A DNA stretch of 64,000 nt, from contig OZ252299.1 of assembly GCA_965250285.1 (NCBI GenBank), positions 3,648,001-3,712,000 on the forward strand, in the 5' to 3' direction. Shown one piece after another: positions 1 to 64,000 of this stretch. The notes below the pieces were generated by a model, which saw only the letters and a list, made by a program, of their open reading frames with translations, ran no database searches and was not told where the DNA came from. Both the position numbers and the translations under genes were made by a program. Origin of the DNA: Myxococcota bacterium. Its GTDB lineage: Bacteria; Myxococcota_A; UBA9160; UBA4427. The first letter of the stretch is position 1. The number at the start of each line of letters is the position of its first letter.

Positions 1-321
1 CCGATCCATGAGGACGACATCGCCGAGCAGGTTCAGCAGCTCATCCTGAAGGCAGACGTTCCGGCCGTCGTCGTGAACCTCGGCGGCGACGAGACCACGT
101 CGGTCGAGGAGATCATCGCCTATGTCGAGGCGTTGACCGGGTTGGAGATGAAGATCGAGACAGGCCCCGACGCATCGTGGGGCATGAAGGTGCTCGACAA
201 CACGAAGCGCAAGGCGCTCGCGGGCCCCTGCCGTGTGCCGTGGCGGGAAGGCGTGCGGTCGGCGCTCGCACGGCGGCATCCCGACGCGATCATCGAGAGC
301 GAGGAGGCGAAGCCCGCATGA
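1..321 (+). CDS. C-terminal part of NAD-dependent epimerase/dehydratase (extended SDR), 5'-truncated by window edge
   Basis: Frame 1 open from base 1: PIHEDDIA...VVNLGGDETTSVEEII, typical of extended-SDR C-termini; stop overlaps next ATG (ATGA 318-321). Confidence 0.6.
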   Translation, partial: PIHEDDIAEQVQQLILKADVPAVVVNLGGDETTSVEEIIAYVEALTGLEMKIETGPDASWGMKVLDNTKRKALAGPCRVPWREGVRSALARRHPDAIIESEEAKPA

Positions 322-1280
322 GCAACCCGAACCCGCGCTACCCCGTCCCCGAAAACGTGAGCGCCGAAGCGAGAGCGTTCCTCGCCCAGCCGGTCGACAT
401 GAGTGCCGGCGACCGGCCTTCCCCCGCGTCGACCGCCGAGTGGGAGGAACGCGTCGCCGAGAGCAACGGCATGTTCGAGGGCCTCGTGCGCGAGGCGATC
501 GAGAAGGCCCCCGTCGTCGTCGAAAAGTCGACGCTCGCCGGCGTGATCGTGCGCGAGGTGCGACCGCGAGACGAGTCACTCCTGAAGCCCGGGCGCCTGC
601 TGCTCAACCTGCACGGCGGCGGCTACACGATGTTCGGCGGCGATCTGAGCGTGCTCGAAGCGCTGGGCCTCGCCGCCGCCGGCTACCGGGTCGTGTCGGT
701 GGACTACCGCATGCCGCCGCACCACCCGTTCCCCGCTGCCGTCGACGACGGCGTCTCGGTCTACGAGAAACTGCTCGAAGAGCTCGATGCGCGAAAGATC
801 GCCATCTTCGGCACTTCGGCCGGTGGGGCGCTCACCGCTTCGGTGATCCTCGCCGCGCGGGACCGGGGCTTGCCGCTGCCGGCCGCGGCCATCATGCACA
901 CACCGTGGGCCGACCTGGCGAAGATCGGTGACAGCTACGAGACCAACGAAGGCGTCGACCCGACGCTGTCGAGCTACGCGATGCTGGGCGACGCGGCCGT
1001 CGCCTACGCTGGGGGCGAAGCCCTCGACCACCCCCTGCTGTCGCCCGTCTACGGCGACTTCAGCGAGGGCTTCCCGCCCTCGCTGCTGTCGACGGGCACG
1101 CGCGACCTGCTGCTCAGCTGCACCGTCCGCCTGCACCGCGCACTGCGCGCGGCGGGCATTCCGGCCGACCTCCACGTCTACGATGCGATGTGGCACGGGT
1201 TCCCGCTGATGGTGCCGGTCGAGGGGCAGGATCTCGATCGCGAGACGCTCGCCTTCCTCGAGACGCACCTCGGCGACTGA
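318..1280 (+). CDS. Alpha/beta hydrolase, HSL-family esterase
   Basis: HGGG oxyanion motif, GTSAG nucleophile elbow, D and H (MWHGF) triad; ATG at 318 after GAGGAGG. Confidence 0.9.
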   Translation: MSNPNPRYPVPENVSAEARAFLAQPVDMSAGDRPSPASTAEWEERVAESNGMFEGLVREAIEKAPVVVEKSTLAGVIVREVRPRDESLLKPGRLLLNLHGGGYTMFGGDLSVLEALGLAAAGYRVVSVDYRMPPHHPFPAAVDDGVSVYEKLLEELDARKIAIFGTSAGGALTASVILAARDRGLPLPAAAIMHTPWADLAKIGDSYETNEGVDPTLSSYAMLGDAAVAYAGGEALDHPLLSPVYGDFSEGFPPSLLSTGTRDLLLSCTVRLHRALRAAGIPADLHVYDAMWHGFPLMVPVEGQDLDRETLAFLETHLGD

Positions 1281-1332
1281 GCGCACGCGTCCGGGAGCAC
1301 CCCCTCACCTGCCCGACTCAGGAGCGACCGAC

Positions 1333-2970
1333 GTGACCCACGAGCACTACGACGCTGTCGTCATCGGAGCCGGCGTCAGCGGGATGTACGCACTCCATCA
1401 CCTGCGCGAGATGGGTCTGTCGGTGCGCGCGTACGATGGTGCACCCAGGGTGGGCGGCACGTGGTGGCACAACCGCTACCCCGGTGCACGCGTCGATGGC
1501 CCGAGTGCGCCGCTGTACGGCTACACCTTCTCGAAGGAGCTCGTGCAGGAGTGGGACTGGACCGAGACGCAATCTTCCCAGCCCGAGGTGCTCGCGTATC
1601 TCGAGCACGTCGCCGACCGCTTCGACCTGCGTCGCGACATCCAGCTCGAGACCTGGATCAGCGGCGCGCGCTACGACGATGACGACCAGCGCTGGACGGT
1701 CGAGACGAGCGCCGGCGACCAGGTCTCGGCCCGCTACCTGATCTGTGCCGTCGGCGCGCTCTCGACCCCGAACAAGCCCGCCATCCCGGGCATCGACCGC
1801 TTCGCGGGTCAGTGCATCCACACGGGCGATTGGCCTGAGCGGGCGGTCTCGTTCGATGGCCAGCGCGTGGGCGTCATCGGCACGGGCTCATCGGGCATCC
1901 AGGCGATCCCCGAGATCGCGAAGCAGGCGGCGCACGTCACGGTCTTCCAGCGCACACCGCAGTACACCGTGCCCGCGCGCAACCAACCGCTCACCCCCGA
2001 GGCGCTCGCGCTCGTTCGCGACAACTGGGACCAGGTGCGCGCTGGGATGGTGGCGCCCCCGCCGCCCGATGCGCTGCTGCCGATGATGCCGGGCAACGGG
2101 CGGTCGGCCTTCGACGAGACGCCCGAAGAGCGACGCGCGCTCTACGAAGCGCTGTGGGCGCAGGGCACCCTGGCGTTCGTCTTCGGCAACTACCCCGAGC
2201 TCCTCGTGAACGAAGAGATCAACCGCGAAGTGGGTGCGTTCATTCGCGGGAAGATCGAGGAGATCGTCGACGACCCGGCAACCGCGAAGAAGCTGAAGCC
2301 CGACCACTTCTACGGCACGAAGCGCCCGATCCTCGATGACGGGTACTACGCGACCTACAACCGCGACAACGTCACGCTCGTCGACCTGCGCGACGACCCG
2401 CTCGAAGAGGTGACCGCGACGGGCGTGCGCACGGCGTCGGGCGAGCACCGGATCGACGTGCTCGTGCTCGCTACCGGCTTCGACGCGATCAGCGGTTCGA
2501 TGCTGCGCCTCGACCCGATCGGGCGCGGTGGCATGAAGCTCAGCGAGCGGTGGGAGAGCCAGTTCCACAACTACCTCGGCTTGATGATCCACGGCTTCCC
2601 CAACCTCTTCATGATCCACGGGCCCGGCACGCCCGGGGTGCTCTATCTCATGCCGCTCGGTGCCGAGCTCGAGACCGAGTGGATCGCGAACTGTGTGCGC
2701 CACCTGCAGGACGAACGCATGGGGGCCGTCGAGCCGACGCAGGCCGCTGAGCGCGCGTGGGACCGCGAGGTCACCACACTCGCTGACCAGACCCTCTTCC
2801 CGCGGACCGAGTCTTGGTATACGGGCGCGAACATCGCCGGCAAGCCTCGACAGTTCGCCGTCCACCTGGGCGGGCCCGCCTACTTCCACCGCATCGCCGA
2901 GGTCGCCGCGCAGGGCTACGACGGCTTCGTCTTCGAAGCCGAGCGCAACGGCAGCGCGGGCCCCGACTGA
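1333..2970 (+). CDS. Baeyer-Villiger monooxygenase (flavin-containing monooxygenase)
   Basis: GAGVSG, GGTWWHNRYPG, BVMO fingerprint FAGQCIHTGDW, GTGSSG, ATGF; AGGAG RBS. Confidence 0.92.
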   Translation: MTHEHYDAVVIGAGVSGMYALHHLREMGLSVRAYDGAPRVGGTWWHNRYPGARVDGPSAPLYGYTFSKELVQEWDWTETQSSQPEVLAYLEHVADRFDLRRDIQLETWISGARYDDDDQRWTVETSAGDQVSARYLICAVGALSTPNKPAIPGIDRFAGQCIHTGDWPERAVSFDGQRVGVIGTGSSGIQAIPEIAKQAAHVTVFQRTPQYTVPARNQPLTPEALALVRDNWDQVRAGMVAPPPPDALLPMMPGNGRSAFDETPEERRALYEALWAQGTLAFVFGNYPELLVNEEINREVGAFIRGKIEEIVDDPATAKKLKPDHFYGTKRPILDDGYYATYNRDNVTLVDLRDDPLEEVTATGVRTASGEHRIDVLVLATGFDAISGSMLRLDPIGRGGMKLSERWESQFHNYLGLMIHGFPNLFMIHGPGTPGVLYLMPLGAELETEWIANCVRHLQDERMGAVEPTQAAERAWDREVTTLADQTLFPRTESWYTGANIAGKPRQFAVHLGGPAYFHRIAEVAAQGYDGFVFEAERNGSAGPD

Positions 2971-3016
2971 CGCCGCAGCGCCTGGAGCCCGTGAGACGCC
3001 TCCGACGCGAGCCCGA

Positions 3017-3050
3017 TTGCTTTTTACGTAATGACGGTTACGATAAAGGC
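3017..3050 (+). promoter_or_regulatory. Sigma70-like promoter with imperfect inverted repeat (probable TetR operator); leaderless start
   Basis: TTGCTT(3017)-16 nt-TACGAT(3039), ATG after 6 more nt; TTTTACGTAA...TTACGATAAA imperfect IR. Confidence 0.55.
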
Positions 3051-3632
3051 ATGCCTCGGATCGTCGACCACGAAGAGCGCCGCCAATCGATCGCGACGGG
3101 GGCCGTCCGCGCGATCGCCGACCTGGGCCTCGAGGTCAAGATGACCGACATCGGTGCGGCCGCGGGCTGCACGACGGGCGCCGTGACCCACTACTTCGAC
3201 GACAAGGACGAGGTGCTGGTCGCCGCCCTCCGCGAGCTGAACCGCCGCGTCGCCGAGCGCATGGAGACGCATCTCGAGAACGAGTCGTCGGAGCTCGTCG
3301 ACGTCATCGCCGAGGCGCTGCCCCTCGATGCCGCGCGACGCGAGGAGTGGCGCGTCTGGATCGGCTTCTTCGGCCGCTCTGCCTGGAGCCCGGCGCTCGC
3401 GGGCGAGCTGCGCGATCGCAACGGCGAGTGGCGCAACGCGGCCACCGAAATGTTCGAGTGGGGCATCGAGCAGGGCCTCTTTCGACACGACATCGACGTC
3501 GAACTCGAGAGCGAAGCGCTCCTGCTCTTGATCGACGGCATCGGCTCGAATGCCATCCTCGACCCGCGCCGCTGGACGGCCGCTCGCCAGCGTGCCCAGG
3601 TCGATCACTTTCTCTCACGACTGCGCCCGTAG
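3051..3632 (+). CDS. TetR/BetI-type transcriptional regulator
   Basis: MPRIVDHEERR start, HTH IGAAAGCTTGAVTHYFDDKDEVL, BetI-like C-terminus. Confidence 0.88.
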   Translation: MPRIVDHEERRQSIATGAVRAIADLGLEVKMTDIGAAAGCTTGAVTHYFDDKDEVLVAALRELNRRVAERMETHLENESSELVDVIAEALPLDAARREEWRVWIGFFGRSAWSPALAGELRDRNGEWRNAATEMFEWGIEQGLFRHDIDVELESEALLLLIDGIGSNAILDPRRWTAARQRAQVDHFLSRLRP

Positions 3633-3668
3633 ACCGCACGCACCGTCGATCGACGAGGAGAACGACGC

Positions 3669-4358
3669 ATGCCCTACCAACCCCTCAAAGCCTGGCGCGC
3701 CCTGAAGAAGTCGTACGCCGATCCCGACGACACCGTCGCCGTCTTCGAGCTGCTCGATGCCCTGAGCGGCAGCTCGTATCAGCGCGACTTCGACCGCTTC
3801 GCCCAGAGCGAAACCGGCCGCCGCGTGCTCGACGAGAAGCGCGATCTGCTCGATACGCTGCGCGACCGCACGTATCTCGAATCGTTGCCCGAGGGCAGCT
3901 TCGGGCGAACGTACGCCGAGTTCACGGCGCGCGAGCAGATCAGCGCGGACGGACTCGTCGAGGCCAGCAACGGAGCCGAGTACGACGCAACCGACATCGG
4001 CGAAGACCGAGCCCGCTTCATGGCGCGCTATCGCGACCTGCACGATCTCGAGCACGTATTGACCGGCTACGGGCGCGACCTGCGCGGCGAAGTCGCGCTG
4101 CTCACCTTCGACCTCGCTCAGTCGTGGAGTCTCGGGCTTGCGGTCATCGTGGGCACGGCGCTGATCGAGAGCGACCGCGAGCAGTGGCGGCTCGTGCGCG
4201 AAGCCTGGCGCCGAGGCAAGAACGCAGCCTGGTCACCGGGGGTCGACTGGGAGGCACTGCTCCCACTGCCCCTCGAAGACGTGCGTGCGCGCCTGTCTGT
4301 CGGCGCGCCGCCCGCGTACGAGCCGCTTCGGTCGGCGGGCGCGCCCTCGCTCGCCTAG
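3669..4358 (+). CDS. Coq4 family protein
   Basis: LESLPEGSFGRTY and HDLEHVLTGYGRDLRGE (HDxxH...E metal motif); GAGGAG RBS. Confidence 0.8.
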   Translation: MPYQPLKAWRALKKSYADPDDTVAVFELLDALSGSSYQRDFDRFAQSETGRRVLDEKRDLLDTLRDRTYLESLPEGSFGRTYAEFTAREQISADGLVEASNGAEYDATDIGEDRARFMARYRDLHDLEHVLTGYGRDLRGEVALLTFDLAQSWSLGLAVIVGTALIESDREQWRLVREAWRRGKNAAWSPGVDWEALLPLPLEDVRARLSVGAPPAYEPLRSAGAPSLA

Positions 4359-4457
4359 CCCCCGCCCTGAACGGAGGCCTCGAGCACGCGGAACTACAGG
4401 CACGCCGGCGCGTTCGGAATCGGCCGGGCATCGGTGCGGCGAGTGACGATGTCGGGA

Positions 4458-6830
4458 TCAGGGCGTCGTTCCCTGCTCCGAGACGACGCGCTCGATGAAC
4501 GCGTTGCGGCGCCGAATGAGCTCGTGGAGCTGGGCCCGGAACGCCGGGTCGCGGATCGACCAGGGCACCGACGGCGGCGCAGTGTCGCGAAGCATCGAGA
4601 CGAAGCGGGCGTAGCGCGGCTGGCCGCGCAGCGAGGTGATCTGCGGTGCCCCGTAGCTGACGATCGGGTGGTCGTCGGTGTTGACGGGTCCATCCCCCGC
4701 GTAGGCACCCAGCGCTTCCGACTCGGCGATCAGCATGCCGAACAGGCTCGGGTCGGTCTCGAGGTCGAGACCCGCCAGAGCGCGTCGCAGGTCTTCGCTT
4801 CGAACACGCCGGTCCATCCAGCCGGGCCCGTACTCGGGCCACTCGTCGCGTACGCCGACCAGGGCCACGGCCGGGGAGTCGAGTCGCACCTCGACCATCA
4901 CGGCGCGTGCGCTCGGAAACGCGCTCAGGAACGTCCGGATCACGTCGCGCAGCGTGGGCTCATCGAGCTGGTACATCGGCAGCCACTGCACGAACAGCCC
5001 GCCCCGATCGAGCCGCTCCCGCACCGCTTCGAAGTGCTCCCGCGTATAGAGCATGCCGCCGCCGTCGCGCGCGGGATGGAACAGATCGGCGATGATGACG
5101 TCGAAGGTCTCGTCGCTCGTGCGCACGAATCGTCGGGCATCCGCCGCGTAGACGCGCGTGCGCGGCGCGTCGATCAGGCTTCGGCCTTCGACCACGAAGG
5201 CCGGCAACGCGTCGACGACCTCGGGCACGAGCTCGACGGCATCGACCTCGACGCCGGGATGATCGGACGCCGCCAGCGCAGTCAGCCCGGTCCCCAGACC
5301 GAGGTAGAGCGCACGCGTCGGATCAGGATGCAGCAACAGCGGGATGTGCCCCTGGCGAAGCTGCATGCGCTCACCGAGCGGCGTCGTGCCGCCCATCGCG
5401 AACCGATTGTTGACGCGGAGCGCGCGATGCCCCTGCTCGTCTTCGAGCACGGCGACCGAAGCCATGACGCCCTCGCGGTAGGAGACGATTCGCTGCCCCT
5501 CACTCGTCTGGATCCAGCGCAGATCGGGCAGCACGAGCGCGAGCAGGATCGGCGGCACGAAGAGAACGAGCCGGGGGCGCGACAGGGCGGCCGCCAACGC
5601 CAGGTAGCCCAGCGAGACCGCCGCGAGGGCCCAGCGGGTGCCGACGACGGGCAGGACGAGGACGCCGACGACGAACGGCGCGAGAAAGCCGCCCGCCGTG
5701 TTCGCGGCGAGCGCCTCGCCCACACCCGCGCCTCGGCTCTTGGCCTCTTCGGTCAGGAGGCTGAAGATCGAGCCCATCAGCGCGGTGGGCAGCAACAGGG
5801 CGGCCGCGGCGACGACGACCTCGGAGATCAAAACGCCGCGGATCGAGTTCCCAAAAGTGAAGCGGCCAAACTGGTAGATCTCGGGGCTCACCGCGAACAC
5901 GACGCCCCCGATCAGGCACGCGGTCGAGAGCAGAGCCAACAGCCGCGCGGCGACTGACGCGGGCGCTCGGAGCCGGCCCTGCAAGCGCTGGTACACCGCG
6001 GCCCCCGCCGCGGTGCCGAGCAACCACACACTCAACACTGCCGCGTAGCTGTACACCGTGTTCTCGATGACCTGCGCGAGGATGCGAAGGGCCACCGCTT
6101 CGTACCCGATCCCGAGGAGCCCGGTGATGAAGAGCGCGGCGAGAAGACGGCGGCGCAGCGGCGTAGGGTCGGCGGCTCGCTCGAGTACGGGCTCGACCTC
6201 GGGCGACGCGTCCCCGAACGATCGCAGCCAGACCAGTACGAGTACGGCGCACACCGCGTTCAGCGCCGCGACCGACAGGAGCGTCGTGCGGTACCCCAGC
6301 ATCGGGACGAGCACGAACGCCCCCGACAGCGTGCCGATCACCGCGCCGAATGTGTTCGCGGCATAGAGACCGCCGACGTGCCGCCCACGGCCGGCCTGCG
6401 CCGCGACGAGGCGCTCCATCGCGGGGAGCGTGGCGCCCATGGCGGCCGTGGCCGGCAAGAGAACGAGCAAAGGCAGACCAAACGAAACGACCCACTGCAA
6501 TGCGGGCGCCGGCATCGGGCCCATGAGCCAGAGCGCGAGCTCGGTCGTCGGCGCCGCGATCCATGCGCACACCACGCCCCACACCGCGATGAGACCCTCG
6601 AGCGCGGCGTACCAGAGGCCGGGCCGCTCGCTGCGACGAATCGGCCGATCGAGCAGCCAGGCCCCGAGGCCGAGGCCTCCGAAGAACGCACCGACGATGG
6701 CGAGGGTGGCCGCAAGCTCATGCCCGAGGCCGACCGCAAACATGCGCACCGAAGCCATCTGAAAGCCGAGACCGGCCGCCCCCGAGGCGAGGAAGATCGC
6801 GTGCAGCATCCAGCCGCGCGATCTCGGCAT
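4458..6830 (-). CDS. Fused membrane domain / spermidine synthase-like SAM-binding protein
   Basis: Many TM segments with MGATLP and LYAANTFGA motifs, followed by LGLGTG...VELVPEV...DARRF...DVIIADLFHP...LYTREHF. Confidence 0.85.
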   Translation of the reverse strand: MPRSRGWMLHAIFLASGAAGLGFQMASVRMFAVGLGHELAATLAIVGAFFGGLGLGAWLLDRPIRRSERPGLWYAALEGLIAVWGVVCAWIAAPTTELALWLMGPMPAPALQWVVSFGLPLLVLLPATAAMGATLPAMERLVAAQAGRGRHVGGLYAANTFGAVIGTLSGAFVLVPMLGYRTTLLSVAALNAVCAVLVLVWLRSFGDASPEVEPVLERAADPTPLRRRLLAALFITGLLGIGYEAVALRILAQVIENTVYSYAAVLSVWLLGTAAGAAVYQRLQGRLRAPASVAARLLALLSTACLIGGVVFAVSPEIYQFGRFTFGNSIRGVLISEVVVAAAALLLPTALMGSIFSLLTEEAKSRGAGVGEALAANTAGGFLAPFVVGVLVLPVVGTRWALAAVSLGYLALAAALSRPRLVLFVPPILLALVLPDLRWIQTSEGQRIVSYREGVMASVAVLEDEQGHRALRVNNRFAMGGTTPLGERMQLRQGHIPLLLHPDPTRALYLGLGTGLTALAASDHPGVEVDAVELVPEVVDALPAFVVEGRSLIDAPRTRVYAADARRFVRTSDETFDVIIADLFHPARDGGGMLYTREHFEAVRERLDRGGLFVQWLPMYQLDEPTLRDVIRTFLSAFPSARAVMVEVRLDSPAVALVGVRDEWPEYGPGWMDRRVRSEDLRRALAGLDLETDPSLFGMLIAESEALGAYAGDGPVNTDDHPIVSYGAPQITSLRGQPRYARFVSMLRDTAPPSVPWSIRDPAFRAQLHELIRRRNAFIERVVSEQGTTP

Positions 6831-7056
6831 GGTCACGGCTTCTCCGACGAGTGAACGATTGACATGGAGGGTGTGTGACCCCGCGATCGCCGTTTCGGCG
6901 CTCGCAGTGGCGTCCTCGATCGAGAAAGGAAGACGCCGAAGACCCTTAGCAGGTGCCGCTCGCGGCGGCCGGGTTCCTCGGGCCCATGCTGCGCTCCTCG
7001 AAGACAGCCGATGCTAGGATCGAGGCCCACGCACCCCTTCGAAGAGGACGGGCCCC

Positions 7057-7821
7057 ATGCTCGAGATTCACCAGTTCGGATGTCTGTCCGACAACTACGG
7101 CTTCCTCGTCCACGACGCCGACTCGGGGCTCACGGCATGCGTCGATACGCCCGAAGCCGGACCGATCCTCGCCGCGCTCGAAGCCAAGGGCTGGTCGCTG
7201 ACACACATCTGGAACACGCACTGGCACCCCGACCACACGGGTGGAAACCTCGAGATCCAGAAAGAGACGGGCTGCGAGATCTTCGGCCCGCGCAACGAGC
7301 GCGAGCGCATCCCGGGGATCGACCTGGAGCTCGACGAGGACAGCCGCTTCGAGTTCGGTGCCCACACGGTGCGCGTGTTCGACGTGCCGGGCCACACGTC
7401 GGGCCACATCGCCTACTGGATGCCCGACGACGCGGTCGCGTTCGTCGGCGACACGCTCTTCGCGCTTGGCTGCGGTCGGCTGTTCGAGGGGACCGCCGAA
7501 CAGATGTGGGATTCACTCGGCAAGCTGGCCGCGCTGCCGCCCGAGACGGTCCTGTACTGCGCGCACGAGTACACCCAGGCCAACGCGCGCTTCGCCCAGA
7601 GCGTCGACCCCGAGAACGAGGCCCTCGCCGAACGCGTGCAGGAGATCGACTCGCTTCGCGCGAAGGGGATCGCGACGGTGCCCACCTCACTCGGGACCGA
7701 GCTGGCGACGAACCCGTTCCTGCGCGCCGAAGACCCCGGGCTGCAGCGGGCACTCGGCATGGAAGGCGCCGACCCGGTCGAGGTGTTTGCCGAGACGCGC
7801 AAGCGCAAGGACAACTTCTGA
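7057..7821 (+). CDS. gloB: Hydroxyacylglutathione hydrolase (glyoxalase II)
   Basis: DNYGFL, THWHPDHTGG, PGHTSGH, GDTLFALGCGRLFEG, CAHEYT, ELATNPFLR, RKRKDNF. Confidence 0.95.
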   Translation: MLEIHQFGCLSDNYGFLVHDADSGLTACVDTPEAGPILAALEAKGWSLTHIWNTHWHPDHTGGNLEIQKETGCEIFGPRNERERIPGIDLELDEDSRFEFGAHTVRVFDVPGHTSGHIAYWMPDDAVAFVGDTLFALGCGRLFEGTAEQMWDSLGKLAALPPETVLYCAHEYTQANARFAQSVDPENEALAERVQEIDSLRAKGIATVPTSLGTELATNPFLRAEDPGLQRALGMEGADPVEVFAETRKRKDNF

Positions 7822-7943
7822 CGCATGCAACGCGCAGCGACGCGTCTCGCCCATCGCCGACGTCGACGCTGGGGTCGCTCTCGATGAGCACCATCGCGCA
7901 CCCCGCCGACACGACACGGTCTATGGCCACCTCGGAGGTTCCG

Positions 7944-8882
7944 ATGACACAGTCGAAGCCCTTGCGACACCCCACCGAGCTGCGCCGCGCAGCCTCTCTC
8001 CTCTTTCTCGGGCTCCTTCTGCTCTCTGTCGGCTGTGGTGATGTCTTCGGTCGGTCGAACGCGGAGCAGGTCGACACCACCGACACGACGGTTGCGCCGG
8101 CGGGAGACTCGGCGACGGACGGCGCCGAGCTGCTCTCCGCATTTTACGGTCTCGATGACGGGCTCCCGTTTCTCGCGCGGTTTCTGGTGTGCGGCGGCTC
8201 GATGGGCAGCGACGGCATGCCGGTGATCTTCTCCGAAGAGCTCGACCTCGACACCGTGCAGGCGGGCGACTTCCGCGTCGTGCTCGAAGGCGGAGGCACG
8301 GGTGAGATCGTCTGCGTCACCCCCGCGCCGGCCACCGACGCGGGCGAGCTCCGTACGATCCTGATGATCGGCGACTTCGGCTCGATCGAGAATCAGCCCG
8401 CGCGCGTCGAGATCGTGGGCAACGTGCTCTCGCACGACCAGCGATCGAACTTTCGAGGCAGTCAGGTCGACGCGACCCGGCTGGAGGCGGGGCCGACGCT
8501 GCTCCACGCCGAGATCGTCCCGCAAGATGAGTGGGAGCTCGGCAAGTCGCCCACACGCTTCCCCTTCGGCGGCGGCAGCGGCTGCCCCGACTCGACGCGT
8601 CAGGTCGTGCGCGTCGTGTGGACAGGCGGCGTGACGAAGCCGGGCGGCGGCGAGATCGACGACGTCGAACGCGAGGCGTACAGGGTGTTCGTCGAAGACG
8701 ACGCGGGTGAGGTCACCGCACTTTCGCCCTTCGCCATCGGGGACCTCGGTGATGGCGACAACAACCACGAGCTCTGCCTCGACACCGAGGCGCCGGCGCT
8801 GCGTGTCGAGTTCCCAGCAGGGCTATTGACGGACCCGCGCGAAGACCTCAATCCGGCCACGGAGGTCGCCGTCTCACGATGA
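7944..8882 (+). CDS. Hypothetical lipoprotein
   Basis: GGAGG RBS, hydrophobic signal with lipobox SVGC, coding-like composition. Confidence 0.7.
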   Translation: MTQSKPLRHPTELRRAASLLFLGLLLLSVGCGDVFGRSNAEQVDTTDTTVAPAGDSATDGAELLSAFYGLDDGLPFLARFLVCGGSMGSDGMPVIFSEELDLDTVQAGDFRVVLEGGGTGEIVCVTPAPATDAGELRTILMIGDFGSIENQPARVEIVGNVLSHDQRSNFRGSQVDATRLEAGPTLLHAEIVPQDEWELGKSPTRFPFGGGSGCPDSTRQVVRVVWTGGVTKPGGGEIDDVEREAYRVFVEDDAGEVTALSPFAIGDLGDGDNNHELCLDTEAPALRVEFPAGLLTDPREDLNPATEVAVSR

Positions 8883-8907
8883 GGGGTGAGACCGGGCCAT
8901 GGCGCGC

Positions 8908-9471
8908 TCAGGCCGTTTCGCAGCAGCCTTCGTAGACGCAGAGGCAGTCGACGCAGTCGCGCAGCGTTTCGACGCCGCAGTGGTCGCGCATCCTCTTCTT
9001 GAGCGCCTTGCGCGCGCGGTGCAGCCGCACCGTGGCGTTGTTCACCGAGATGCCGAGCACGCTGGCCGCCTCGCGCAGCGTGAGGCCACGCACGTCGACG
9101 AGGCTCAGAATGACGGCATAGTTGTCGGCCAGCGTCTGCGTCTGGCTGATGCTGCAGGCACACGAATCGACGCGAGCCTGGGTCGCGGGGTCGGGCAGCT
9201 CATCGATCGTTCCGCCGAACTGTTGTCGTTGACGCGCGCGGCGGCGCATCAGATCTGTGGCCACGTTTCGGTACAGGCGGTGCAGCCAGGGCACGACCCG
9301 ATCCCGATCGCGAAGCGAGCCCGCACTGCGGATCGCGCGCATCGCGGCGATCTGAAACGCATCGTCGAGATCGTCGGGATGCACCCGCGCGCGCAGAACA
9401 CCCCTCAGGGCGACCTCTTCGGCGCGAAGAGCGTTCGCGACGACTTCGTCTTGGAAACTGCGCACGGCCAT
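8908..9471 (-). CDS. ECF sigma factor with CxC linker and Cys-rich C-terminal domain (CorE/ECF44-like)
   Basis: Sigma2 (DDAFQ...WLHRLYRN), sigma4 HTH (LREAASVLGISVNNATVRLHRARKALK), linker CAC, tail HCGVETLRDCVDCLCVYEGCC. Confidence 0.85.
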   Translation of the reverse strand: MAVRSFQDEVVANALRAEEVALRGVLRARVHPDDLDDAFQIAAMRAIRSAGSLRDRDRVVPWLHRLYRNVATDLMRRRARQRQQFGGTIDELPDPATQARVDSCACSISQTQTLADNYAVILSLVDVRGLTLREAASVLGISVNNATVRLHRARKALKKRMRDHCGVETLRDCVDCLCVYEGCCETA

Positions 9472-9489
9472 CGTGCCTCGAAAGCTAAG

Positions 9490-9633
9490 CTACTTCTGCG
9501 TTGCGGGACAGCCGCAGCTCGCTTCACAGCGACACGCATCGCCACATGCGCACGTCTCTCCGCAGCAGCAGCCCGTTGGGGTTCGCTCGCACGCACACGG
9601 GGTCGGACAGGGACACTTCGTCGCTTCGGCCAT
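9490..9633 (-). CDS. Small Cys-rich metallothionein-like peptide (47 aa, 13 Cys), absent from ORF track
   Basis: Manual translation MAEATKCPCPTPCACERTPTGCCCGETCACGDACRCEASCGCPATQK*; GGAG RBS; ends 18 nt before the sigma ATG. Confidence 0.78.
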   Translation of the reverse strand: MAEATKCPCPTPCACERTPTGCCCGETCACGDACRCEASCGCPATQK

Positions 9634-9697
9634 CTCGAAACTCCAGGTGAAGCCACCGCTCGATCGCGGTGACGCAGCTCTTCATCACTTGATTGGA

Positions 9698-11560
9698 TTG
9701 ACGATCGACACCCCGCATTCCTTACAGTCGCCGCCCAGATCCCAGAGGGGCGCCCCTGCGATCCCGGCGAGCGCGGGGTCGACGCTGGCCCCGGCGCCGA
9801 GCCGTGCTCGGGCTGCGGAGGCGCCGCCGCCCATCGACCTGCGGCGGCGCGAGCTGATGAAGGGCTCGCTGGTCGCGGCCGTCGGCTTCCTGGCAGGCTG
9901 CAGTGTCGTGCCGCGGTCGAACCCGCCCGCGCGATTGGTCGACTTCACGCCGGTGCCGCTCTCGGCCTCCGACGGCAAGACGATCCAGATCGCAGACGAG
10001 TACGAGCTTCAGGTGATCGTGCCTTGGGGTGAGCCGCTGACGGCGGGTGCGCCGGCCTTCAGCTGGCCCCCTTCGAGCGAGGCTCAGGCGCAGCAGATCG
10101 GGACCGGGCACGACGGCATGACGTTCTTCCCGCTCGACGAGGATGGCCACCACGGTCTGCTCGCGCTCAACCACGAGTACGGCCTCAATCGGCAAGTGCT
10201 CGGTACGAAGCGACCGAAGACCCTCGAACAGGTTCGCGCCTCGCAGCACGCGCATGGTGTGTCGATCATCGAGCTGCGCGAAGCCGACGGCGCCTGGCGG
10301 GTGGTTCCTCAATCGGGATACGCCCGTCGCATTCACGTCGGCACCGAGATCGACATGTCCGGCCCGGTCGCCGGGCACGCGCTGGTGGCGAACCGCGCCG
10401 AAAACCCCGTGATGGGGACGCTCAACAACTGTGCGAACGGCGAGACGCCCTGGGGCACGTTTCTCACGTGCGAAGAGAACTTCAACCTCTACTTCGGAAG
10501 CACCGAGTCGTTCGAGCCGAGCGAGCGGCAGCGACGCTACGACCTCGTCGGAGGCGCGGGCTACTACGGGTGGCACCACTTCGATCCGCGCTTCGACCTG
10601 GCGAACGAAGACTACGCCCACGAATCGAATCGCTTCGGATGGGTGGTCGAGATCGACCCGAACGATCCCACGACCCGGCCGGTGAAGCGAACGGCACTTG
10701 GGCGCCTCAAGCACGAAGGGGCTACGGTGGTGGAGGCCCACGACGGTCGTACGGTCGTCTACATGGGCGACGACCAGCGCTTCGAGTTCATCTACAAGTT
10801 CGTCTCGAGTGGCGATTGGCGTGAGCTGCGCGCCGCGGGCGCAAGCCCGCTCGACGAAGGCACGCTCTACGTGGCGCGCTTCGATGAAGACGGCCGCGGC
10901 GCGTGGCTGCCGCTCACGATCGACGACCCGGTGCTCGCCGAGGCGTTCGAAGATCAGGCCGATGTGCTGGTCCACGCGCGGGTGGCCGCGTCGCTCGTCG
11001 GCGCGACGCCCATGGACCGCCCCGAGTGGATCACGGTCGGGCCCGGAGGCGAGGTCTACTGCACGCTGACCAACAACGTCGAGCGCGACGAACCCGATGC
11101 CGCGAACCCGACGGCACCCAACCCCCACGGTCAGATCATTCGCTGGTGGGACGACGACGGCCACCTGGGCACGCAGTTCGCCTGGGATCACTTCCTCGTA
11201 TGCGATGACGTCTACGAGACCGAAGAGAGCCTCGCCAGCCCCGATGGGCTGTGGGCCGATCCCGATGGTCGACTGTTCATCTGCACCGACGGCAAGCAGC
11301 TCGAGGGCAAGCCGAACCAGCTGCTGGTCGCCGATCCCTTCACGGGCGACCTGTCGCGCCTGCTGGTCGGAGTCACGGACTGCGAGATCACCGGCCTCGC
11401 CACGACACCCGATCGGCGCGCGCTCTTCGTCAACGTGCAGCACCCGGGCAACGGCAACCCGAAGGTGACGAGCTTTCCGGCCCCGGACGATGGCAAGACG
11501 GTGCCGCGAGACTGCACGCTGGTCGTCCGACGCAAGGACGGCGGGGTCGTTGGCAGCTGA
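9698..11560 (+). CDS. phoX: PhoX family alkaline phosphatase, Tat-exported (start uncertain)
   Basis: RRRELMKG Tat motif, HDGM, NHEY, GTLNNCANGETPWGTFLTCEENF, GRLKHEG, MDRPEW, CEITG, NVQHPG. Confidence 0.88.
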   Translation: MTIDTPHSLQSPPRSQRGAPAIPASAGSTLAPAPSRARAAEAPPPIDLRRRELMKGSLVAAVGFLAGCSVVPRSNPPARLVDFTPVPLSASDGKTIQIADEYELQVIVPWGEPLTAGAPAFSWPPSSEAQAQQIGTGHDGMTFFPLDEDGHHGLLALNHEYGLNRQVLGTKRPKTLEQVRASQHAHGVSIIELREADGAWRVVPQSGYARRIHVGTEIDMSGPVAGHALVANRAENPVMGTLNNCANGETPWGTFLTCEENFNLYFGSTESFEPSERQRRYDLVGGAGYYGWHHFDPRFDLANEDYAHESNRFGWVVEIDPNDPTTRPVKRTALGRLKHEGATVVEAHDGRTVVYMGDDQRFEFIYKFVSSGDWRELRAAGASPLDEGTLYVARFDEDGRGAWLPLTIDDPVLAEAFEDQADVLVHARVAASLVGATPMDRPEWITVGPGGEVYCTLTNNVERDEPDAANPTAPNPHGQIIRWWDDDGHLGTQFAWDHFLVCDDVYETEESLASPDGLWADPDGRLFICTDGKQLEGKPNQLLVADPFTGDLSRLLVGVTDCEITGLATTPDRRALFVNVQHPGNGNPKVTSFPAPDDGKTVPRDCTLVVRRKDGGVVGS

Positions 11561-11639
11561 GCGGCGGGCAAGCCAGACCGCCCGATGCGACCGATCTCGA
11601 CGAGGAGCGTCGGCCAAACGTGGGGCGGAAAGAGAACGC

Positions 11640-11890
11640 ATGTCGTGAGGATCACGCGCGAAGGATCCGCCGAACGCCATGATCGCCGGCGGCTCGATGG
11701 CCGGCCTGTTCGCCGCAATCTCCCTACCCCGGGCGGGGCAGCGGGCCGTGCTCTACGAGCGAGCGCGAGAACACGCAATCGCACGGCGGGCATCGTCACC
11801 CACGATCGACTCTACGCGCCGCTGCAGAAGGCCGGCGTCGAGCTTCATCCGCAGATGGGCGTAGCCTGCGTTGGCCGCAGGACGAAGAAG
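11640..11890 (+). pseudogene. Frameshifted 5' remnant of an FAD-dependent monooxygenase
   Basis: IAGGSMAGLFAA...VLYER in one frame continues as AGIVTHDRLYAPLQKAGV in another frame; rest of gene absent. Confidence 0.6.
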
Positions 11891-11913
11891 CCGCGGTGAA
11901 GGAAGCGGCCCGT

Positions 11914-12726
11914 TCAGGCTCGAGCGCCGTCCACGTGCCGCTCGAGAAACGAGGTGAGCACGCGATTGAAGCGCTCCGGCGCCTCCATCGGCGACATGTG
12001 ACCGACGCCCGCGATCTCGACGCGCTCAGCATGGGGAAGCCGGCGCACGAGCAGACGGGCGGCGGCGTGAAAGTGGGGCAGATCTCGTTCGCCCACGACC
12101 ACGAGACACGGCGCTTCGATCTCTTCCAGCCGCGCTTCGGCTTCGGGCTTGGTGCGCTTCTCGGGATCGCGGTGCATCCAATGCCAGCCATCGTAGTCGT
12201 CGAGCATCTCTTGGATCGCTCGGCTTACGTCTTCGTGCGCGCGTGCACTCTCGAAGAGGGCACACTCGATCCAAGCGCGCTTCGCCGACTCGACGCCCTC
12301 GGCCGCCGCATGTCTCGCAACGTCGTCTCTGATCGCAGCAAACTCGGGCGACAGCTTCAGCCCATTGATGTTGGCCCCCGCCAGCGCGAGCGTGCGCACG
12401 CGCTGGGGGTGGTCGAGCGCGAACGTGATGGCTGCGCGCGCTCCCCTCGACAACGCGACGATGTGCGCATTCTCGATCTCGAGCTCGATGAGGAGCGCTT
12501 CGAGATCACTCGACGACGAGTACTCAGCGCCCGTGAGCGCCGAAGAGCGCCCGAAGCCGCGCATATCGTATGCGATCGTCCGATACCGCTCTGCAAAGAA
12601 ATCGATCTGAGCCTTCCACATTCGCGTATCGAGGCCCGTCCCGTGGATGAAAACGATGGGAATACCCGCGCCACAGTCGACGACGTGAATCTTTGCACCG
12701 TCTCGAAGCGTGACGAAGTCGTTCAT
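11914..12726 (-). CDS. Alpha/beta fold hydrolase
   Basis: FIHG, YDMRGFGRS, ALSRG elbow, GERD, GHMSPMEAPERFN. Confidence 0.88.
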   Translation of the reverse strand: MNDFVTLRDGAKIHVVDCGAGIPIVFIHGTGLDTRMWKAQIDFFAERYRTIAYDMRGFGRSSALTGAEYSSSSDLEALLIELEIENAHIVALSRGARAAITFALDHPQRVRTLALAGANINGLKLSPEFAAIRDDVARHAAAEGVESAKRAWIECALFESARAHEDVSRAIQEMLDDYDGWHWMHRDPEKRTKPEAEARLEEIEAPCLVVVGERDLPHFHAAARLLVRRLPHAERVEIAGVGHMSPMEAPERFNRVLTSFLERHVDGARA

Positions 12727-12916
12727 CGATGCTCCGTCGCGCGCGATCGCTCGGGATCGCCATTGATGCGGGGTCGGCCGCCGAGTCGAACAAGTCGGGT
12801 CTCGCGACCTGACCTGCCGACGCATCTCGGCGTTCGAACCACACCCAGTCGCTGGCGGCGCAGCGCCGAGACGAGCCGCTCGCGCCAGTCGACGCATCGC
12901 GCCCGCTGGTTGCTGT

Positions 12917-13450
12917 TCATGAACCTTGCGCCTCGGCCAACGTCTTCAGATTGAGGAGCTGCCTGCGCATCATGAACAGGTCGAGACCCGGGCCGACCAG
13001 CGCAACGGCCCGGCCCAGGACGCCCGGCCCGAGATGCAGCGCGAGCTTGACGCGAAGCCGCGCGTGCCCCGGCGCTGCCGCTTCGACCACGTACGAGATC
13101 GCAGAAGGCGGAAACCGACCTGATTCGGGCAATCGGATCGTCACGTGATGACCCGCCTCGAACGACGCGAGCTCGAAGATCTGCATGAACGTCTGTCCGA
13201 CCTCGAGCTGCTGCAGCTCGGGGGTCAGAAAGCGCGGCGACTGACGCCCGAAGTTGTCGATCCAGTCGTAGCTGTACGGCGCCACCCGCATCTGGCAGAG
13301 CCAGGGAAAGACCGCTTCGGGCGCAGCCTCGACGTCGACGCCTCGCCACCAGCACTCGTTCGCGTTGGGTACGACCTCGTCACAGGGGTACGAAAGCCGC
13401 TGTTCTTCGAGGGTCGTTCCCCAGGTGCGAAATGTGTGCTGCCAGCTCAT
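12917..13450 (-). CDS. Hypothetical protein (possibly SRPBCC-like)
   Basis: WG...YPCD, APEAVFPWLCQMRVAPYSYDWIDN, MMRRQLLNLKTLAE; overlaps the end region of the upstream gene's operon. Confidence 0.65.
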   Translation of the reverse strand: MSWQHTFRTWGTTLEEQRLSYPCDEVVPNANECWWRGVDVEAAPEAVFPWLCQMRVAPYSYDWIDNFGRQSPRFLTPELQQLEVGQTFMQIFELASFEAGHHVTIRLPESGRFPPSAISYVVEAAAPGHARLRVKLALHLGPGVLGRAVALVGPGLDLFMMRRQLLNLKTLAEAQGS

Positions 13451-13478
13451 CTGGTCTCGATCGATGCACCTGCTTCGC

Positions 13479-14144
13479 TCATGAACCCGCTGGGTTCGCG
13501 TCGACCGGCGTCGCGCGGTAGTAGCCCGAGCCGTCGGCGTTGCCGGTGCCGTTGAAGCCGAGCGCATAGTAGCCGGCGAAGCTGCCATCGGTCGGATCGA
13601 CACGGTCGACCGACATCTCGAACCGCGTGACCACGTGCCCGATCACGGCCCAGAAACAGTAGAAGCGACCGTAGACGATGTTGGCCGAGCCGTTGTCGTT
13701 GATCGTGACGCGAGCGGTCGAGCGCACACACTGGGGCGGGATCCCGTTCACGCGCGTATGGAACCGCGAGCGGAAGCTCCAGCCAGCCGGATCGACGTTG
13801 ACCTCGTCGACCGAGATCTCCGAGAGGTCGAGCAGCAGCGGCAACAAGGTGCCGCCGACGCCCGTCGCCGAGAGACCGTCGTCGGGGTCTTCGCAGACAC
13901 CGGTCTCGGGATCGGCCTCGCAGAACACGTAGCCCCCGGGCGCATTGGCGGCGAAGAAGAGCGCCTCGAGCGAGCGGGACAGGTCGGTGTCCTCTTTCTG
14001 GGCCTGAATGTCTGTGGCCTCGGCCGCCGGGCGGTCGAGCTCCACCGGCTCGGGTGCCTCGACGTAGCGAGACGCGCAGCCCGCGAGTGCCGAAAGTAGA
14101 AGAACAAGGGCCAGGTGCGAAGGGGCCGTTCGTGCTCGTAACAT
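13479..14144 (-). CDS. Hypothetical lipoprotein
   Basis: Signal peptide with lipobox LAGC; four further Cys. Confidence 0.7.
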   Translation of the reverse strand: MLRARTAPSHLALVLLLSALAGCASRYVEAPEPVELDRPAAEATDIQAQKEDTDLSRSLEALFFAANAPGGYVFCEADPETGVCEDPDDGLSATGVGGTLLPLLLDLSEISVDEVNVDPAGWSFRSRFHTRVNGIPPQCVRSTARVTINDNGSANIVYGRFYCFWAVIGHVVTRFEMSVDRVDPTDGSFAGYYALGFNGTGNADGSGYYRATPVDANPAGS

Positions 14145-14237
14145 ATTGATTCCGATCGGTTTTATTGTTGGGCACGCTCGAATCATGCAGCCCGGGCGCG
14201 GGGCGAGGCGCGTGTCGTGAAGCCCCAACGATAGCCG

Positions 14238-14272
14238 TTGACTTGCAACTTGCAAGTCAGTAGTATCTGGGC
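14238..14272 (+). promoter_or_regulatory. Sigma70 promoter with perfect palindromic operator (probable HxlR site)
   Basis: TTGACT-17 nt-TAGTAT; TGACTTGCAA-C-TTGCAAGTCA at 14239-14259. Confidence 0.75.
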
Positions 14273-14833
14273 ATGCGATCCACCCCGTTCGACCTTCACG
14301 CCCCTGCCCAGCGACGGCCCGATCGCCTCGCCGGGCCCACTGCGTTCGAGCGGCTCGTCCGCGGGCTTCGTCTCGACCGAGCCACCGTCGGTGTCGACTT
14401 CGGCCCGGGCAGCGCGGGATCCGACTGCGACGGCGCCGAGCCGACCGAGACCGAAACGGTGCTCGTCGCTGTGACGAGAGGCGTGATCGATCGCGGCCGT
14501 CGCGGCGCGTTCTCGCGCGAGCTGCGGGCGGTGCTGGCGAAGATGACGGCATGCCCGGGCCTCGTCGGCTTCGCCGCGCGGCAGCAGATCCTCGGGCGCG
14601 CGGTCTGGACGCTCTCGGCGTGGACCGACGCCGAGGCGCTGCGTGCGTTCGTGCAGTCGCAAACGCATCGGCGCGCCGCAAAGCACGGCGGCATTCCAGC
14701 GACCGCGGTCGAAGCCGCCTTCGTCGAGCTGCCGCGCAGCGTGCTGCCCCTCGGCTGGGACCAGGCTGAACGGATCCTGGCCGAACACCGGCGACGCGTC
14801 GCCGGCCTCACCCCAACGGTTCGAGAGGAGTAA
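14273..14833 (+). CDS. ABM/DUF3291-like dimeric alpha-beta barrel protein
   Basis: PGLVGF...WTLSAWTDAEALRAFVQSQTHRRA pattern. Confidence 0.6.
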   Translation: MRSTPFDLHAPAQRRPDRLAGPTAFERLVRGLRLDRATVGVDFGPGSAGSDCDGAEPTETETVLVAVTRGVIDRGRRGAFSRELRAVLAKMTACPGLVGFAARQQILGRAVWTLSAWTDAEALRAFVQSQTHRRAAKHGGIPATAVEAAFVELPRSVLPLGWDQAERILAEHRRRVAGLTPTVREE

Positions 14834-14837
14834 CGAC

Positions 14838-15356
14838 GTGCGCCCCAACCGCTTCGATCACTGGCCCTGCCCCATCGCACGCAGCGCCGATCTGCTGGGC
14901 GACCCGTGGATCCCGATGGTCCTGCGCGAGTGCACCTACGGCGTCACCCGATTCGACGAGTTCCAGAAGCGCCTGTCGATCTCGCCGAACATCCTGGGGG
15001 CGCGTCTGCAGCGCATGGTGGAGCAGGGGATCCTCGAGAAGGAGCTCTACCAGGAGCGACCGCCCCGGTACGCATATCGGCTCACGCCGATGGGCTACGA
15101 CGCGACCCTCCTGCTCGCCGCGATGATCCGGTTCGGCAACGACTGGATCTTCGAAGAAGGGCAGCACCCGATCGATCTCTGCGACCGCGAGACGGGTCGC
15201 GTGGTGCGGCCGCTCGTCATCGACGAGCTGACCGGCAAGCCCATCGACCCCACCCAGGTGCGGCCCGGTCCGGGCCCCGGGTTCCCGGCCCCGAAGTCGT
15301 TCCAGGAGACCTGGTTCTACCCCGAGCGAGCGCACGGCGAAGAGGAAGACGCATGA
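14838..15356 (+). CDS. HxlR family winged-helix regulator
   Basis: CPIARSADLLGDPW...RFDEFQKRLSISPNILGARL...YRLTPMG; GAGGAG RBS with GTG start. Confidence 0.9.
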   Translation: MRPNRFDHWPCPIARSADLLGDPWIPMVLRECTYGVTRFDEFQKRLSISPNILGARLQRMVEQGILEKELYQERPPRYAYRLTPMGYDATLLLAAMIRFGNDWIFEEGQHPIDLCDRETGRVVRPLVIDELTGKPIDPTQVRPGPGPGFPAPKSFQETWFYPERAHGEEEDA

Positions 15357-16528
15357 CGGTGAAGCGAAGTTGGAAGTGGATTGGAGCGGCGACGCTCATC
15401 GTCGCAGCGCTCACCGTCGCGGCGGTCGTGCGCATGGCGGCGAACCGCGACGTCGACGACCCGGCGTCGCGTCGTGCGCTGGCCATCGAAGTGACGCCCG
15501 CCGAGCAGACTGCGGGCTTCGAGCGTGTGCATCGCTTCGTCGGCCGCGTCGAGTTCGCCGAGTCGGCCGAGCTCGGCTTCGAGCTGACGGGGAGACTCAG
15601 CAAGATCGTCGTCGACGAGGGGCACCGCGTGGCCGCCGGCGACACGATCGCCGAGCTCGACACCGACCGGCTGCGGGCGCAGCGGGCCGAGCTCGTCTCG
15701 ACGCGCAACGAGGCCCTCGCCCGCCTCGAGCTGGCGACCTTGCGGGATCAGCGCGCCATCGCGCTGCAGGAGCAGGACGTCGTCGCGCCGCAGCTCGCCG
15801 ACGACGCGCGACTCGAGCGGTCGGCGCGCGAAGCCGGCCTCGCTCGCGTCGACGCCGCCATCGCACGCGTCGATGTCGATCTCGCAAAGTCGGTGCTGAA
15901 AGCGCCGTTCGCGGGCGTCGTGTCGGCGCGCCACGTCGACGTCGGCGAGGTCGTATCGCCCGGTCAGCCGACCGTGCGACTGCTGAGCGTCGAGCGACCC
16001 GAGGCGCGCATCGGTGTCTCGCGGCGCGTTGCGGCCCGCATCGACGAGGGCAGCGCCGTCGAGCTGAGTGTCTCGGGTCAACCCATCACCGCAGTCGTGC
16101 TGTCGGTGTTGCCCGAGCGAAGCAGCGCGACGCGCACGGTGCCCGTTCGCTTTGCACTGAGAGAATCGGAGACCCGCCTGCACGAAGGCGACCTGGTCGA
16201 GCTCGCCTGGAACGAAAACGAGAATGCGCCGGGCTTCTGGCTGCCGAGAACGGCGCTCACCGAGGGAGCCCGCGGCCTGTGGGCGGTGTACGTCGCGGTG
16301 CCGGGCAATGCAGTCCCCGGCCCCGAGCTTCGCGCGCTCGAGCGGCGACCCGTCGAGATCCTCCACGAAGCCGGTGAACGTGTCTACGTGCGCGGTGCCC
16401 TGCGCTCGGGTGAAGACGTGGTGCAGGCCGGCGTCCACCGTCTCGTCCCCGGCCAGATCGCTCGCGTGACGAGCGGCGGGCCGCAGCTCGCGGGTCTCGC
16501 GGAAGCGGCCGGGGAGCGCCGACCGTGA
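15353..16528 (+). CDS. RND efflux periplasmic adaptor (membrane fusion protein)
   Basis: N-terminal TM, LGFELTG...VDEG..V..GD, LKAPFAGVV lipoyl halves, coiled hairpin. Confidence 0.9.
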   Translation: MTVKRSWKWIGAATLIVAALTVAAVVRMAANRDVDDPASRRALAIEVTPAEQTAGFERVHRFVGRVEFAESAELGFELTGRLSKIVVDEGHRVAAGDTIAELDTDRLRAQRAELVSTRNEALARLELATLRDQRAIALQEQDVVAPQLADDARLERSAREAGLARVDAAIARVDVDLAKSVLKAPFAGVVSARHVDVGEVVSPGQPTVRLLSVERPEARIGVSRRVAARIDEGSAVELSVSGQPITAVVLSVLPERSSATRTVPVRFALRESETRLHEGDLVELAWNENENAPGFWLPRTALTEGARGLWAVYVAVPGNAVPGPELRALERRPVEILHEAGERVYVRGALRSGEDVVQAGVHRLVPGQIARVTSGGPQLAGLAEAAGERRP

Positions 16529-19500
16529 GCCTCTCTGCCCGCCCTGCCCTGTCGCTGCTCGAGAATCGACACCTGCTCGTGATGGTGCTCGTCGTCCTCA
16601 TTGCCGCCGGGACGAGCGCCCTGCTGTCGCTGCCGGTCACCGAGGATCCGCGCATCGCCATGCGCGGCCCCATCGTGTTGACGCGGCTCCCGGGTGCCTC
16701 ACCCGAGCGAGTCGAAGCGCTCGTATCCGAGAAGATCGAAGAGAAGCTGAAAGAGGTAGCCGCGATCCGCGAGGTCGACTCGACATCGCGCGCGGGCATC
16801 TCGGTGGTCGCGATCACCCTGCGCGACGACGTGTATGACACCGAGGAGGTCTTTGCCGAGATCCGCGATCAGATCGGGGCCGCGGTGCCCGAGCTCCCGG
16901 CCGAAGCGACGACCCCCATCTTCGACGACAAGCGCGGCGCGACTTCGTTCTCGCTGATCGTCGGCCTCACGGTCGAGCAGGACGGTCAACTGACGATCGC
17001 GTCGCGGCTCGCCGAAGAGCTTGCCGATCAGCTGCGCGGGGTGCCCGGCACCGAGCTGGTGCGCATCTACGGCGAGCCCGACGAAGAGCTCGTCGCATTG
17101 ATCGACGACGCCGAGCTGTCGGCCCTTGGGCTGACGGCGGCCGACGTGGCCGCATCGCTCCGGGCAGCCGATTCGAAGCGGCCGAGCGGCCGCTTGCGCA
17201 GCGAAGACAGCGACATCGTGATGGAGGTGCACGGCGCCTTCGAATCGGTCGACCGCATTCGCCGTGTGCCGATTCGGCGGGCCGGCGACGGCGCCGTGAT
17301 TCGCGTCGCCGACGTTGCGCAGGTCGAGCGCCGCTGGCGCGATCCGACGCGCGAGATCGGGCTCTTCGACGGCGCACGCGCGGTCTTCGTGGCCGCGCGC
17401 ATGGGTCCGGGCGAGCGGGCCCAGACCTGGTCGGCCCGAGCCCGCAGCATCGTCGACGCCTTCGACGCCGAGGTCGGCGGGCCGGGCAGCCCGGTCGCGC
17501 GGCGCATCGTCTTCGACCAGAGCATCTACACCGCCGAACGACTCAACGACCTGACCGCGAACCTGCTGCTCGGGGCCGCGGTGGTCGTGGCCGTGGTGCT
17601 GTTCACGATGGGCCTGCGGGCCGGTCTGGTCGTGGGCGCCGCGCTCCCGCTCACCACGGCGCTCGCACTCTTCGGGTTGATGATGACCGGTGGCTCGCTG
17701 CAGCAGATGTCGATCTTCGGGATGATCATGGCGCTCGGCCTGCTGATCGACAACGCGATCGTGATCGTCGACGAGGTCAACGCGCGGTTTCGCGCCGGCA
17801 GCAGGCGCGCCGATGCCGTGCGCGGTGCCATCTCGCATCTCTTCGGCCCCCTGGCGGCCTCGACGCTGACGACGGTGCTCTCGTTCGCTCCGATCCCGCT
17901 GCTGATCGGCAACGTGGGCGACTTCGTCGGGCCAATCGGCGTCTCTGTGATCGTCGCGCTCGTCGCCTCATTCGTGCTTTCGATGACGATCGTGCCCGCG
18001 CTCGCCGGGCTCTTCTTGAAGGAGCGCCCGAGTCAGTCGAAGGCGGCCCACTGGATGGATCACGGCGTCGACGTGCCGCGGCTCGCCGCGGCCGCCCGTC
18101 GGCTGCTCGCAGCGGGCATGCGGCGGCCCTCACGGGCCATTGCGGTCGCCGTCGCGCTGCCACTGCTCGGCTTCGCCCTGGCGCCGACCCTCGGCAGTCA
18201 GTTCTTTCCCCGCGTCGATCGCAACATGTTCGACGTGCAGGTGTGGCTGCCCCGCGACGCATCGCTCGACCGCACTCGCCGGTCGGTGGAACAGATCGAG
18301 TCGATCATCCGGCAGGACGAGGCCGTGCGCCGCGTCTCATGGGTCATCGGCGGGAGCTTCCCGAGCGTCTTCTACAACCTGTTGATGAACCGCGACGATG
18401 CCTCCTACTACGCGCGTGGGGTCGTCGAGACCAACACGGCTGCCGAGGTGAAGGCCCTGCTGCCCGAGTTGCAGGCCGCGCTCGATGCGCGCGTGCCGAA
18501 CGCGCAGGTCGTCGTGCGGTCGTTCGGCCAGGGGCCGCCGATCGACGCCGAGATCGAGCTCGAGCTGCGCGGGCCGAGCCTCGCGACACTGCAAGAGCTC
18601 GGCGAAGAGGTGCGCCGGCTGCTGGTCGCGCAGCCCGATGTGCTCCACACGCAGACGACCCTCGAGCGCGGCGAGCCCAAGCTCTGGGTCGACGTCGACG
18701 AAGACGAGGCCCGGCTCGCGGGGCTGACGCTCTCAGATGTCGCCCTTCAGCTCGAAGGCCGACTCGAGGGCTACACGGGTGGATCCATGGTCGAGAGCTT
18801 CGAAGAGCTCCCGGTGCGGGTCCGCACGCGCGACGAACGGCGGGGCGACCGCGGCCGACTGTCGTCGATCCAGCTGATCGGCCGTGCGGGCGGCTCGGGG
18901 GACGCGTCGGAGTGGCTGCCGCTCGCGGCGCTCGGCGAGGTGAGGCTCGAGCCCGAGATCGGCGGCATCACGCGCTGCGACGGCGAGCGCTGCAATCAGG
19001 TGCGTGCCTATCTACGCGCCGGGGTCCTGCCCATCGACGTGACGCGCCAGCTGCTGGCCGAGCTCGAGCAGAGCGACTTTACGCTGCCGCCCGGCTACAG
19101 CCTGCGCGTCGGTGGCGACTCGGAAGAGAGCGGCGCCGCCGTGTCGAGTCTGCTCACGTACGCGCCGATCCTCGGCGTGCTGATGGTGACGACCGTCGTA
19201 CTGTCGTTTCGCAGCGGGCTGCTCGCGACGCTCCTGTTCGGGGTCGCGGGCCTGTCGGTCGGCATGGGCCTGCTCGCCACCTGGGTCAGCGGCTTTCCGT
19301 TCAGCTTCACGTCGATTCTCGGCACCGCGGGCCTGATCGGTGTCGCGCTGAACGACTCGATCGTCGTGCTCGCGGCGATTCGCCACGACCCGCGCGCATC
19401 GGCCGGCGAGGTCGATGCGATCGTCGACGCAGTCATGGGCTGCGCGCGCCACGTGATCTCGACGACGCTGACGACGATCGGCGGTTTCTTGCCACTGCTC

Positions 19501-19716
19501 ATCTTCGTCGGCGGTGACTTCTGGCCGCCGCTCGCCGTCGTGCTGGCCGGTGGGGTCGGCGGCGCGACGCTGCTGGCCACCGTTTTCCTGCCCGCCGGCT
19601 ACCGGATGCTGGCGACACGGGTCGGCCGACTTCGGAGCGACCCCGATCCGGAGACCGAGCGGCCCGTTCGCGTCGTCGCGCTGGCGCCGCAGCCCGAGAC
19701 CGCACTCGGGGGCTAG
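16525..19716 (+). CDS. RND efflux permease (AcrB/CusA superfamily)
   Basis: 1063 aa; PGASPERVE, GLLIDNAIV, STLTTV, GVALNDSIV, FWPPLA. Confidence 0.93.
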   Translation: MSLSARPALSLLENRHLLVMVLVVLIAAGTSALLSLPVTEDPRIAMRGPIVLTRLPGASPERVEALVSEKIEEKLKEVAAIREVDSTSRAGISVVAITLRDDVYDTEEVFAEIRDQIGAAVPELPAEATTPIFDDKRGATSFSLIVGLTVEQDGQLTIASRLAEELADQLRGVPGTELVRIYGEPDEELVALIDDAELSALGLTAADVAASLRAADSKRPSGRLRSEDSDIVMEVHGAFESVDRIRRVPIRRAGDGAVIRVADVAQVERRWRDPTREIGLFDGARAVFVAARMGPGERAQTWSARARSIVDAFDAEVGGPGSPVARRIVFDQSIYTAERLNDLTANLLLGAAVVVAVVLFTMGLRAGLVVGAALPLTTALALFGLMMTGGSLQQMSIFGMIMALGLLIDNAIVIVDEVNARFRAGSRRADAVRGAISHLFGPLAASTLTTVLSFAPIPLLIGNVGDFVGPIGVSVIVALVASFVLSMTIVPALAGLFLKERPSQSKAAHWMDHGVDVPRLAAAARRLLAAGMRRPSRAIAVAVALPLLGFALAPTLGSQFFPRVDRNMFDVQVWLPRDASLDRTRRSVEQIESIIRQDEAVRRVSWVIGGSFPSVFYNLLMNRDDASYYARGVVETNTAAEVKALLPELQAALDARVPNAQVVVRSFGQGPPIDAEIELELRGPSLATLQELGEEVRRLLVAQPDVLHTQTTLERGEPKLWVDVDEDEARLAGLTLSDVALQLEGRLEGYTGGSMVESFEELPVRVRTRDERRGDRGRLSSIQLIGRAGGSGDASEWLPLAALGEVRLEPEIGGITRCDGERCNQVRAYLRAGVLPIDVTRQLLAELEQSDFTLPPGYSLRVGGDSEESGAAVSSLLTYAPILGVLMVTTVVLSFRSGLLATLLFGVAGLSVGMGLLATWVSGFPFSFTSILGTAGLIGVALNDSIVVLAAIRHDPRASAGEVDAIVDAVMGCARHVISTTLTTIGGFLPLLIFVGGDFWPPLAVVLAGGVGGATLLATVFLPAGYRMLATRVGRLRSDPDPETERPVRVVALAPQPETALGG

Positions 19717-19757
19717 GCCGGCTTCATCGAGCGCCGCACCCACTCAAAGGAGAAACC

Positions 19758-20219
19758 ATGCGATCTCGACAACACCCCCGATTCGTTCGCAGCCTGCTCT
19801 TCGTCGCCGCTTGCGGCATGACGACGGCGCTGGCCGCGCCAGCGGCCGCGGTCGATCTGGTCGTGTTCATTCAGGGGGTCCCGTCGGACGAGGGGCAGGT
19901 GCGCTGTGCTCTCTTCGCCGGCGAGCCCGGCTTTCCGATGGATTCGGACGAGGCGCTCGAACGCGCCTCGCACGAAGCCCGGCCGGATGGCGTCGAGTGC
20001 CGCTGGGAGGGGCTCGAACCGGGCACCTACGCCGTCGCGGCCAACCACGACGTCAACGCCAACGGGCGCACCGACAAGAACTGGCTCGGCATTCCCACCG
20101 AAGCTTGGGGCGTCTCGAACAACGTGCGCCCGACGCTCCGGGCGCCGCGCTTCGACGAAGCCGCGTTCGATCTGCCCGATGTCGAGTCGCTGGAGCTCGA
20201 GATTCGGCTGGGTCGCTGA
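19758..20219 (+). CDS. DUF2141 family exported protein
   Basis: Signal peptide; PGTYAVA.NHDVNANG..DKNWLGIPTEAWGVSNN...PRFDEAAF; AGGAG RBS. Confidence 0.85.
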   Translation: MRSRQHPRFVRSLLFVAACGMTTALAAPAAAVDLVVFIQGVPSDEGQVRCALFAGEPGFPMDSDEALERASHEARPDGVECRWEGLEPGTYAVAANHDVNANGRTDKNWLGIPTEAWGVSNNVRPTLRAPRFDEAAFDLPDVESLELEIRLGR

Positions 20220-20247
20220 AAGGGCGATCGCAGGACTCGCGCCTGAG

Positions 20248-21171
20248 TCACCGACCCCGTGCGCCGAATCTCGGCTCGGGCAGCCCGCGAACACCGAGGC
20301 CGTGCACGGCGAACACGCTCCCGGGCTTCGGGTGTCGCGCCAGCTCTTCGGCCGTGAGGAACGACTGCTGTGAGGTGACGAAGAGCGTCTCGTAGTCGTC
20401 GCCCCCGAACGCGATGCACGTGGGGCTGCGCACCGGCATGTCGATCTCGCGGTCGAGCCGGCCGTTCGGATCGACGCGCAGGATCTTGCCGCCCAGGTTG
20501 AGGGCGAACCAGTAGTACCCCTCGGCGTCGACCGTGGCGCCGTCGACGATCGCGGGCTTTCGGTCGGCGAGCGAGAAGAAGGGGCGGCGGTTGTGGATCC
20601 GTCCCTCTTCGATGTCGAAGTCGAAGACGTAGATCATCCCACCGAAGGTGTCGCCGAAGTACATGCGTGTGTCTTCGGGGTCGAACGCGATGCCGTTGCT
20701 CACGATGAAGTGAAAGTCGGGGGCGACCTCGCGACACGTGAGGTCGGGCTCGAGGCAGTAGAGCCGCGACGCCTCATCGGTGAACGTCGGCTCCATGCTG
20801 CCGCACCAGAAGCGCCCGCGGCGATCGACCTTTCCATCGTTGAGTCGGTTGCCCGGCTTGTCCGGCTCGGGATCGAACACGGGGGCGAGCGCGCCCGTCT
20901 CGAGATCGATCGTGCAGAAGCCGCTGTTCGCCGCACCGACGAGACCGCCGCCTTCGCGAAGCCCGATGGATCCGACCTGCTCGGGCATCTCCCAGACCCG
21001 CCGCTCACCCGTCGCGACGTTCAGGCGACGAACCGAAGGCCGCCGCGTCTCGCCCGGCTCGATCCGCGGCTCGACGTGATCCGCCCAGTAGAGCGCCGAC
21101 TCGTCGGGCGACCAGATCGGGGTCTCGCCGAGCCCGTCGTCGCACTCCCAGAGACATTCGACTTCGACCAT
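20248..21171 (-). CDS. SMP-30/gluconolactonase/LRE family protein
   Basis: LGETPIW, NRLNDGKVDRRGRFWCGSM, SNGIAF, DGATVDAEG, PTCIAFGG...LFVTS. Confidence 0.92.
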   Translation of the reverse strand: MVEVECLWECDDGLGETPIWSPDESALYWADHVEPRIEPGETRRPSVRRLNVATGERRVWEMPEQVGSIGLREGGGLVGAANSGFCTIDLETGALAPVFDPEPDKPGNRLNDGKVDRRGRFWCGSMEPTFTDEASRLYCLEPDLTCREVAPDFHFIVSNGIAFDPEDTRMYFGDTFGGMIYVFDFDIEEGRIHNRRPFFSLADRKPAIVDGATVDAEGYYWFALNLGGKILRVDPNGRLDREIDMPVRSPTCIAFGGDDYETLFVTSQQSFLTAEELARHPKPGSVFAVHGLGVRGLPEPRFGARGR

Positions 21172-21405
21172 GCTCAGAACCCCAGCGGCGCGTGCGCCCG
21201 GCTTCACGGCATCTCGCCGCAGCCCGGGTGGCGCCGAGGGCGAAGATAGACCTTCGTCGCCGGTTCACTCCGAACGCGTCGCAGTGTGTGACACGAAAAC
21301 CGACGGCGTCGCGCCGTCGACCGACGAGGCCGCGCGCGCCGCGGTGCGATCCGATCGGCCAATGCCCTTCAGGCGGACGCGCACCAGTGAGATACGCTTA
21401 CCGGC

Positions 21406-22122
21406 ATGGACGAGCTCAAGCCCGAGGCGAGGCAGTTTCTGACGCACACGCTTCGCGGATTTCTGGGTCTGGCGCGCGATGCCGGCGACTACGAGAGCCT
21501 CGTCGAAGTGGTCCAGGGCTCGCGGCTCCCCGAGCTCTTCGAAGCGCACGAGCGCTTCGCGATGGCCGACCCCGACGTGGCTGCCCTCGTGCGCAAACGC
21601 TACACACCGCCGCCCTACGACATGGACCGGCTGCTCGCGATGCCCGCGGGCTCGCTCGGGCACGAGTACGCGAACTTCCTGGTCTCGCAGGGGTTGTCGG
21701 CCGACAAGATCATCGACGATTTCGACGCGCAGCCGTCGTGGGAGCATGACGTCGACTACCTGTGGTCGCGCCGCTTTCGTACGCACGACATCCACCACCT
21801 GCTCGCGAACTTCGATACGAGCATGGCCGGCGAGATCGGCGTCGCCGCGATCTACTACGTTCAGCTTCGCAATCCGGTCGGTCCGGTCGCCCTCGCGGGC
21901 GTGCTCTCGCACGCGATCCTCGAGCCCGAATGGCTCGAGCCCATCGCCCAGGCGGCCGCCCATGGCTACCGGGTCGGCCGCGACGCCCGCAACCTCTTTG
22001 CGTTCAAGTACGAAGAGGGCTGGGAGCGCCCGATCGACGAGTGGCGCGCCGAGATCGGCATCGAGGTGCCGCCCGACATCTCGACCCATGCCCTCGAGCA
22101 GGCCTGGCACGCATCGCACTGA
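21406..22122 (+). CDS. Coq4 family protein (second paralog)
   Basis: LLAMPAGSLGHEY, THDIHHLLANFDTSMAGEIG. Confidence 0.8.
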   Translation: MDELKPEARQFLTHTLRGFLGLARDAGDYESLVEVVQGSRLPELFEAHERFAMADPDVAALVRKRYTPPPYDMDRLLAMPAGSLGHEYANFLVSQGLSADKIIDDFDAQPSWEHDVDYLWSRRFRTHDIHHLLANFDTSMAGEIGVAAIYYVQLRNPVGPVALAGVLSHAILEPEWLEPIAQAAAHGYRVGRDARNLFAFKYEEGWERPIDEWRAEIGIEVPPDISTHALEQAWHASH

Positions 22123-22247
22123 AAATCGGGACAGGCCGTGCCGTACATCGCGCGGGCCGACCCCTCGGCGACGCGCTGATTGCCGCACAGGCGCGACGAT
22201 TCTCGTTGTCCCCGTTAGACTCCGCGGCCCACCGCGAGGAGCAGAGC

Positions 22248-22778
22248 ATGAGTTCGGACGGAAACGGCGCATCGAACCACCCCGGCGACCGAGAGATCGG
22301 CGGTGGCGACGCCGCGACTTTTCAGACCGCCGGCGAGATCCTGCTCGAGATGAGTGCTTTTCAGCACCAGCTGGGCACCCTCTTCGGCGAGTTCCTCGAC
22401 CGGACGAACAGTGCTCGACTCGAGATGCTGCTGAACCTCGTCGCAAAGCGGGCGCATGCATGCGAGCGCGATCTCGCCGAATACGTGGCGGGCATGCCGG
22501 CGGATCTGAAAGAGACCCGTGTCCAGTCGCACATGCACCACACGCCGAAGTCGCTTCTCGGCGACCTGTGCGACGTCGAGCAGCCGACCTCGGACGACGT
22601 CACGCGGGTGGGCCTCGAATCGGATCAGTACTTCGAGGATGTCTTTCGCGAGCTGATCGGCATCGCCGATGCGAACGGCACCGAGCGGCTGAAAGACGTG
22701 TTCGAGAACCTGTGGCAGCTCGAGCTCGAGGCGCGCAAGAGCTTCGTGCGCCAGGTCAACGCGCTGCAGGACATCTGA
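22248..22778 (+). CDS. Hypothetical all-helical protein (possibly ferritin-like)
   Basis: GAGGAG RBS, ATG 22248, amphipathic helices. Confidence 0.6.
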   Translation: MSSDGNGASNHPGDREIGGGDAATFQTAGEILLEMSAFQHQLGTLFGEFLDRTNSARLEMLLNLVAKRAHACERDLAEYVAGMPADLKETRVQSHMHHTPKSLLGDLCDVEQPTSDDVTRVGLESDQYFEDVFRELIGIADANGTERLKDVFENLWQLELEARKSFVRQVNALQDI

Positions 22779-22791
22779 GCCCGCCCGCCGC

Positions 22792-23376
22792 CTACGCGGC
22801 CAGCAGTGCGTGCACCGAAGCGCTGAGGCTGCGGGTTGCGGCCGCCACCGAGAGCCGCTCGTGTCGTCGCAGCTCGTCCCAGTGACTGAACGAGATCACC
22901 GCCCTCAGCGCGGCGACACGCTCCCGGCGCTCGCGATCGCCGAGCGGCGCGAGCTCGTCGACGAACATCCGCCGCACGGCCCGCCGAATCTCTCTGCGCT
23001 GCCAGTCATAGCGGTCGCGCACCGTATCGGAGAAAGGCTCGATCAGCAGAGCGGCGCGGCGCACCGGCGCCGTCAGCTCGAAGGCGCGCGCCGCGCGGGC
23101 GACGAGTGAATCGACGCGCTCCGCGCGCGAGCCCTCGAACTCGAGCGGCGGCAGCTGCGTGACGATGCGCTCGCTCTGAAGCGCCGCGGCCTCTTCGATC
23201 AGGTGCTCGAGGCTCTCGAAATGTCGAAAGACCGCACGTGTGGAGACCCCTGCGCGCTCGGCGACGGCAGGCGCCGACGGGCGTAGCGTCCCGGCCTCGA
23301 TGCACTCGAGCATCGCCTGCGCCACTGCGGCGCGTGTCCGGTCGGAGCGCGCATGCCGCCCATCCGTTGTGGCCAT
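22792..23376 (-). CDS. TetR/AcrR family regulator
   Basis: DGR..RS.RTR, VAERAGVSTRAVFRHF HTH. Confidence 0.88.
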   Translation of the reverse strand: MATTDGRHARSDRTRAAVAQAMLECIEAGTLRPSAPAVAERAGVSTRAVFRHFESLEHLIEEAAALQSERIVTQLPPLEFEGSRAERVDSLVARAARAFELTAPVRRAALLIEPFSDTVRDRYDWQRREIRRAVRRMFVDELAPLGDRERRERVAALRAVISFSHWDELRRHERLSVAAATRSLSASVHALLAA

Positions 23377-23388
23377 CGCGAATCTCTC

Positions 23389-23413
23389 CTATTGTCACCT
23401 GAAGTGACGATAG
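23389..23413. promoter_or_regulatory. Probable TetR operator between divergent genes
   Basis: CTATTGTCAC-CTGAA-GTGACGATAG, 9/10 inverted repeat. Confidence 0.6.
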
Positions 23414-23498
23414 CAGGACCACCGACACGCGCTCGACGTTTCGAACGACATCGGGGCCTTGGCGACGCGACGCCGAGACGCTCCGGGAGACTCACCCC

Positions 23499-24578
23499 AT
23501 GAAGCGAATCCTCCTGATCACCGTCGGCCTCGTCGTCGTGCTGGGCCTCGGCGCCTACGCGATGCGCAAACCGCTCACGATGCGCGCCATCAGTCGCGTC
23601 GCCGAAGGCAACCTGGCGAGCAGCGTGATCGACGAGCTCCCCGACGGGCTGCATGTCGGCCTCTGCGGGGCCGGCTCTCCGCTGCCCGACCCCGAGCGTT
23701 CGGGGCCCTGCACAGCGGTGATCGCCGGCGACCAGCTCTTCATCGTCGACTCTGGATCGGGCTCGGCGCGCGTGCTCGGCCGCATGCGCATACCGCAGGG
23801 CGAGGTCGACGCCGTCTTCCTGACGCACTTCCACTCCGACCACATCGACGGGCTCGGTGAGCTGATGCTGCAGCGCTGGGCCAACGGCGGAACGACCGAG
23901 CCGGCGCCGCTTTATGGGCCATCGGGCGTCGAAGAGGTCGCGCGTGGCTTCGACGTCGCCTACCAGCAGGACTATGGCTACCGCGTCGCCCACCACGGCG
24001 ACGACGTCGTGCCCCGAAGCGGCGCCGGAGCGCGTGCCATGCCATTCGCCGTGCCACCGAACGGTGAAGGCGAGCTGCTGATCGACCGCGACGGCGTGAA
24101 GGTGACGGCGTTTCGCGTCGATCACGACCCCGTCGAACCCTCGGTCGGCTACCGCTTCGACTACGGCGACCGCTCGGTCGTCATCAGCGGCGACACGGCC
24201 AAGTCATCGAATCTCGAAGCGTTCGCGCGCGATACCGATCTGCTCGTGCACGAGGCGCTCGCGCCCCAGCTCGTCGCAGTGCTGACCGACGCCGCCCGGC
24301 GGGCCGGGAACGACCGGCTCGCCAAGATCACGGTCGACATTCTCGACTACCACACGACCCCGGTCGAAGCGGCCGAGTCGGCGCAGACCGCGGGCGCCCG
24401 CCACCTGCTCTTCAACCACATCGTGCCACCGCTGCTGCTGCCGCCCATGGTCGAGATCTTCACGGAGGGGGTCGACGACGCATACGATGGCCCGTTCACG
24501 GTGGGGAAGGACGGCACGCTCGTCTCGATGCCGGCGGGTTCGGACGAAATCGAGGTGTCGCTCAGCCGGGGGTTCTGA
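23499..24578 (+). CDS. MBL-fold metallohydrolase (RNase Z/AtsA-like) with N-terminal membrane anchor
   Basis: THFHSDHIDG, SGDT, LLVHEA, YHTT, NHIVP. Confidence 0.88.
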   Translation: MKRILLITVGLVVVLGLGAYAMRKPLTMRAISRVAEGNLASSVIDELPDGLHVGLCGAGSPLPDPERSGPCTAVIAGDQLFIVDSGSGSARVLGRMRIPQGEVDAVFLTHFHSDHIDGLGELMLQRWANGGTTEPAPLYGPSGVEEVARGFDVAYQQDYGYRVAHHGDDVVPRSGAGARAMPFAVPPNGEGELLIDRDGVKVTAFRVDHDPVEPSVGYRFDYGDRSVVISGDTAKSSNLEAFARDTDLLVHEALAPQLVAVLTDAARRAGNDRLAKITVDILDYHTTPVEAAESAQTAGARHLLFNHIVPPLLLPPMVEIFTEGVDDAYDGPFTVGKDGTLVSMPAGSDEIEVSLSRGF

Positions 24579-24719
24579 GGTGAATCGAACGGCGCGATAT
24601 CACGCAGGGGGCGATTCCCTGCTCTCGTTCGAGCCGACCCCCCGGATGCGACGCTAGACTCGGTTTGCCTTTCCTTTCGTCCGAGACCGCGACCCCGCGT
24701 CGCTCGAGGAGCCCCCACC

Positions 24720-25166
24720 ATGGCCGACTTCAGCGAGATTCCCTGGATCGCAGAGCACATCGCCCTCTACAAGAGCGACCCCGAGAAGGCCCATCACTGG
24801 GATTCGACGCCGCTCGGCGGGCCGGGCGTGTTGCCGACGCTGCTGCTCACGACGATCGGTCGCAAGTCGGGCGAGCCGCGCCCGCTGCCGCTCATCTACG
24901 GTGAGGCCGACGGCGCATACGTGATCATCGCGTCGAAGGGCGGCATGCCGAATCACCCCATCTGGTTTCTCAACCTCGAGGCGAACCCCGAGTGTGATCT
25001 GATGGTCGGACCGAAGCCCGTGAAGGCGCGTGCCCGCATCGCCGAGGGCGACGAGCGCGAGGCGCTCTGGAAGCAGATGGCCGAGATCTATCCGCCGTAC
25101 GACGACTATCAGAAGTCGGCCGGCGACCGCGTGATCCCGGTGGTCGTGCTCGACCCGATCGGTTGA
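24720..25166 (+). CDS. Deazaflavin (F420)-dependent nitroreductase family protein (DDN-like)
   Basis: LLLTTIGRKSG.PR..PL, IASKGG...HPIWFLNLEANP, YDDYQ...R.IPVVVL. Confidence 0.9.
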   Translation: MADFSEIPWIAEHIALYKSDPEKAHHWDSTPLGGPGVLPTLLLTTIGRKSGEPRPLPLIYGEADGAYVIIASKGGMPNHPIWFLNLEANPECDLMVGPKPVKARARIAEGDEREALWKQMAEIYPPYDDYQKSAGDRVIPVVVLDPIG

Positions 25167-25351
25167 CGCGCTCGCCGCACGTTGGCCTGCACCCGCGAGC
25201 GGGGTAGCCTTCTACTTCTTCGTCTTCGTCGAGCGCGCCCTGCCCTCGCCCTCACGCACCCGAGTCGAGTCATGCCGATTTCGCGACCGCATCTTTGAAT
25301 CGACCCGAGCGCCGGAGTCTCCGGCGCCGGAACGACGCGGTCGGCGTAGCA

Positions 25352-25383
25352 GGCTCCTGCTGCGGCCTCGCCGCGCAGGAGCC
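25352..25383 (+). promoter_or_regulatory. RBS-sequestering hairpin upstream of Fe-S/molybdoenzyme operon
   Basis: GGCTCCTGC-T-GCGGC-CTC-GCCGC-GCAGGAGCC: 14-bp stem containing AGGAG, 5 nt before TTG start. Confidence 0.5.
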
Positions 25384-25388
25384 CCCCA

Positions 25389-25901
25389 TTGGCCGCACGC
25401 CCGAAACCCGGTGAGGATCTCACCCGGCGCTTGCCCATCACCGCAGCGCCGAGCGAAGACGATGCATTCGTCGTCGATCTGCGCCGCTGCATCGGCTGTC
25501 ATGCCTGCAGCGTCGCCTGCAAGACGGCGCACGACGTGCCGCTCGGTGAGTTCGCGCTGCGCGTGCGCTGGCTGCCTCGCCCCGACGGCCAGACCTATGC
25601 CTTCGTGCCCGTGTTCAGCGAATCAATGTGCGGCGGCGACCCCGAGAGCCTCGCCGTCGGTCTCGATCCGGCCTGCGTGCGGGCCTGTCCGACCGATGCG
25701 CTGGTGTACGGCGCGGGCACCGACGCGCGCATCGAAGCGCTTCGAGCGCAACACGCACCGCAGCCGCTCGCCGGGCCCAGGGCCACCGACCTCAAGACGA
25801 ACGTGCACTACATCGGGCTGGCCGGCTTCGAGGGCGAGCACCTGAATCGAGGGGCGGCGCTCGACCCCGCCGACCCCGATCCGATCTACGAGCAGAGGTA
25901 G
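25389..25901 (+). CDS. Short DmsB/PsrB-like Fe-S electron-transfer subunit
   Basis: DLRRCIGCHACSVACK and PACVRACPTDALVYG; the two internal Cys groups are missing. Confidence 0.8.
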   Translation: MAARPKPGEDLTRRLPITAAPSEDDAFVVDLRRCIGCHACSVACKTAHDVPLGEFALRVRWLPRPDGQTYAFVPVFSESMCGGDPESLAVGLDPACVRACPTDALVYGAGTDARIEALRAQHAPQPLAGPRATDLKTNVHYIGLAGFEGEHLNRGAALDPADPDPIYEQR

Positions 25902-25906
25902 GCGCG

Positions 25907-28567
25907 ATGGGGCTCAAGCGACGCGAGTTCATTCGGCTCTCTGCGAGTGCAGCGGCCACGATCGCAGCGCCGGGATGGCTAGCGTGCGCCACCCACCGAC
26001 CTGCGGGCGACGCCGCCGCCCCGCCTCCGGTCCCGATCGACTACCGCCGAGCCGAAGCGAAGCCCACGATCTGCTTCGGCTGCACGACCCACTGCGGCGT
26101 GATCGGCTGGGTGCAGGACGGCCGCGTGCGGCTCATCGAAGGCAACCCGAACGATCCGAACAGCCAGGGCACGATCTGCAGCAAGGCGAATGGCCTCATC
26201 GAGGCGACCTACGACGAGGAGCGCCTGCTGTATCCGCTCCGGCGCATCGGCCCGCGTGGCTCGGGCGACTGGGAACGCATCTCGTGGGACGAGGCGCTCG
26301 ACACCGTGGCCACGAAGCTGCGCGCGCTGCGCGAGGCGGGCACGCCCGAGCAGTTCGTCTTTCACTACGGGCGCGACAAGACGAAGGGCTTCAGCAAGCG
26401 CTTCACGAACGCCTACGGCACACCGCACCGCCTGAACCGACGCTCGATCTGCAGCAGCAATCGGCGCGTGCCTCTGATGAGCTTCTACGGCCGCGAATTC
26501 GAGTGGGAGAGCCAGGACGTCGAGCACACGCAGCTCGTGATCAACTTCGGCGCCAACCCGATGGAGGCCCATCAGGGCGGCCAGTTCATGCGCAAGCGGT
26601 TGATGGATGCGCGCGTCGATCGCGGCGCCCGCCTCGTGACGTTCGACGTGCGTCCTTCGGCGACGGCCAGCGTCTCGGACGAGTATTTCGCCGTGGCGCC
26701 GGCGTCCGATGGCGCGATCGCGCTGGCGATGGCGCACGTGATCGTCGACGAAGGCCTCGGCGACGAAGCGTTCTGGCGACGCTGGGCCAACATGCCCTAC
26801 GAAGAGCTGGCGCCGATGCTCGCGCCCTACACGCCCGAGTTCGCCGAGGCCGAAAGCGGGGTCGCGGCCGACGACATCCGCCGCCTTGCCCGCGAGTTCG
26901 CAGGGGCCGCCCCGGCGTGCTGCACGCTGTCGAACCGTGGTTCGGCCAAGCACTACAACGGCGTGCAGGCCGATCGCGCGATTCGCATGCTCGACGTGCT
27001 CGTGGGCAACGTCGGCCGGCCCGGGGGCTTCTGTCTTTCGACGCTGCGCATGTGGAACAACCGGTACGGGCAGGAGGGGCTGCCGGTCATCGACCAGCCC
27101 GGGCCGAAGCCCAAGTCACCCGCGCCCTGGCGGCCCGGCACGCGCGAGTTCGAGACCCTGCCCGAAGACGTACAGGCACGCGTCGCCGCGTTCCCCGAAG
27201 CCTGGCAGGCGAAGTACTACGGCGAGCTGGCGACGCCGTCGGAATACCCCCTGTCGTGGCACTGGTATTCGATGCGGGTCGGCCAGATGGTCTACCCGTA
27301 CATCAAGGAAGGGAGGCAGAAGGTCGGCGCGTACATGTCGTACACGCTGGGCGCCGCCTACGGGTTCCCCGAGACCGACGTCGCGCGTGAGGTGCTCGAA
27401 GACGAATCGCTGATCCCCTTCCACGTGGCGATCGACATCAGCTACGGCGAGCAGACGGCGCTGGCCGACATCATCCTCCCCGACGCGACAGCGCTCGAGC
27501 GCTGGGATGCGCACTCGACCAACAGCTACGGGCTGCGCCCGTACACGGGCATCCGCCAGCCGCTCGTCGAGCCACGCGGCGAGGCGCGCTCGGCTCAGTG
27601 GATCTGGCAGCAGCTCGCCCAGCGGATCGGCGGCGGCATGGAGCAGTACTTCGCGTTCGACGACCTCGAAGACTTCTATCGCGAGTGGTACGCCGAGGTG
27701 CCGGTCGAGTGGAAGACGCTCAAACGCGACGGGATCTGGCAGGATCCGAACCGTCCCCTCGACTACGAGCTCTACGAGCGACCGCTCACCGAAGCCGAGC
27801 TCGAGGGCACGACGGTCGACTCCGAGACGGGGCTCGTCTATCGCGGCACAGGCAAAGCAAGCAGGAAGAAGCCGGTCGGCATCATGCGCGAGGGACAGGC
27901 GGTGCGCGGCTTCGATACGCCCACGCGCACGATCATGGTCGAAGACCCGGTCTTTCCCCTCGCGGCCGAGAAGACGGGGCTGCCGCTCGACGATCCGAAC
28001 GCGCAGTCGCGACCCCTCTACTTCAGGGTGCCCGAGCACGAGGGGCTCACCGACGACGAGTTCGTGTTCACCACGTTCAAGTGGAACGTGCATACGCAGG
28101 GGCGTTCGGCGAGCTGGGCCCAGGCCAGTGAGGTCGTCCACACGAATCATGCCTGGATGGCGCCCGAGACCGCGGCCCGGCTCGGCGTCGAGACGGGCGA
28201 CTGGGTCGACATCACCGTCGGCCGACCGAAGGGGCGCACGTATCGCTCCGGCGAGGCCGAGCCCGTCGGCACGCTGCGCAACCAGGTGCGCGTCGTACCG
28301 GGCCAGCATCCGCGGGTGATCTCGTGCTCACACCACGCGGGTCACTGGGAGCAGGGCACGACGGCGCGCGCAGCAACGGCGAGCGACCAGAAGGCCGCAC
28401 CGGCAGAGCCGCGCGCCGATCTGTGGTGGTCGCGAGAGCGAGGCGGCGTCGGCAACGGCCAGGCGCTCAACCACGTGCTGCCAATCAACCCGCAACCGCT
28501 GGTCGGCGGACAGAACTGGTTCGACAACGTCTGCTCGGTGCGGCGCGTCGATTCGGCGGAGAGCTAG
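25907..28567 (+). CDS. DMSO-reductase-family molybdopterin oxidoreductase catalytic subunit (Psr/Phs/Arr-like), Tat signal
   Basis: KRREFIR Tat motif, CFGCTTHC...C Fe-S motif, YPLRR, ISWDEALD, SICSS, ADIILPD...LER, C-terminal pterin-binding domain (VHTQGRS). Confidence 0.92.
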   Translation: MGLKRREFIRLSASAAATIAAPGWLACATHRPAGDAAAPPPVPIDYRRAEAKPTICFGCTTHCGVIGWVQDGRVRLIEGNPNDPNSQGTICSKANGLIEATYDEERLLYPLRRIGPRGSGDWERISWDEALDTVATKLRALREAGTPEQFVFHYGRDKTKGFSKRFTNAYGTPHRLNRRSICSSNRRVPLMSFYGREFEWESQDVEHTQLVINFGANPMEAHQGGQFMRKRLMDARVDRGARLVTFDVRPSATASVSDEYFAVAPASDGAIALAMAHVIVDEGLGDEAFWRRWANMPYEELAPMLAPYTPEFAEAESGVAADDIRRLAREFAGAAPACCTLSNRGSAKHYNGVQADRAIRMLDVLVGNVGRPGGFCLSTLRMWNNRYGQEGLPVIDQPGPKPKSPAPWRPGTREFETLPEDVQARVAAFPEAWQAKYYGELATPSEYPLSWHWYSMRVGQMVYPYIKEGRQKVGAYMSYTLGAAYGFPETDVAREVLEDESLIPFHVAIDISYGEQTALADIILPDATALERWDAHSTNSYGLRPYTGIRQPLVEPRGEARSAQWIWQQLAQRIGGGMEQYFAFDDLEDFYREWYAEVPVEWKTLKRDGIWQDPNRPLDYELYERPLTEAELEGTTVDSETGLVYRGTGKASRKKPVGIMREGQAVRGFDTPTRTIMVEDPVFPLAAEKTGLPLDDPNAQSRPLYFRVPEHEGLTDDEFVFTTFKWNVHTQGRSASWAQASEVVHTNHAWMAPETAARLGVETGDWVDITVGRPKGRTYRSGEAEPVGTLRNQVRVVPGQHPRVISCSHHAGHWEQGTTARAATASDQKAAPAEPRADLWWSRERGGVGNGQALNHVLPINPQPLVGGQNWFDNVCSVRRVDSAES

Positions 28568-28571
28568 GCAG

Positions 28572-29564
28572 ATGTCGAGCTGGATGCAGGGGATCCTGGC
28601 GATCGTGGTCGCGCTCATTGCGCCAGCGGCCCTGGCCGAAGAGACGCGCTCGATCGCGTTCCACTACGAGACGACGATCGGCCCGGTGCCGCTGGGTGCC
28701 GGGCCGGTCCACGTCTTCATCCCGCTCGCGCGCAACGACACCGACCAGCGCGTCGTCGCCGAAGCGATCGAGGCGTCGATCCCGGGCGGCATCGAGACCG
28801 AGGACGTCTACGGCAATCGCTTCTGGCACGGCCAGCTCGCCCGGTCGACGGGCGAGCCGATCACCGTCTCGGTCGAGACGACCGTCGAACGCGTCGTTCA
28901 GCGCAAGGCGCCCGTCGAATCGAGCGCGGGGCCGTCGGCGCAAGAGCGCGACGACCTGCGCCGGTATCTCACCTCGAACGAGCGCGTGATCGTGGGCCAC
29001 CCGATGCTCGACCCGATCCGGGCCGAGATTCGAAGCGCGGTCGGCGAGGGCAACAAGGCGGCCACCGCGCGCGGCATCTACGACTGGGTGGTCGAGAACG
29101 TCGAGTACAAGAAGGTCGGCGACGGCTGGGGCAACGGCGACATGTTCTGGGCGTGCAACGAGCGCCATGGCAACTGCACCGATTTCCACGCCCTCTTCAT
29201 CTCGCTCGCGCGCAGTGAAGGGATCCCGGCGCGCTTCGAGATCGGCTTTCCCGCGCCCGAGGGCGACGCCGCCGTCGCGATCGGTGGCTATCACTGCTGG
29301 GTCGAGTTCTACCTGCCCGAGACCGGCTGGTTTCCGATCGACGCCTCCGAGGCGGCCAAGCACCCCGAGCAGCGCGAGCTGCTCTACGGCACCCAGCCCG
29401 CCGACCGCATCCACTTCTCGACGGGCCGTGATCTTCGCCTGGGTCCCGACCACCGCGACGCGCCGCTCAACTACTTCGTGTATCCCCACGTCGAGGTCGA
29501 CGGTGCGCCGTGGCAGGGCGAGGTCGAGCATCGCTTCGTCTCTCGAGGGGGCGCCGAAAGCTGA
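28572..29564 (+). CDS. Exported transglutaminase-like protein
   Basis: Signal peptide; GNCTDFHALF..LAR..GIPAR, YHCWVEFY, GWFPIDAS triad. Confidence 0.88.
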   Translation: MSSWMQGILAIVVALIAPAALAEETRSIAFHYETTIGPVPLGAGPVHVFIPLARNDTDQRVVAEAIEASIPGGIETEDVYGNRFWHGQLARSTGEPITVSVETTVERVVQRKAPVESSAGPSAQERDDLRRYLTSNERVIVGHPMLDPIRAEIRSAVGEGNKAATARGIYDWVVENVEYKKVGDGWGNGDMFWACNERHGNCTDFHALFISLARSEGIPARFEIGFPAPEGDAAVAIGGYHCWVEFYLPETGWFPIDASEAAKHPEQRELLYGTQPADRIHFSTGRDLRLGPDHRDAPLNYFVYPHVEVDGAPWQGEVEHRFVSRGGAES

Positions 29565-29633
29565 AACGTTGAATCGCAGCGATGTCTCGATGCGCCGCGG
29601 CCCCTTCGATTCATCGCGGCGCGAGTCACGGCG

Positions 29634-31283
29634 CTACGGCAGCCCCGTCTCCTCGGTGATCGTGCCGTCGTTGCCGGGCGGAGATCCCGCACCGCCGGTC
29701 GAGACGAGGGCGCCCGTCGTGATCGTCGGCGCGACGAGGGTGATGCTGCCGCCGTCGCCGCCCATCGAGCTCGGCGGCTCTTCGAGCACGTCTCCGCCCG
29801 AGGTGTCGATCGTCGGTTCGATGAAGATCGTGCCCGTGGTCGAATCGGTGACGCGGGCCACGTCGATATCGACCGGGCCTCCGCTCGCGGCGGTCAGCAC
29901 GGCCGCCCCTCCGCGCGACCGAATCGCAGAGACGCCGGTCAGCACGATGCGCTGGGTCGCGTTCGTGGGGTCATTGAAGATGCCGATCCCGATGTCGCCG
30001 CCGTTGCCCGCCAGGCTGCCGAGTGGGCCTCCATCGCCGCCCTTTGCGCTCAACGAGCCCCCGATCAGCACGTCGCCCGCCGGGACATCGGCGGCGCTGG
30101 GATCGGCCGACGTGTTGCTGGGCTGCGTCGAGATGGCGATGGGCCCACCCGCACCGGCTGAGAGGCCGGACGACGTGTTCCCACCCTCTGCGACGACGGA
30201 TCCGTCGATGGCCACCCTTCCCCCGCCGGCCTGGATGGTGATGGGCGCGCCTTGCCCCGCGGACGCGGCGAGCCCGTCCCCGCCGCCCGAGTACGTGCCG
30301 CCTTGCAGGAGGACGTCGCCCCAGATGGTCGCCACCGCACTCACGCTGCCGCCCATGCCACCGCTCGCGCCGGTGCCGCCCCGCGCATCGAGGGTGCACG
30401 CACAGCGCACAGAGCGAAAGGTCCCGAGTTGAATGTCGCCGGCGCGACCGCCGGCGCCGCCGGTCTCGGTGCTATCGCCCCCAAACGACAGCATCTGCCC
30501 CCTGAACTCGATTGAGTCGGCGCTCGCAGAGACTCCGGTGAAGAACGAGATCGTGCCGCCGTCGCCCGCATCGCCCCCAGCGTTGTCGGCGCCGTAGCTC
30601 GCGAGCCGGCCCGATGCGTAGGCGCCGGTCTGCACGAGAATCGCGATGCGGCCCCCCGACTGACCGGCCAGCTCGCCGAACGTGAGCATGCGACCCGAGC
30701 CGAAGTAGCGCGCGACGGTCAGGTTGATGCCACCTCGCTGCGCAGCCGTCACGTCGGGGATCGTGACGGTGCCGTCGTTGAGCAGGTCGCCGGGCAGAAA
30801 GACCAGCGCCTCGTTCTCGCCATTGAGCGCAAGCGTGAGGGTCGCCCCTTCTTCGACGGCGAGGGTATCGACGGGCAACTCGTCCTGGGTTTCAGCGTCG
30901 CCATCCGACACGTAGAGTCGATCGGATCCCGTCAGCGCATAGATTTCGCCCAAGGGCGGTGCGACGGGATCGAGGGCCACGCTGCGATCGCTCTCGACCA
31001 CGAGCACGACACCGAAGTTGCCGTCGAACCCGACGTCGCTCGGGCTCCAACCGGCGTCGACGTCTCCATCGCGCACGATCTCGATGGCGGCTCCGCCGTC
31101 GTAGAACAACCCGATCCGAATCAGCCCACCGACTCCACCCGAGAACCCCTCGCTGGCGGCCGAACCGCCCGAGGCGTCGATCACGAATCTCGGGCCCGAC
31201 GCGTCGTCGTCTTTGCAACCGAGTGCGCCCGAGATCAACCCGAGCACGATCAACGCCAGGCCGATTCGGCCCGTTTCTCTCAT
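29634..31283 (-). CDS. Gly-rich repetitive lipoprotein (possible beta-helix surface protein)
   Basis: Lipobox ALGC; recurring GG.GG.I.I and S.GG units. Confidence 0.7.
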   Translation of the reverse strand: MRETGRIGLALIVLGLISGALGCKDDDASGPRFVIDASGGSAASEGFSGGVGGLIRIGLFYDGGAAIEIVRDGDVDAGWSPSDVGFDGNFGVVLVVESDRSVALDPVAPPLGEIYALTGSDRLYVSDGDAETQDELPVDTLAVEEGATLTLALNGENEALVFLPGDLLNDGTVTIPDVTAAQRGGINLTVARYFGSGRMLTFGELAGQSGGRIAILVQTGAYASGRLASYGADNAGGDAGDGGTISFFTGVSASADSIEFRGQMLSFGGDSTETGGAGGRAGDIQLGTFRSVRCACTLDARGGTGASGGMGGSVSAVATIWGDVLLQGGTYSGGGDGLAASAGQGAPITIQAGGGRVAIDGSVVAEGGNTSSGLSAGAGGPIAISTQPSNTSADPSAADVPAGDVLIGGSLSAKGGDGGPLGSLAGNGGDIGIGIFNDPTNATQRIVLTGVSAIRSRGGAAVLTAASGGPVDIDVARVTDSTTGTIFIEPTIDTSGGDVLEEPPSSMGGDGGSITLVAPTITTGALVSTGGAGSPPGNDGTITEETGLP

Positions 31284-31480
31284 TCGACCCCAGAAGCGCA
31301 TCTGCATGACTCCATCGTCCGTTGGGGGCACCGGGATGGATGCCGCCTCGTACCTTCGGCCGGTCGAAGGAGTGTCGCGCTTCGCGGCTGCGCTTGCGAC
31401 CTACTCAAAGCGCGGCCGGGGCGGGGATCAAACCTGCACCCGCCGGACGGCGAAGAAGCGCGTCCGGCGGGCGCGGCTCG

Positions 31481-31960
31481 TCAAGGCGTCGTCTGATCGG
31501 CAGCCGACGTCGCGGCATCGGCGGCCGAGTTGGCTGCCTCGGTGCCGGCCGCTGCGCCCTGGGCCGCCGCATCCGTCGCTGCGGCTTCGGCCTGGGCGCC
31601 CGCGTCGGTCGCCGCCTGCGCGGCCGCGTCCTGCGCAGCCTGGGCATCGACCGGCGGCGGCGCGGCCACGTCGGGTTCGTCGTCGATCGAGACGCAGCGG
31701 AACTTCGCCACGCGGGTCGTCGGCGTGGCCGCCGTCTTGACCACGGTGAAGCGCGCGGTTCGCTCGTACTTCGCGCACTCCTTCTGCGCGAGGTCGGTCG
31801 CTTCGCCGAGATCTCCCGCCTTGGGGAACTCGATGGCGACTTCATCGGGGGTCGTGGTGAGGACCTCGGGCCGGGCGGTGGCACAGGCCGTCGCAAGGCC
31901 TGCGGCCGCCATCACGATCACGGCGAGTCGAGTGACATCGTTGCGGGGACGATTCGTCAT
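31481..31960 (-). CDS. Hypothetical lipoprotein with Ala-rich tail
   Basis: GGAG RBS; LATAC lipobox; small domain with 2 Cys; AAQAATDA-like repeats. Confidence 0.65.
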   Translation of the reverse strand: MTNRPRNDVTRLAVIVMAAAGLATACATARPEVLTTTPDEVAIEFPKAGDLGEATDLAQKECAKYERTARFTVVKTAATPTTRVAKFRCVSIDDEPDVAAPPPVDAQAAQDAAAQAATDAGAQAEAAATDAAAQGAAAGTEAANSAADAATSAADQTTP

Positions 31961-32161
31961 GGGGGACTCCAATTCAGGTTCGATGGGGGTGAATCAGCTA
32001 GACCCGCACCCTAACACGAGCTCGTGTCGACTCGTGTGCGGTGAAGTCCCATCACGGACGCTGTAAGTGCTCAGAATCGTCCGAGACGTCGATGACGCGC
32101 CGGTTTCGTGCCTGACTCTGCGTCGAATTCGCCGAACGAAGCGGCACGATCAGCCGACATC

Positions 32162-32620
32162 TCACGCGCTCAGCTGCAGCAACCCGGCGCCGAGGTTGAC
32201 CGCGGCTTCGACCGCGTCGACGGCGAAGATCGTGAGCATCGGCCCCGACAGAACGGGCCAATAGGCCTCGCCCTGGCGCTCGCCGCCCCGGAGCACCGGC
32301 ACGTTGAAGTAGAACTGTGAGAAGTGAGCGGCCGCGAGCACGAACAACACGATCGCGCGCTCGCCGGGTGCCGTGAAGAGGGCGCTGCCACTGAGGGCGA
32401 GGGTCAGCAGCACGAGCGACATGAGGGCAAAGGCGGCGTTGAAGCCGCCCAGAAAGCGCACGCCCGCGGCGTAGGTCTTGAAGATCGGCGAGTCGCGCTG
32501 CGACCGGGCCACCATCACCTTCGCGGCCGTCTCGGGCTGATAGCTGAAGTAGCGAAAGCCCATCGTGAACCACACGAGGCTCGCGAAGAGTGCAAACACA
32601 TAGGCGGCGGGGGCGATCAT
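32162..32620 (-). CDS. Hypothetical four-TM membrane protein
   Basis: Hydrophobic segments; GGAG RBS; divergent from MarR. Confidence 0.7.
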   Translation of the reverse strand: MIAPAAYVFALFASLVWFTMGFRYFSYQPETAAKVMVARSQRDSPIFKTYAAGVRFLGGFNAAFALMSLVLLTLALSGSALFTAPGERAIVLFVLAAAHFSQFYFNVPVLRGGERQGEAYWPVLSGPMLTIFAVDAVEAAVNLGAGLLQLSA

Positions 32621-32680
32621 GGGAGGGTCTCCGGAGGCGTGCGTCCAGTCGGTTGCGTGCGTTCGCGGGCTGAGGCAAAC

Positions 32681-32717
32681 TAGTTCAATCTTGAACTAAA
32701 TAGTTCGGACTCGAAGT
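32681..32717. promoter_or_regulatory. Probable MarR operator (perfect site plus degenerate copy)
   Basis: TAGTTCAA-TC-TTGAACTA (32681-32698) followed by TAGTTCGGACTCGAAGT. Confidence 0.7.
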
Positions 32718-32718
32718 C

Positions 32719-33153
32719 TTGTCAAACGGCCGGCGCCCGCGCGTCTTTCATCTACTGCATCTCGCCCACGGCGCGATGTTTCGCGCGCTCGACCGACGAC
32801 TGCGCGAAGCCGAGGGGATCGTCACCGCCCATCAGGTGGTCCTGTTCACCCTCGCGGCCGAGGACGGTCTGCCGAGCTCGGAGGTCGCGCGCCGCGCCGG
32901 GCACACCAAGTCGCGGCTCACCGGCCTCGTCGACACGCTCGAAGCGAGCGGTCTCGTCGAGCGCAGGGTCTCAGACGAGGACGGCCGCGTGCATCTGCTG
33001 CATCTGACCCGAGCCGGGCGCGCCTTGATCGCCCGCACCGTGTCCGAGACGAACGCGCTCAACGCAGCGCTGCTCGCACCCTTCGACCGCAAGGAGCAGG
33101 CGGTGATCCAGGCGTTTCTCGAGCACGTTCGTGCCGAAGCCGAAAAGCTCTAG
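32719..33153 (+). CDS. MarR family regulator
   Basis: Winged helix: SRLTGLVDTLEASGLVERR...DGR...LHLT.AGR. Confidence 0.9.
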   Translation: MSNGRRPRVFHLLHLAHGAMFRALDRRLREAEGIVTAHQVVLFTLAAEDGLPSSEVARRAGHTKSRLTGLVDTLEASGLVERRVSDEDGRVHLLHLTRAGRALIARTVSETNALNAALLAPFDRKEQAVIQAFLEHVRAEAEKL

Positions 33154-34298
33154 CGGGCGAGCGTGAGCTCTTCGAGGGTCTCGGGCGCGTGCGTCAGCGA
33201 CACGTTCCCCTCGTCGGTGACGAGGACGGTGTCCGAGAATCGAAAGCCGCCGATGCCCTCGAAGTAGATGCCGGGCTCAATGCTGAAGAGCATGCCGGGC
33301 TCGACCACGCGGTCATACCCGATGGCGAGGAACGGCGCTTCGTGGCCAGTCACGCCGAAGCTGTGGCCGGTGCGGTGCAGCACGTGGTCGAGGTAGCCGT
33401 GCTTCTCGAAGCAGTCGCGGGTCGCCTGGTCGACGGACGACATCGACACGCCGGGTCGCAGCAAGTCGAACGCGATCTGCCGCGCTTCGAGCATCACGTC
33501 GAACCGTTCGCGAGCCAGGTCGGGCACGATGTTCACGAAGTACGTGCGCTCGACCTCGGCCCCGTAGCCATTGACGCGGCAGTTCACGATGGTCACGTGA
33601 GGACCGCCCTCTTCCTCTTTCAGTGCAGCGCCCGTGAAGTTGTGGGGGTCGTGGGAGATGCTCGGCGGCTGCGCCACGGCAGCGAAGCTGCAGGCCAGGT
33701 GATTCGGGTTCGGCACCTCGCGGTACATGCGAAACGTCATGGCTCGGCTCACGTCGCCGAAACCCACGCCTTCGAGCAGCTGAGCGTGGCCCTCACTGAC
33801 CACGCTCGAGGCATGCGCAATGCGGCCGATCTCGTACGGCGTCTTCACGAACCGAGCCTCGTCGACGACGTCGAGTCGAACCCGCTCCGCATCGATGGCT
33901 TCGTAGACCTGGAGCGGGCAGATCGACTCGACGCCCACGCGCTTCGCCTGGCCGAGCGCGGCGCGCAGCACGTCAGCCCACTCGCCGCCGGCCGGCGCCG
34001 GGAACTCGGCGTATCGGCAGGTGTCGACGTCACCGACCGAGCGCGCTCGCACGTGCGCCTCTTCGAGGTGCGGCACGACGAATCGGATCGGGCCGGTCGG
34101 CGCAATCACGAGCACGAAGGGGCGCTCGTGGATGTAGTTCGCGAAGTGCGTGAGGTAGTAGACGTTGTCGGGGCAGTGACAGACGTAGGCGTCCAGCTCC
34201 GCGGCCGCCATGCGCGCGCGCACGCGAGCCAGTCTGCCCTCCATCTCTTCGGCGTCGGGCGGGGCCATGATGAGATCGGGGCCGCGAGCATCGCTCAT
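33150..34298 (-). CDS. M24 family (Xaa-Pro peptidase/creatinase-like) protein
   Basis: Creatinase-N domain, HRTGHSFG, FSIEPGIY, GGFRFSDTVLVT. Confidence 0.88.
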   Translation of the reverse strand: MSDARGPDLIMAPPDAEEMEGRLARVRARMAAAELDAYVCHCPDNVYYLTHFANYIHERPFVLVIAPTGPIRFVVPHLEEAHVRARSVGDVDTCRYAEFPAPAGGEWADVLRAALGQAKRVGVESICPLQVYEAIDAERVRLDVVDEARFVKTPYEIGRIAHASSVVSEGHAQLLEGVGFGDVSRAMTFRMYREVPNPNHLACSFAAVAQPPSISHDPHNFTGAALKEEEGGPHVTIVNCRVNGYGAEVERTYFVNIVPDLARERFDVMLEARQIAFDLLRPGVSMSSVDQATRDCFEKHGYLDHVLHRTGHSFGVTGHEAPFLAIGYDRVVEPGMLFSIEPGIYFEGIGGFRFSDTVLVTDEGNVSLTHAPETLEELTLAR

Positions 34299-34349
34299 GA
34301 GCTTCTCCAGACCGCGCCGCGGGGTCGCCTCGAAGGCCGAGACGCGGGC

Positions 34350-35966
34350 TCAATCCGTGTCGACGCCGGGATAGCCTGCCTCGGCGACCTTCGTGATGCG
34401 GTCCGTGTACCGGGGCGCACCGCCCCAGTACGCCATGTAGCGGAACTGGCCCTCGCCGTGGCCCTCGACATTCGCGTTGTAGCCGGTGAACCAGCCGCGG
34501 CTTCGGCGCATGAGCATGCGCTCCTGTGAAGCGATGACCTCCTCGCCCCAGCCCTTCTCGGCTTCTTCGCGCGCCTCGAACCGGGTGATCCCCCGTTCGC
34601 GGACGTGGGCGAGAAAGTCGGTGATCCAATCGACGCCGCCTTCGATCGCGCGAGGAAAGTTCGTCGAGCCCGAGACACTCTGCGGCCCGGCGACCATCAG
34701 CAGGTTCGGAAAGCCGCAGGTCATCAGGCCGATGAAGGTGCTCGGCGATTCTTTCCACTTCTCGCGAAGGACGCGGCCGCCCGCCCCCCGAATGTCGATG
34801 CGATCGAGCGCCCCGGTGATCGCATCGAAGCCCGTCGCGAGCACGAGAAGATCGAGCTCGACCGTCGCATCGCTCGTCTCGACGCCTCGGGGCGTGACGC
34901 GTTCGACCGGCGTCTCGGAGAGGTCGACCAGATGGACGTTCCGTCGGTTGTAGGCCTCGAAGTAGTTCGTCTCGAGGGGCAGCCGCTGCAGGGCGAAGCC
35001 GTGATCCTTGGGGATCAGCTTCTCGGCGATCGCAGGGTCGTCGACGCGTTGCCGGATTCGCTCGGCGACGTACTCGGACATCTCCCGGTTGGCCGCTTCG
35101 TCGAAGAAGATCTCGGGGAAGTTCCCCGCCATGATCGCGAACCCGGGCTGGGCGTAGAGCTCGTCCCACCTGGCCTTGCGCTCTTCGGGCGTCACCTCGT
35201 AGAAGCGCCGCTTCTCGGGCAAGTGCTCGAAGCCGCCGTGGGTCTGCGCGCAGGCCTCGAAGATCTCGTCGTAGCGCGAGCGGATATCCGCCATCTCCTC
35301 CGCCGAGATGGGCGAATTGTTGAGCGGCGTGCTCCAGTTGGGCCGACGTTGAAAGACGAAGAGCTCACCGACCTTGTCCGCGATCTCGGCGATCACCTGG
35401 ATGCCGGTCGCACCGGTGCCGACGACCCCGACCCGACGCCCGGCGAGCGGCACCGGATCTTTCGGCCACCAGTACGTGTGGAAGCACTCGCCGTCGAAGT
35501 CTTCGAGGCCCGGCCAGTCGGGGGTCGTCGGGATCGACAGCACGCCGAGGCCCGTGATGACGAAGCGCGCCGAGAACCTGCGCCCGTCTGCGAGGTCGAG
35601 CTGCCAGAGACGCTCGTCTTCGAGCCAGGTCATCGCTTCGACGCGCGCGTCGAACCGCATGTGCCGACGCAGATCGAACTTGTCGACGACGAAGTTCAGG
35701 TATCGCAGGTTCTCGGGCTGCGGCGAGAAGCGCTCCTTCCAGTGCCACTCGTCGAGCACCTCGCGTGAGAACGAGTAGCCGTACGTGTAGCTCTCCGAAT
35801 CGAAGCGGCAGCCGGGGTAGCGGTTGCGGTACCAGGTGCCGCCGAGGTCGTCGTCGGCTTCGAGAACGATCGCATCGACGCCCAGATCGACCAGGCGCTT
35901 GATCTGGTAGATGCCCGACGCGCCTGCGCCGATCACGATGATCTCGTGGTGCTCCGACTCGCCCAT
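34350..35966 (-). CDS. Baeyer-Villiger monooxygenase (second)
   Basis: GAGASG, GGTWYRNRYPG, FDGECFHTYWW, GTGATG, ATGFDA. Confidence 0.92.
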   Translation of the reverse strand: MGESEHHEIIVIGAGASGIYQIKRLVDLGVDAIVLEADDDLGGTWYRNRYPGCRFDSESYTYGYSFSREVLDEWHWKERFSPQPENLRYLNFVVDKFDLRRHMRFDARVEAMTWLEDERLWQLDLADGRRFSARFVITGLGVLSIPTTPDWPGLEDFDGECFHTYWWPKDPVPLAGRRVGVVGTGATGIQVIAEIADKVGELFVFQRRPNWSTPLNNSPISAEEMADIRSRYDEIFEACAQTHGGFEHLPEKRRFYEVTPEERKARWDELYAQPGFAIMAGNFPEIFFDEAANREMSEYVAERIRQRVDDPAIAEKLIPKDHGFALQRLPLETNYFEAYNRRNVHLVDLSETPVERVTPRGVETSDATVELDLLVLATGFDAITGALDRIDIRGAGGRVLREKWKESPSTFIGLMTCGFPNLLMVAGPQSVSGSTNFPRAIEGGVDWITDFLAHVRERGITRFEAREEAEKGWGEEVIASQERMLMRRSRGWFTGYNANVEGHGEGQFRYMAYWGGAPRYTDRITKVAEAGYPGVDTD

Positions 35967-36093
35967 CCGCGACGTCTCCTGAGCATCGACCTCGACCCGT
36001 GGATCGAGCCGAGGCGAGCCGTTGACGAGTATACGTCGTCGCAGACTGCGCGATCATCGGTCGACGGTCGTCACGACCGACGCCGCGCGCTCG

Positions 36094-36888
36094 TCAGGCG
36101 TGAAACGTCCCCGGCTCGGCGAAGACCCGAAACGGCGCAACATCGCGAAAGCCGACCGACGCGTAGAGCGACCGCGCCATCGTCGTCGAGTGCAGGACGG
36201 CACGGGTTCGGCCACGGCCGCGCGCGGCGGCGAGCGCTTCGATACACACGCGTCGACCCAAACCGAGCCCCCTCGCCTCGGGCTGCGTGACCATGCCGTA
36301 GACGCCCACCGCCGCTTCGGAGTCGTGGGTGACGCACTTGGCGACCGGTGTGCCTTCCTTCATCGCGAGCCAGGCGCGATTGGGCGAGCCGGGCGCCCCG
36401 AAACGAAGCACATCGGCGAAATCGAGGAGCTTCGATCGAGCCGAGCTCGGCACCTGCCAGCGGTTCGCCACGAACTCGAGGAACGGGGGAAACGCGCGAT
36501 CGGGCGTGACCTCGACCAGCTCGACGTCAGTCGGCAACTCGTCCTCTGCGGGGAGCTCCGCCAGATCGGCAGTCATCCCGGCGAGCACCTCCGATTCGGC
36601 GAGCCCGCGCTCAACCAGCTGCGCGTCGATGTCGGCGGGGGTCGCGCTCGGATGCACGAACCAGAGAAACGGGACACCCGCGTCGGCGTACCGCTGAAAG
36701 ATCGCGTCGATCGAGGGCGCCGAAGGCGCGTCGCCGCGATAGCGCAGCACCATGTTGTAGGGCAGAACGGGCATCGGGGTCTCGACCCAGAGCGCGTCGC
36801 CCTCGTCGTGCAGCGCGCAGCCCTTCGCCCGGCCGAGCTGCGACCACATCGAACACAGGTTCTCTTCGACCGCTGCCACCGCGTCCAT
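36094..36888 (-). CDS. GNAT family N-acetyltransferase
   Basis: VYGMVTQPEARGLGLG acetyl-CoA motif, ARSLYASVGF. Confidence 0.85.
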   Translation of the reverse strand: MDAVAAVEENLCSMWSQLGRAKGCALHDEGDALWVETPMPVLPYNMVLRYRGDAPSAPSIDAIFQRYADAGVPFLWFVHPSATPADIDAQLVERGLAESEVLAGMTADLAELPAEDELPTDVELVEVTPDRAFPPFLEFVANRWQVPSSARSKLLDFADVLRFGAPGSPNRAWLAMKEGTPVAKCVTHDSEAAVGVYGMVTQPEARGLGLGRRVCIEALAAARGRGRTRAVLHSTTMARSLYASVGFRDVAPFRVFAEPGTFHA

Positions 36889-37006
36889 ACCCAGAAGGTA
36901 GCGGCGAAGTCGCCGCACGAGCGAAACGCTCCCGGTACACACCGGCGTGTGCCGATCTTCGCCCGCGAGCCGCGTCGCCCGGAGCCAGATCGCGCTCGTA
37001 GACGCG

Positions 37007-38086
37007 CTACGCGCTCTCGCGCGCGGTGTAGGTCCCCATACAGCCCATGATCATCTTCAGGTCGAGGTACGTCTTGAAGCCGGGCTCATCGGCATCGCAG
37101 ACCAGCGGCACGGCGTTTACGCAGTGAAAGGCCGTGGTCGAGAGCCCCTGGGCCACTCTCTGGTCGTGATTGAGCTCGGGAGGAAAGTCGACGTCGATGT
37201 TCAGGTTGACGTCGCCTTCGAGCGCGATGCGCCAACCACTCTCTCGCGGCACTTCCATCTTGCGCTCGAGCCGCCCGTGACTTCGGTCGTCGACGTACCA
37301 GATCTGCTCCTGGATGATCTCCATGCCGCAATCGGTCGTCCCGATGTGCTTGTGATGGTTGAGACCGATCTGCCCCTTCTCGACGGTGCCGATCGCGCAT
37401 TCGATGTCCTCGGCGGCGAGGATGTAGTCGTGGGTCGCCTCGTAGCTCACGACCTTCACACCCAGACCGTCGGCGATCATGTCGATCGACTCGAACCAGT
37501 TCTTGGCGAGGATCTCCTTGAGTGGGTTGTTCTCGGCCTGCTCGGGCGGCACACCCAGGTTCATCACCAGACGCATGACGCCTTCGCTGCTGTATTCGCG
37601 GCAGTCGCCGCACTCGGTCATCTGGATGCGATCGATCTGATTGCACCAGCCGCTGAAGGTCAGCGGGAACCGCTCGGCGATGCCGCCCGGGTTGCAGCCC
37701 GAGGCCAGGAACGCCACGCCGCCCTTCTTCGCAGCCGCGTCGATCTGGTCGGCGATCTCGGGGCTCTGCACGAAGGGGTAGAAGTACGGACACGGCGTGA
37801 CGACGTTCTTGCCGGCCTCGAGCAGCTGACAGATGTCGTTCGGATCCCACGGCAACGGGCAGTAGATGACGCAGTCGGCGTCCGAGGCCAGCACCGCCTC
37901 GACGTCGCGGCTCGCGATCACGCCGGTGTCGTCGGCCTCGATGATCGCGCCGGCGTCGAGCCCCTCCTTCTCTTCGCTGTAGACCTTGACCCCGACGAGC
38001 TCGAGCTTCGGGTGGCGAAGGATGCCGCGAAGCGACGACTTGCCGACGACGCCCGTCGCCCACTGATAGACCTTGTACTCGCTCAT
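37007..38086 (-). CDS. Dihydrodipicolinate reductase-like / 2,4-diaminopentanoate dehydrogenase-like NAD(P) oxidoreductase
   Basis: QWATGVVG, K.GLDAG, LEAGKNVVT, GCNPG, TAFHCVNAVP.VC...PG. Confidence 0.8.
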   Translation of the reverse strand: MSEYKVYQWATGVVGKSSLRGILRHPKLELVGVKVYSEEKEGLDAGAIIEADDTGVIASRDVEAVLASDADCVIYCPLPWDPNDICQLLEAGKNVVTPCPYFYPFVQSPEIADQIDAAAKKGGVAFLASGCNPGGIAERFPLTFSGWCNQIDRIQMTECGDCREYSSEGVMRLVMNLGVPPEQAENNPLKEILAKNWFESIDMIADGLGVKVVSYEATHDYILAAEDIECAIGTVEKGQIGLNHHKHIGTTDCGMEIIQEQIWYVDDRSHGRLERKMEVPRESGWRIALEGDVNLNIDVDFPPELNHDQRVAQGLSTTAFHCVNAVPLVCDADEPGFKTYLDLKMIMGCMGTYTARESA

Positions 38087-38160
38087 GCCCTTCTCCTCGA
38101 GGCCGCTCGCACGCTCGGCTCGGGCGGCGCCACGCCCCGGAGCTCGCGTGGCTCCGGCAA

Positions 38161-38183
38161 TAAATTACACGCGTGTTACTTTA
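38161..38183. promoter_or_regulatory. Probable TetR operator
   Basis: AT-rich TAAATTACACGCGTGTTACTTTA with core palindrome ACACGCGTGT between divergent genes. Confidence 0.55.
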
Positions 38184-38229
38184 CACGGGCACGAGGCGGC
38201 TGCAAGCACCGATGCACACGGAGAGCTCG

Positions 38230-38865
38230 ATGGCGCGCAAGGTTCGCAAGCTCGGCAGGCCCGCCGGTTCGAGCCGCGAGGACACCATCGCCCGCGCTCT
38301 CGTCAGTGCGCGCCGCCTCTTCGCGACGAAAGGCTACGCCGGCACGACGCTCAAGGACGTGGCGCACGACATGGGCGTCACCCACGCGACGCTCTACCGG
38401 TACTTCGACTCGAAGGTCGATCTCTACTGCCAGACGATTGACGCGACCCAGGAGCTGCTTCGACCCGAGTTCGAAGCCGTGCTCTCGATGGAAGGCTCTT
38501 GCAAGCAGCGACTGATCGAGCTGCTTCGGGTGGCACTCGGCGACCGCGATCCCGAATCGGGCCGCTCAGCCTTTCTCGCGGCCGTGCCCATCGAGCTGAT
38601 GCGCCACGACGACCTGCGAAGAGCGATCGACTACGAGCAGAACCGCATGGCGCAGACGCTCCTCACGCTCTTCAGCGAAGGCCTGGATCGCGGCGAGATC
38701 GTCGCCGACGCGACGGCCGAAGACCTGATGGTGCTGTTCATGGGCGGTCTCCTGGGCATGAACGTCTTCCATCAAGGCGGCCGCATCGGCTCGATGGAGA
38801 AGGTCTTCGAGCTGTTCGTGTCGATGTTCGATCACGGTGTGTTCGCGGTGGACGAGCTTGCATGA
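38230..38865 (+). CDS. TetR/AcrR family regulator
   Basis: GRP, FATKGYAGTTLKDVAHDMGVTHATLYRYFDSK. Confidence 0.9.
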   Translation: MARKVRKLGRPAGSSREDTIARALVSARRLFATKGYAGTTLKDVAHDMGVTHATLYRYFDSKVDLYCQTIDATQELLRPEFEAVLSMEGSCKQRLIELLRVALGDRDPESGRSAFLAAVPIELMRHDDLRRAIDYEQNRMAQTLLTLFSEGLDRGEIVADATAEDLMVLFMGGLLGMNVFHQGGRIGSMEKVFELFVSMFDHGVFAVDELA

Positions 38866-38913
38866 GTCACATCGCGCTGGCTTCGAAGCAGCGTGGGCGA
38901 CGTGTGCACCGGT

Positions 38914-40680
38914 TCAGGACGGGCTCCGCTCCGCGTCCCCGAGAAGCTGCACATCGCGGCGAGGCACGGCGATCGTGATCGCCTCTTCGTCGAAGCGTCG
39001 CTTCACCGTTCGGTTGAGGTCCCAGTACACGTCCCAGTAATCCTCGGTCTTCACCCAGGGGCGAACGACGAAGTCGACCGACCACTCGTTGAGCTTGTGC
39101 ACCTTCAGGAGCGGCTCGGGCTCGTCGAGGATCCGCTCGTCGGCCTCGAGGATCCCCCTCAGCACCGACTCGACGCGATCGAGATCTTCCGAGTAGGCGA
39201 TGCGGAAGGTCATATCGACGCGACGTTCGCTCTGGTCGGTCACGTTCTTGATCACGTCACCCCAGATCCTGCTGTTGGGCACGACGAGGGTCTGATTGTC
39301 GATGGTCAGGATCGTGGTCGCGATCAGACTCATCTCCGATACCCGGCCGAAGACGCCCGCCGCCTCGATGAGATCGCCGACGTCGTAGGGCCGAACGGCG
39401 AGGATCATCACGCCCGAGGCCAGATTGCCGAGTGAATCCTGGAGCGCGAAACCGACGATGAAGCCGGCGATCCCGAGACCCGCAAGGATGGGCCCGAGCT
39501 CGACGCCGAGTTGCGAGAGCGCGACGAGCACGCCCAGCAGGGTGATCGACGTGCCCGCCACCGACGAAACCATGTTCTTCAGCAGCTGCGAGGCGTCGAC
39601 CCGCTCCGACGAGAGGGTCCTCGTGAGGATCGCGCGTACGATTCGAGCCAACAGCGAGAAGGCCAGCACGATCAACACGAACGTCGCGGCCTTGAACGCG
39701 TAGCCGAGCCCGTTTTCGCGAACCCAGAGCTCGGCTTTCTGAAACGCTTGATCGACGAGGCCGAGCGCGACCTCCTTCTTGAAGATGTCGGCCGTGACCT
39801 CGCCCGTCGAACTGATCAACAGCTGCTGGTACTCGGCCGCGGGCAGCTCGAGACGCTCGAGCAGTCGAATGGCGATCGAGAAGGTACGGACCGTCCGCTC
39901 GCGACGATCCTCGACCGAGGCCAGCTGAAGCTTGAGATCTTCGTCGTCGGGTTGCTCGGCCAGCAGCGACGTGAGCTGACGCTCGCGGTCGACCAGAAAC
40001 GTGAGTCGGCGCGACAGGGTCTCGGCCACTTGGCTGACCAGGCCTTCGAGCTCGGCCCGCTCTTCATCTGCATTCATGCCGAGGGCCGACATGTCGTCGA
40101 CCGTGTCGGCGTACGCGCGAAAGAGGGTCACGCCCCACTCGTTCTCGGCCGCGATCTGCTGATCGATCTCGAGCAGCTCGGTCTTTTCGGCGCTCTCGCG
40201 GCGCTTTCGCAGCCGCGCCATGCGTTTCGAGGTCGAGTTGATGTGGGAGACGATTGCGGGCGCCAGCCGGTCGACCAGCGCCTCGACGCGCTCGCGCTGC
40301 TCGGGGCTCTCGATCTCAGCAAGATCCTGGGCGACGACGTTGTCGACGAGCCTCGAGACGATCCGGATGAGGTCGACCCGCAGCTCACCGATCTGGCGGT
40401 TGAGGCCGATCAGCTGCTCGCCGCTCGCCCGCCGCGCCTCGACTCTGAGCGCATCCAGCTCGGCCTGCCCCGCTTCGAACTCGGCGAACAACTCGCGCCC
40501 CTCGACGATGAGGGCGGGCTCGTCGGGCTCGTCCGGCTCGTCTGCGACCTCTGCGATCGCTTCGCCGTCGGGCGCGGCCTCTTCGCTCGGTGATTCCTGC
40601 GCGTGCAGCGGCGGCGCGAGGCAAAGCACACACACGACCCACGCCCACGCAGCGAGCGAACGGGGCTTCGGCGGCATCAT
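38914..40680 (-). CDS. MscS family mechanosensitive channel with large N-terminal helical domain
   Basis: LGIAGFIVGFALQDSLGNLASG..RPYDVGD, VPNSRIWG; signal peptide. Confidence 0.9.
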   Translation of the reverse strand: MMPPKPRSLAAWAWVVCVLCLAPPLHAQESPSEEAAPDGEAIAEVADEPDEPDEPALIVEGRELFAEFEAGQAELDALRVEARRASGEQLIGLNRQIGELRVDLIRIVSRLVDNVVAQDLAEIESPEQRERVEALVDRLAPAIVSHINSTSKRMARLRKRRESAEKTELLEIDQQIAAENEWGVTLFRAYADTVDDMSALGMNADEERAELEGLVSQVAETLSRRLTFLVDRERQLTSLLAEQPDDEDLKLQLASVEDRRERTVRTFSIAIRLLERLELPAAEYQQLLISSTGEVTADIFKKEVALGLVDQAFQKAELWVRENGLGYAFKAATFVLIVLAFSLLARIVRAILTRTLSSERVDASQLLKNMVSSVAGTSITLLGVLVALSQLGVELGPILAGLGIAGFIVGFALQDSLGNLASGVMILAVRPYDVGDLIEAAGVFGRVSEMSLIATTILTIDNQTLVVPNSRIWGDVIKNVTDQSERRVDMTFRIAYSEDLDRVESVLRGILEADERILDEPEPLLKVHKLNEWSVDFVVRPWVKTEDYWDVYWDLNRTVKRRFDEEAITIAVPRRDVQLLGDAERSPS

Positions 40681-40732
40681 GACGATCTCCTCGCGCGATC
40701 CAGACTCGACCAGTGCCGAGTCGAGGCTGTGC

Positions 40733-42076
40733 TCAATCTTGCCCTTCGGCCAGGAACTGCTGCAGCTTGGCGGCCGCGCGGAGCGCGGTCGCCGGGTCGG
40801 GGCCCCGCCCCTCACTGAAGCTGCCCGGGTTGAGCCGCGACTCATCGAGCCAGCGCTGCACCTCGGCGTGCTCGCTCCATGTGCGCATGTTCTTGATGTG
40901 CTCGAGCATGCCGCTGAAGAAGTCGGGCGTGCGATCGGGATGCGGGATCACGGCCGCGAGCGCGTTCTTCTCTTCGAGCGTCGCAGCGAGCGTCTCGACC
41001 AGACCGATCAGCGCCGCGCTGAAGACCTGCTGACAGCCTCGCACCGTCTGCAGGGTGATCCGGCCCTCGGCGAAGACGGGCTCGATCGGACGGGTCTCGA
41101 GGCCGTCGGCCGTGCAGTCGACGTAGACCGACGCTTCACCGCGATCGAGGGCGCCCTCATCGAGCTCGAGCTTCGTGCGGGTGACGCGCTTCACGCGCCC
41201 GAGTCGCACGACGTGCTCGACGCGCCGCAGCTGCTCGAGCTCGGCCTCGGACACCGTGGCACATCGATACATCGTCGGCTCGGTGGAGCGGTCGATGCGC
41301 AGCATGTGTCCGGCGGCCTCGAGCCGAAGCCATGCGTCCGAGGCCGTCTCGGCGTCCGCGATCATGTCGAGCTGGTCGCCAACGCGAAAGCCGTCACCCG
41401 GCTGCGTGATCGCTCGATTGATCAGCCACGAATCGCGCGGGACGATCCAGGTGATCTCGTCGGGATCGACGTGGTTCGCCAGCAGCCACAGGATCGCGTC
41501 GAAGGCGGTCTTGCCGGCGCCGACGATGACGTAGCCGTCCGCCGGTCGATCGACCTTGGGCAGTTCATTGGGCGGCACGACGATGACGCCCGGCTCGATC
41601 GCGTACTTCGGTGGGTGCGTCGAAGGCACCGCCACCTTCATGTACGTGGCGTCGACCATGGCGCGGCGCGCATGCACCTCGAACGAGCGACCCGACGGGC
41701 TCGAGACGGCACGCTCGCCATCGAATCGCGTCGAGCCAAAGAACTGCACTCGCCCCGACGGCAGAAATCGTCGGTTCATGACCTGGTCGTAGTACGCGCA
41801 GACCTCGGCCCCCGAGGCCAGCTCGGAGAGGCCCGCATTGAGACCGGTCTCGTCGATCGCGTCGGTGCCGAGGCGCATCGAGTTCACGCCGTAGAAGAAA
41901 GACGGCTGGTGAAGCCGAACGAAGGGGTACGCATCGTTCCAGTGCCCGCCGGGCCGCGCGCGCCGGTCGATGAGCGCCACCGACGCATCGGAGCGACTGA
42001 GGATCTCGTCGGTGAAGGCGATGCCCATCGCCCCCGCGCCGACGACCACGTAGTCGGCCTCGATCGCTACACCCAT
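40733..42076 (-). CDS. NAD(P)/FAD-dependent oxidoreductase
   Basis: VVGAGAMG, GGHWNDAYPFVRLHQPS, GAGKT, DCTADG. Confidence 0.85.
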   Translation of the reverse strand: MGVAIEADYVVVGAGAMGIAFTDEILSRSDASVALIDRRARPGGHWNDAYPFVRLHQPSFFYGVNSMRLGTDAIDETGLNAGLSELASGAEVCAYYDQVMNRRFLPSGRVQFFGSTRFDGERAVSSPSGRSFEVHARRAMVDATYMKVAVPSTHPPKYAIEPGVIVVPPNELPKVDRPADGYVIVGAGKTAFDAILWLLANHVDPDEITWIVPRDSWLINRAITQPGDGFRVGDQLDMIADAETASDAWLRLEAAGHMLRIDRSTEPTMYRCATVSEAELEQLRRVEHVVRLGRVKRVTRTKLELDEGALDRGEASVYVDCTADGLETRPIEPVFAEGRITLQTVRGCQQVFSAALIGLVETLAATLEEKNALAAVIPHPDRTPDFFSGMLEHIKNMRTWSEHAEVQRWLDESRLNPGSFSEGRGPDPATALRAAAKLQQFLAEGQD

Positions 42077-43134
42077 GACAGCACCGCCGCCTGCTGGGGC
42101 GGGACACCCCCCGCCACGATGCGCTGATACGCGCGCTCGATCGCATCGGCGCCGGCGGCCCGCTCGATCTCGAGCCAGCCGCTCGACCACTGGGCGAACG
42201 GCTTCCAAGCGTCTGCAAACGCGCGGTGGTAGTGCTCGAGCCCCTCCGACGCCGCGCGCTCTTCGGCCACGTTCGGAATGAAGAAGAAGCGAGGGCCGGG
42301 CCCCGGCATGGGCAGCGGCTCATCCGACGGCGCGCGGTGGGTGGCGCCCACGAGCACCGAGTCGACGAGCCGATCGCCGAGCGCCACGTGCGCCGCGGAT
42401 GTCGCCCGCGCATTCCCCGCGATGTCGACGTAGGCCACTCGGGACGCAGCCTCGACGGCATCGAGCTCGTCGTACGTGCGCACGCGATCGTACACACCCA
42501 GGCCCTCGACGAATGATCGATTCGCCTGGGAAGTGATGCCGACGCACCGAGTGGGCGTGTCGAGATGAGAGATCGACCAGGCGAGCGACAGCGCAGTCTT
42601 GCTGGAGGCGCTCGACACGAAGACCTCGTCGACCGTCTCTACGAGCTCGCGCGCCAGCATCCAGCCCGTCATGAGCAGGGCCCAGAGCACGGGCTGCAGC
42701 GTCGCCGTGTCCTCGGCGAAGAGCGGGTCGCCCTCGCAGCGGTAGTAGCGGTTGTACCAGGCGTGCAGCGCTTCGCGGTGTGCGGTCGCATCCGAGAAGC
42801 ACAGGGTGCTCACATCGACCGGCTTGAGCGTGAGCGATGACGACATCGGCAGGTAGCCGAAGATGCGCTCGCCCACCGTGACCTCGGGGCATGCGCTCTC
42901 GGCAACGCAACCGAAGCCCCAGACCGGCACCCGCCCCCAGCCCGACTCGGCGGGGAAGTAGGCCCAGTAGCCGAGGGCATCGCCCATCGCCGCGTAGCTC
43001 ACGTTGTTGGTCGAGAGCCCGAACGACTCGACGTCGAGGCGGATCTCACCGGCCGCGAGCTCGGCGGCGTCGGAGGTATCGCGGAGCTGCGTCTGCGCCA
43101 CGTCGGCGCGGTTCACCAGGATGTCACTGCGCAC
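42067..43134 (-). CDS. DUF2855 family protein
   Basis: FGLSTNNVSYA..G..LGYW.YFP...GRVPVWGF, SSASSKTA, YVDIAGN, FFFIP. Confidence 0.8.
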   Translation of the reverse strand: MRSDILVNRADVAQTQLRDTSDAAELAAGEIRLDVESFGLSTNNVSYAAMGDALGYWAYFPAESGWGRVPVWGFGCVAESACPEVTVGERIFGYLPMSSSLTLKPVDVSTLCFSDATAHREALHAWYNRYYRCEGDPLFAEDTATLQPVLWALLMTGWMLARELVETVDEVFVSSASSKTALSLAWSISHLDTPTRCVGITSQANRSFVEGLGVYDRVRTYDELDAVEAASRVAYVDIAGNARATSAAHVALGDRLVDSVLVGATHRAPSDEPLPMPGPGPRFFFIPNVAEERAASEGLEHYHRAFADAWKPFAQWSSGWLEIERAAGADAIERAYQRIVAGGVPPQQAAVLSWV

Positions 43135-43453
43135 GATCGGCTGCTCCCTCAATGTGTCGGCGTGGCCCTGCCGAGGCCGTACGGCCTCTTCGTCGTCGAT
43201 CTCGACCGAGTCGGGGCTCAGGTGCCCCCGACGAGCGGACAGCGCAAGGATCGTCGGCGCCACCCGTCCCGGCAAGGTGGGCGGAGCCCGCGCAAGGTCG
43301 GCCTCGGGCGAGTCGCTGGCGGCGGCTCAGCTCTCGCCCGAAGCCTGTCGCGGCCGTCGCGCGCATCGACCGGAGCCGTGTCACGCGAGAAAAGAACGAG
43401 GCATCGAAGGCTTTCACGAGCCGCCCACGATCCGCGCTGGCTCGGAGGCCGGC

Positions 43454-44233
43454 ATGCGACCCCTCCTCCCGCTTCTGGCGTGCATCGCTGCGGTCGTGGC
43501 GACCGACACCCCCATCGAGGCTGAGCCCCTGGATCTCGAGCCGACCGAGTACATCGACTCGACGCACCCCGACATCGCGTCGACCGTGGCGACGATCGCG
43601 CCCGAAGCCCTCTCGCAGCGCGAGCGCGCGATCCGGCTGCACGACTTCGTTCGCGACGAGATCGCGTTCGGTTGGGCGCCGGCCTTCTACGACCAGAAGG
43701 CTTCCGAGGTGCTCTCGAGCCGAGTCGGCTTCTGCAACACGAAGTCGACGCTCTTCGTCGCGCTCTTGCGCAGCGCGGGCATTCCCGCGCGCCAGCACTT
43801 CGTCGACATCGACGCGCGGATCCTGAGCGGCCTCATCGACCCGGGCACACCGTACGTCGACCATTCGTTCGTCGAGGTCGAAATCGAAGGCCGATGGATG
43901 CGCGTCGACAGCTTCATCATCGACGCACTGCTCGCCAAAAAAGCGAGGGCGCGTCTCGAACGCGAAGGAAAGCGCGTCGGCTACGGCGCCCACCGAGGTG
44001 GCGTATCGAGCTGGGACGCGACGGGTGACGCCTTCTCGCAGTTCGTCGACGACGGGTCGCATCCGGGCCTCACGAACGAAGATCACGGGGTGTTTCGAGA
44101 CGTGGGCGCATTCTACGCGTCGGGCCTCGGCCGAAATCGATTGAATCCCCTGCTCCGGATCGGCTTTCGTTTCTTCGCGCGAAGGGCGAATGGGCGGATC
44201 GATGCCATCCGGTCGTCGGGAGAGACGCCCTGA
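43454..44233 (+). CDS. Transglutaminase-like protein with signal peptide
   Basis: GFCNTKSTLFVALLRSAGIPAR, HSFVEV, W.RVD. Confidence 0.85.
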   Translation: MRPLLPLLACIAAVVATDTPIEAEPLDLEPTEYIDSTHPDIASTVATIAPEALSQRERAIRLHDFVRDEIAFGWAPAFYDQKASEVLSSRVGFCNTKSTLFVALLRSAGIPARQHFVDIDARILSGLIDPGTPYVDHSFVEVEIEGRWMRVDSFIIDALLAKKARARLEREGKRVGYGAHRGGVSSWDATGDAFSQFVDDGSHPGLTNEDHGVFRDVGAFYASGLGRNRLNPLLRIGFRFFARRANGRIDAIRSSGETP

Positions 44234-44345
44234 CAGGCGCCCCGGCGGCCGGCCGAAACGTTCGGTCACGTTCGGCGAGCCGACCCTGCGTGACCATCGA
44301 CGACCAGGTCGCGGGTCGGGGATCAACGATGCGCACCCCCCGCGC

Positions 44346-45149
44346 TCAGCTCGAAGCCGCGATCGTCAGCGGCTCGACCTCGGGCCAGGCTTCGGCGCCG
44401 TTACTCCGCAGCATCTCGACGGCCGCGGGCACGATCCAATCTTCGACGGCCACCGCGTAGGCGGGCAGCGCCTTCACGCGCGCGAGCCAATCGGCGACGC
44501 GCGGCCGCTGCGACGGGTCGAGCACGGCATCCATCGCGAGGTGCTCGAGCCGCAGCACGTAGGGCAGAAGAGAAGCGTCGGCGAGGCCGAACATCGAGCC
44601 CGACAGCCACGGGCCTTCGGCGAGCTCACGCTCCATGCGATCGAGCGTATCGAGGAAGACACGCAGCGCGCCGGCGAACTCGGGCGCCCGTGCACCGTGC
44701 TCGAGCACGCTGCGGCGAATCGCGCGCTGTGCGGGGTCGGGGATGCGGGCGAGATTCGCCTCGCGCACGGCTTCGGGCTGCTCGAGCAGCGCGCGCCGAG
44801 GCCCGATCGCGAACGTGACGGTTGGCGCCGCGGGATGCAGCGCGGCGTCGAGGTGCATGAGCCACGCGTCGACGTGATAGCGGCCCAGCGCGTCGCTCGG
44901 TCGCATCGGCGGCTCGGGGAAGGCGTCATCGAGATACTTGACGATCAGAGAGGACTCGACGAGCGGGCGGCCATCGTGCACGAGCGTCGGCACGACGTGC
45001 TTGGGATTGAGCTTCACGTAGTCAGGCGCGTGCTGCTCGCCCGCCATCAGGTTCACCTCGCGCGACTCGAACGCGACGCCCTTCTCCGCCAGCACGAGGC
45101 GGACCTTCTGCGAGCAGGTCGAGAAGCCGAAGTGGTAGAGCTCGATCAC
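44346..45149 (-). CDS. Glutathione S-transferase family protein
   Basis: STCSQKVRLVLAEKG, LNPKHVVPTL, ESSLI, FGLAD; GGAGG RBS before GTG. Confidence 0.9.
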   Translation of the reverse strand: MIELYHFGFSTCSQKVRLVLAEKGVAFESREVNLMAGEQHAPDYVKLNPKHVVPTLVHDGRPLVESSLIVKYLDDAFPEPPMRPSDALGRYHVDAWLMHLDAALHPAAPTVTFAIGPRRALLEQPEAVREANLARIPDPAQRAIRRSVLEHGARAPEFAGALRVFLDTLDRMERELAEGPWLSGSMFGLADASLLPYVLRLEHLAMDAVLDPSQRPRVADWLARVKALPAYAVAVEDWIVPAAVEMLRSNGAEAWPEVEPLTIAASS

Positions 45150-45237
45150 GGCGCATCCTCCCATCGCCTGGTCTTCCGAATCGTCCGAGCCGGAAAGTCG
45201 TCGGCCGTCGACGCGCTTTGCCTGGTCAGCCCAAGCT

Positions 45238-45300
45238 ATTCGATCGACCAGCCAAAATTCGCAGCTTGCATTTGACTTGTCAAATGAATAAAGTGATGTC
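45238..45300. promoter_or_regulatory. TetR operators and leaderless promoter
   Basis: CATTTGAC-TT-GTCAAATG (45269-45286); TTGCAT-17 nt-TAAAGT; related site ATTCGATCGACCAGCCAAAAT (45238). Confidence 0.7.
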
Positions 45301-45915
45301 ATGGCGGCGAGCACTCCGACTGCGCGCGATCGACAGCGTGAGGCGACCCGCGAGCGGATCGTCGAGGCGGCCGTCGAGGTCTTCGCCGAGAAGAGCTTCG
45401 CCGGCGCGAGCACGCGCGAGATCGCTCGCCGGGCCGAGACCAACCAGGGCCTCATCACGTATCACTTCAACAGCAAGGAAGACCTGTGGCGCGCCGCCGC
45501 AGACCACATCTTCAATCGACTCGGCGCACAATTGACGGAGCGCCTCGGCGCGCTCGAGCTCTCGGCCCCCCGCGAACGGGCGCGCGAGGGCATCAGGCAG
45601 TACGTGCGGTTCGCGGCCGCACACCCCGAGCTCTTCCGCATCATGGTCGACGAGGGGCGGGTCGCCGACGAACGCATGAACTGGCTCGTCGACACGCACC
45701 TGCGCCCCCGCTTCGAGTCCATCGTGAAGGGGCTCGTCGACGTGGTCGGGATCGACGACTCGATGCTGCCGCATGCGTTCTATGCGCTCGCGGGGGCGGC
45801 TTCGTTGATGTTCGCCGTCGCGCCCGAGTGTCGGCGGCTCACGGGCCTCGACCCGCACACGGCGCAGGCCATCGAGACCCACGCCGACTACGTCGCGCAT
45901 CTGCTCGTCCCCTAG
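45301..45915 (+). CDS. TetR/AcrR family regulator
   Basis: FAEKSFAGASTREIARRAETNQGLITYHFNSKEDLW. Confidence 0.92.
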   Translation: MAASTPTARDRQREATRERIVEAAVEVFAEKSFAGASTREIARRAETNQGLITYHFNSKEDLWRAAADHIFNRLGAQLTERLGALELSAPRERAREGIRQYVRFAAAHPELFRIMVDEGRVADERMNWLVDTHLRPRFESIVKGLVDVVGIDDSMLPHAFYALAGAASLMFAVAPECRRLTGLDPHTAQAIETHADYVAHLLVP

Positions 45916-46019
45916 CCCCCTCTCTGCCCCAGATCTCCTCCGGCGACGGCGCCTGAGCGGTCTGAGGCCGCGCTCAGCCCGCTGAGCCGGCTGGCCGGTC
46001 GCCTCGCACGTACGAAATT

Positions 46020-46080
46020 ATTCGATTGACAAGCCAAAATCACTGGTGCATATTCTGGCTGTTCAATTGACCAGCCAAAT
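46020..46080 (+). promoter_or_regulatory. Two more copies of the same operator upstream of the monooxygenase
   Basis: ATTCGATTGACAAGCCAAAAT (46020) and GTTCAATTGACCAGCCAAAT (46061); first contains TTGACA. Confidence 0.65.
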
Positions 46081-46094
46081 GGATCGGAGCCGAG

Positions 46095-47831
46095 ATGAAG
46101 CGAATCGAGACCGACGTCCTGGTGATCGGAGCCGGACCGGCGGGCCTGACCGCGAGCGCCCTGCTGGCCCGCCTCGGCATCGACGCGCTGACGCTGACCA
46201 AGTACGCCACAGCCGACGCCCCGCGCGCGCACATCACCAACCAGCGCGCCGTCGAGGTGTTTCGAGACCTCGGCATCGAAGAGAAGGTGCAGGCCCGCGC
46301 GCTGCCCCATCACCTGATGGGCAAGCAGGTCTTCGCCACGTCGTTTGCGGGTCGCGAGCTCTCGCGGCTCATGACGTGGGGGACGGGGGACGACCGCATC
46401 GGCGACTACCGAGCCGCGAGCCCCTGTCAGATGTGCAACGCACCCCAGCACATTCTCGAGCCGATCCTCCTCGAGCGCGCGCAGCAGCTCGGTGCCGACA
46501 TCCGGCTGCATCATGAGGTGGTCTCGGTGACGCAGACCGAGCGGGGCGTGACCGCGCATGTGCGTCCCCGCGACGGCAGCGACGAGTTCGAGGTGGCCGC
46601 GCTCTACGCGATCGGATGCGACGGCGCGCGCACCGTGGTCGGGCGCGACGGCGGCTTCGAGTACGAGGGCGAGACCGGGCTCGGCGATGCCGTCACGGTG
46701 TGGATCGAAGCCGACCTCTCGAAGTACACCGCCCACCGGTCGGGTGCCCTCTTCTTCACCGTCAACCCCGCCAGCCCCGACATGCTCAGCATCTGGACCT
46801 GCGTCGAGCCCTGGACCGAGTGGAGCACGATCCTCCTGCGCCCCGACCTCTCGTCGAACGACCTCGAAGAGACGGCGGTAGCCGAGAGCGTACGCGTCGC
46901 CATCGGCGACGACGACATCCCCTTCACCATCAAGAAGACGAGCGCCTGGCAGTTCAACCACATCGTCGCGTCGGGCTACCGACGCGGGCGGCTCTTCATC
47001 GCGGGTGACGCCGCGCACCGCCATCCCCCCGCGAACGGCCTCGGCAGCAACACGTCGATCCAGGACGCGTACAACCTGGCGTGGAAGCTGGCGCTCGTCG
47101 TCCGCGGCCAGGCCGATGACGTCCTGCTCGACAGCTACAGCGACGAGCGACAGCCCGTCGGCCGACAGGTCGTCGATCGCGCCAACCAGAGCGTGCGCGA
47201 GATGCCCGCGTGGCTGGCCGCGCTCGGCCTCACGCCCGGCATGAGCTCGGATCAAGTCGACGCGCGGCTCGCCGAGCTCTACGGCCCCGAGGGCCACGAC
47301 CAGCGCGAAGCCCTGCTCGCCGGCCTCGAGCTGATGCACGGCCAGTTCAACGCCCACGGCGTCGAGCTCGGGCAGCGCTACCGCTCCGGGGCCGTCGCGG
47401 AGGAAGCGGCGCCGCCGCCCTCGCCCGCCCGCGACGCCGAGCTCTACTTCGAGCCGTCGACTCACCCCGGCAGCCCGGTCCCGCACGCCTGGCTCGCGGC
47501 CCACGACCGCGACGTCTCGACGCTCGACCTGTGCGCCTACGACCGGTTCACGGTGATCACGGGCGCCGGTGGCCAGGCGTGGCTCGACGCCGCCGGGAAG
47601 GTCGCGGCGGAGCTGAATGTGCCGATCGAAGGCGTCGCGGTCTCGCTCGGCCTCGAAACGAACGACGTCTACGGCGACTGGATGCGCCGCCGCGAGATCG
47701 GCGATCGGGGTTGCCTGCTCGTTCGCCCCGATCGCATCATTGCGTGGCGCGCGTTCGATCTCGAAGGTGACCCGACCGACGCGCTTCGCAGCGCGATGTC
47801 CAACCTGCTCGGAAAGGGAACGTCCGCATGA
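46095..47831 (+). CDS. FAD-dependent phenol monooxygenase (2,4-dichlorophenol 6-monooxygenase TfdB-like)
   Basis: GAGPAG, PRAHITNQR, DGAR, GDAAHRHPPANGLGSNTSIQDAYNLAWKL, HGVELGQRY, LVRPD. Confidence 0.88.
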   Translation: MKRIETDVLVIGAGPAGLTASALLARLGIDALTLTKYATADAPRAHITNQRAVEVFRDLGIEEKVQARALPHHLMGKQVFATSFAGRELSRLMTWGTGDDRIGDYRAASPCQMCNAPQHILEPILLERAQQLGADIRLHHEVVSVTQTERGVTAHVRPRDGSDEFEVAALYAIGCDGARTVVGRDGGFEYEGETGLGDAVTVWIEADLSKYTAHRSGALFFTVNPASPDMLSIWTCVEPWTEWSTILLRPDLSSNDLEETAVAESVRVAIGDDDIPFTIKKTSAWQFNHIVASGYRRGRLFIAGDAAHRHPPANGLGSNTSIQDAYNLAWKLALVVRGQADDVLLDSYSDERQPVGRQVVDRANQSVREMPAWLAALGLTPGMSSDQVDARLAELYGPEGHDQREALLAGLELMHGQFNAHGVELGQRYRSGAVAEEAAPPPSPARDAELYFEPSTHPGSPVPHAWLAAHDRDVSTLDLCAYDRFTVITGAGGQAWLDAAGKVAAELNVPIEGVAVSLGLETNDVYGDWMRRREIGDRGCLLVRPDRIIAWRAFDLEGDPTDALRSAMSNLLGKGTSA

Positions 47832-48385
47832 CCGACACGACCAAGACCCCTCGACTCAGCCTCTCTCACACGACGCTCGCCGCGCGCGACCTCGACCAGC
47901 TCGCCGGGTTCTACCGCGACGTGCTCGGCTTTCACGTCACGAACCGCGGACCGGTGCCCGGTGGCTCTGAGATCGCGTTCCTCAGCCAGGATCCGGGTGA
48001 ACACCATCAGATCGCCATGGTGGGCGGGCTCGAGCCGCCGAGCGCCGACTTCGTGATGGTGGATCACCTCGCGTTCCGCACCGCGACCCTCGACGACCTG
48101 CGTGCCATCCGCGCGAAGCTCGACGCCGCCCAAGTCGAAGGCGTCATTCCGATCTGCCACGGCAACGCCTGGTCGCTCTACTTCAACGACCCCGAAGGCA
48201 ACGGTCTCGAGTGCTTCGTCGACTCGCCCTTCCACGTCGCGCAGCCCTTCGCGCAGGGCTTCGACCTGGATCAGTCGGACGAAGACATCCTCGAGGCGAC
48301 GCGCAAGATGGTCGAGGGCGAGCCCGAGTTCGCGCCGATGGGCGAATGGAGCGCCGCGTTCGCGAAGCGCCTCGACGAGAGCTGA
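47828..48385 (+). CDS. VOC/glyoxalase family protein
   Basis: SH...FYRDVLGF, EHHQI, DHLAF, HGNAWSLYFNDPEGNGLE; ATGA overlap. Confidence 0.88.
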   Translation: MTDTTKTPRLSLSHTTLAARDLDQLAGFYRDVLGFHVTNRGPVPGGSEIAFLSQDPGEHHQIAMVGGLEPPSADFVMVDHLAFRTATLDDLRAIRAKLDAAQVEGVIPICHGNAWSLYFNDPEGNGLECFVDSPFHVAQPFAQGFDLDQSDEDILEATRKMVEGEPEFAPMGEWSAAFAKRLDES

Positions 48386-48395
48386 AGCAGGGGCG

Positions 48396-49100
48396 CTACC
48401 CCTGCCGACCCATCAGCCCCTTCACGTTCGACTCGATCGTCGACTCGAGGAGCGCGATCGTCGGCGCGTGCGCCATGCGCTTGTTGTTGCGGAACGCGGG
48501 CTGCTGCAGCGTCGTCGCGAAACGGGTCGCCACTTCGATCGCGCGCGCTTCGAGCGCGTCGGCCTCGACCACCTCGTCGAGCATGCCGCAATCGGCCGCG
48601 GCCTCGGGCCCGTAGATCTCCGACTGCACGATCACCCGGTCATAGTGACGCTTCGAGAGCGCCGCGCGAGCGAACTCGATCGCGAAATCGGGCAGCGTCA
48701 TCCCGATCGCCGTCTCGTTCGCCTGATACTTGAAGCGACCCGTCGCGCCGACCCGGTAGTCGCAGACCATGGCCATGAAGAGACCCATCGCGACGGCGTG
48801 GCCGCCGACGGCGGCGATGATCGGCTTCGGATGCGTGTAGATCTGGAGCGCGAGCTTCCCGCCGTTGGCCACCATCTCGGCCGCCGCTTCGGGGCCCTGG
48901 GCCATCGTTCCGAGGTCGAAGCCGGCCGAGAACATGCCGGGCCGGCCCGTGAGCACGACGGCGTTCGCGTCCTTCTCGGCGGCCTCGAGCGCGGCCATCA
49001 GCTCGGTCGAGAGCGCGGTCGATACCGCGTTGGGCTTGCCGTTGTCCATGCGCAGGACGCGCACGCCTTCGTCGTGGTCTTCGGTCTGGATCAGGGACAT
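48396..49100 (-). CDS. Crotonase/enoyl-CoA hydratase family protein
   Basis: FSAGFDL, GHAVAMG, NETAIGMTLP. Confidence 0.88.
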   Translation of the reverse strand: MSLIQTEDHDEGVRVLRMDNGKPNAVSTALSTELMAALEAAEKDANAVVLTGRPGMFSAGFDLGTMAQGPEAAAEMVANGGKLALQIYTHPKPIIAAVGGHAVAMGLFMAMVCDYRVGATGRFKYQANETAIGMTLPDFAIEFARAALSKRHYDRVIVQSEIYGPEAAADCGMLDEVVEADALEARAIEVATRFATTLQQPAFRNNKRMAHAPTIALLESTIESNVKGLMGRQG

Positions 49101-49155
49101 CGGGGCTCCTCGTAGATGGGACGCGCCTTGAGTGGATACATCAGTCTTCGCCGGA

Positions 49156-49890
49156 TCAGAGATCGGATCGCAGCCGGTCGTTCGACGCGATCGAGGCGCC
49201 TCCCGACGCGTAGCTCTCGCGCCGCTCCTTGCTCCAGCGATCGACCTCGCCCTCGGGTACGCCGTAGGCGAGCCCACGGCCGACGCCCGGCCGAGCCCGG
49301 ACGCGATCGATCCACGCCATCACGTTCGGCCGATCGGTGATGTCGACCTTGCTCCACTTCCAGCCGCGCAGCCACGGGTAGATCGCGATATCGGCGATCG
49401 TGAACGTGTCGCCGCAGACGAAGTCGTGGCCCTCGAGCTGACGGTCGAGCACGCCCGAGAGCCGCCGCGCCTCGGTGCCGAACCGTTCGAGGGGGTGAGC
49501 GCGCGCTTCGTCGGGCACGTCGGTGATGTAGCGGGTGTACGCGAGCTTGTTTCCGAAGATCGGGCCGACGTTGGCCGCCTGCCAGTAGACCCACGGCAAT
49601 ACGTCCCAGCGCGCGTCGCCCTCGGGCAAGAGCGGTGAAGGGAGCTTCTCGCCGAGATACTGGAGGATCGCGCAGCTCTCGATCACGTTGCGGTCGCCAT
49701 CGCGCAGCGCCGGGATCTTCTGGTTGGGATTGACCGCGGTGAAGGCATCGCTGAACTGATCGCCCTGCATGATGTTGATCGGCGTGACGGTCAGATCCGA
49801 GAGCGCGAAGCCCGCTTCGCGGAGCTCCTCGACCATGATCGTCACCTTCCAACCGTTGGGCGTGGGCGACGTGAAGAGTTCCATCGGCAT
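49156..49890 (-). CDS. Glutathione S-transferase, YfcG/YghU (Nu)-like
   Basis: TPNGWKV, NPNQKIPAL, ESCAILQYL, TIADIAIYPW. Confidence 0.9.
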   Translation of the reverse strand: MPMELFTSPTPNGWKVTIMVEELREAGFALSDLTVTPINIMQGDQFSDAFTAVNPNQKIPALRDGDRNVIESCAILQYLGEKLPSPLLPEGDARWDVLPWVYWQAANVGPIFGNKLAYTRYITDVPDEARAHPLERFGTEARRLSGVLDRQLEGHDFVCGDTFTIADIAIYPWLRGWKWSKVDITDRPNVMAWIDRVRARPGVGRGLAYGVPEGEVDRWSKERRESYASGGASIASNDRLRSDL

Positions 49891-50109
49891 GGGCACCTCG
49901 GGCGCGTCGCGGGGTCGACGACGCATGGGGAGATCGGGCGATTCAGACTGAGTCCACGTCGACGGTCGAGCGCGGGGCGCTCGCCGGCGCCTGGGAAACC
50001 ATCCAACAGAACTCGCGCCCGTGCACGCGGGCGCGGCCGCATCGGCTCGAGCGGGTCGACAGCCACACCTCAGGCACGTGGGCAGAGCTGAGCGCCGCCC
50101 GGCCCCGCC

Positions 50110-51759
50110 TCAGACGCGCAGGCGAAGGTGCGCCCCGGCCAGGCCCGTCAGAATCACCACCAACGCCACGAGGCCCGGGGCCGGCAGGACGGGGACGGCC
50201 TCGGCGACCGGAACACGCTGGCTGCCGACCAGCGGAATCGTGACCGACGAAGGTCGAGCCGCGTCGAGGTACACCACGTTCGAGCTGAACTCGAAGAACG
50301 GCAGAAATCGCAGCACATCCGACTCGGGGGTGTGGCCGTTCGTCGGGTTGACGTCCTGGTCGTCGCGATTCGTGATCTCGAGCCGAATTCGATGCCCGGC
50401 CGGGATCCGACGCCCGGTGATGCTCAACGGGATCGTCAGCGTCGCGGGCGACGTGTCGGCCATCGCGCTGCCCACCGCCAACAGAATGGGCTCGTCACTC
50501 GCGGATACGTCGAACAGATGGACGTTCAGCTGATAGCGACTGCCGGTGCCTTCGACGTAGAGCGTTGCGGTCGGCTCTCCGACGACGAGCGCCTCGTCGA
50601 GGAGGGGGTCGGTCTCATAGGTCAGGACGTCGCGATTGAACGCGCTGCGAAGCGTATTGGGGTTGAAGTTCGGCGCGGTCGCCCACGTGAGGGCGCCCGG
50701 ATCGTTGACGAACGCATCGCTGGCACCGACGCTCGCGGGCGCGACGGGATCGAGCCGACTCGAAGGGCCGAGGTAGAGCGTATCGGTGGCCTGCCCCGGC
50801 GGCGGCCAGCTCGCGTACGAGACGTGCTCGTTGGTGCCCAGCAAGGCGACGCGGATCGCGTCTTCGGCGTCGATGCCCGTCGCCTCACCCTTCAAGTGGT
50901 AGTCGAACCAACGCAGGCGCAGATCGTCTCGAAAGGCCGAGTCGTTGTTCGGCGTGCCGTGTCCGCCGGTGCCCAGATAGACCATGCGCTGCGACGAGGC
51001 GGTGAGGGCCAGATGGTCGCTGACCGCGTGCGTGCCGGGCCATCGCGCATCCAACAGAGCCAGGTGGTTCTGAACCGGGATCGTGATCGACGGAAAGTTG
51101 GCGATCACCGGCCCCATGACCGCATCGAACGTCGACTCGACCAAAGCGCTCGGGTACTCGCCACCGAGCACCAATGCGGTGTCGGCCCCGGTCACACGCT
51201 CGAGACTGCCCTGGCTCACGATGTAGTCGACGAAGTTGTGGTAGGCGAAGTTGTAGGGGACGGCGGTCGCGAGCGCGTCGGTCAGCAGCACGCCCGACCA
51301 CGTCGTGTAGCCGCCGAGCGAGTTGCCCGTCATCCCGAAAGCGGCCGCGTTCATCGGCAACGTGACGCCGGCTTCGGCTTCGAAGCCGGTCAACAGCCAC
51401 GCCTTCAGGGCAACGATGTCGTTGGCGAAGTTGGGGGGCAGCCACTCGTCCGATGGCCGGTTGGTGTAGGACAGGGTGACGTACCCAAAGTCGGCGTAGC
51501 TGCCGGCCAGGCCCGAGTTCGAGTTCTTGCTCCCGCCGGCACCGTGCGCAAAGAAGACGACGGGCCAGCCGCCCGCGGGCGGGCTGCCCGTGTCGGGCCA
51601 GCGGACGTCCACATCGAGGTCGACGCCCGGCGCGACGTTGACGAACGTCGCATACGGTCCGTTGAAGGCATGTGCACTGGCGGCCCCCAAGCAGAACGCG
51701 AGCGCGGTCGCGAGCAGAGATGAAGGCAGGCCGAATCGACCCAGGGTCTTGGCCTTCAT
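50110..51759 (-). CDS. Exported CocE/NonD (S15)-like hydrolase with C-terminal sorting signal
   Basis: Signal peptide AHA, GNSLGG elbow, PepX_C-like jelly roll (GHRIRLEI), tail VPVLP-TM-RLR. Confidence 0.8.
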   Translation of the reverse strand: MKAKTLGRFGLPSSLLATALAFCLGAASAHAFNGPYATFVNVAPGVDLDVDVRWPDTGSPPAGGWPVVFFAHGAGGSKNSNSGLAGSYADFGYVTLSYTNRPSDEWLPPNFANDIVALKAWLLTGFEAEAGVTLPMNAAAFGMTGNSLGGYTTWSGVLLTDALATAVPYNFAYHNFVDYIVSQGSLERVTGADTALVLGGEYPSALVESTFDAVMGPVIANFPSITIPVQNHLALLDARWPGTHAVSDHLALTASSQRMVYLGTGGHGTPNNDSAFRDDLRLRWFDYHLKGEATGIDAEDAIRVALLGTNEHVSYASWPPPGQATDTLYLGPSSRLDPVAPASVGASDAFVNDPGALTWATAPNFNPNTLRSAFNRDVLTYETDPLLDEALVVGEPTATLYVEGTGSRYQLNVHLFDVSASDEPILLAVGSAMADTSPATLTIPLSITGRRIPAGHRIRLEITNRDDQDVNPTNGHTPESDVLRFLPFFEFSSNVVYLDAARPSSVTIPLVGSQRVPVAEAVPVLPAPGLVALVVILTGLAGAHLRLRV

Positions 51760-52853
51760 GAAGCGTTCTCCTTTCGCACCAGACGGACGCCGCCAGCGGC
51801 CAGCAGCGAGATGACCAGCGCCGCAAGCGCAGCGGGCGGCATCACGGGCACGGCGACGGCCGGCTGCGGGCCGTTCCTCGCGAGAAAGTCGAGCACGATG
51901 ACCGCCAGCTCCTCTCCCTTGTCCTCTTGCAAGAAGTGCCCTGCAGCTTCGATGATGACGTGCGGTTCGTCGGCCGCCCCGGGCACGTGCTCGATGAACT
52001 TGAGCTCGCCGCCCCAGGTGATCCGATCGCCGTCGCTGAAGGCGGTGAGGAAGGGTTTGTCGAAGCTCTGCAAGCCGACCCACGCCGCCGCGGTCTCGCT
52101 GCCAGCCGCGCCGACGAGCGTCGGAAACTCACGCGCGCCGGCGAGATAGACCTCGGCTTCATCGGGGAATGGAGCGCGGTAGGCCTCGCGGATCGCCGTC
52201 GACAGCGCCGTTTCGGTCGCGCCATCGACGATGGTCCCGGTATCGAAGACGGACACCGTCTGTGAATAGTCGAGCCACTCCGAGAAGGAGAGGCCGGGCG
52301 GGCGCGGATGTTCCGGCGGTCCGATCGTCGTCACCGGGCCGCCGGGCAGCGCCGTGTTCGCGGCGACCACGCCAGCGAACCAATCCGGGTTCTCTCCCAC
52401 CAGCCGCAGGCCAATCAATCCGCCCCAGTCCTGGCCGAAGAACGTGATCTCGGTAAGGCCCAGCTCGACGATGAGCTCGGCGACCCAGTTCGTGTGCCGG
52501 GTGTACGTGTAGTCGTCGCGACTCGTGGGCTTGTCGCTGCGACCGAAGCCGATCAGATCGGGGACGATCACGCGGTAGCCCGCCGCTACGAGCGGCGGGA
52601 TCATCTTGCGATAGAGGAACGACCACGACGGCTCGCCGTGCAGCAACAGGATTGGCGGGCCGTCGAGGGGCCCCTCGTCGACGTAGTGCATCCGAAGATC
52701 GCCATCGACCTGGATGTAGTTCGGCTCGAACGTGTACCCAGGCAGCCCGACGAACTGCGTGGCCGGCGTCCGGACGAACGGGATCGGATCGAGCGCTCGA
52801 GCCGGTGCGGCGCATGCGAACACGATGGCAACCACGAGGGGTATGTTCCGCAT
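51756..52853 (-). CDS. Haloalkane dehalogenase with signal peptide and C-terminal sorting signal
   Basis: MHYVDEGP, HGEPSWSFLYRKMIP, PDLIGFGRSDKP, QDWGG, AGHFLQEDKG; tail VPVMP-TM-RLVRK. Confidence 0.9.
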   Translation of the reverse strand: MRNIPLVVAIVFACAAPARALDPIPFVRTPATQFVGLPGYTFEPNYIQVDGDLRMHYVDEGPLDGPPILLLHGEPSWSFLYRKMIPPLVAAGYRVIVPDLIGFGRSDKPTSRDDYTYTRHTNWVAELIVELGLTEITFFGQDWGGLIGLRLVGENPDWFAGVVAANTALPGGPVTTIGPPEHPRPPGLSFSEWLDYSQTVSVFDTGTIVDGATETALSTAIREAYRAPFPDEAEVYLAGAREFPTLVGAAGSETAAAWVGLQSFDKPFLTAFSDGDRITWGGELKFIEHVPGAADEPHVIIEAAGHFLQEDKGEELAVIVLDFLARNGPQPAVAVPVMPPAALAALVISLLAAGGVRLVRKENAS

Positions 52854-53242
52854 CGAATCTCCACGTCGGCGTCGGTCGGCATGCCGCGATCCACAGCCGC
52901 GCGGGGCAGCGCGGTGCGATCGGAGCCCTGGACGGCATTGCGTCCACCCGGCTCGAAGCGATCGATGGAGAGGTCGGCGCGCGTTGCCGCAAACGACGCG
53001 CCACTGCCGTGGAGCCAAGAACCCGAAGCTACGACGACTGGCGCTTCGAACTCAAGCGAAACCTGGGGCGCGCTACGTGACGTCGAGTCGCATGGCACGC
53101 GTCGATCCATCGACCGGCAAGCACGACGCATCGCTGCGGGACGGTGCTTCGGGTGTGCGCGAGGAAGCGGCTGCAGAGCACGCGACGTGCCGATCCGGGC
53201 CGAGGATCGAACGCTCGTACGAAGCGCAGTTGGCGTCGCCAA

Positions 53243-53764
53243 CTACGACCGCGGTGCCACCTCGTAGAACCACACGTCGCCGTTGCGCACGACGTCGTTG
53301 GGATCACCGAACCCATCGCCAAGGCCGTACTTCTCGACCAGCTGCTCGAGGACCGGCGCGACCATCGGCCCCTCCATGATGCGGACGAGCCTGCGCTCGT
53401 AGATCACGTCGTCGACGCGCAGCAGGATCCGATCGTCCTTCGCGATCTCATGGGGCCACTGCTTCCAGAGCTTGCCGAAGGTCGAGTTCATGTAGCCCGA
53501 GACGATATACGGCTTGCCATCGTGCTCTGCGATCCAGGTGATGCGCGAGCGCGCGGGCTCGAGCAGCTGAAACTCGACCTCCTGCCGCGTTCGCATCGGC
53601 GACCAGTCGGGCTCGGGACCTTCGTAGAGCTCGCCCGTGGTGAACGGCCCGCCGGCGATGATCACGACCGGCCCGTCATGAAAGCGTGCGTAGATAAGGA
53701 GGACGGCCACGGCGAGGACGATCACGCCGATGAACCCACCGACGATCTTGAGCGTGGTCTGCAT
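53243..53764 (-). CDS. Hypothetical membrane-anchored protein
   Basis: AAGGAG RBS, N-terminal TM, DGP...GG...G motif. Confidence 0.7.
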   Translation of the reverse strand: MQTTLKIVGGFIGVIVLAVAVLLIYARFHDGPVVIIAGGPFTTGELYEGPEPDWSPMRTRQEVEFQLLEPARSRITWIAEHDGKPYIVSGYMNSTFGKLWKQWPHEIAKDDRILLRVDDVIYERRLVRIMEGPMVAPVLEQLVEKYGLGDGFGDPNDVVRNGDVWFYEVAPRS

Positions 53765-53886
53765 CGATTGGCTCCTTGGAAGAGGCTTCGCGGGGAGAGG
53801 CTTCGCGGCATGGGCGCCGGGTCGCGAGATTCTGCCGCAGCGTGACCGCTTCGAGAAGATCGATTCGTCGATCTGTCGAATCGGAG

Positions 53887-55653
53887 CTAGCTCGAGGGGG
53901 CCTCGATCGGGGCCGCGGGCTCACGCCCGAATCGCGTCGGCCGCGCTGCCGCCACACCGGTCGCACCGAGCAGCCCCCACAGAATCGGACCACTGCCGAC
54001 CGGGACCGGCGGCGCGCTCGGCAGATCGACCACGAGCGTCTGCCCCGAAGCCACATCGTGCTCGACGAGCCACGGGAGCGTCGCGCCGGGGGCATAGACA
54101 CGAACCCGGTGCACCGAGCCCGCGTGGTCGCCCAGACCGAAGTGCGCAACCGGCTCGCTCCACGCGAGAAAGTGCGGGCCGCCGGTGATCTCACGCGACA
54201 TCGAGACGGCGCCGGGCTGTGCCTCGACCTCGACGCGCGCACCGATCGCGTCTCGCACACCGCCCGCGGTGCGCACGCGCACGCGGAGCCACGCGCCGTC
54301 GTTGCCCCCGTCGTTGCGCAGAAGGTGCGGTGCCTCGCCGTTCGCGACGACGAAGACGTCGAGGTCGCCGTCGTCATCGTAGTCGAACGTGAGCAGCCCC
54401 TTGCCGGCGGTCGTCGCTGCGAACCCGGCGCTTGCGGCGACGTCGGGCATGACCGTGCCCGCACCGTCGTTGCGGAAGAGACGCTGTGGATCGAAGTTGT
54501 AGGGCCCGACGAGCCCCCCGAGCCCGACGAAGCGCTGGCCGTTGGTCATCGCGAGGTCGAGGTCGCCGTCGTTGTCGTAGTCGAAGAAGGCGGCGCCCCA
54601 CCCCCAGCGCCCGTCGCGTACGCCGTAGGTATCCGTGCCGTCGCTGAAGCTGCGAAGCCCCTCGTTCAGATAGAGTCGGTTGCCCGACGTCCCCCAGTTG
54701 CAGAATTGTCCGCCGTTGCAGATGTCGAGGGGATCCCAGATCGACGTCACGAACCAGTCGAGGTCACCGTCGCCGTCGACGTCGCCCAGCGCAGCCCCCA
54801 TGCCGTTCTCGTCGGTTCCGACGCCCGCCGCGATCGTGCCGTCGGTGAAGGTGCCGTCGCCGTCGTTCCAGAAGAGGCGCGTCGTCTCGAAGTCGCTCGC
54901 GATCAGCAGATCGGGGTGGCCATCGAGGTCGACGTCCGAGAAACGCGAGGTGAACGCGAAGACGCCACCGGGGATGCCGGGCACGTCCGACAGGTCGAGG
55001 CCTGCGTCCACCGTCTCGTCATCGAAGTAGCCCGGAGCAGAAGGGCCACGGTTGCGCAGAATGCGAGCGTGGGCCTGGCTCGAGCCCCACTCACAGATGT
55101 GGAGGTCGAGCCATCCATCGCCATCGTAGTCGCCGACGGCGACGCTCTGTCCGCCGTTCAGCTCGCCGTCATCGACGTCGGCACCGCGCAGCGCCGCTTC
55201 TTCTGTGAAGTGGCCCGTTCCATCGTTGACGTAGAGCAGGTAGCGGCTCTCGCGCACCGTCGACACGAACAGGTCGAGATCGCCATCGTTGTCGATGTCT
55301 GCGAAGGCCGCTCCGTTCGTCTGCATGTCTTGCGTGAACCCGGCCAGCACCGATCCCGTCGACGAGAACGTGCCGTCACCCTGATTCAGGTGCAGCAGAT
55401 CGGTGTCGTCGAAGCGGGTCGTGAAGAGGTCGACGTGGCCATCCCCATCGACGTCGCCGGCGGCGGCGCCCCCCGTCATCCACAGCATCTCGGTGAGCGG
55501 GCCGCCGGGCGCCACCCCGTGTTGGTCGTACACGAGGCCGGCGGCGGCCGCCTCGTCGCTGAAGGTCGGCGCGGCACGAGCGGGCAACGACGCGAGCATC
55601 CCCACCACCGTGAGCACGATGGCGATCCAGCCCGCCGGCTTGCTCGATGCCAT
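53887..55653 (-). CDS. CRTAC1/ASPIC-UnbV family FG-GAP repeat protein with C-terminal sorting-like tail
   Basis: Repeated DxDGDGxxDL motifs, AIGARV, HFGLG; signal peptide ARA. Confidence 0.9.
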   Translation of the reverse strand: MASSKPAGWIAIVLTVVGMLASLPARAAPTFSDEAAAAGLVYDQHGVAPGGPLTEMLWMTGGAAAGDVDGDGHVDLFTTRFDDTDLLHLNQGDGTFSSTGSVLAGFTQDMQTNGAAFADIDNDGDLDLFVSTVRESRYLLYVNDGTGHFTEEAALRGADVDDGELNGGQSVAVGDYDGDGWLDLHICEWGSSQAHARILRNRGPSAPGYFDDETVDAGLDLSDVPGIPGGVFAFTSRFSDVDLDGHPDLLIASDFETTRLFWNDGDGTFTDGTIAAGVGTDENGMGAALGDVDGDGDLDWFVTSIWDPLDICNGGQFCNWGTSGNRLYLNEGLRSFSDGTDTYGVRDGRWGWGAAFFDYDNDGDLDLAMTNGQRFVGLGGLVGPYNFDPQRLFRNDGAGTVMPDVAASAGFAATTAGKGLLTFDYDDDGDLDVFVVANGEAPHLLRNDGGNDGAWLRVRVRTAGGVRDAIGARVEVEAQPGAVSMSREITGGPHFLAWSEPVAHFGLGDHAGSVHRVRVYAPGATLPWLVEHDVASGQTLVVDLPSAPPVPVGSGPILWGLLGATGVAAARPTRFGREPAAPIEAPSS

Positions 55654-56035
55654 CGATCCTCGCCTCGTCGTTGCGTTCCGAAGCCGCACCGGCACCCCCT
55701 CCGACGGATCCGCGCGCTGACACACGATCTTGCCATCCCGACCGCTCGGGGTGAATGCCGAGTTCGCTCGCGCGGGCGCGAGGCAGCGGGACCCTTCGAT
55801 TCGGCATAAGAAAAGAAATCCCTCGAAAGAAATACAGATGGACAGCGCGTCGGCGACGCACGTAGGATGCGGGGGCTCCCGGGTGATCGGTTTGGGAAGG
55901 CCGGCCACCTCGTCTTGCGCGGCATGCGGCTCGCGCGCGATGGCCTCGGATAGGGCGGAGCAGTCGAGGGGCTCGTGGCATGCGCCCGAGCCCGGAGAAG
56001 GGGATATTGCGATGCGATGCGGGAGACGTGCGCCC

Positions 56036-56776
56036 ATGCGGCGGGCGCACTCGACGATCGGCACGATCGTCACGGCATGCCTGTTCGCGCTTGCGATGGC
56101 AGGCAGCGCTCAGGCACTCAAGTTCGACTACCAGATCGGCAATCAGAACAGCTCGGGTGGGATCACCGTCTCGGACGGTGGCTACACGGCGACGGCCACG
56201 GGATGGGGGGGCATTTCGAATCCCCAGAACAGCCTGAACCCGACGAATCCGGGCGCGTCCGGCGCTCAGAACCTGGGCACCAACATCGGTACGGCGCTCG
56301 GCTTCGGGCGCGGCATCGGCTGCGGCACGGTCATCAGCATCAGCCAATGTGATCTCATCGCGCCGTCCGGCGAAGATGCGCTGCTCATCGAGTTCAGTGC
56401 GCTGATGGAGATCACGCGCATCTACGGCACGCTGCTCGAGAACCCCGACGACATCTCGGCGTGGAGCTGGAACGGCAGCAGCTGGGACCTGATCGGTACG
56501 GACGACTGCCCCCCCGACGGCTTCTTCAACAACTGCGGATCGTTCGGCCAGTTCGACGGCGAGGACATCGGGCACATCGACCTCATCGGTGGCGGCACGC
56601 TCCTGCCGTCGAACCCGACCGAGTATCTGCTGATCGTCGCCGAAGACACCAGCGCGAGTGCGTTTCGGCTGGGCTTCATCGAGGCGACGGTCATCCCCGA
56701 GCCGAGCACCGCGCTGCTGATCGGGGTCGGTCTGGCGGTGGCTGCTCGCGCTCGCCGGGGCCGAAGCGGCGCCTAG
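56036..56776 (+). CDS. PEP-CTERM sorting domain protein (start may be 56012)
   Basis: Signal peptide AQA; IPEPSTALLIGVGLAVAARARR. Confidence 0.88.
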   Translation: MRRAHSTIGTIVTACLFALAMAGSAQALKFDYQIGNQNSSGGITVSDGGYTATATGWGGISNPQNSLNPTNPGASGAQNLGTNIGTALGFGRGIGCGTVISISQCDLIAPSGEDALLIEFSALMEITRIYGTLLENPDDISAWSWNGSSWDLIGTDDCPPDGFFNNCGSFGQFDGEDIGHIDLIGGGTLLPSNPTEYLLIVAEDTSASAFRLGFIEATVIPEPSTALLIGVGLAVAARARRGRSGA

Positions 56777-57163
56777 CGGGCATCGAGGGGGGCCGGGCCT
56801 AACGCGCCGAGTTCGAGTTCGCTCGACTCGGCGGGGCGCGTTCGCAGCCGACCTGATCGCCCGGTTCGCGTGAAAACCCGGGAGCCGACGCGCGCTGTTG
56901 CCGCAGCGTTGCGTCGGCTCGGGGCGCGGCCCCGATCTGCACACGCTCCCGGACGGCTCACGCCGTGAGCCGCTGCGGTTGAGACGTGGCGCGCAGATTG
57001 TCCGACACAATCGGCGACCCCACACCACCCATTCAGAACACGAAGCCTTGCGGGTCTCGACCATTCGAGGGCCCGGAGGATGCTGTGCGTGCCCGGCCGG
57101 TGTCTTCGATGCACCGAATACCGGATGTGATGTGACGTTGACGTAGAGACGCTGGAGTTCCCG

Positions 57164-57736
57164 ATGATTCGTCCGCTCGCCCTTTCCCTCTGCTTGTTCA
57201 TGGCACTCGCCGGTCCTGCTTCGGCCATCACGATCTACGACGAATCGGTCGATGGTGACCTGTCGGGCGTGCCGTCTTCGCCGGATGCCCTGGCCGTGTC
57301 GGTCGGTGCGAATACGGTGATCGGCAGCGTCGGCCAGAACGGCGGCACCGGCGCGACCAACGGCAGCGACGCCGACTACTTCAGCATCACGATCGGCGCC
57401 GGCGAATCGCTCACGGCACTGACCATCGACAGCTACACGTTCGCCCCGTCGAACCCGGGTGCGAGCTTCATCGGCATCGTGGCGGGGGACGGCTTCAGCG
57501 GTCAGGGGGGCGGCAGCGTCGACAACTTCGTGCTCTTCAACGCGTTGTCGGCTGACGTGCTGCCCGGTCTCGCCGGTGGACCGCTCGGCGAAGGCACCTA
57601 CTCGTTCTGGGTGCAGGAAGTTTCGCCCACCGTCGTCGACTATCAGCTCACGGCGACGGTCGTGCCCGAGCCGTCGACCGCACTGTTCGTCGGCCTCGGC
57701 CTGTGCGGCCTCGCCGCCCGCGCGCGACGCGCCTGA
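57164..57736 (+). CDS. PEP-CTERM sorting domain protein
   Basis: GGAG RBS; signal ASA; VPEPSTALFVGLGLCGLAARARR. Confidence 0.9.
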   Translation: MIRPLALSLCLFMALAGPASAITIYDESVDGDLSGVPSSPDALAVSVGANTVIGSVGQNGGTGATNGSDADYFSITIGAGESLTALTIDSYTFAPSNPGASFIGIVAGDGFSGQGGGSVDNFVLFNALSADVLPGLAGGPLGEGTYSFWVQEVSPTVVDYQLTATVVPEPSTALFVGLGLCGLAARARRA

Positions 57737-57914
57737 GCGTTGCCCGGCGCCCGGCGCGCGCGCGCCGGGCGACGATTCGGCGCCCGGGAAACGCAGCCGT
57801 CGACGCGCAGGTGACCGGCCCCTAGGATCGGGCGGATCGGGGGCTCTGGCTCGGGTCCACCCCATGCACCCCTGATCCTGCGCGGTCGGTCGCGCTCGGA
57901 AGAGGCGAGCACAC

Positions 57915-59186
57915 ATGGTGCGATTGAGCGACCTCCCGCCCGAAGAGGCCGAACACCTGCTGGCGAAGGCGTGCGACCCCTTCGACACGCAGCCGTGGGT
58001 CACCGGTGTCCCGCTTGCCGAGCGACGGGTCTCGATCGTCACCACCGCCGGACTCCACCGAGCAGATGATGCGGCCTTCGCCGCGATCGATCTCAGCTAT
58101 CGCGTGATTCCGGGTCATGCGGCGGCCACCGATCTCACGATGACCCACTCGTCGATCCATTTCGACCGGGTCGGCTTTCGGGAAGACACGAATGTGGTGT
58201 TCCCGATCGACCGACTGCACGAGCTCGAGCGCGATGGCGTCATCGGGTCGGTCGCCGACTACCACTATTCACTGATGGGCGCCGGCTGGCCCCCGGCAGC
58301 CATCGAACCCACCGCACTCGAGCTGGCGCAGCGGCTTCGGGAGGATGGGGCGGATGCGGTCTGCCTCGTCCCCGTCTGACCGAACTGCACCCGCGCGGTC
58401 GGCGCGGTCAGCCACTACCTGGAGCGTGCCGGCATCGCGACCACGGGCATCAGCCTGGTTCGAGAGAACACCGAGCGCATGCGCCTGCCGCGTTTTCTCT
58501 GGGTGCCGTTCGAGCTGGGCCGGCCGTTCGGCGCGCCTCACGAGCCCGACTTCCAGCGCCGCGTCCTGCGCGCGGCCCTCGAGCTGCTCGAACGCGACGA
58601 TGGCCCGGTCGTTCTCGAGGACTTCCCCGACGATGCCCCCGTGGCCGTCGGCGATGGAGGCGAAGCCTGGTCATGCCCGGTCTCCTTCCAGCCGACGCAC
58701 GACGACGAGACCGAGCTCGTACGCGACACGCTCGACGAGATGGCGCAGCTCGCGCCCTGGCACGAGCTCTACACCGCACGCACGGGGCGCTCGGCGCCCG
58801 CCGCCTCGGGTCTGTCTCAGGTCGACATCGTGCGCGGACTCGGTGACCTGGCCGAGGACGAGACGGCCTCGACCGTCACCACGAACCGGCCGCTCATCGA
58901 GTGGGTTCGGCTCGGCTGTGACGACGTCCGAACCTGGTACCTCGAGGCGGCCCGCGGCCGCCCCGGCACGGCCTCGTCGACCGAGCTGAACGCCTGGTTC
59001 TGGGAGCAGACGGCCTTCGCTCGTCTGATCGCCGAGGCGGCCACGACGCTGGCACGGTCGAGCGACCCGGGCGTACAGCTCTTCGCGCGGCGCTCGATGG
59101 TTCCGCGCGCGCACATGCCAGCCTTGATGCCCGGCGTCGCGCCTTCGGCCGGCGAGCTCGTCGGCCCGGACAGGACGAAGCCATGA
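57915..59186 (+). CDS. Selenoprotein B-like protein (PrdB/GrdB family), 423 aa, Sec at TGA 58377-58379
   Basis: ORFs 57915-58379 and 58479-59186 are in the same frame; read-through gives LVPV-U-PNCTRAVG..HYLERAGIATTGIS; VTTAG and DTNVVFPIDRL family motifs. Confidence 0.88.
58385..58411 (+). promoter_or_regulatory. Candidate bacterial SECIS hairpin
   Basis: CTG-CAC-CCGCGC-GGTCG-GCGCGG-T-CAG; G-initiated loop 17 nt after the UGA. Confidence 0.65.
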
Positions 59187-60028
59187 AGATCACGCCGCTC
59201 TCCCCGGTCTTCGGCGCCGACATCGAAGACGTCGATCTCGCAACCGTCGACGATGCGGGCTTCGAACCGATCTACCGAGCCTGGATCGAGCACGGCGTCC
59301 TTCGCTTCCGAGGCCAGAGCCTCGACGACGCCCAGCTCGAGGCCTTCAGCGCGCGGTTCGGCCCACTCGAACGAATCCCCTTGAAGCTGACGCCCGAGCA
59401 GGAGAAGCGGTTCGCGAGTCTGTACGTGACGCCGTTGTCGAACATCACCATCGAAGGTCGACCCATCGGCGGCCTGGGCAATGCCGAGGCCAACTGGCAC
59501 TCGGACATGACGTACCTGCCCGTCCCACCGACTGCGAGCGTGCTGCTGAGCGTCGAGATCCCGGAAGAAGGTGGGGACACGCAGTTCAGCTGTCAGCACG
59601 CCGCACTCGATCGGTTGCCCGCTGCCCTGCGAGCGCGAGTGGATGGCCTGCGCATCAAGCACGACGCGTCGCACACCAGCATCGGAGACCTCCGGGCGGG
59701 CTTCGACGCGATCAGCGATCCGCGCGCGGTGCCCGGCGCTACGCACCCCGCCGTCCGAAGCCACGAAGAGAACGGTCGCGATGCGCTCTACCTGGGCCGC
59801 CGCGAGTTCGCCTACGTCGAAGGTCTCCCGCTCCCCGAGAGCGAGACCTTGCTCGATGAGCTCTGGCAATACGCAGCCCTGCCCGAGCACACGTGGACCC
59901 AGCAGTGGCGCGTCGGCGACGTGATCGTCTGGGACAACCGTCGCGTGCTCCACCGTCGCGACGCGTTTCCGAACCACATGCGTCGGATGCTGCGGCGTTG
60001 CCAGGTGCTCGCGCGCGAGGCGCCCTGA
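59183..60028 (+). CDS. TauD/TfdA family Fe(II)/2-oxoglutarate dioxygenase
   Basis: WHSDMTY (HxD), GGDT.F, HP.VR.H, WDNRRVLHRR; ATGA overlap with selenoprotein stop. Confidence 0.92.
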   Translation: MKITPLSPVFGADIEDVDLATVDDAGFEPIYRAWIEHGVLRFRGQSLDDAQLEAFSARFGPLERIPLKLTPEQEKRFASLYVTPLSNITIEGRPIGGLGNAEANWHSDMTYLPVPPTASVLLSVEIPEEGGDTQFSCQHAALDRLPAALRARVDGLRIKHDASHTSIGDLRAGFDAISDPRAVPGATHPAVRSHEENGRDALYLGRREFAYVEGLPLPESETLLDELWQYAALPEHTWTQQWRVGDVIVWDNRRVLHRRDAFPNHMRRMLRRCQVLAREAP

Positions 60029-60054
60029 CGGCCCGGTTGCGGCAGAATCTCAGC

Positions 60055-62052
60055 ATGTATGATTCTCACTCGCCGTCCGATGAAGGCGCGCGCGAGCGGT
60101 CGCCCTTCGAGCATTTTGCAGCGAGCGCCGCCTTCGTCCTGGTCGCGTTCGCGCTCGGCGCATGCGCAAGACCGGCCGACCCGGCCTTCGACGCCAGCGT
60201 GAGCGGCGCAGAAGCGCGACGGGCTCGATCGGCGCCGACGACTCCCGAGACGCGCGGGGTCGACGTGCTCGCCACGGCGGCCTTCGAAGAAGGCGTGCCC
60301 GGGCGCACCTTCCCGGTCGAGGTGACCGTCGCCGGCGGCGATCACGGCGAGCTGCTCTTCGAGTTCAACGAAACGCACTCACCCGGATCGGGCGCGATGT
60401 GGCGCGCCTCGGAGCTCTCGGCCGCGGTCCAGGCAATGCTCGCGACGAGCGTGCCCCCCGAAGGCCTCGAGATCACGTACTCGGTCGAGGGCGACCTCGA
60501 TGGTCCGAGCGCCGGGGCGCTGCTGACGATCGGCCTCATGGCGGCGATGCAGGGGCACGCCCTGCGCCCCGACGTCACGATGACGGGCACGATCAACCCC
60601 GACGGGTCGATCGGTGCCGTCTCGAAGATCCCCGAGAAGGTGGTCGGTGCGGGCAACGAGGGCATGAAGCTCGTGCTGATCCCGGTGGGCACGCGCCGCG
60701 GCCTGGATGGCCAGGGCCCCGACGTCGTCGAGGTGGGGCGTCGAGTCGGTGTCGAGGTGCGCGAGGTCGCCGACATCTACGAGGCCTATGAAGCCATGAC
60801 CGGGGTCGCATTCGTCGGTGCGGGCGAGGCCGACGACGTACCGACGTATGGCGGCGCGTTCGCTCGGCGCTTCGACGAGAAGTCGGCCGAGTGGCGTGCG
60901 CGCTTCGAGCGCAACGAGGTGGCGCTCATCGAGATCGACCCGAAGCTGCTCGCGCGATTCGGCTCGTTCGCGGCGATGGAGCGCGCCCAGGCCGAGCTGA
61001 AGGCCGCGAACCTGCTTCGCGCCGCCGGCCACCACTCGGCGGCCTACAACACGACGGTGACTGCGACGCGCACGATTGCGGCCGCGCGCCTCGTCCCCGA
61101 GGCCCTCGAGCGGCTCGACGAAAGCGGCGCGGCCTCGGTCGAGGCGTGGCTCGAGCGCGGCGGACACGTCGAGCAGGATCTGATCGCAACGCTCACGCGC
61201 ATTCAGCAGGTCGAGCCACGGACCTTCAACGACCTGACCGCGCTTGCGATCATCTACGCAACCCTGCTCGAGGGCTTCTCGCTCGAGCGGAGCGCGGGGC
61301 GGCTGTTCGACCGCGCGCGCGAGCCCGGCCGCTCCGAGGCCGAAGTCGAAGCCCTGCTCGCCGAAGCGGTTCGTCGCGAGGTCGAGGCGGCGGCCTTCAG
61401 CCTCTTCGCGATCGACTACCTCGACTTTCGAGCGGCGCTCGGCGACGGCGGCCGCGCGGTCGAGGTCGACCTCGATCGGGTCGCCGACCTCCTGCTCCAG
61501 GCGGCCGACGCGAACCTGATGCTCTTCGAGTCGATCACGCTCGCGACCCTGGCCCAGGCGAGCGGCCTGCCGCTCGAAGTCATGCGGAAGCGCTTCGAGT
61601 CGCAGTCGCGAACGTACCGCGAGGTCATGGCCGTCGAGGCGTTCCGCTCGCGCATCGATCCTCACATCAGCGATCCGCGACACCGGGCGCTCGCGCGCGT
61701 CGGCCTCGACCTCTGGCGCTACGTCGGCGCCGCCGAGCTGCTTGCCACGCACTACTCGCTGTCGGTGCGGGTCGACCCCGAGACGCTCGCCGTCGAAGCG
61801 TTCGCGGTGACGCCTCCCCTGGTTGCGATGTTCGAGAGCTCACAGAAGCAGATTCACCGCGCGCTCTACGCCATCGACGAGCTCGACATCGATCCGCAGC
61901 TGGTGCTCGCGATCAACGAGGTCGGCATGGAGGCAGCTCGAAGCGCCGCGGCCCTCGGCAACGGCCCGATGATGATGCGCAGTCTGCGGGCGATGTGGAT
62001 CACGCGCGTGATCACCGAGGCCTTCCTGCTGGGTCTCGAACCCGACACCTGA
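60055..62052 (+). CDS. Lon-type (S16) protease-domain lipoprotein lacking the AAA+ module
   Basis: DGPSAG...MTGTINPDGSIGAVSKIPEK Ser-Lys dyad; LGAC lipobox; helical C-terminal half. Confidence 0.8.
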   Translation: MYDSHSPSDEGARERSPFEHFAASAAFVLVAFALGACARPADPAFDASVSGAEARRARSAPTTPETRGVDVLATAAFEEGVPGRTFPVEVTVAGGDHGELLFEFNETHSPGSGAMWRASELSAAVQAMLATSVPPEGLEITYSVEGDLDGPSAGALLTIGLMAAMQGHALRPDVTMTGTINPDGSIGAVSKIPEKVVGAGNEGMKLVLIPVGTRRGLDGQGPDVVEVGRRVGVEVREVADIYEAYEAMTGVAFVGAGEADDVPTYGGAFARRFDEKSAEWRARFERNEVALIEIDPKLLARFGSFAAMERAQAELKAANLLRAAGHHSAAYNTTVTATRTIAAARLVPEALERLDESGAASVEAWLERGGHVEQDLIATLTRIQQVEPRTFNDLTALAIIYATLLEGFSLERSAGRLFDRAREPGRSEAEVEALLAEAVRREVEAAAFSLFAIDYLDFRAALGDGGRAVEVDLDRVADLLLQAADANLMLFESITLATLAQASGLPLEVMRKRFESQSRTYREVMAVEAFRSRIDPHISDPRHRALARVGLDLWRYVGAAELLATHYSLSVRVDPETLAVEAFAVTPPLVAMFESSQKQIHRALYAIDELDIDPQLVLAINEVGMEAARSAAALGNGPMMMRSLRAMWITRVITEAFLLGLEPDT

Positions 62053-62158
62053 ATGGCGATTGAGGGGGGATCGACCCATACGCGTGTGCCACACCGTCGG
62101 CGTGCCGGTTACTCTGACCCGAAGCGCGTGCGAGCCCGACGCGAGGGAGGAGCGCCTC

Positions 62159-63787
62159 ATGAACCGCATCGTCTGCATCACGGCGGCCCTGGCCGCGCTC
62201 TCGCTGGGCGGCTGTGCCGAGCGTGAGGAGGACACGCCCGCCGCGCAACCGACACCGGATGTGGTGGTGCTCGCGACCGGCGCCGAGATCTCGGGCGCGA
62301 ATGGCATGCATTTCTCACCCGATGGTCGACTCTTCGTCGCTTCCGTCACCGGCTCCGAACTCGTCGTGCTCGACCCCGACACCGGTGCAGTGCTCGAGCG
62401 ACTCGCCGACGGCATCGATGGTCCGGACGACGTCGCCTTCAACGCAGACGGCGACTTCTACTGGACGTCGATCCTGACGGGCGAAGTCGCGGGCATGACC
62501 GCCGACGGCGAGCGCATCCAGGCCGCGTCGCTGACCCCCGGCGTCAACCCGATCACGTTCTCGCCCGACGGACGTCTCTTCGTCTCGCAGTGCTTCTTCG
62601 ACGACAAGCTCTATGAGGTCGATCCACGCGGTGTCGACCCGCCGCGGCTCCTGTCGGACACGCTCGGCCCCGGCTGCGGCCTGAACGGCATGGACTGGGG
62701 CCCCGACGATCGTCTCTACGGCCCGCGCTGGTTCCAGCAGTCGGTCGTGAGCTTCGACGTGGACGAGCTCGACATGCGCGTCGAAGCGAGCGGGTTCGCT
62801 GTGCCGGCCGCGGTCAAGTTCGACTCGCAGGGCCGACTGCACGTCCTCGATACGGGCAAGGGCGCGGTCGTTCGAGTCGATGGCGACGACCAGACCGTCG
62901 TCGCTCAGCTGGCACCCGGCCTCGACAACTTCGCCTTCGACGAGAACGATCGACTCTTCGTCTCGAGCTTCGTCGATGGCGCGGTGTGGCGCGTCGAGCC
63001 CGATGGTGAAGCGGTCGCCCTCGTGCCGCCGGGCATGGCGCATCCGGGCGGGATCGCAGCCGTGCGGAAGGAAGACGGCATCCAGGTCTTCGTGGGCGAC
63101 CTGCACGCCTTGCGGGTCTTCGACGGCACGACGGGCGACCTCGAGTTCGTCGAGCGGAACGTCCTGGGCGTCGGCGAGCTCGGGTCGGTGCTGTCGATTT
63201 CGCGCGACGGCGACCGTCTGATCCTGGCGTCGTTCACCGACGGCGACGTTCGAATCTTCGATCCGGCGACACGGCAGGTGGTCGAGCGATTCGATGGTCT
63301 GACGATGCCCGTGAGCGCTGTCCGCTATGGCCCGATGCTCGTCGTGGCCGAGCACGGGTCGGGCAGCGTGCGCGTCGTCGACGGTGGGCCGGCCGAGACG
63401 CTCGCCCAGGGCCTCCCCGCACCGACCGCTCTGCTCACCGATGGTGAACGCCTCTGGGTCAGCGACCGCGAGCTCGGCCAGGTGCTCCGAATCGCCGAGG
63501 GGGGCGCCGCGATCGAGCCCGTCGTCGAAGCCGAAGGGCTCGCTGCACCCGAGGGCCTCGCGCTCTGGGGCGAGCGACTGCTCGTTCGCGAGGGAGAGTC
63601 GGGGCAGGTGTTCGAGATCGGGGGCGAAGAGCCTCGGCTGCTCGTCACGCTCGGCGCAGGCTCGCCTGCCGCGGGCGCAGCGCAGCCGCCCAGCATGATC
63701 GTGAACGACATCGACGTGGTTGGCGACGTGCTGTTCGGCACCAATGAAGGGCGCCGTGAGCTGGTGCGCGTTGAGCTCGCGGACTGA
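62159..63787 (+). CDS. Beta-propeller lipoprotein (SMP-30/NHL-like repeats)
   Basis: LGGC lipobox; repeated NG..FSPDG.L, PDDVAF, LDNFAFD, PEGLAL blades; GGAGGAG RBS. Confidence 0.8.
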   Translation: MNRIVCITAALAALSLGGCAEREEDTPAAQPTPDVVVLATGAEISGANGMHFSPDGRLFVASVTGSELVVLDPDTGAVLERLADGIDGPDDVAFNADGDFYWTSILTGEVAGMTADGERIQAASLTPGVNPITFSPDGRLFVSQCFFDDKLYEVDPRGVDPPRLLSDTLGPGCGLNGMDWGPDDRLYGPRWFQQSVVSFDVDELDMRVEASGFAVPAAVKFDSQGRLHVLDTGKGAVVRVDGDDQTVVAQLAPGLDNFAFDENDRLFVSSFVDGAVWRVEPDGEAVALVPPGMAHPGGIAAVRKEDGIQVFVGDLHALRVFDGTTGDLEFVERNVLGVGELGSVLSISRDGDRLILASFTDGDVRIFDPATRQVVERFDGLTMPVSAVRYGPMLVVAEHGSGSVRVVDGGPAETLAQGLPAPTALLTDGERLWVSDRELGQVLRIAEGGAAIEPVVEAEGLAAPEGLALWGERLLVREGESGQVFEIGGEEPRLLVTLGAGSPAAGAAQPPSMIVNDIDVVGDVLFGTNEGRRELVRVELAD

Positions 63788-63811
63788 GGGCATGCGAATG
63801 GCCGCGCGGCG

Positions 63812-64000
63812 TCAACGCATCCTCAGGTCTCCGAAGTAGAACCGAGCCACCTCGTTCAGCACGTCGGCACGCTCCCATTGAAGGAAGTGCCCGGCTTCGG
63901 GCACGACGAGCGGGCCCGTTCGATTCGGAAACGCGATCTCGCACTTCTTCGCGAAGTCACGCGGGACGACGTGATCGTCAGGGCCGTACAGGATCAGCGT
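63812..64000 (-). CDS. C-terminus of alpha/beta hydrolase (runs off window)
   Basis: Manual translation TLILYGPDDHVVP...VVPEAGHFLQWERADVLNE...*. Confidence 0.75.
   Translation of the reverse strand, partial: TLILYGPDDHVVPRDFAKKCEIAFPNRTGPLVVPEAGHFLQWERADVLNEVARFYFGDLRMR

Follow-up and report, generated by a model that had tools for sequence, protein, structure and literature searches.

The window analysed here, a 64,000-nucleotide stretch of Myxococcota DNA, contains a 154-aa ORF (57915-58379) that ends with LVPV-TGA, and from this codon the same frame stays open into a 235-aa ORF (58479-59186). Are these two genes, or one gene whose TGA encodes selenocysteine (Sec), and what would the product of such a gene do? 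The original prediction took both ORFs as a single frame encoding a 423-aa PrdB/GrdB-like selenoprotein. When the frame was re-read, no other stop was found; with the TGA decoded as Sec it yields the 423 residues, with U155-P-N-C158 inside the motif U-P-N-C-T-R-A, and the terminal stop is the TGA at 59184-59186. The features of the locus are listed in Table 1.

Table 1. Features of the selenoprotein locus, in window coordinates
Feature	Position	Strand	Evidence
Shine-Dalgarno-like AAGAGG, 9 nt ahead of ATG 57915	57900..57905	+	Read from the sequence
Predicted selenoprotein gene, 423 codons, one internal TGA read through	57915..59186	+	Frame; confident structure model that spans the junction
PrdB-like alpha/beta catalytic domain, residues ~32-240	58008..58634	+	TIGR04483 match over 32-226; identity to PrdB
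In-frame TGA, putative Sec codon (U155)	58377..58379	+	Alignment to PrdB Sec codon; TGA kept in homologues
Cys158, second residue of UxxC	58386..58388	+	Invariant in one alignment, nearly invariant in another
Bacterial SECIS hairpin (stem of 6 bp, loop GGUCG of 5 nt), 17 nt downstream of the UGA	58391..58407	+	Covariation; fits published model
C-terminal all-helical domain, residues ~250-410	58662..59144	+	No family or fold match; absent from clostridial PrdB
TauD/TfdA-family Fe(II)/2-oxoglutarate dioxygenase, whose start overlaps the stop codon of the selenoprotein gene (ATGA)	59183..60028	+	Pfam TauD, 214.9 bits

Decoding of the in-frame TGA

To follow the TGA across the family, homologous loci were aligned at column 155. 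In a first set, where 112 loci were searched and 110 cover the column, TGA was found at 118 of 119 places, and the single other codon adjoins a run of N. The codon was also TGA in 80 of 80 loci of a second clade and in all 35 metagenome loci that cover the column, which brings the total to 233 of 234 homologous places, with conserved codons around it. U155 aligns with the in-frame TGA of the annotated prdB genes of P. acidaminophilum (WP_148296006.1) and E. gilvus (WP_081633597.1), whose products have Sec in this column and a UxxC motif, as the window protein does. The same column holds TGC (Cys) in a short-form homologue on a Roseomonas plasmid, the one Cys homologue verified at the DNA level, so that the expected alignment of U with Sec or Cys of homologues is borne out.

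Cys at column 155 also appears in 19 of 21 full-length database homologues. We considered these entries as Cys orthologues and rejected this, because TGA was present in every one of the 80 genome loci retrieved with 11 of these entries; some of these 'Cys' homologues may therefore be Sec displayed as Cys. A scan with query protein P0006 returned one locus, with TGA.

A reading error was also looked for: the TGA is invariant, with no variant letter, in contigs of three public runs, which belong to one study and are possibly the source of the window DNA itself. TGA terminates both the selenoprotein gene and the neighbouring gene, and is thus a normal stop in this genome.

The stem-loop predicted 3' of the TGA was found (CCGCGC-GGTCG-GCGCGG), and its support comes from covariation rather than stability. 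Taken alone in this GC-rich DNA, the hairpin is not more stable than shuffled sequences (z -0.53, -0.90 and -1.02), and the minimum-energy fold holds it in a 36-nt piece only, being absent from the 54- and 84-nt pieces; stability was therefore dropped as evidence for a SECIS element. In an alignment of the window with 94 distinct long-form homologues (95 sequences), the six stem pairs are paired in 93.0% of 570 cells and 52 cells have changed on both sides, some of this covariation being accounted for by amino-acid changes. None of 500 shuffles scored as high on four of five covariation measures, and 2 of 500 did so on the fifth. Pairing was far lower in slid registers than in the true one, a comparison that favours the true register to the extent that the structure was defined on the window sequence. 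In the second clade, whose stem sequence is different, the same columns pair in 65-66 of 66 sequences, and the six columns pair 6/6, again with different sequence, in both PrdB-like paralogues of the window genome; the Roseomonas Cys homologue keeps 3 of 6 pairs. As genome background, all six pairs occur at 545 of 126,692 TGA triplets (0.43%).

The bacterial SECIS model, in the portion of PMC13188914 consulted, has a loop of 3-9 nt with G in the first two loop positions, a stem of 4-16 bp, a distance of 16-37 nt from the UGA and an energy of at most -7.5 kcal/mol. With its 5-nt GGUCG loop, 6 bp, 17 nt and -13.9 kcal/mol (58385-58420), the window hairpin lies within this model. We accept it as a SECIS element because it is conserved and covarying, not because it is stable.

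The window genome (6.25 Mb, 95.4% complete) has all four Sec genes that were sought: tRNA-Sec (selC) is present, and selA, selB and selD score 492, 317 and 281 bits, all over cut-off. selA also passed in 70 of the 72 carrier genomes tested. The four genes are scattered over the chromosome, unclustered (selC 2050420, selB 4609741, selA 5009195, selD 5312234), and selD sits within a 781-codon open frame, which suggests a fusion.

That the TGA is a real stop (leaving two genes or a pseudogene), a sequencing error or a sign of an alternative genetic code is scarcely credible, although gene callers do give the halves as separate proteins and the hairpin alone is not unusually stable. A real stop would not explain the near-invariant TGA among conserved codons, the SECIS covariation, a break that falls inside one domain or the Cys codon of a homologue; the normal use of TGA as a stop speaks against an altered code, and the contigs without a variant against an error. 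Sec machinery, TGA conservation and SECIS covariation all agree with a single Sec gene split by gene callers, and the TGA at 58377-58379 is very likely translated as Sec.

The consequences for annotation are as foreseen in one part only. Both halves are present in the protein collection as separate, unnamed proteins, but the 154-aa half scores 48.1 bits against the Pfam GRDB cut-off of 22 and would usually be named by annotation rather than reported as hypothetical. The correction is routine: a gene cut in two in databases, with its second half 'hypothetical'. The family counts 2,360 representatives at E<=0.001, the best 150 of which are mostly half-length pieces cut at the UGA, and in the sample taken of the phylum 30 of 201 genomes carry it.

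A PrdB-like selenoprotein, probably apart from the reductase complexes

The full-length protein passes the Pfam family GRDB (PF07355; 45 bits, gathering threshold 22), while all NCBIfam reductase models stay under their cut-offs. The PrdB model TIGR04483 is the best of these (107.6 of 300 bits); the Grd reductase B models give 55.5 of 602, 61.1 of 800, 63.9 of 775 and, for TIGR01918, 60.7 of 65.45 bits, their match being limited to positions ~268-421. What the window protein has in common with GrdB/GrdF/GrdH (PF07355) and FarB is the C-terminal, Sec-bearing part; the N-terminal ~260 residues and the UxxCxxC motif of the GrdB type, an architecture of ~430 aa, are absent from it. Identity to P. 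acidaminophilum PrdB is 37% over 201 columns (residues 33-231). Authentic PrdB is, however, ~240 aa long, its motif reads AG-U-GTC where the window protein has PV-U-PNC, and its SECIS sequence differs.

AlphaFold, run with Cys replacing Sec, gave a model that is confident across the junction (mean pLDDT 92.6, pTM 0.92), in which the TGA break separates a strand from a helix within a single alpha/beta domain. Foldseek gave no match for the whole model at E<=0.001, and its best VIA match (Z 9.3, rmsd 3.5 over 142 residues) is to generic alpha/beta sandwiches. The C-terminal helical domain was also modelled alone (pLDDT 94.0); its invariant residues are E275, D337, Y342, E344, W361, W363, T366 and P397. 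No Pfam family was found in this downstream half and Foldseek returned no match at E<=0.001, the best VIA match having Z 5.2 and rmsd 6.1 with 113 residues aligned; this lack of a fold match does not establish a new fold. A sequence search against solved structures gave no match.

The long form is already known and has been published as a selenoprotein since 2005 (PMC1088965). In the portions of the marine surveys consulted, 42 'Proline reductase PrdB' selenoproteins are listed for the Sargasso Sea, where the family ranked third in abundance among known selenoprotein families (PMC1088965), and 235 such sequences are listed in the GOS survey (PMC2398784), with UxxC and an in-frame TGA as in the window protein. 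Inspected by eye, two entries in the supplement of PMC1088965 share both the motif and the C-terminal extension with the window protein, AACY01078217 with 18 of 22 residues around Sec matching and AACY01068648, so the selenoprotein family as such is not new. The portions consulted of both surveys name the family proline reductase by homology and make no mention of an extra domain, a missing PrdA or a dioxygenase neighbour. We found no literature on any of these three points in a search that had most subscription journals outside its range.

The window genome encodes two shorter PrdB-like paralogues of ~300 aa (~120800-121706 and 3939015-3939899) that lack the helical C-terminal domain; each has an in-frame TGA (U-P-D-C and U-P-V-C, respectively) and a 6/6 paired hairpin at the same spacing. 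The former adjoins a tRNA-Phe, on the border of an island with lower GC3. In alphaproteobacterial genomes the long-form gene was also seen as a tandem pair, each copy having its TGA and hairpin (L011:4774-7218, L037, L038, L039, L043, L061, L064 and L078); a large part is deleted from within the first copy in L010. Carrier contigs L054, L139 and L188 bear the labels Nitrosopumilus, Klebsiella pneumoniae and Bifidobacterium, probably through mis-binning or misnaming, and were excluded from taxonomic claims.

Authentic prdB lies in a prdC-prdA-prdB-prdD-prdE-racemase cluster, and none of these companions was found for the window gene. No member of the PrdA/GrdE partner family PF09338 was found in the window genome, 95.4% complete as it is, and none over cut-off in 72 and 28 other carrier genomes, many of them incomplete, which gave one sub-threshold match; the same search found PF09338 in both control records. 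With tblastn, E. gilvus PrdA, PrdE and racemase gave nothing in the window genome at E<=0.01, and the whole prd cluster retrieved the three PrdB-like paralogues and weak matches only. In the same genome PrdC (TIGR04481) scored 38.4 against a cut-off of 490 bits and GrdA (PF04723) 19.3 against 22, and proline racemase (PF05544) gave no match. We also observed that on the P. acidaminophilum plasmid NZ_CP007453.1 a PF09338 match lies at 258999-260984, just upstream of prdB, where the plasmid table has no gene.

These results indicate that the window protein is very probably not a D-proline or glycine reductase subunit. The PrdB/GrdB-like assignment of the original prediction therefore stands as homology, but by family cut-offs and gene context it does not extend to the function of those subunits, and the family name 'proline reductase' is unsupported by gene context.

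The adjoining dioxygenase and a possible function

The dioxygenase gene that overlaps the end of the selenoprotein gene encodes a protein whose H106, D108 and H257 are invariant in 16 aligned members, in keeping with the HxD...H triad that it has in common with TauD/TfdA and FrbJ-like dioxygenases. Its best solved relatives are TfdA/RdpA-like and TauD enzymes, and against the taurine dioxygenase model it stays under cut-off (145.8 of 313 bits). The window genome has 13 other TauD-like genes, which shows that this family is common in such hosts.

Linkage was examined in both directions. Where 1,000 nt or more of downstream sequence was available (7 of 86 and 7 of 80 loci fell short and were dropped), a co-oriented dioxygenase gene lies within 2.6 kb of the selenoprotein gene in 14 of the 23 loci whose identity is 55% or higher, in 4 of 19 at 50-55%, in 0 of 37 below 50% and in 0 of 73 of the second clade. 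Conversely, 58 metagenome loci of the dioxygenase subfamily, near-duplicates included, were inspected; after one weak match and 13 loci with less than 600 nt upstream were dropped, 35 of the 44 informative loci have the long selenoprotein gene directly upstream, and 4 of the 13 short ones still show its 3' end. In a tree of 146 rows built with FastTree, two separate clades (support 100) have this dioxygenase subfamily next to the selenoprotein, while in part of the window's own clade and in three Rhodospirillales-type loci an FrbJ-like dioxygenase takes its place (closest to FrbJ, 5eqn, E 2e-46). The paired hosts are labelled Myxococcota, Acidobacteriota, Hydrogenedentota, Spirochaetota and Actinomycetota, and their flanking genes differ. 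Clustering of the neighbourhoods of 173 + 58 loci found, besides the dioxygenase, no recurring gene that names a substrate. The dioxygenase is thus a conserved partner gene, in a pairing that is clade-limited, and the two proteins probably share a pathway.

In three loci (L048:6959-9666, L049:7270-9956 and L045:7259-12499) three consecutive dioxygenase genes come after the selenoprotein gene, one of FrbJ-like type and two near the taurine dioxygenase cut-off, a hint of sulfonate-type substrates.

Taking into consideration that no partner subunit was found and that a dioxygenase gene adjoins, the protein likely has a different job from proline reductase. The interpretation we favour with moderate confidence is that one UGA/SECIS gene encodes what is likely a stand-alone Sec reductase, not a PrdB subunit, and forms a two-gene unit with the dioxygenase. 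In the proline and glycine reductases, according to the portions consulted of PMC9908766, PMC13188914 and PMC10838667, a carbonyl-bearing proprotein polarises the C-N bond so that the Sec of subunit B can attack it; the betaine-enzyme GrdI and FarE lack the pyruvoyl-forming cysteines, and the FarB Sec is predicted to attack the C-F bond directly. A precedent for a pyruvoyl-free protein B thus exists (PMC10838667, in the portion consulted), although betaine reductase and FarB keep a second subunit and none was found for the window protein.

By analogy with this family chemistry, Sec155 would be the nucleophile that attacks a small substrate at an electrophilic carbon or heteroatom, releasing a leaving group, and Cys158 would resolve the adduct as a selenenylsulfide, to be re-reduced by the cellular thiol system. 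Since there is no pyruvoyl subunit, the substrate would need a bond that is already polarised, as in onium, sulfonate/phosphonate-type or halogenated compounds, which is what has been proposed for betaine reductase and FarB. The helical C-terminal domain might supply the substrate pocket, the role of PrdA in clostridia; neither Foldseek nor VIA gave a fold match that ties this domain to substrate binding. Hydroxylation of the same small substrate by the dioxygenase would precede or follow the selenoprotein step, and the 9 of 23 closest loci that lack a dioxygenase neighbour count against this scheme. The specific bond-cleaving chemistry assigned to Sec155 is a speculative proposal, possible rather than probable.

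Other accounts of the protein were weighed against this one. A genuine D-proline (or glycine/betaine) reductase B subunit with a partner too divergent to detect would fit TIGR04483 as its best family match, its identity to authentic PrdB with Sec aligned, and the JGI name 'D-proline reductase (dithiol) PrdB' on some full-length homologues. We regard this as very unlikely: the PrdB score is far below its cut-off, PF09338 was not over cut-off in any of 101 carrier genomes while the control worked, PrdC and GrdA did not pass and proline racemase was not found, the chain has an extra domain, and its partner gene encodes an oxygen-dependent enzyme. The linkage itself could reflect inherited synteny or co-transfer, with the role of the selenoprotein unrelated, as the linked loci group together on the tree, several close relatives have lost the linkage, and TauD-like genes are numerous in such genomes; this is unlikely in view of its occurrence in two separate clades and in hosts of five labelled phyla with changing flanking genes.

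It is also conceivable, if on balance rather doubtful, that the selenoprotein is a general thiol/redox housekeeping enzyme that repairs or protects the dioxygenase or removes oxidised sulfur, the two enzymes having no carbon substrate in common. UxxC is a redox motif of the thioredoxin type, and the portion consulted of the 2005 survey (PMC1088965) places PrdB among thiol-dependent redox selenoproteins; the three paralogues of the window genome lie in unrelated neighbourhoods, most family members have no dioxygenase neighbour, and two dioxygenase subfamilies as neighbour suit a support role as well as a pathway. Yet the modelled fold is PrdB-like alpha/beta and not thioredoxin-like, the characterised relatives act on small molecules, and a single dioxygenase subfamily is linked in 35 of 44 loci.

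Returning to a stand-alone Sec reductase paired with a dioxygenase, a broader reading, to which we give somewhat less than an even chance, is that the abundant marine 'PrdB' could be no proline reductase but a separate class of single-chain selenoenzyme with its own, structurally unmatched substrate domain. In the lineage of the window genome it would form, with a dedicated dioxygenase, a mobile two-gene module that breaks down aerobically some widespread marine metabolite with a heteroatom. If true, this would be an undescribed use of selenium. Since one dioxygenase subfamily is so tightly linked, there is a defined pair of enzymes with which the role of these marine selenoproteins becomes testable.

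Some further observations concern the genes around the locus. Upstream of the selenoprotein gene lie PEP-CTERM proteins (56422-57736 and 55730-56776, with a Pfam match for 57164-57736), and similar tails, VPV/VPA followed by a hydrophobic and a basic segment, end the nearby genes 50110-52083, 51756-53018 and 53887-56073. On the other side, 59893-62052 encodes a Lon S16 C-terminal protease domain, with no ATPase match, behind a likely signal peptide.
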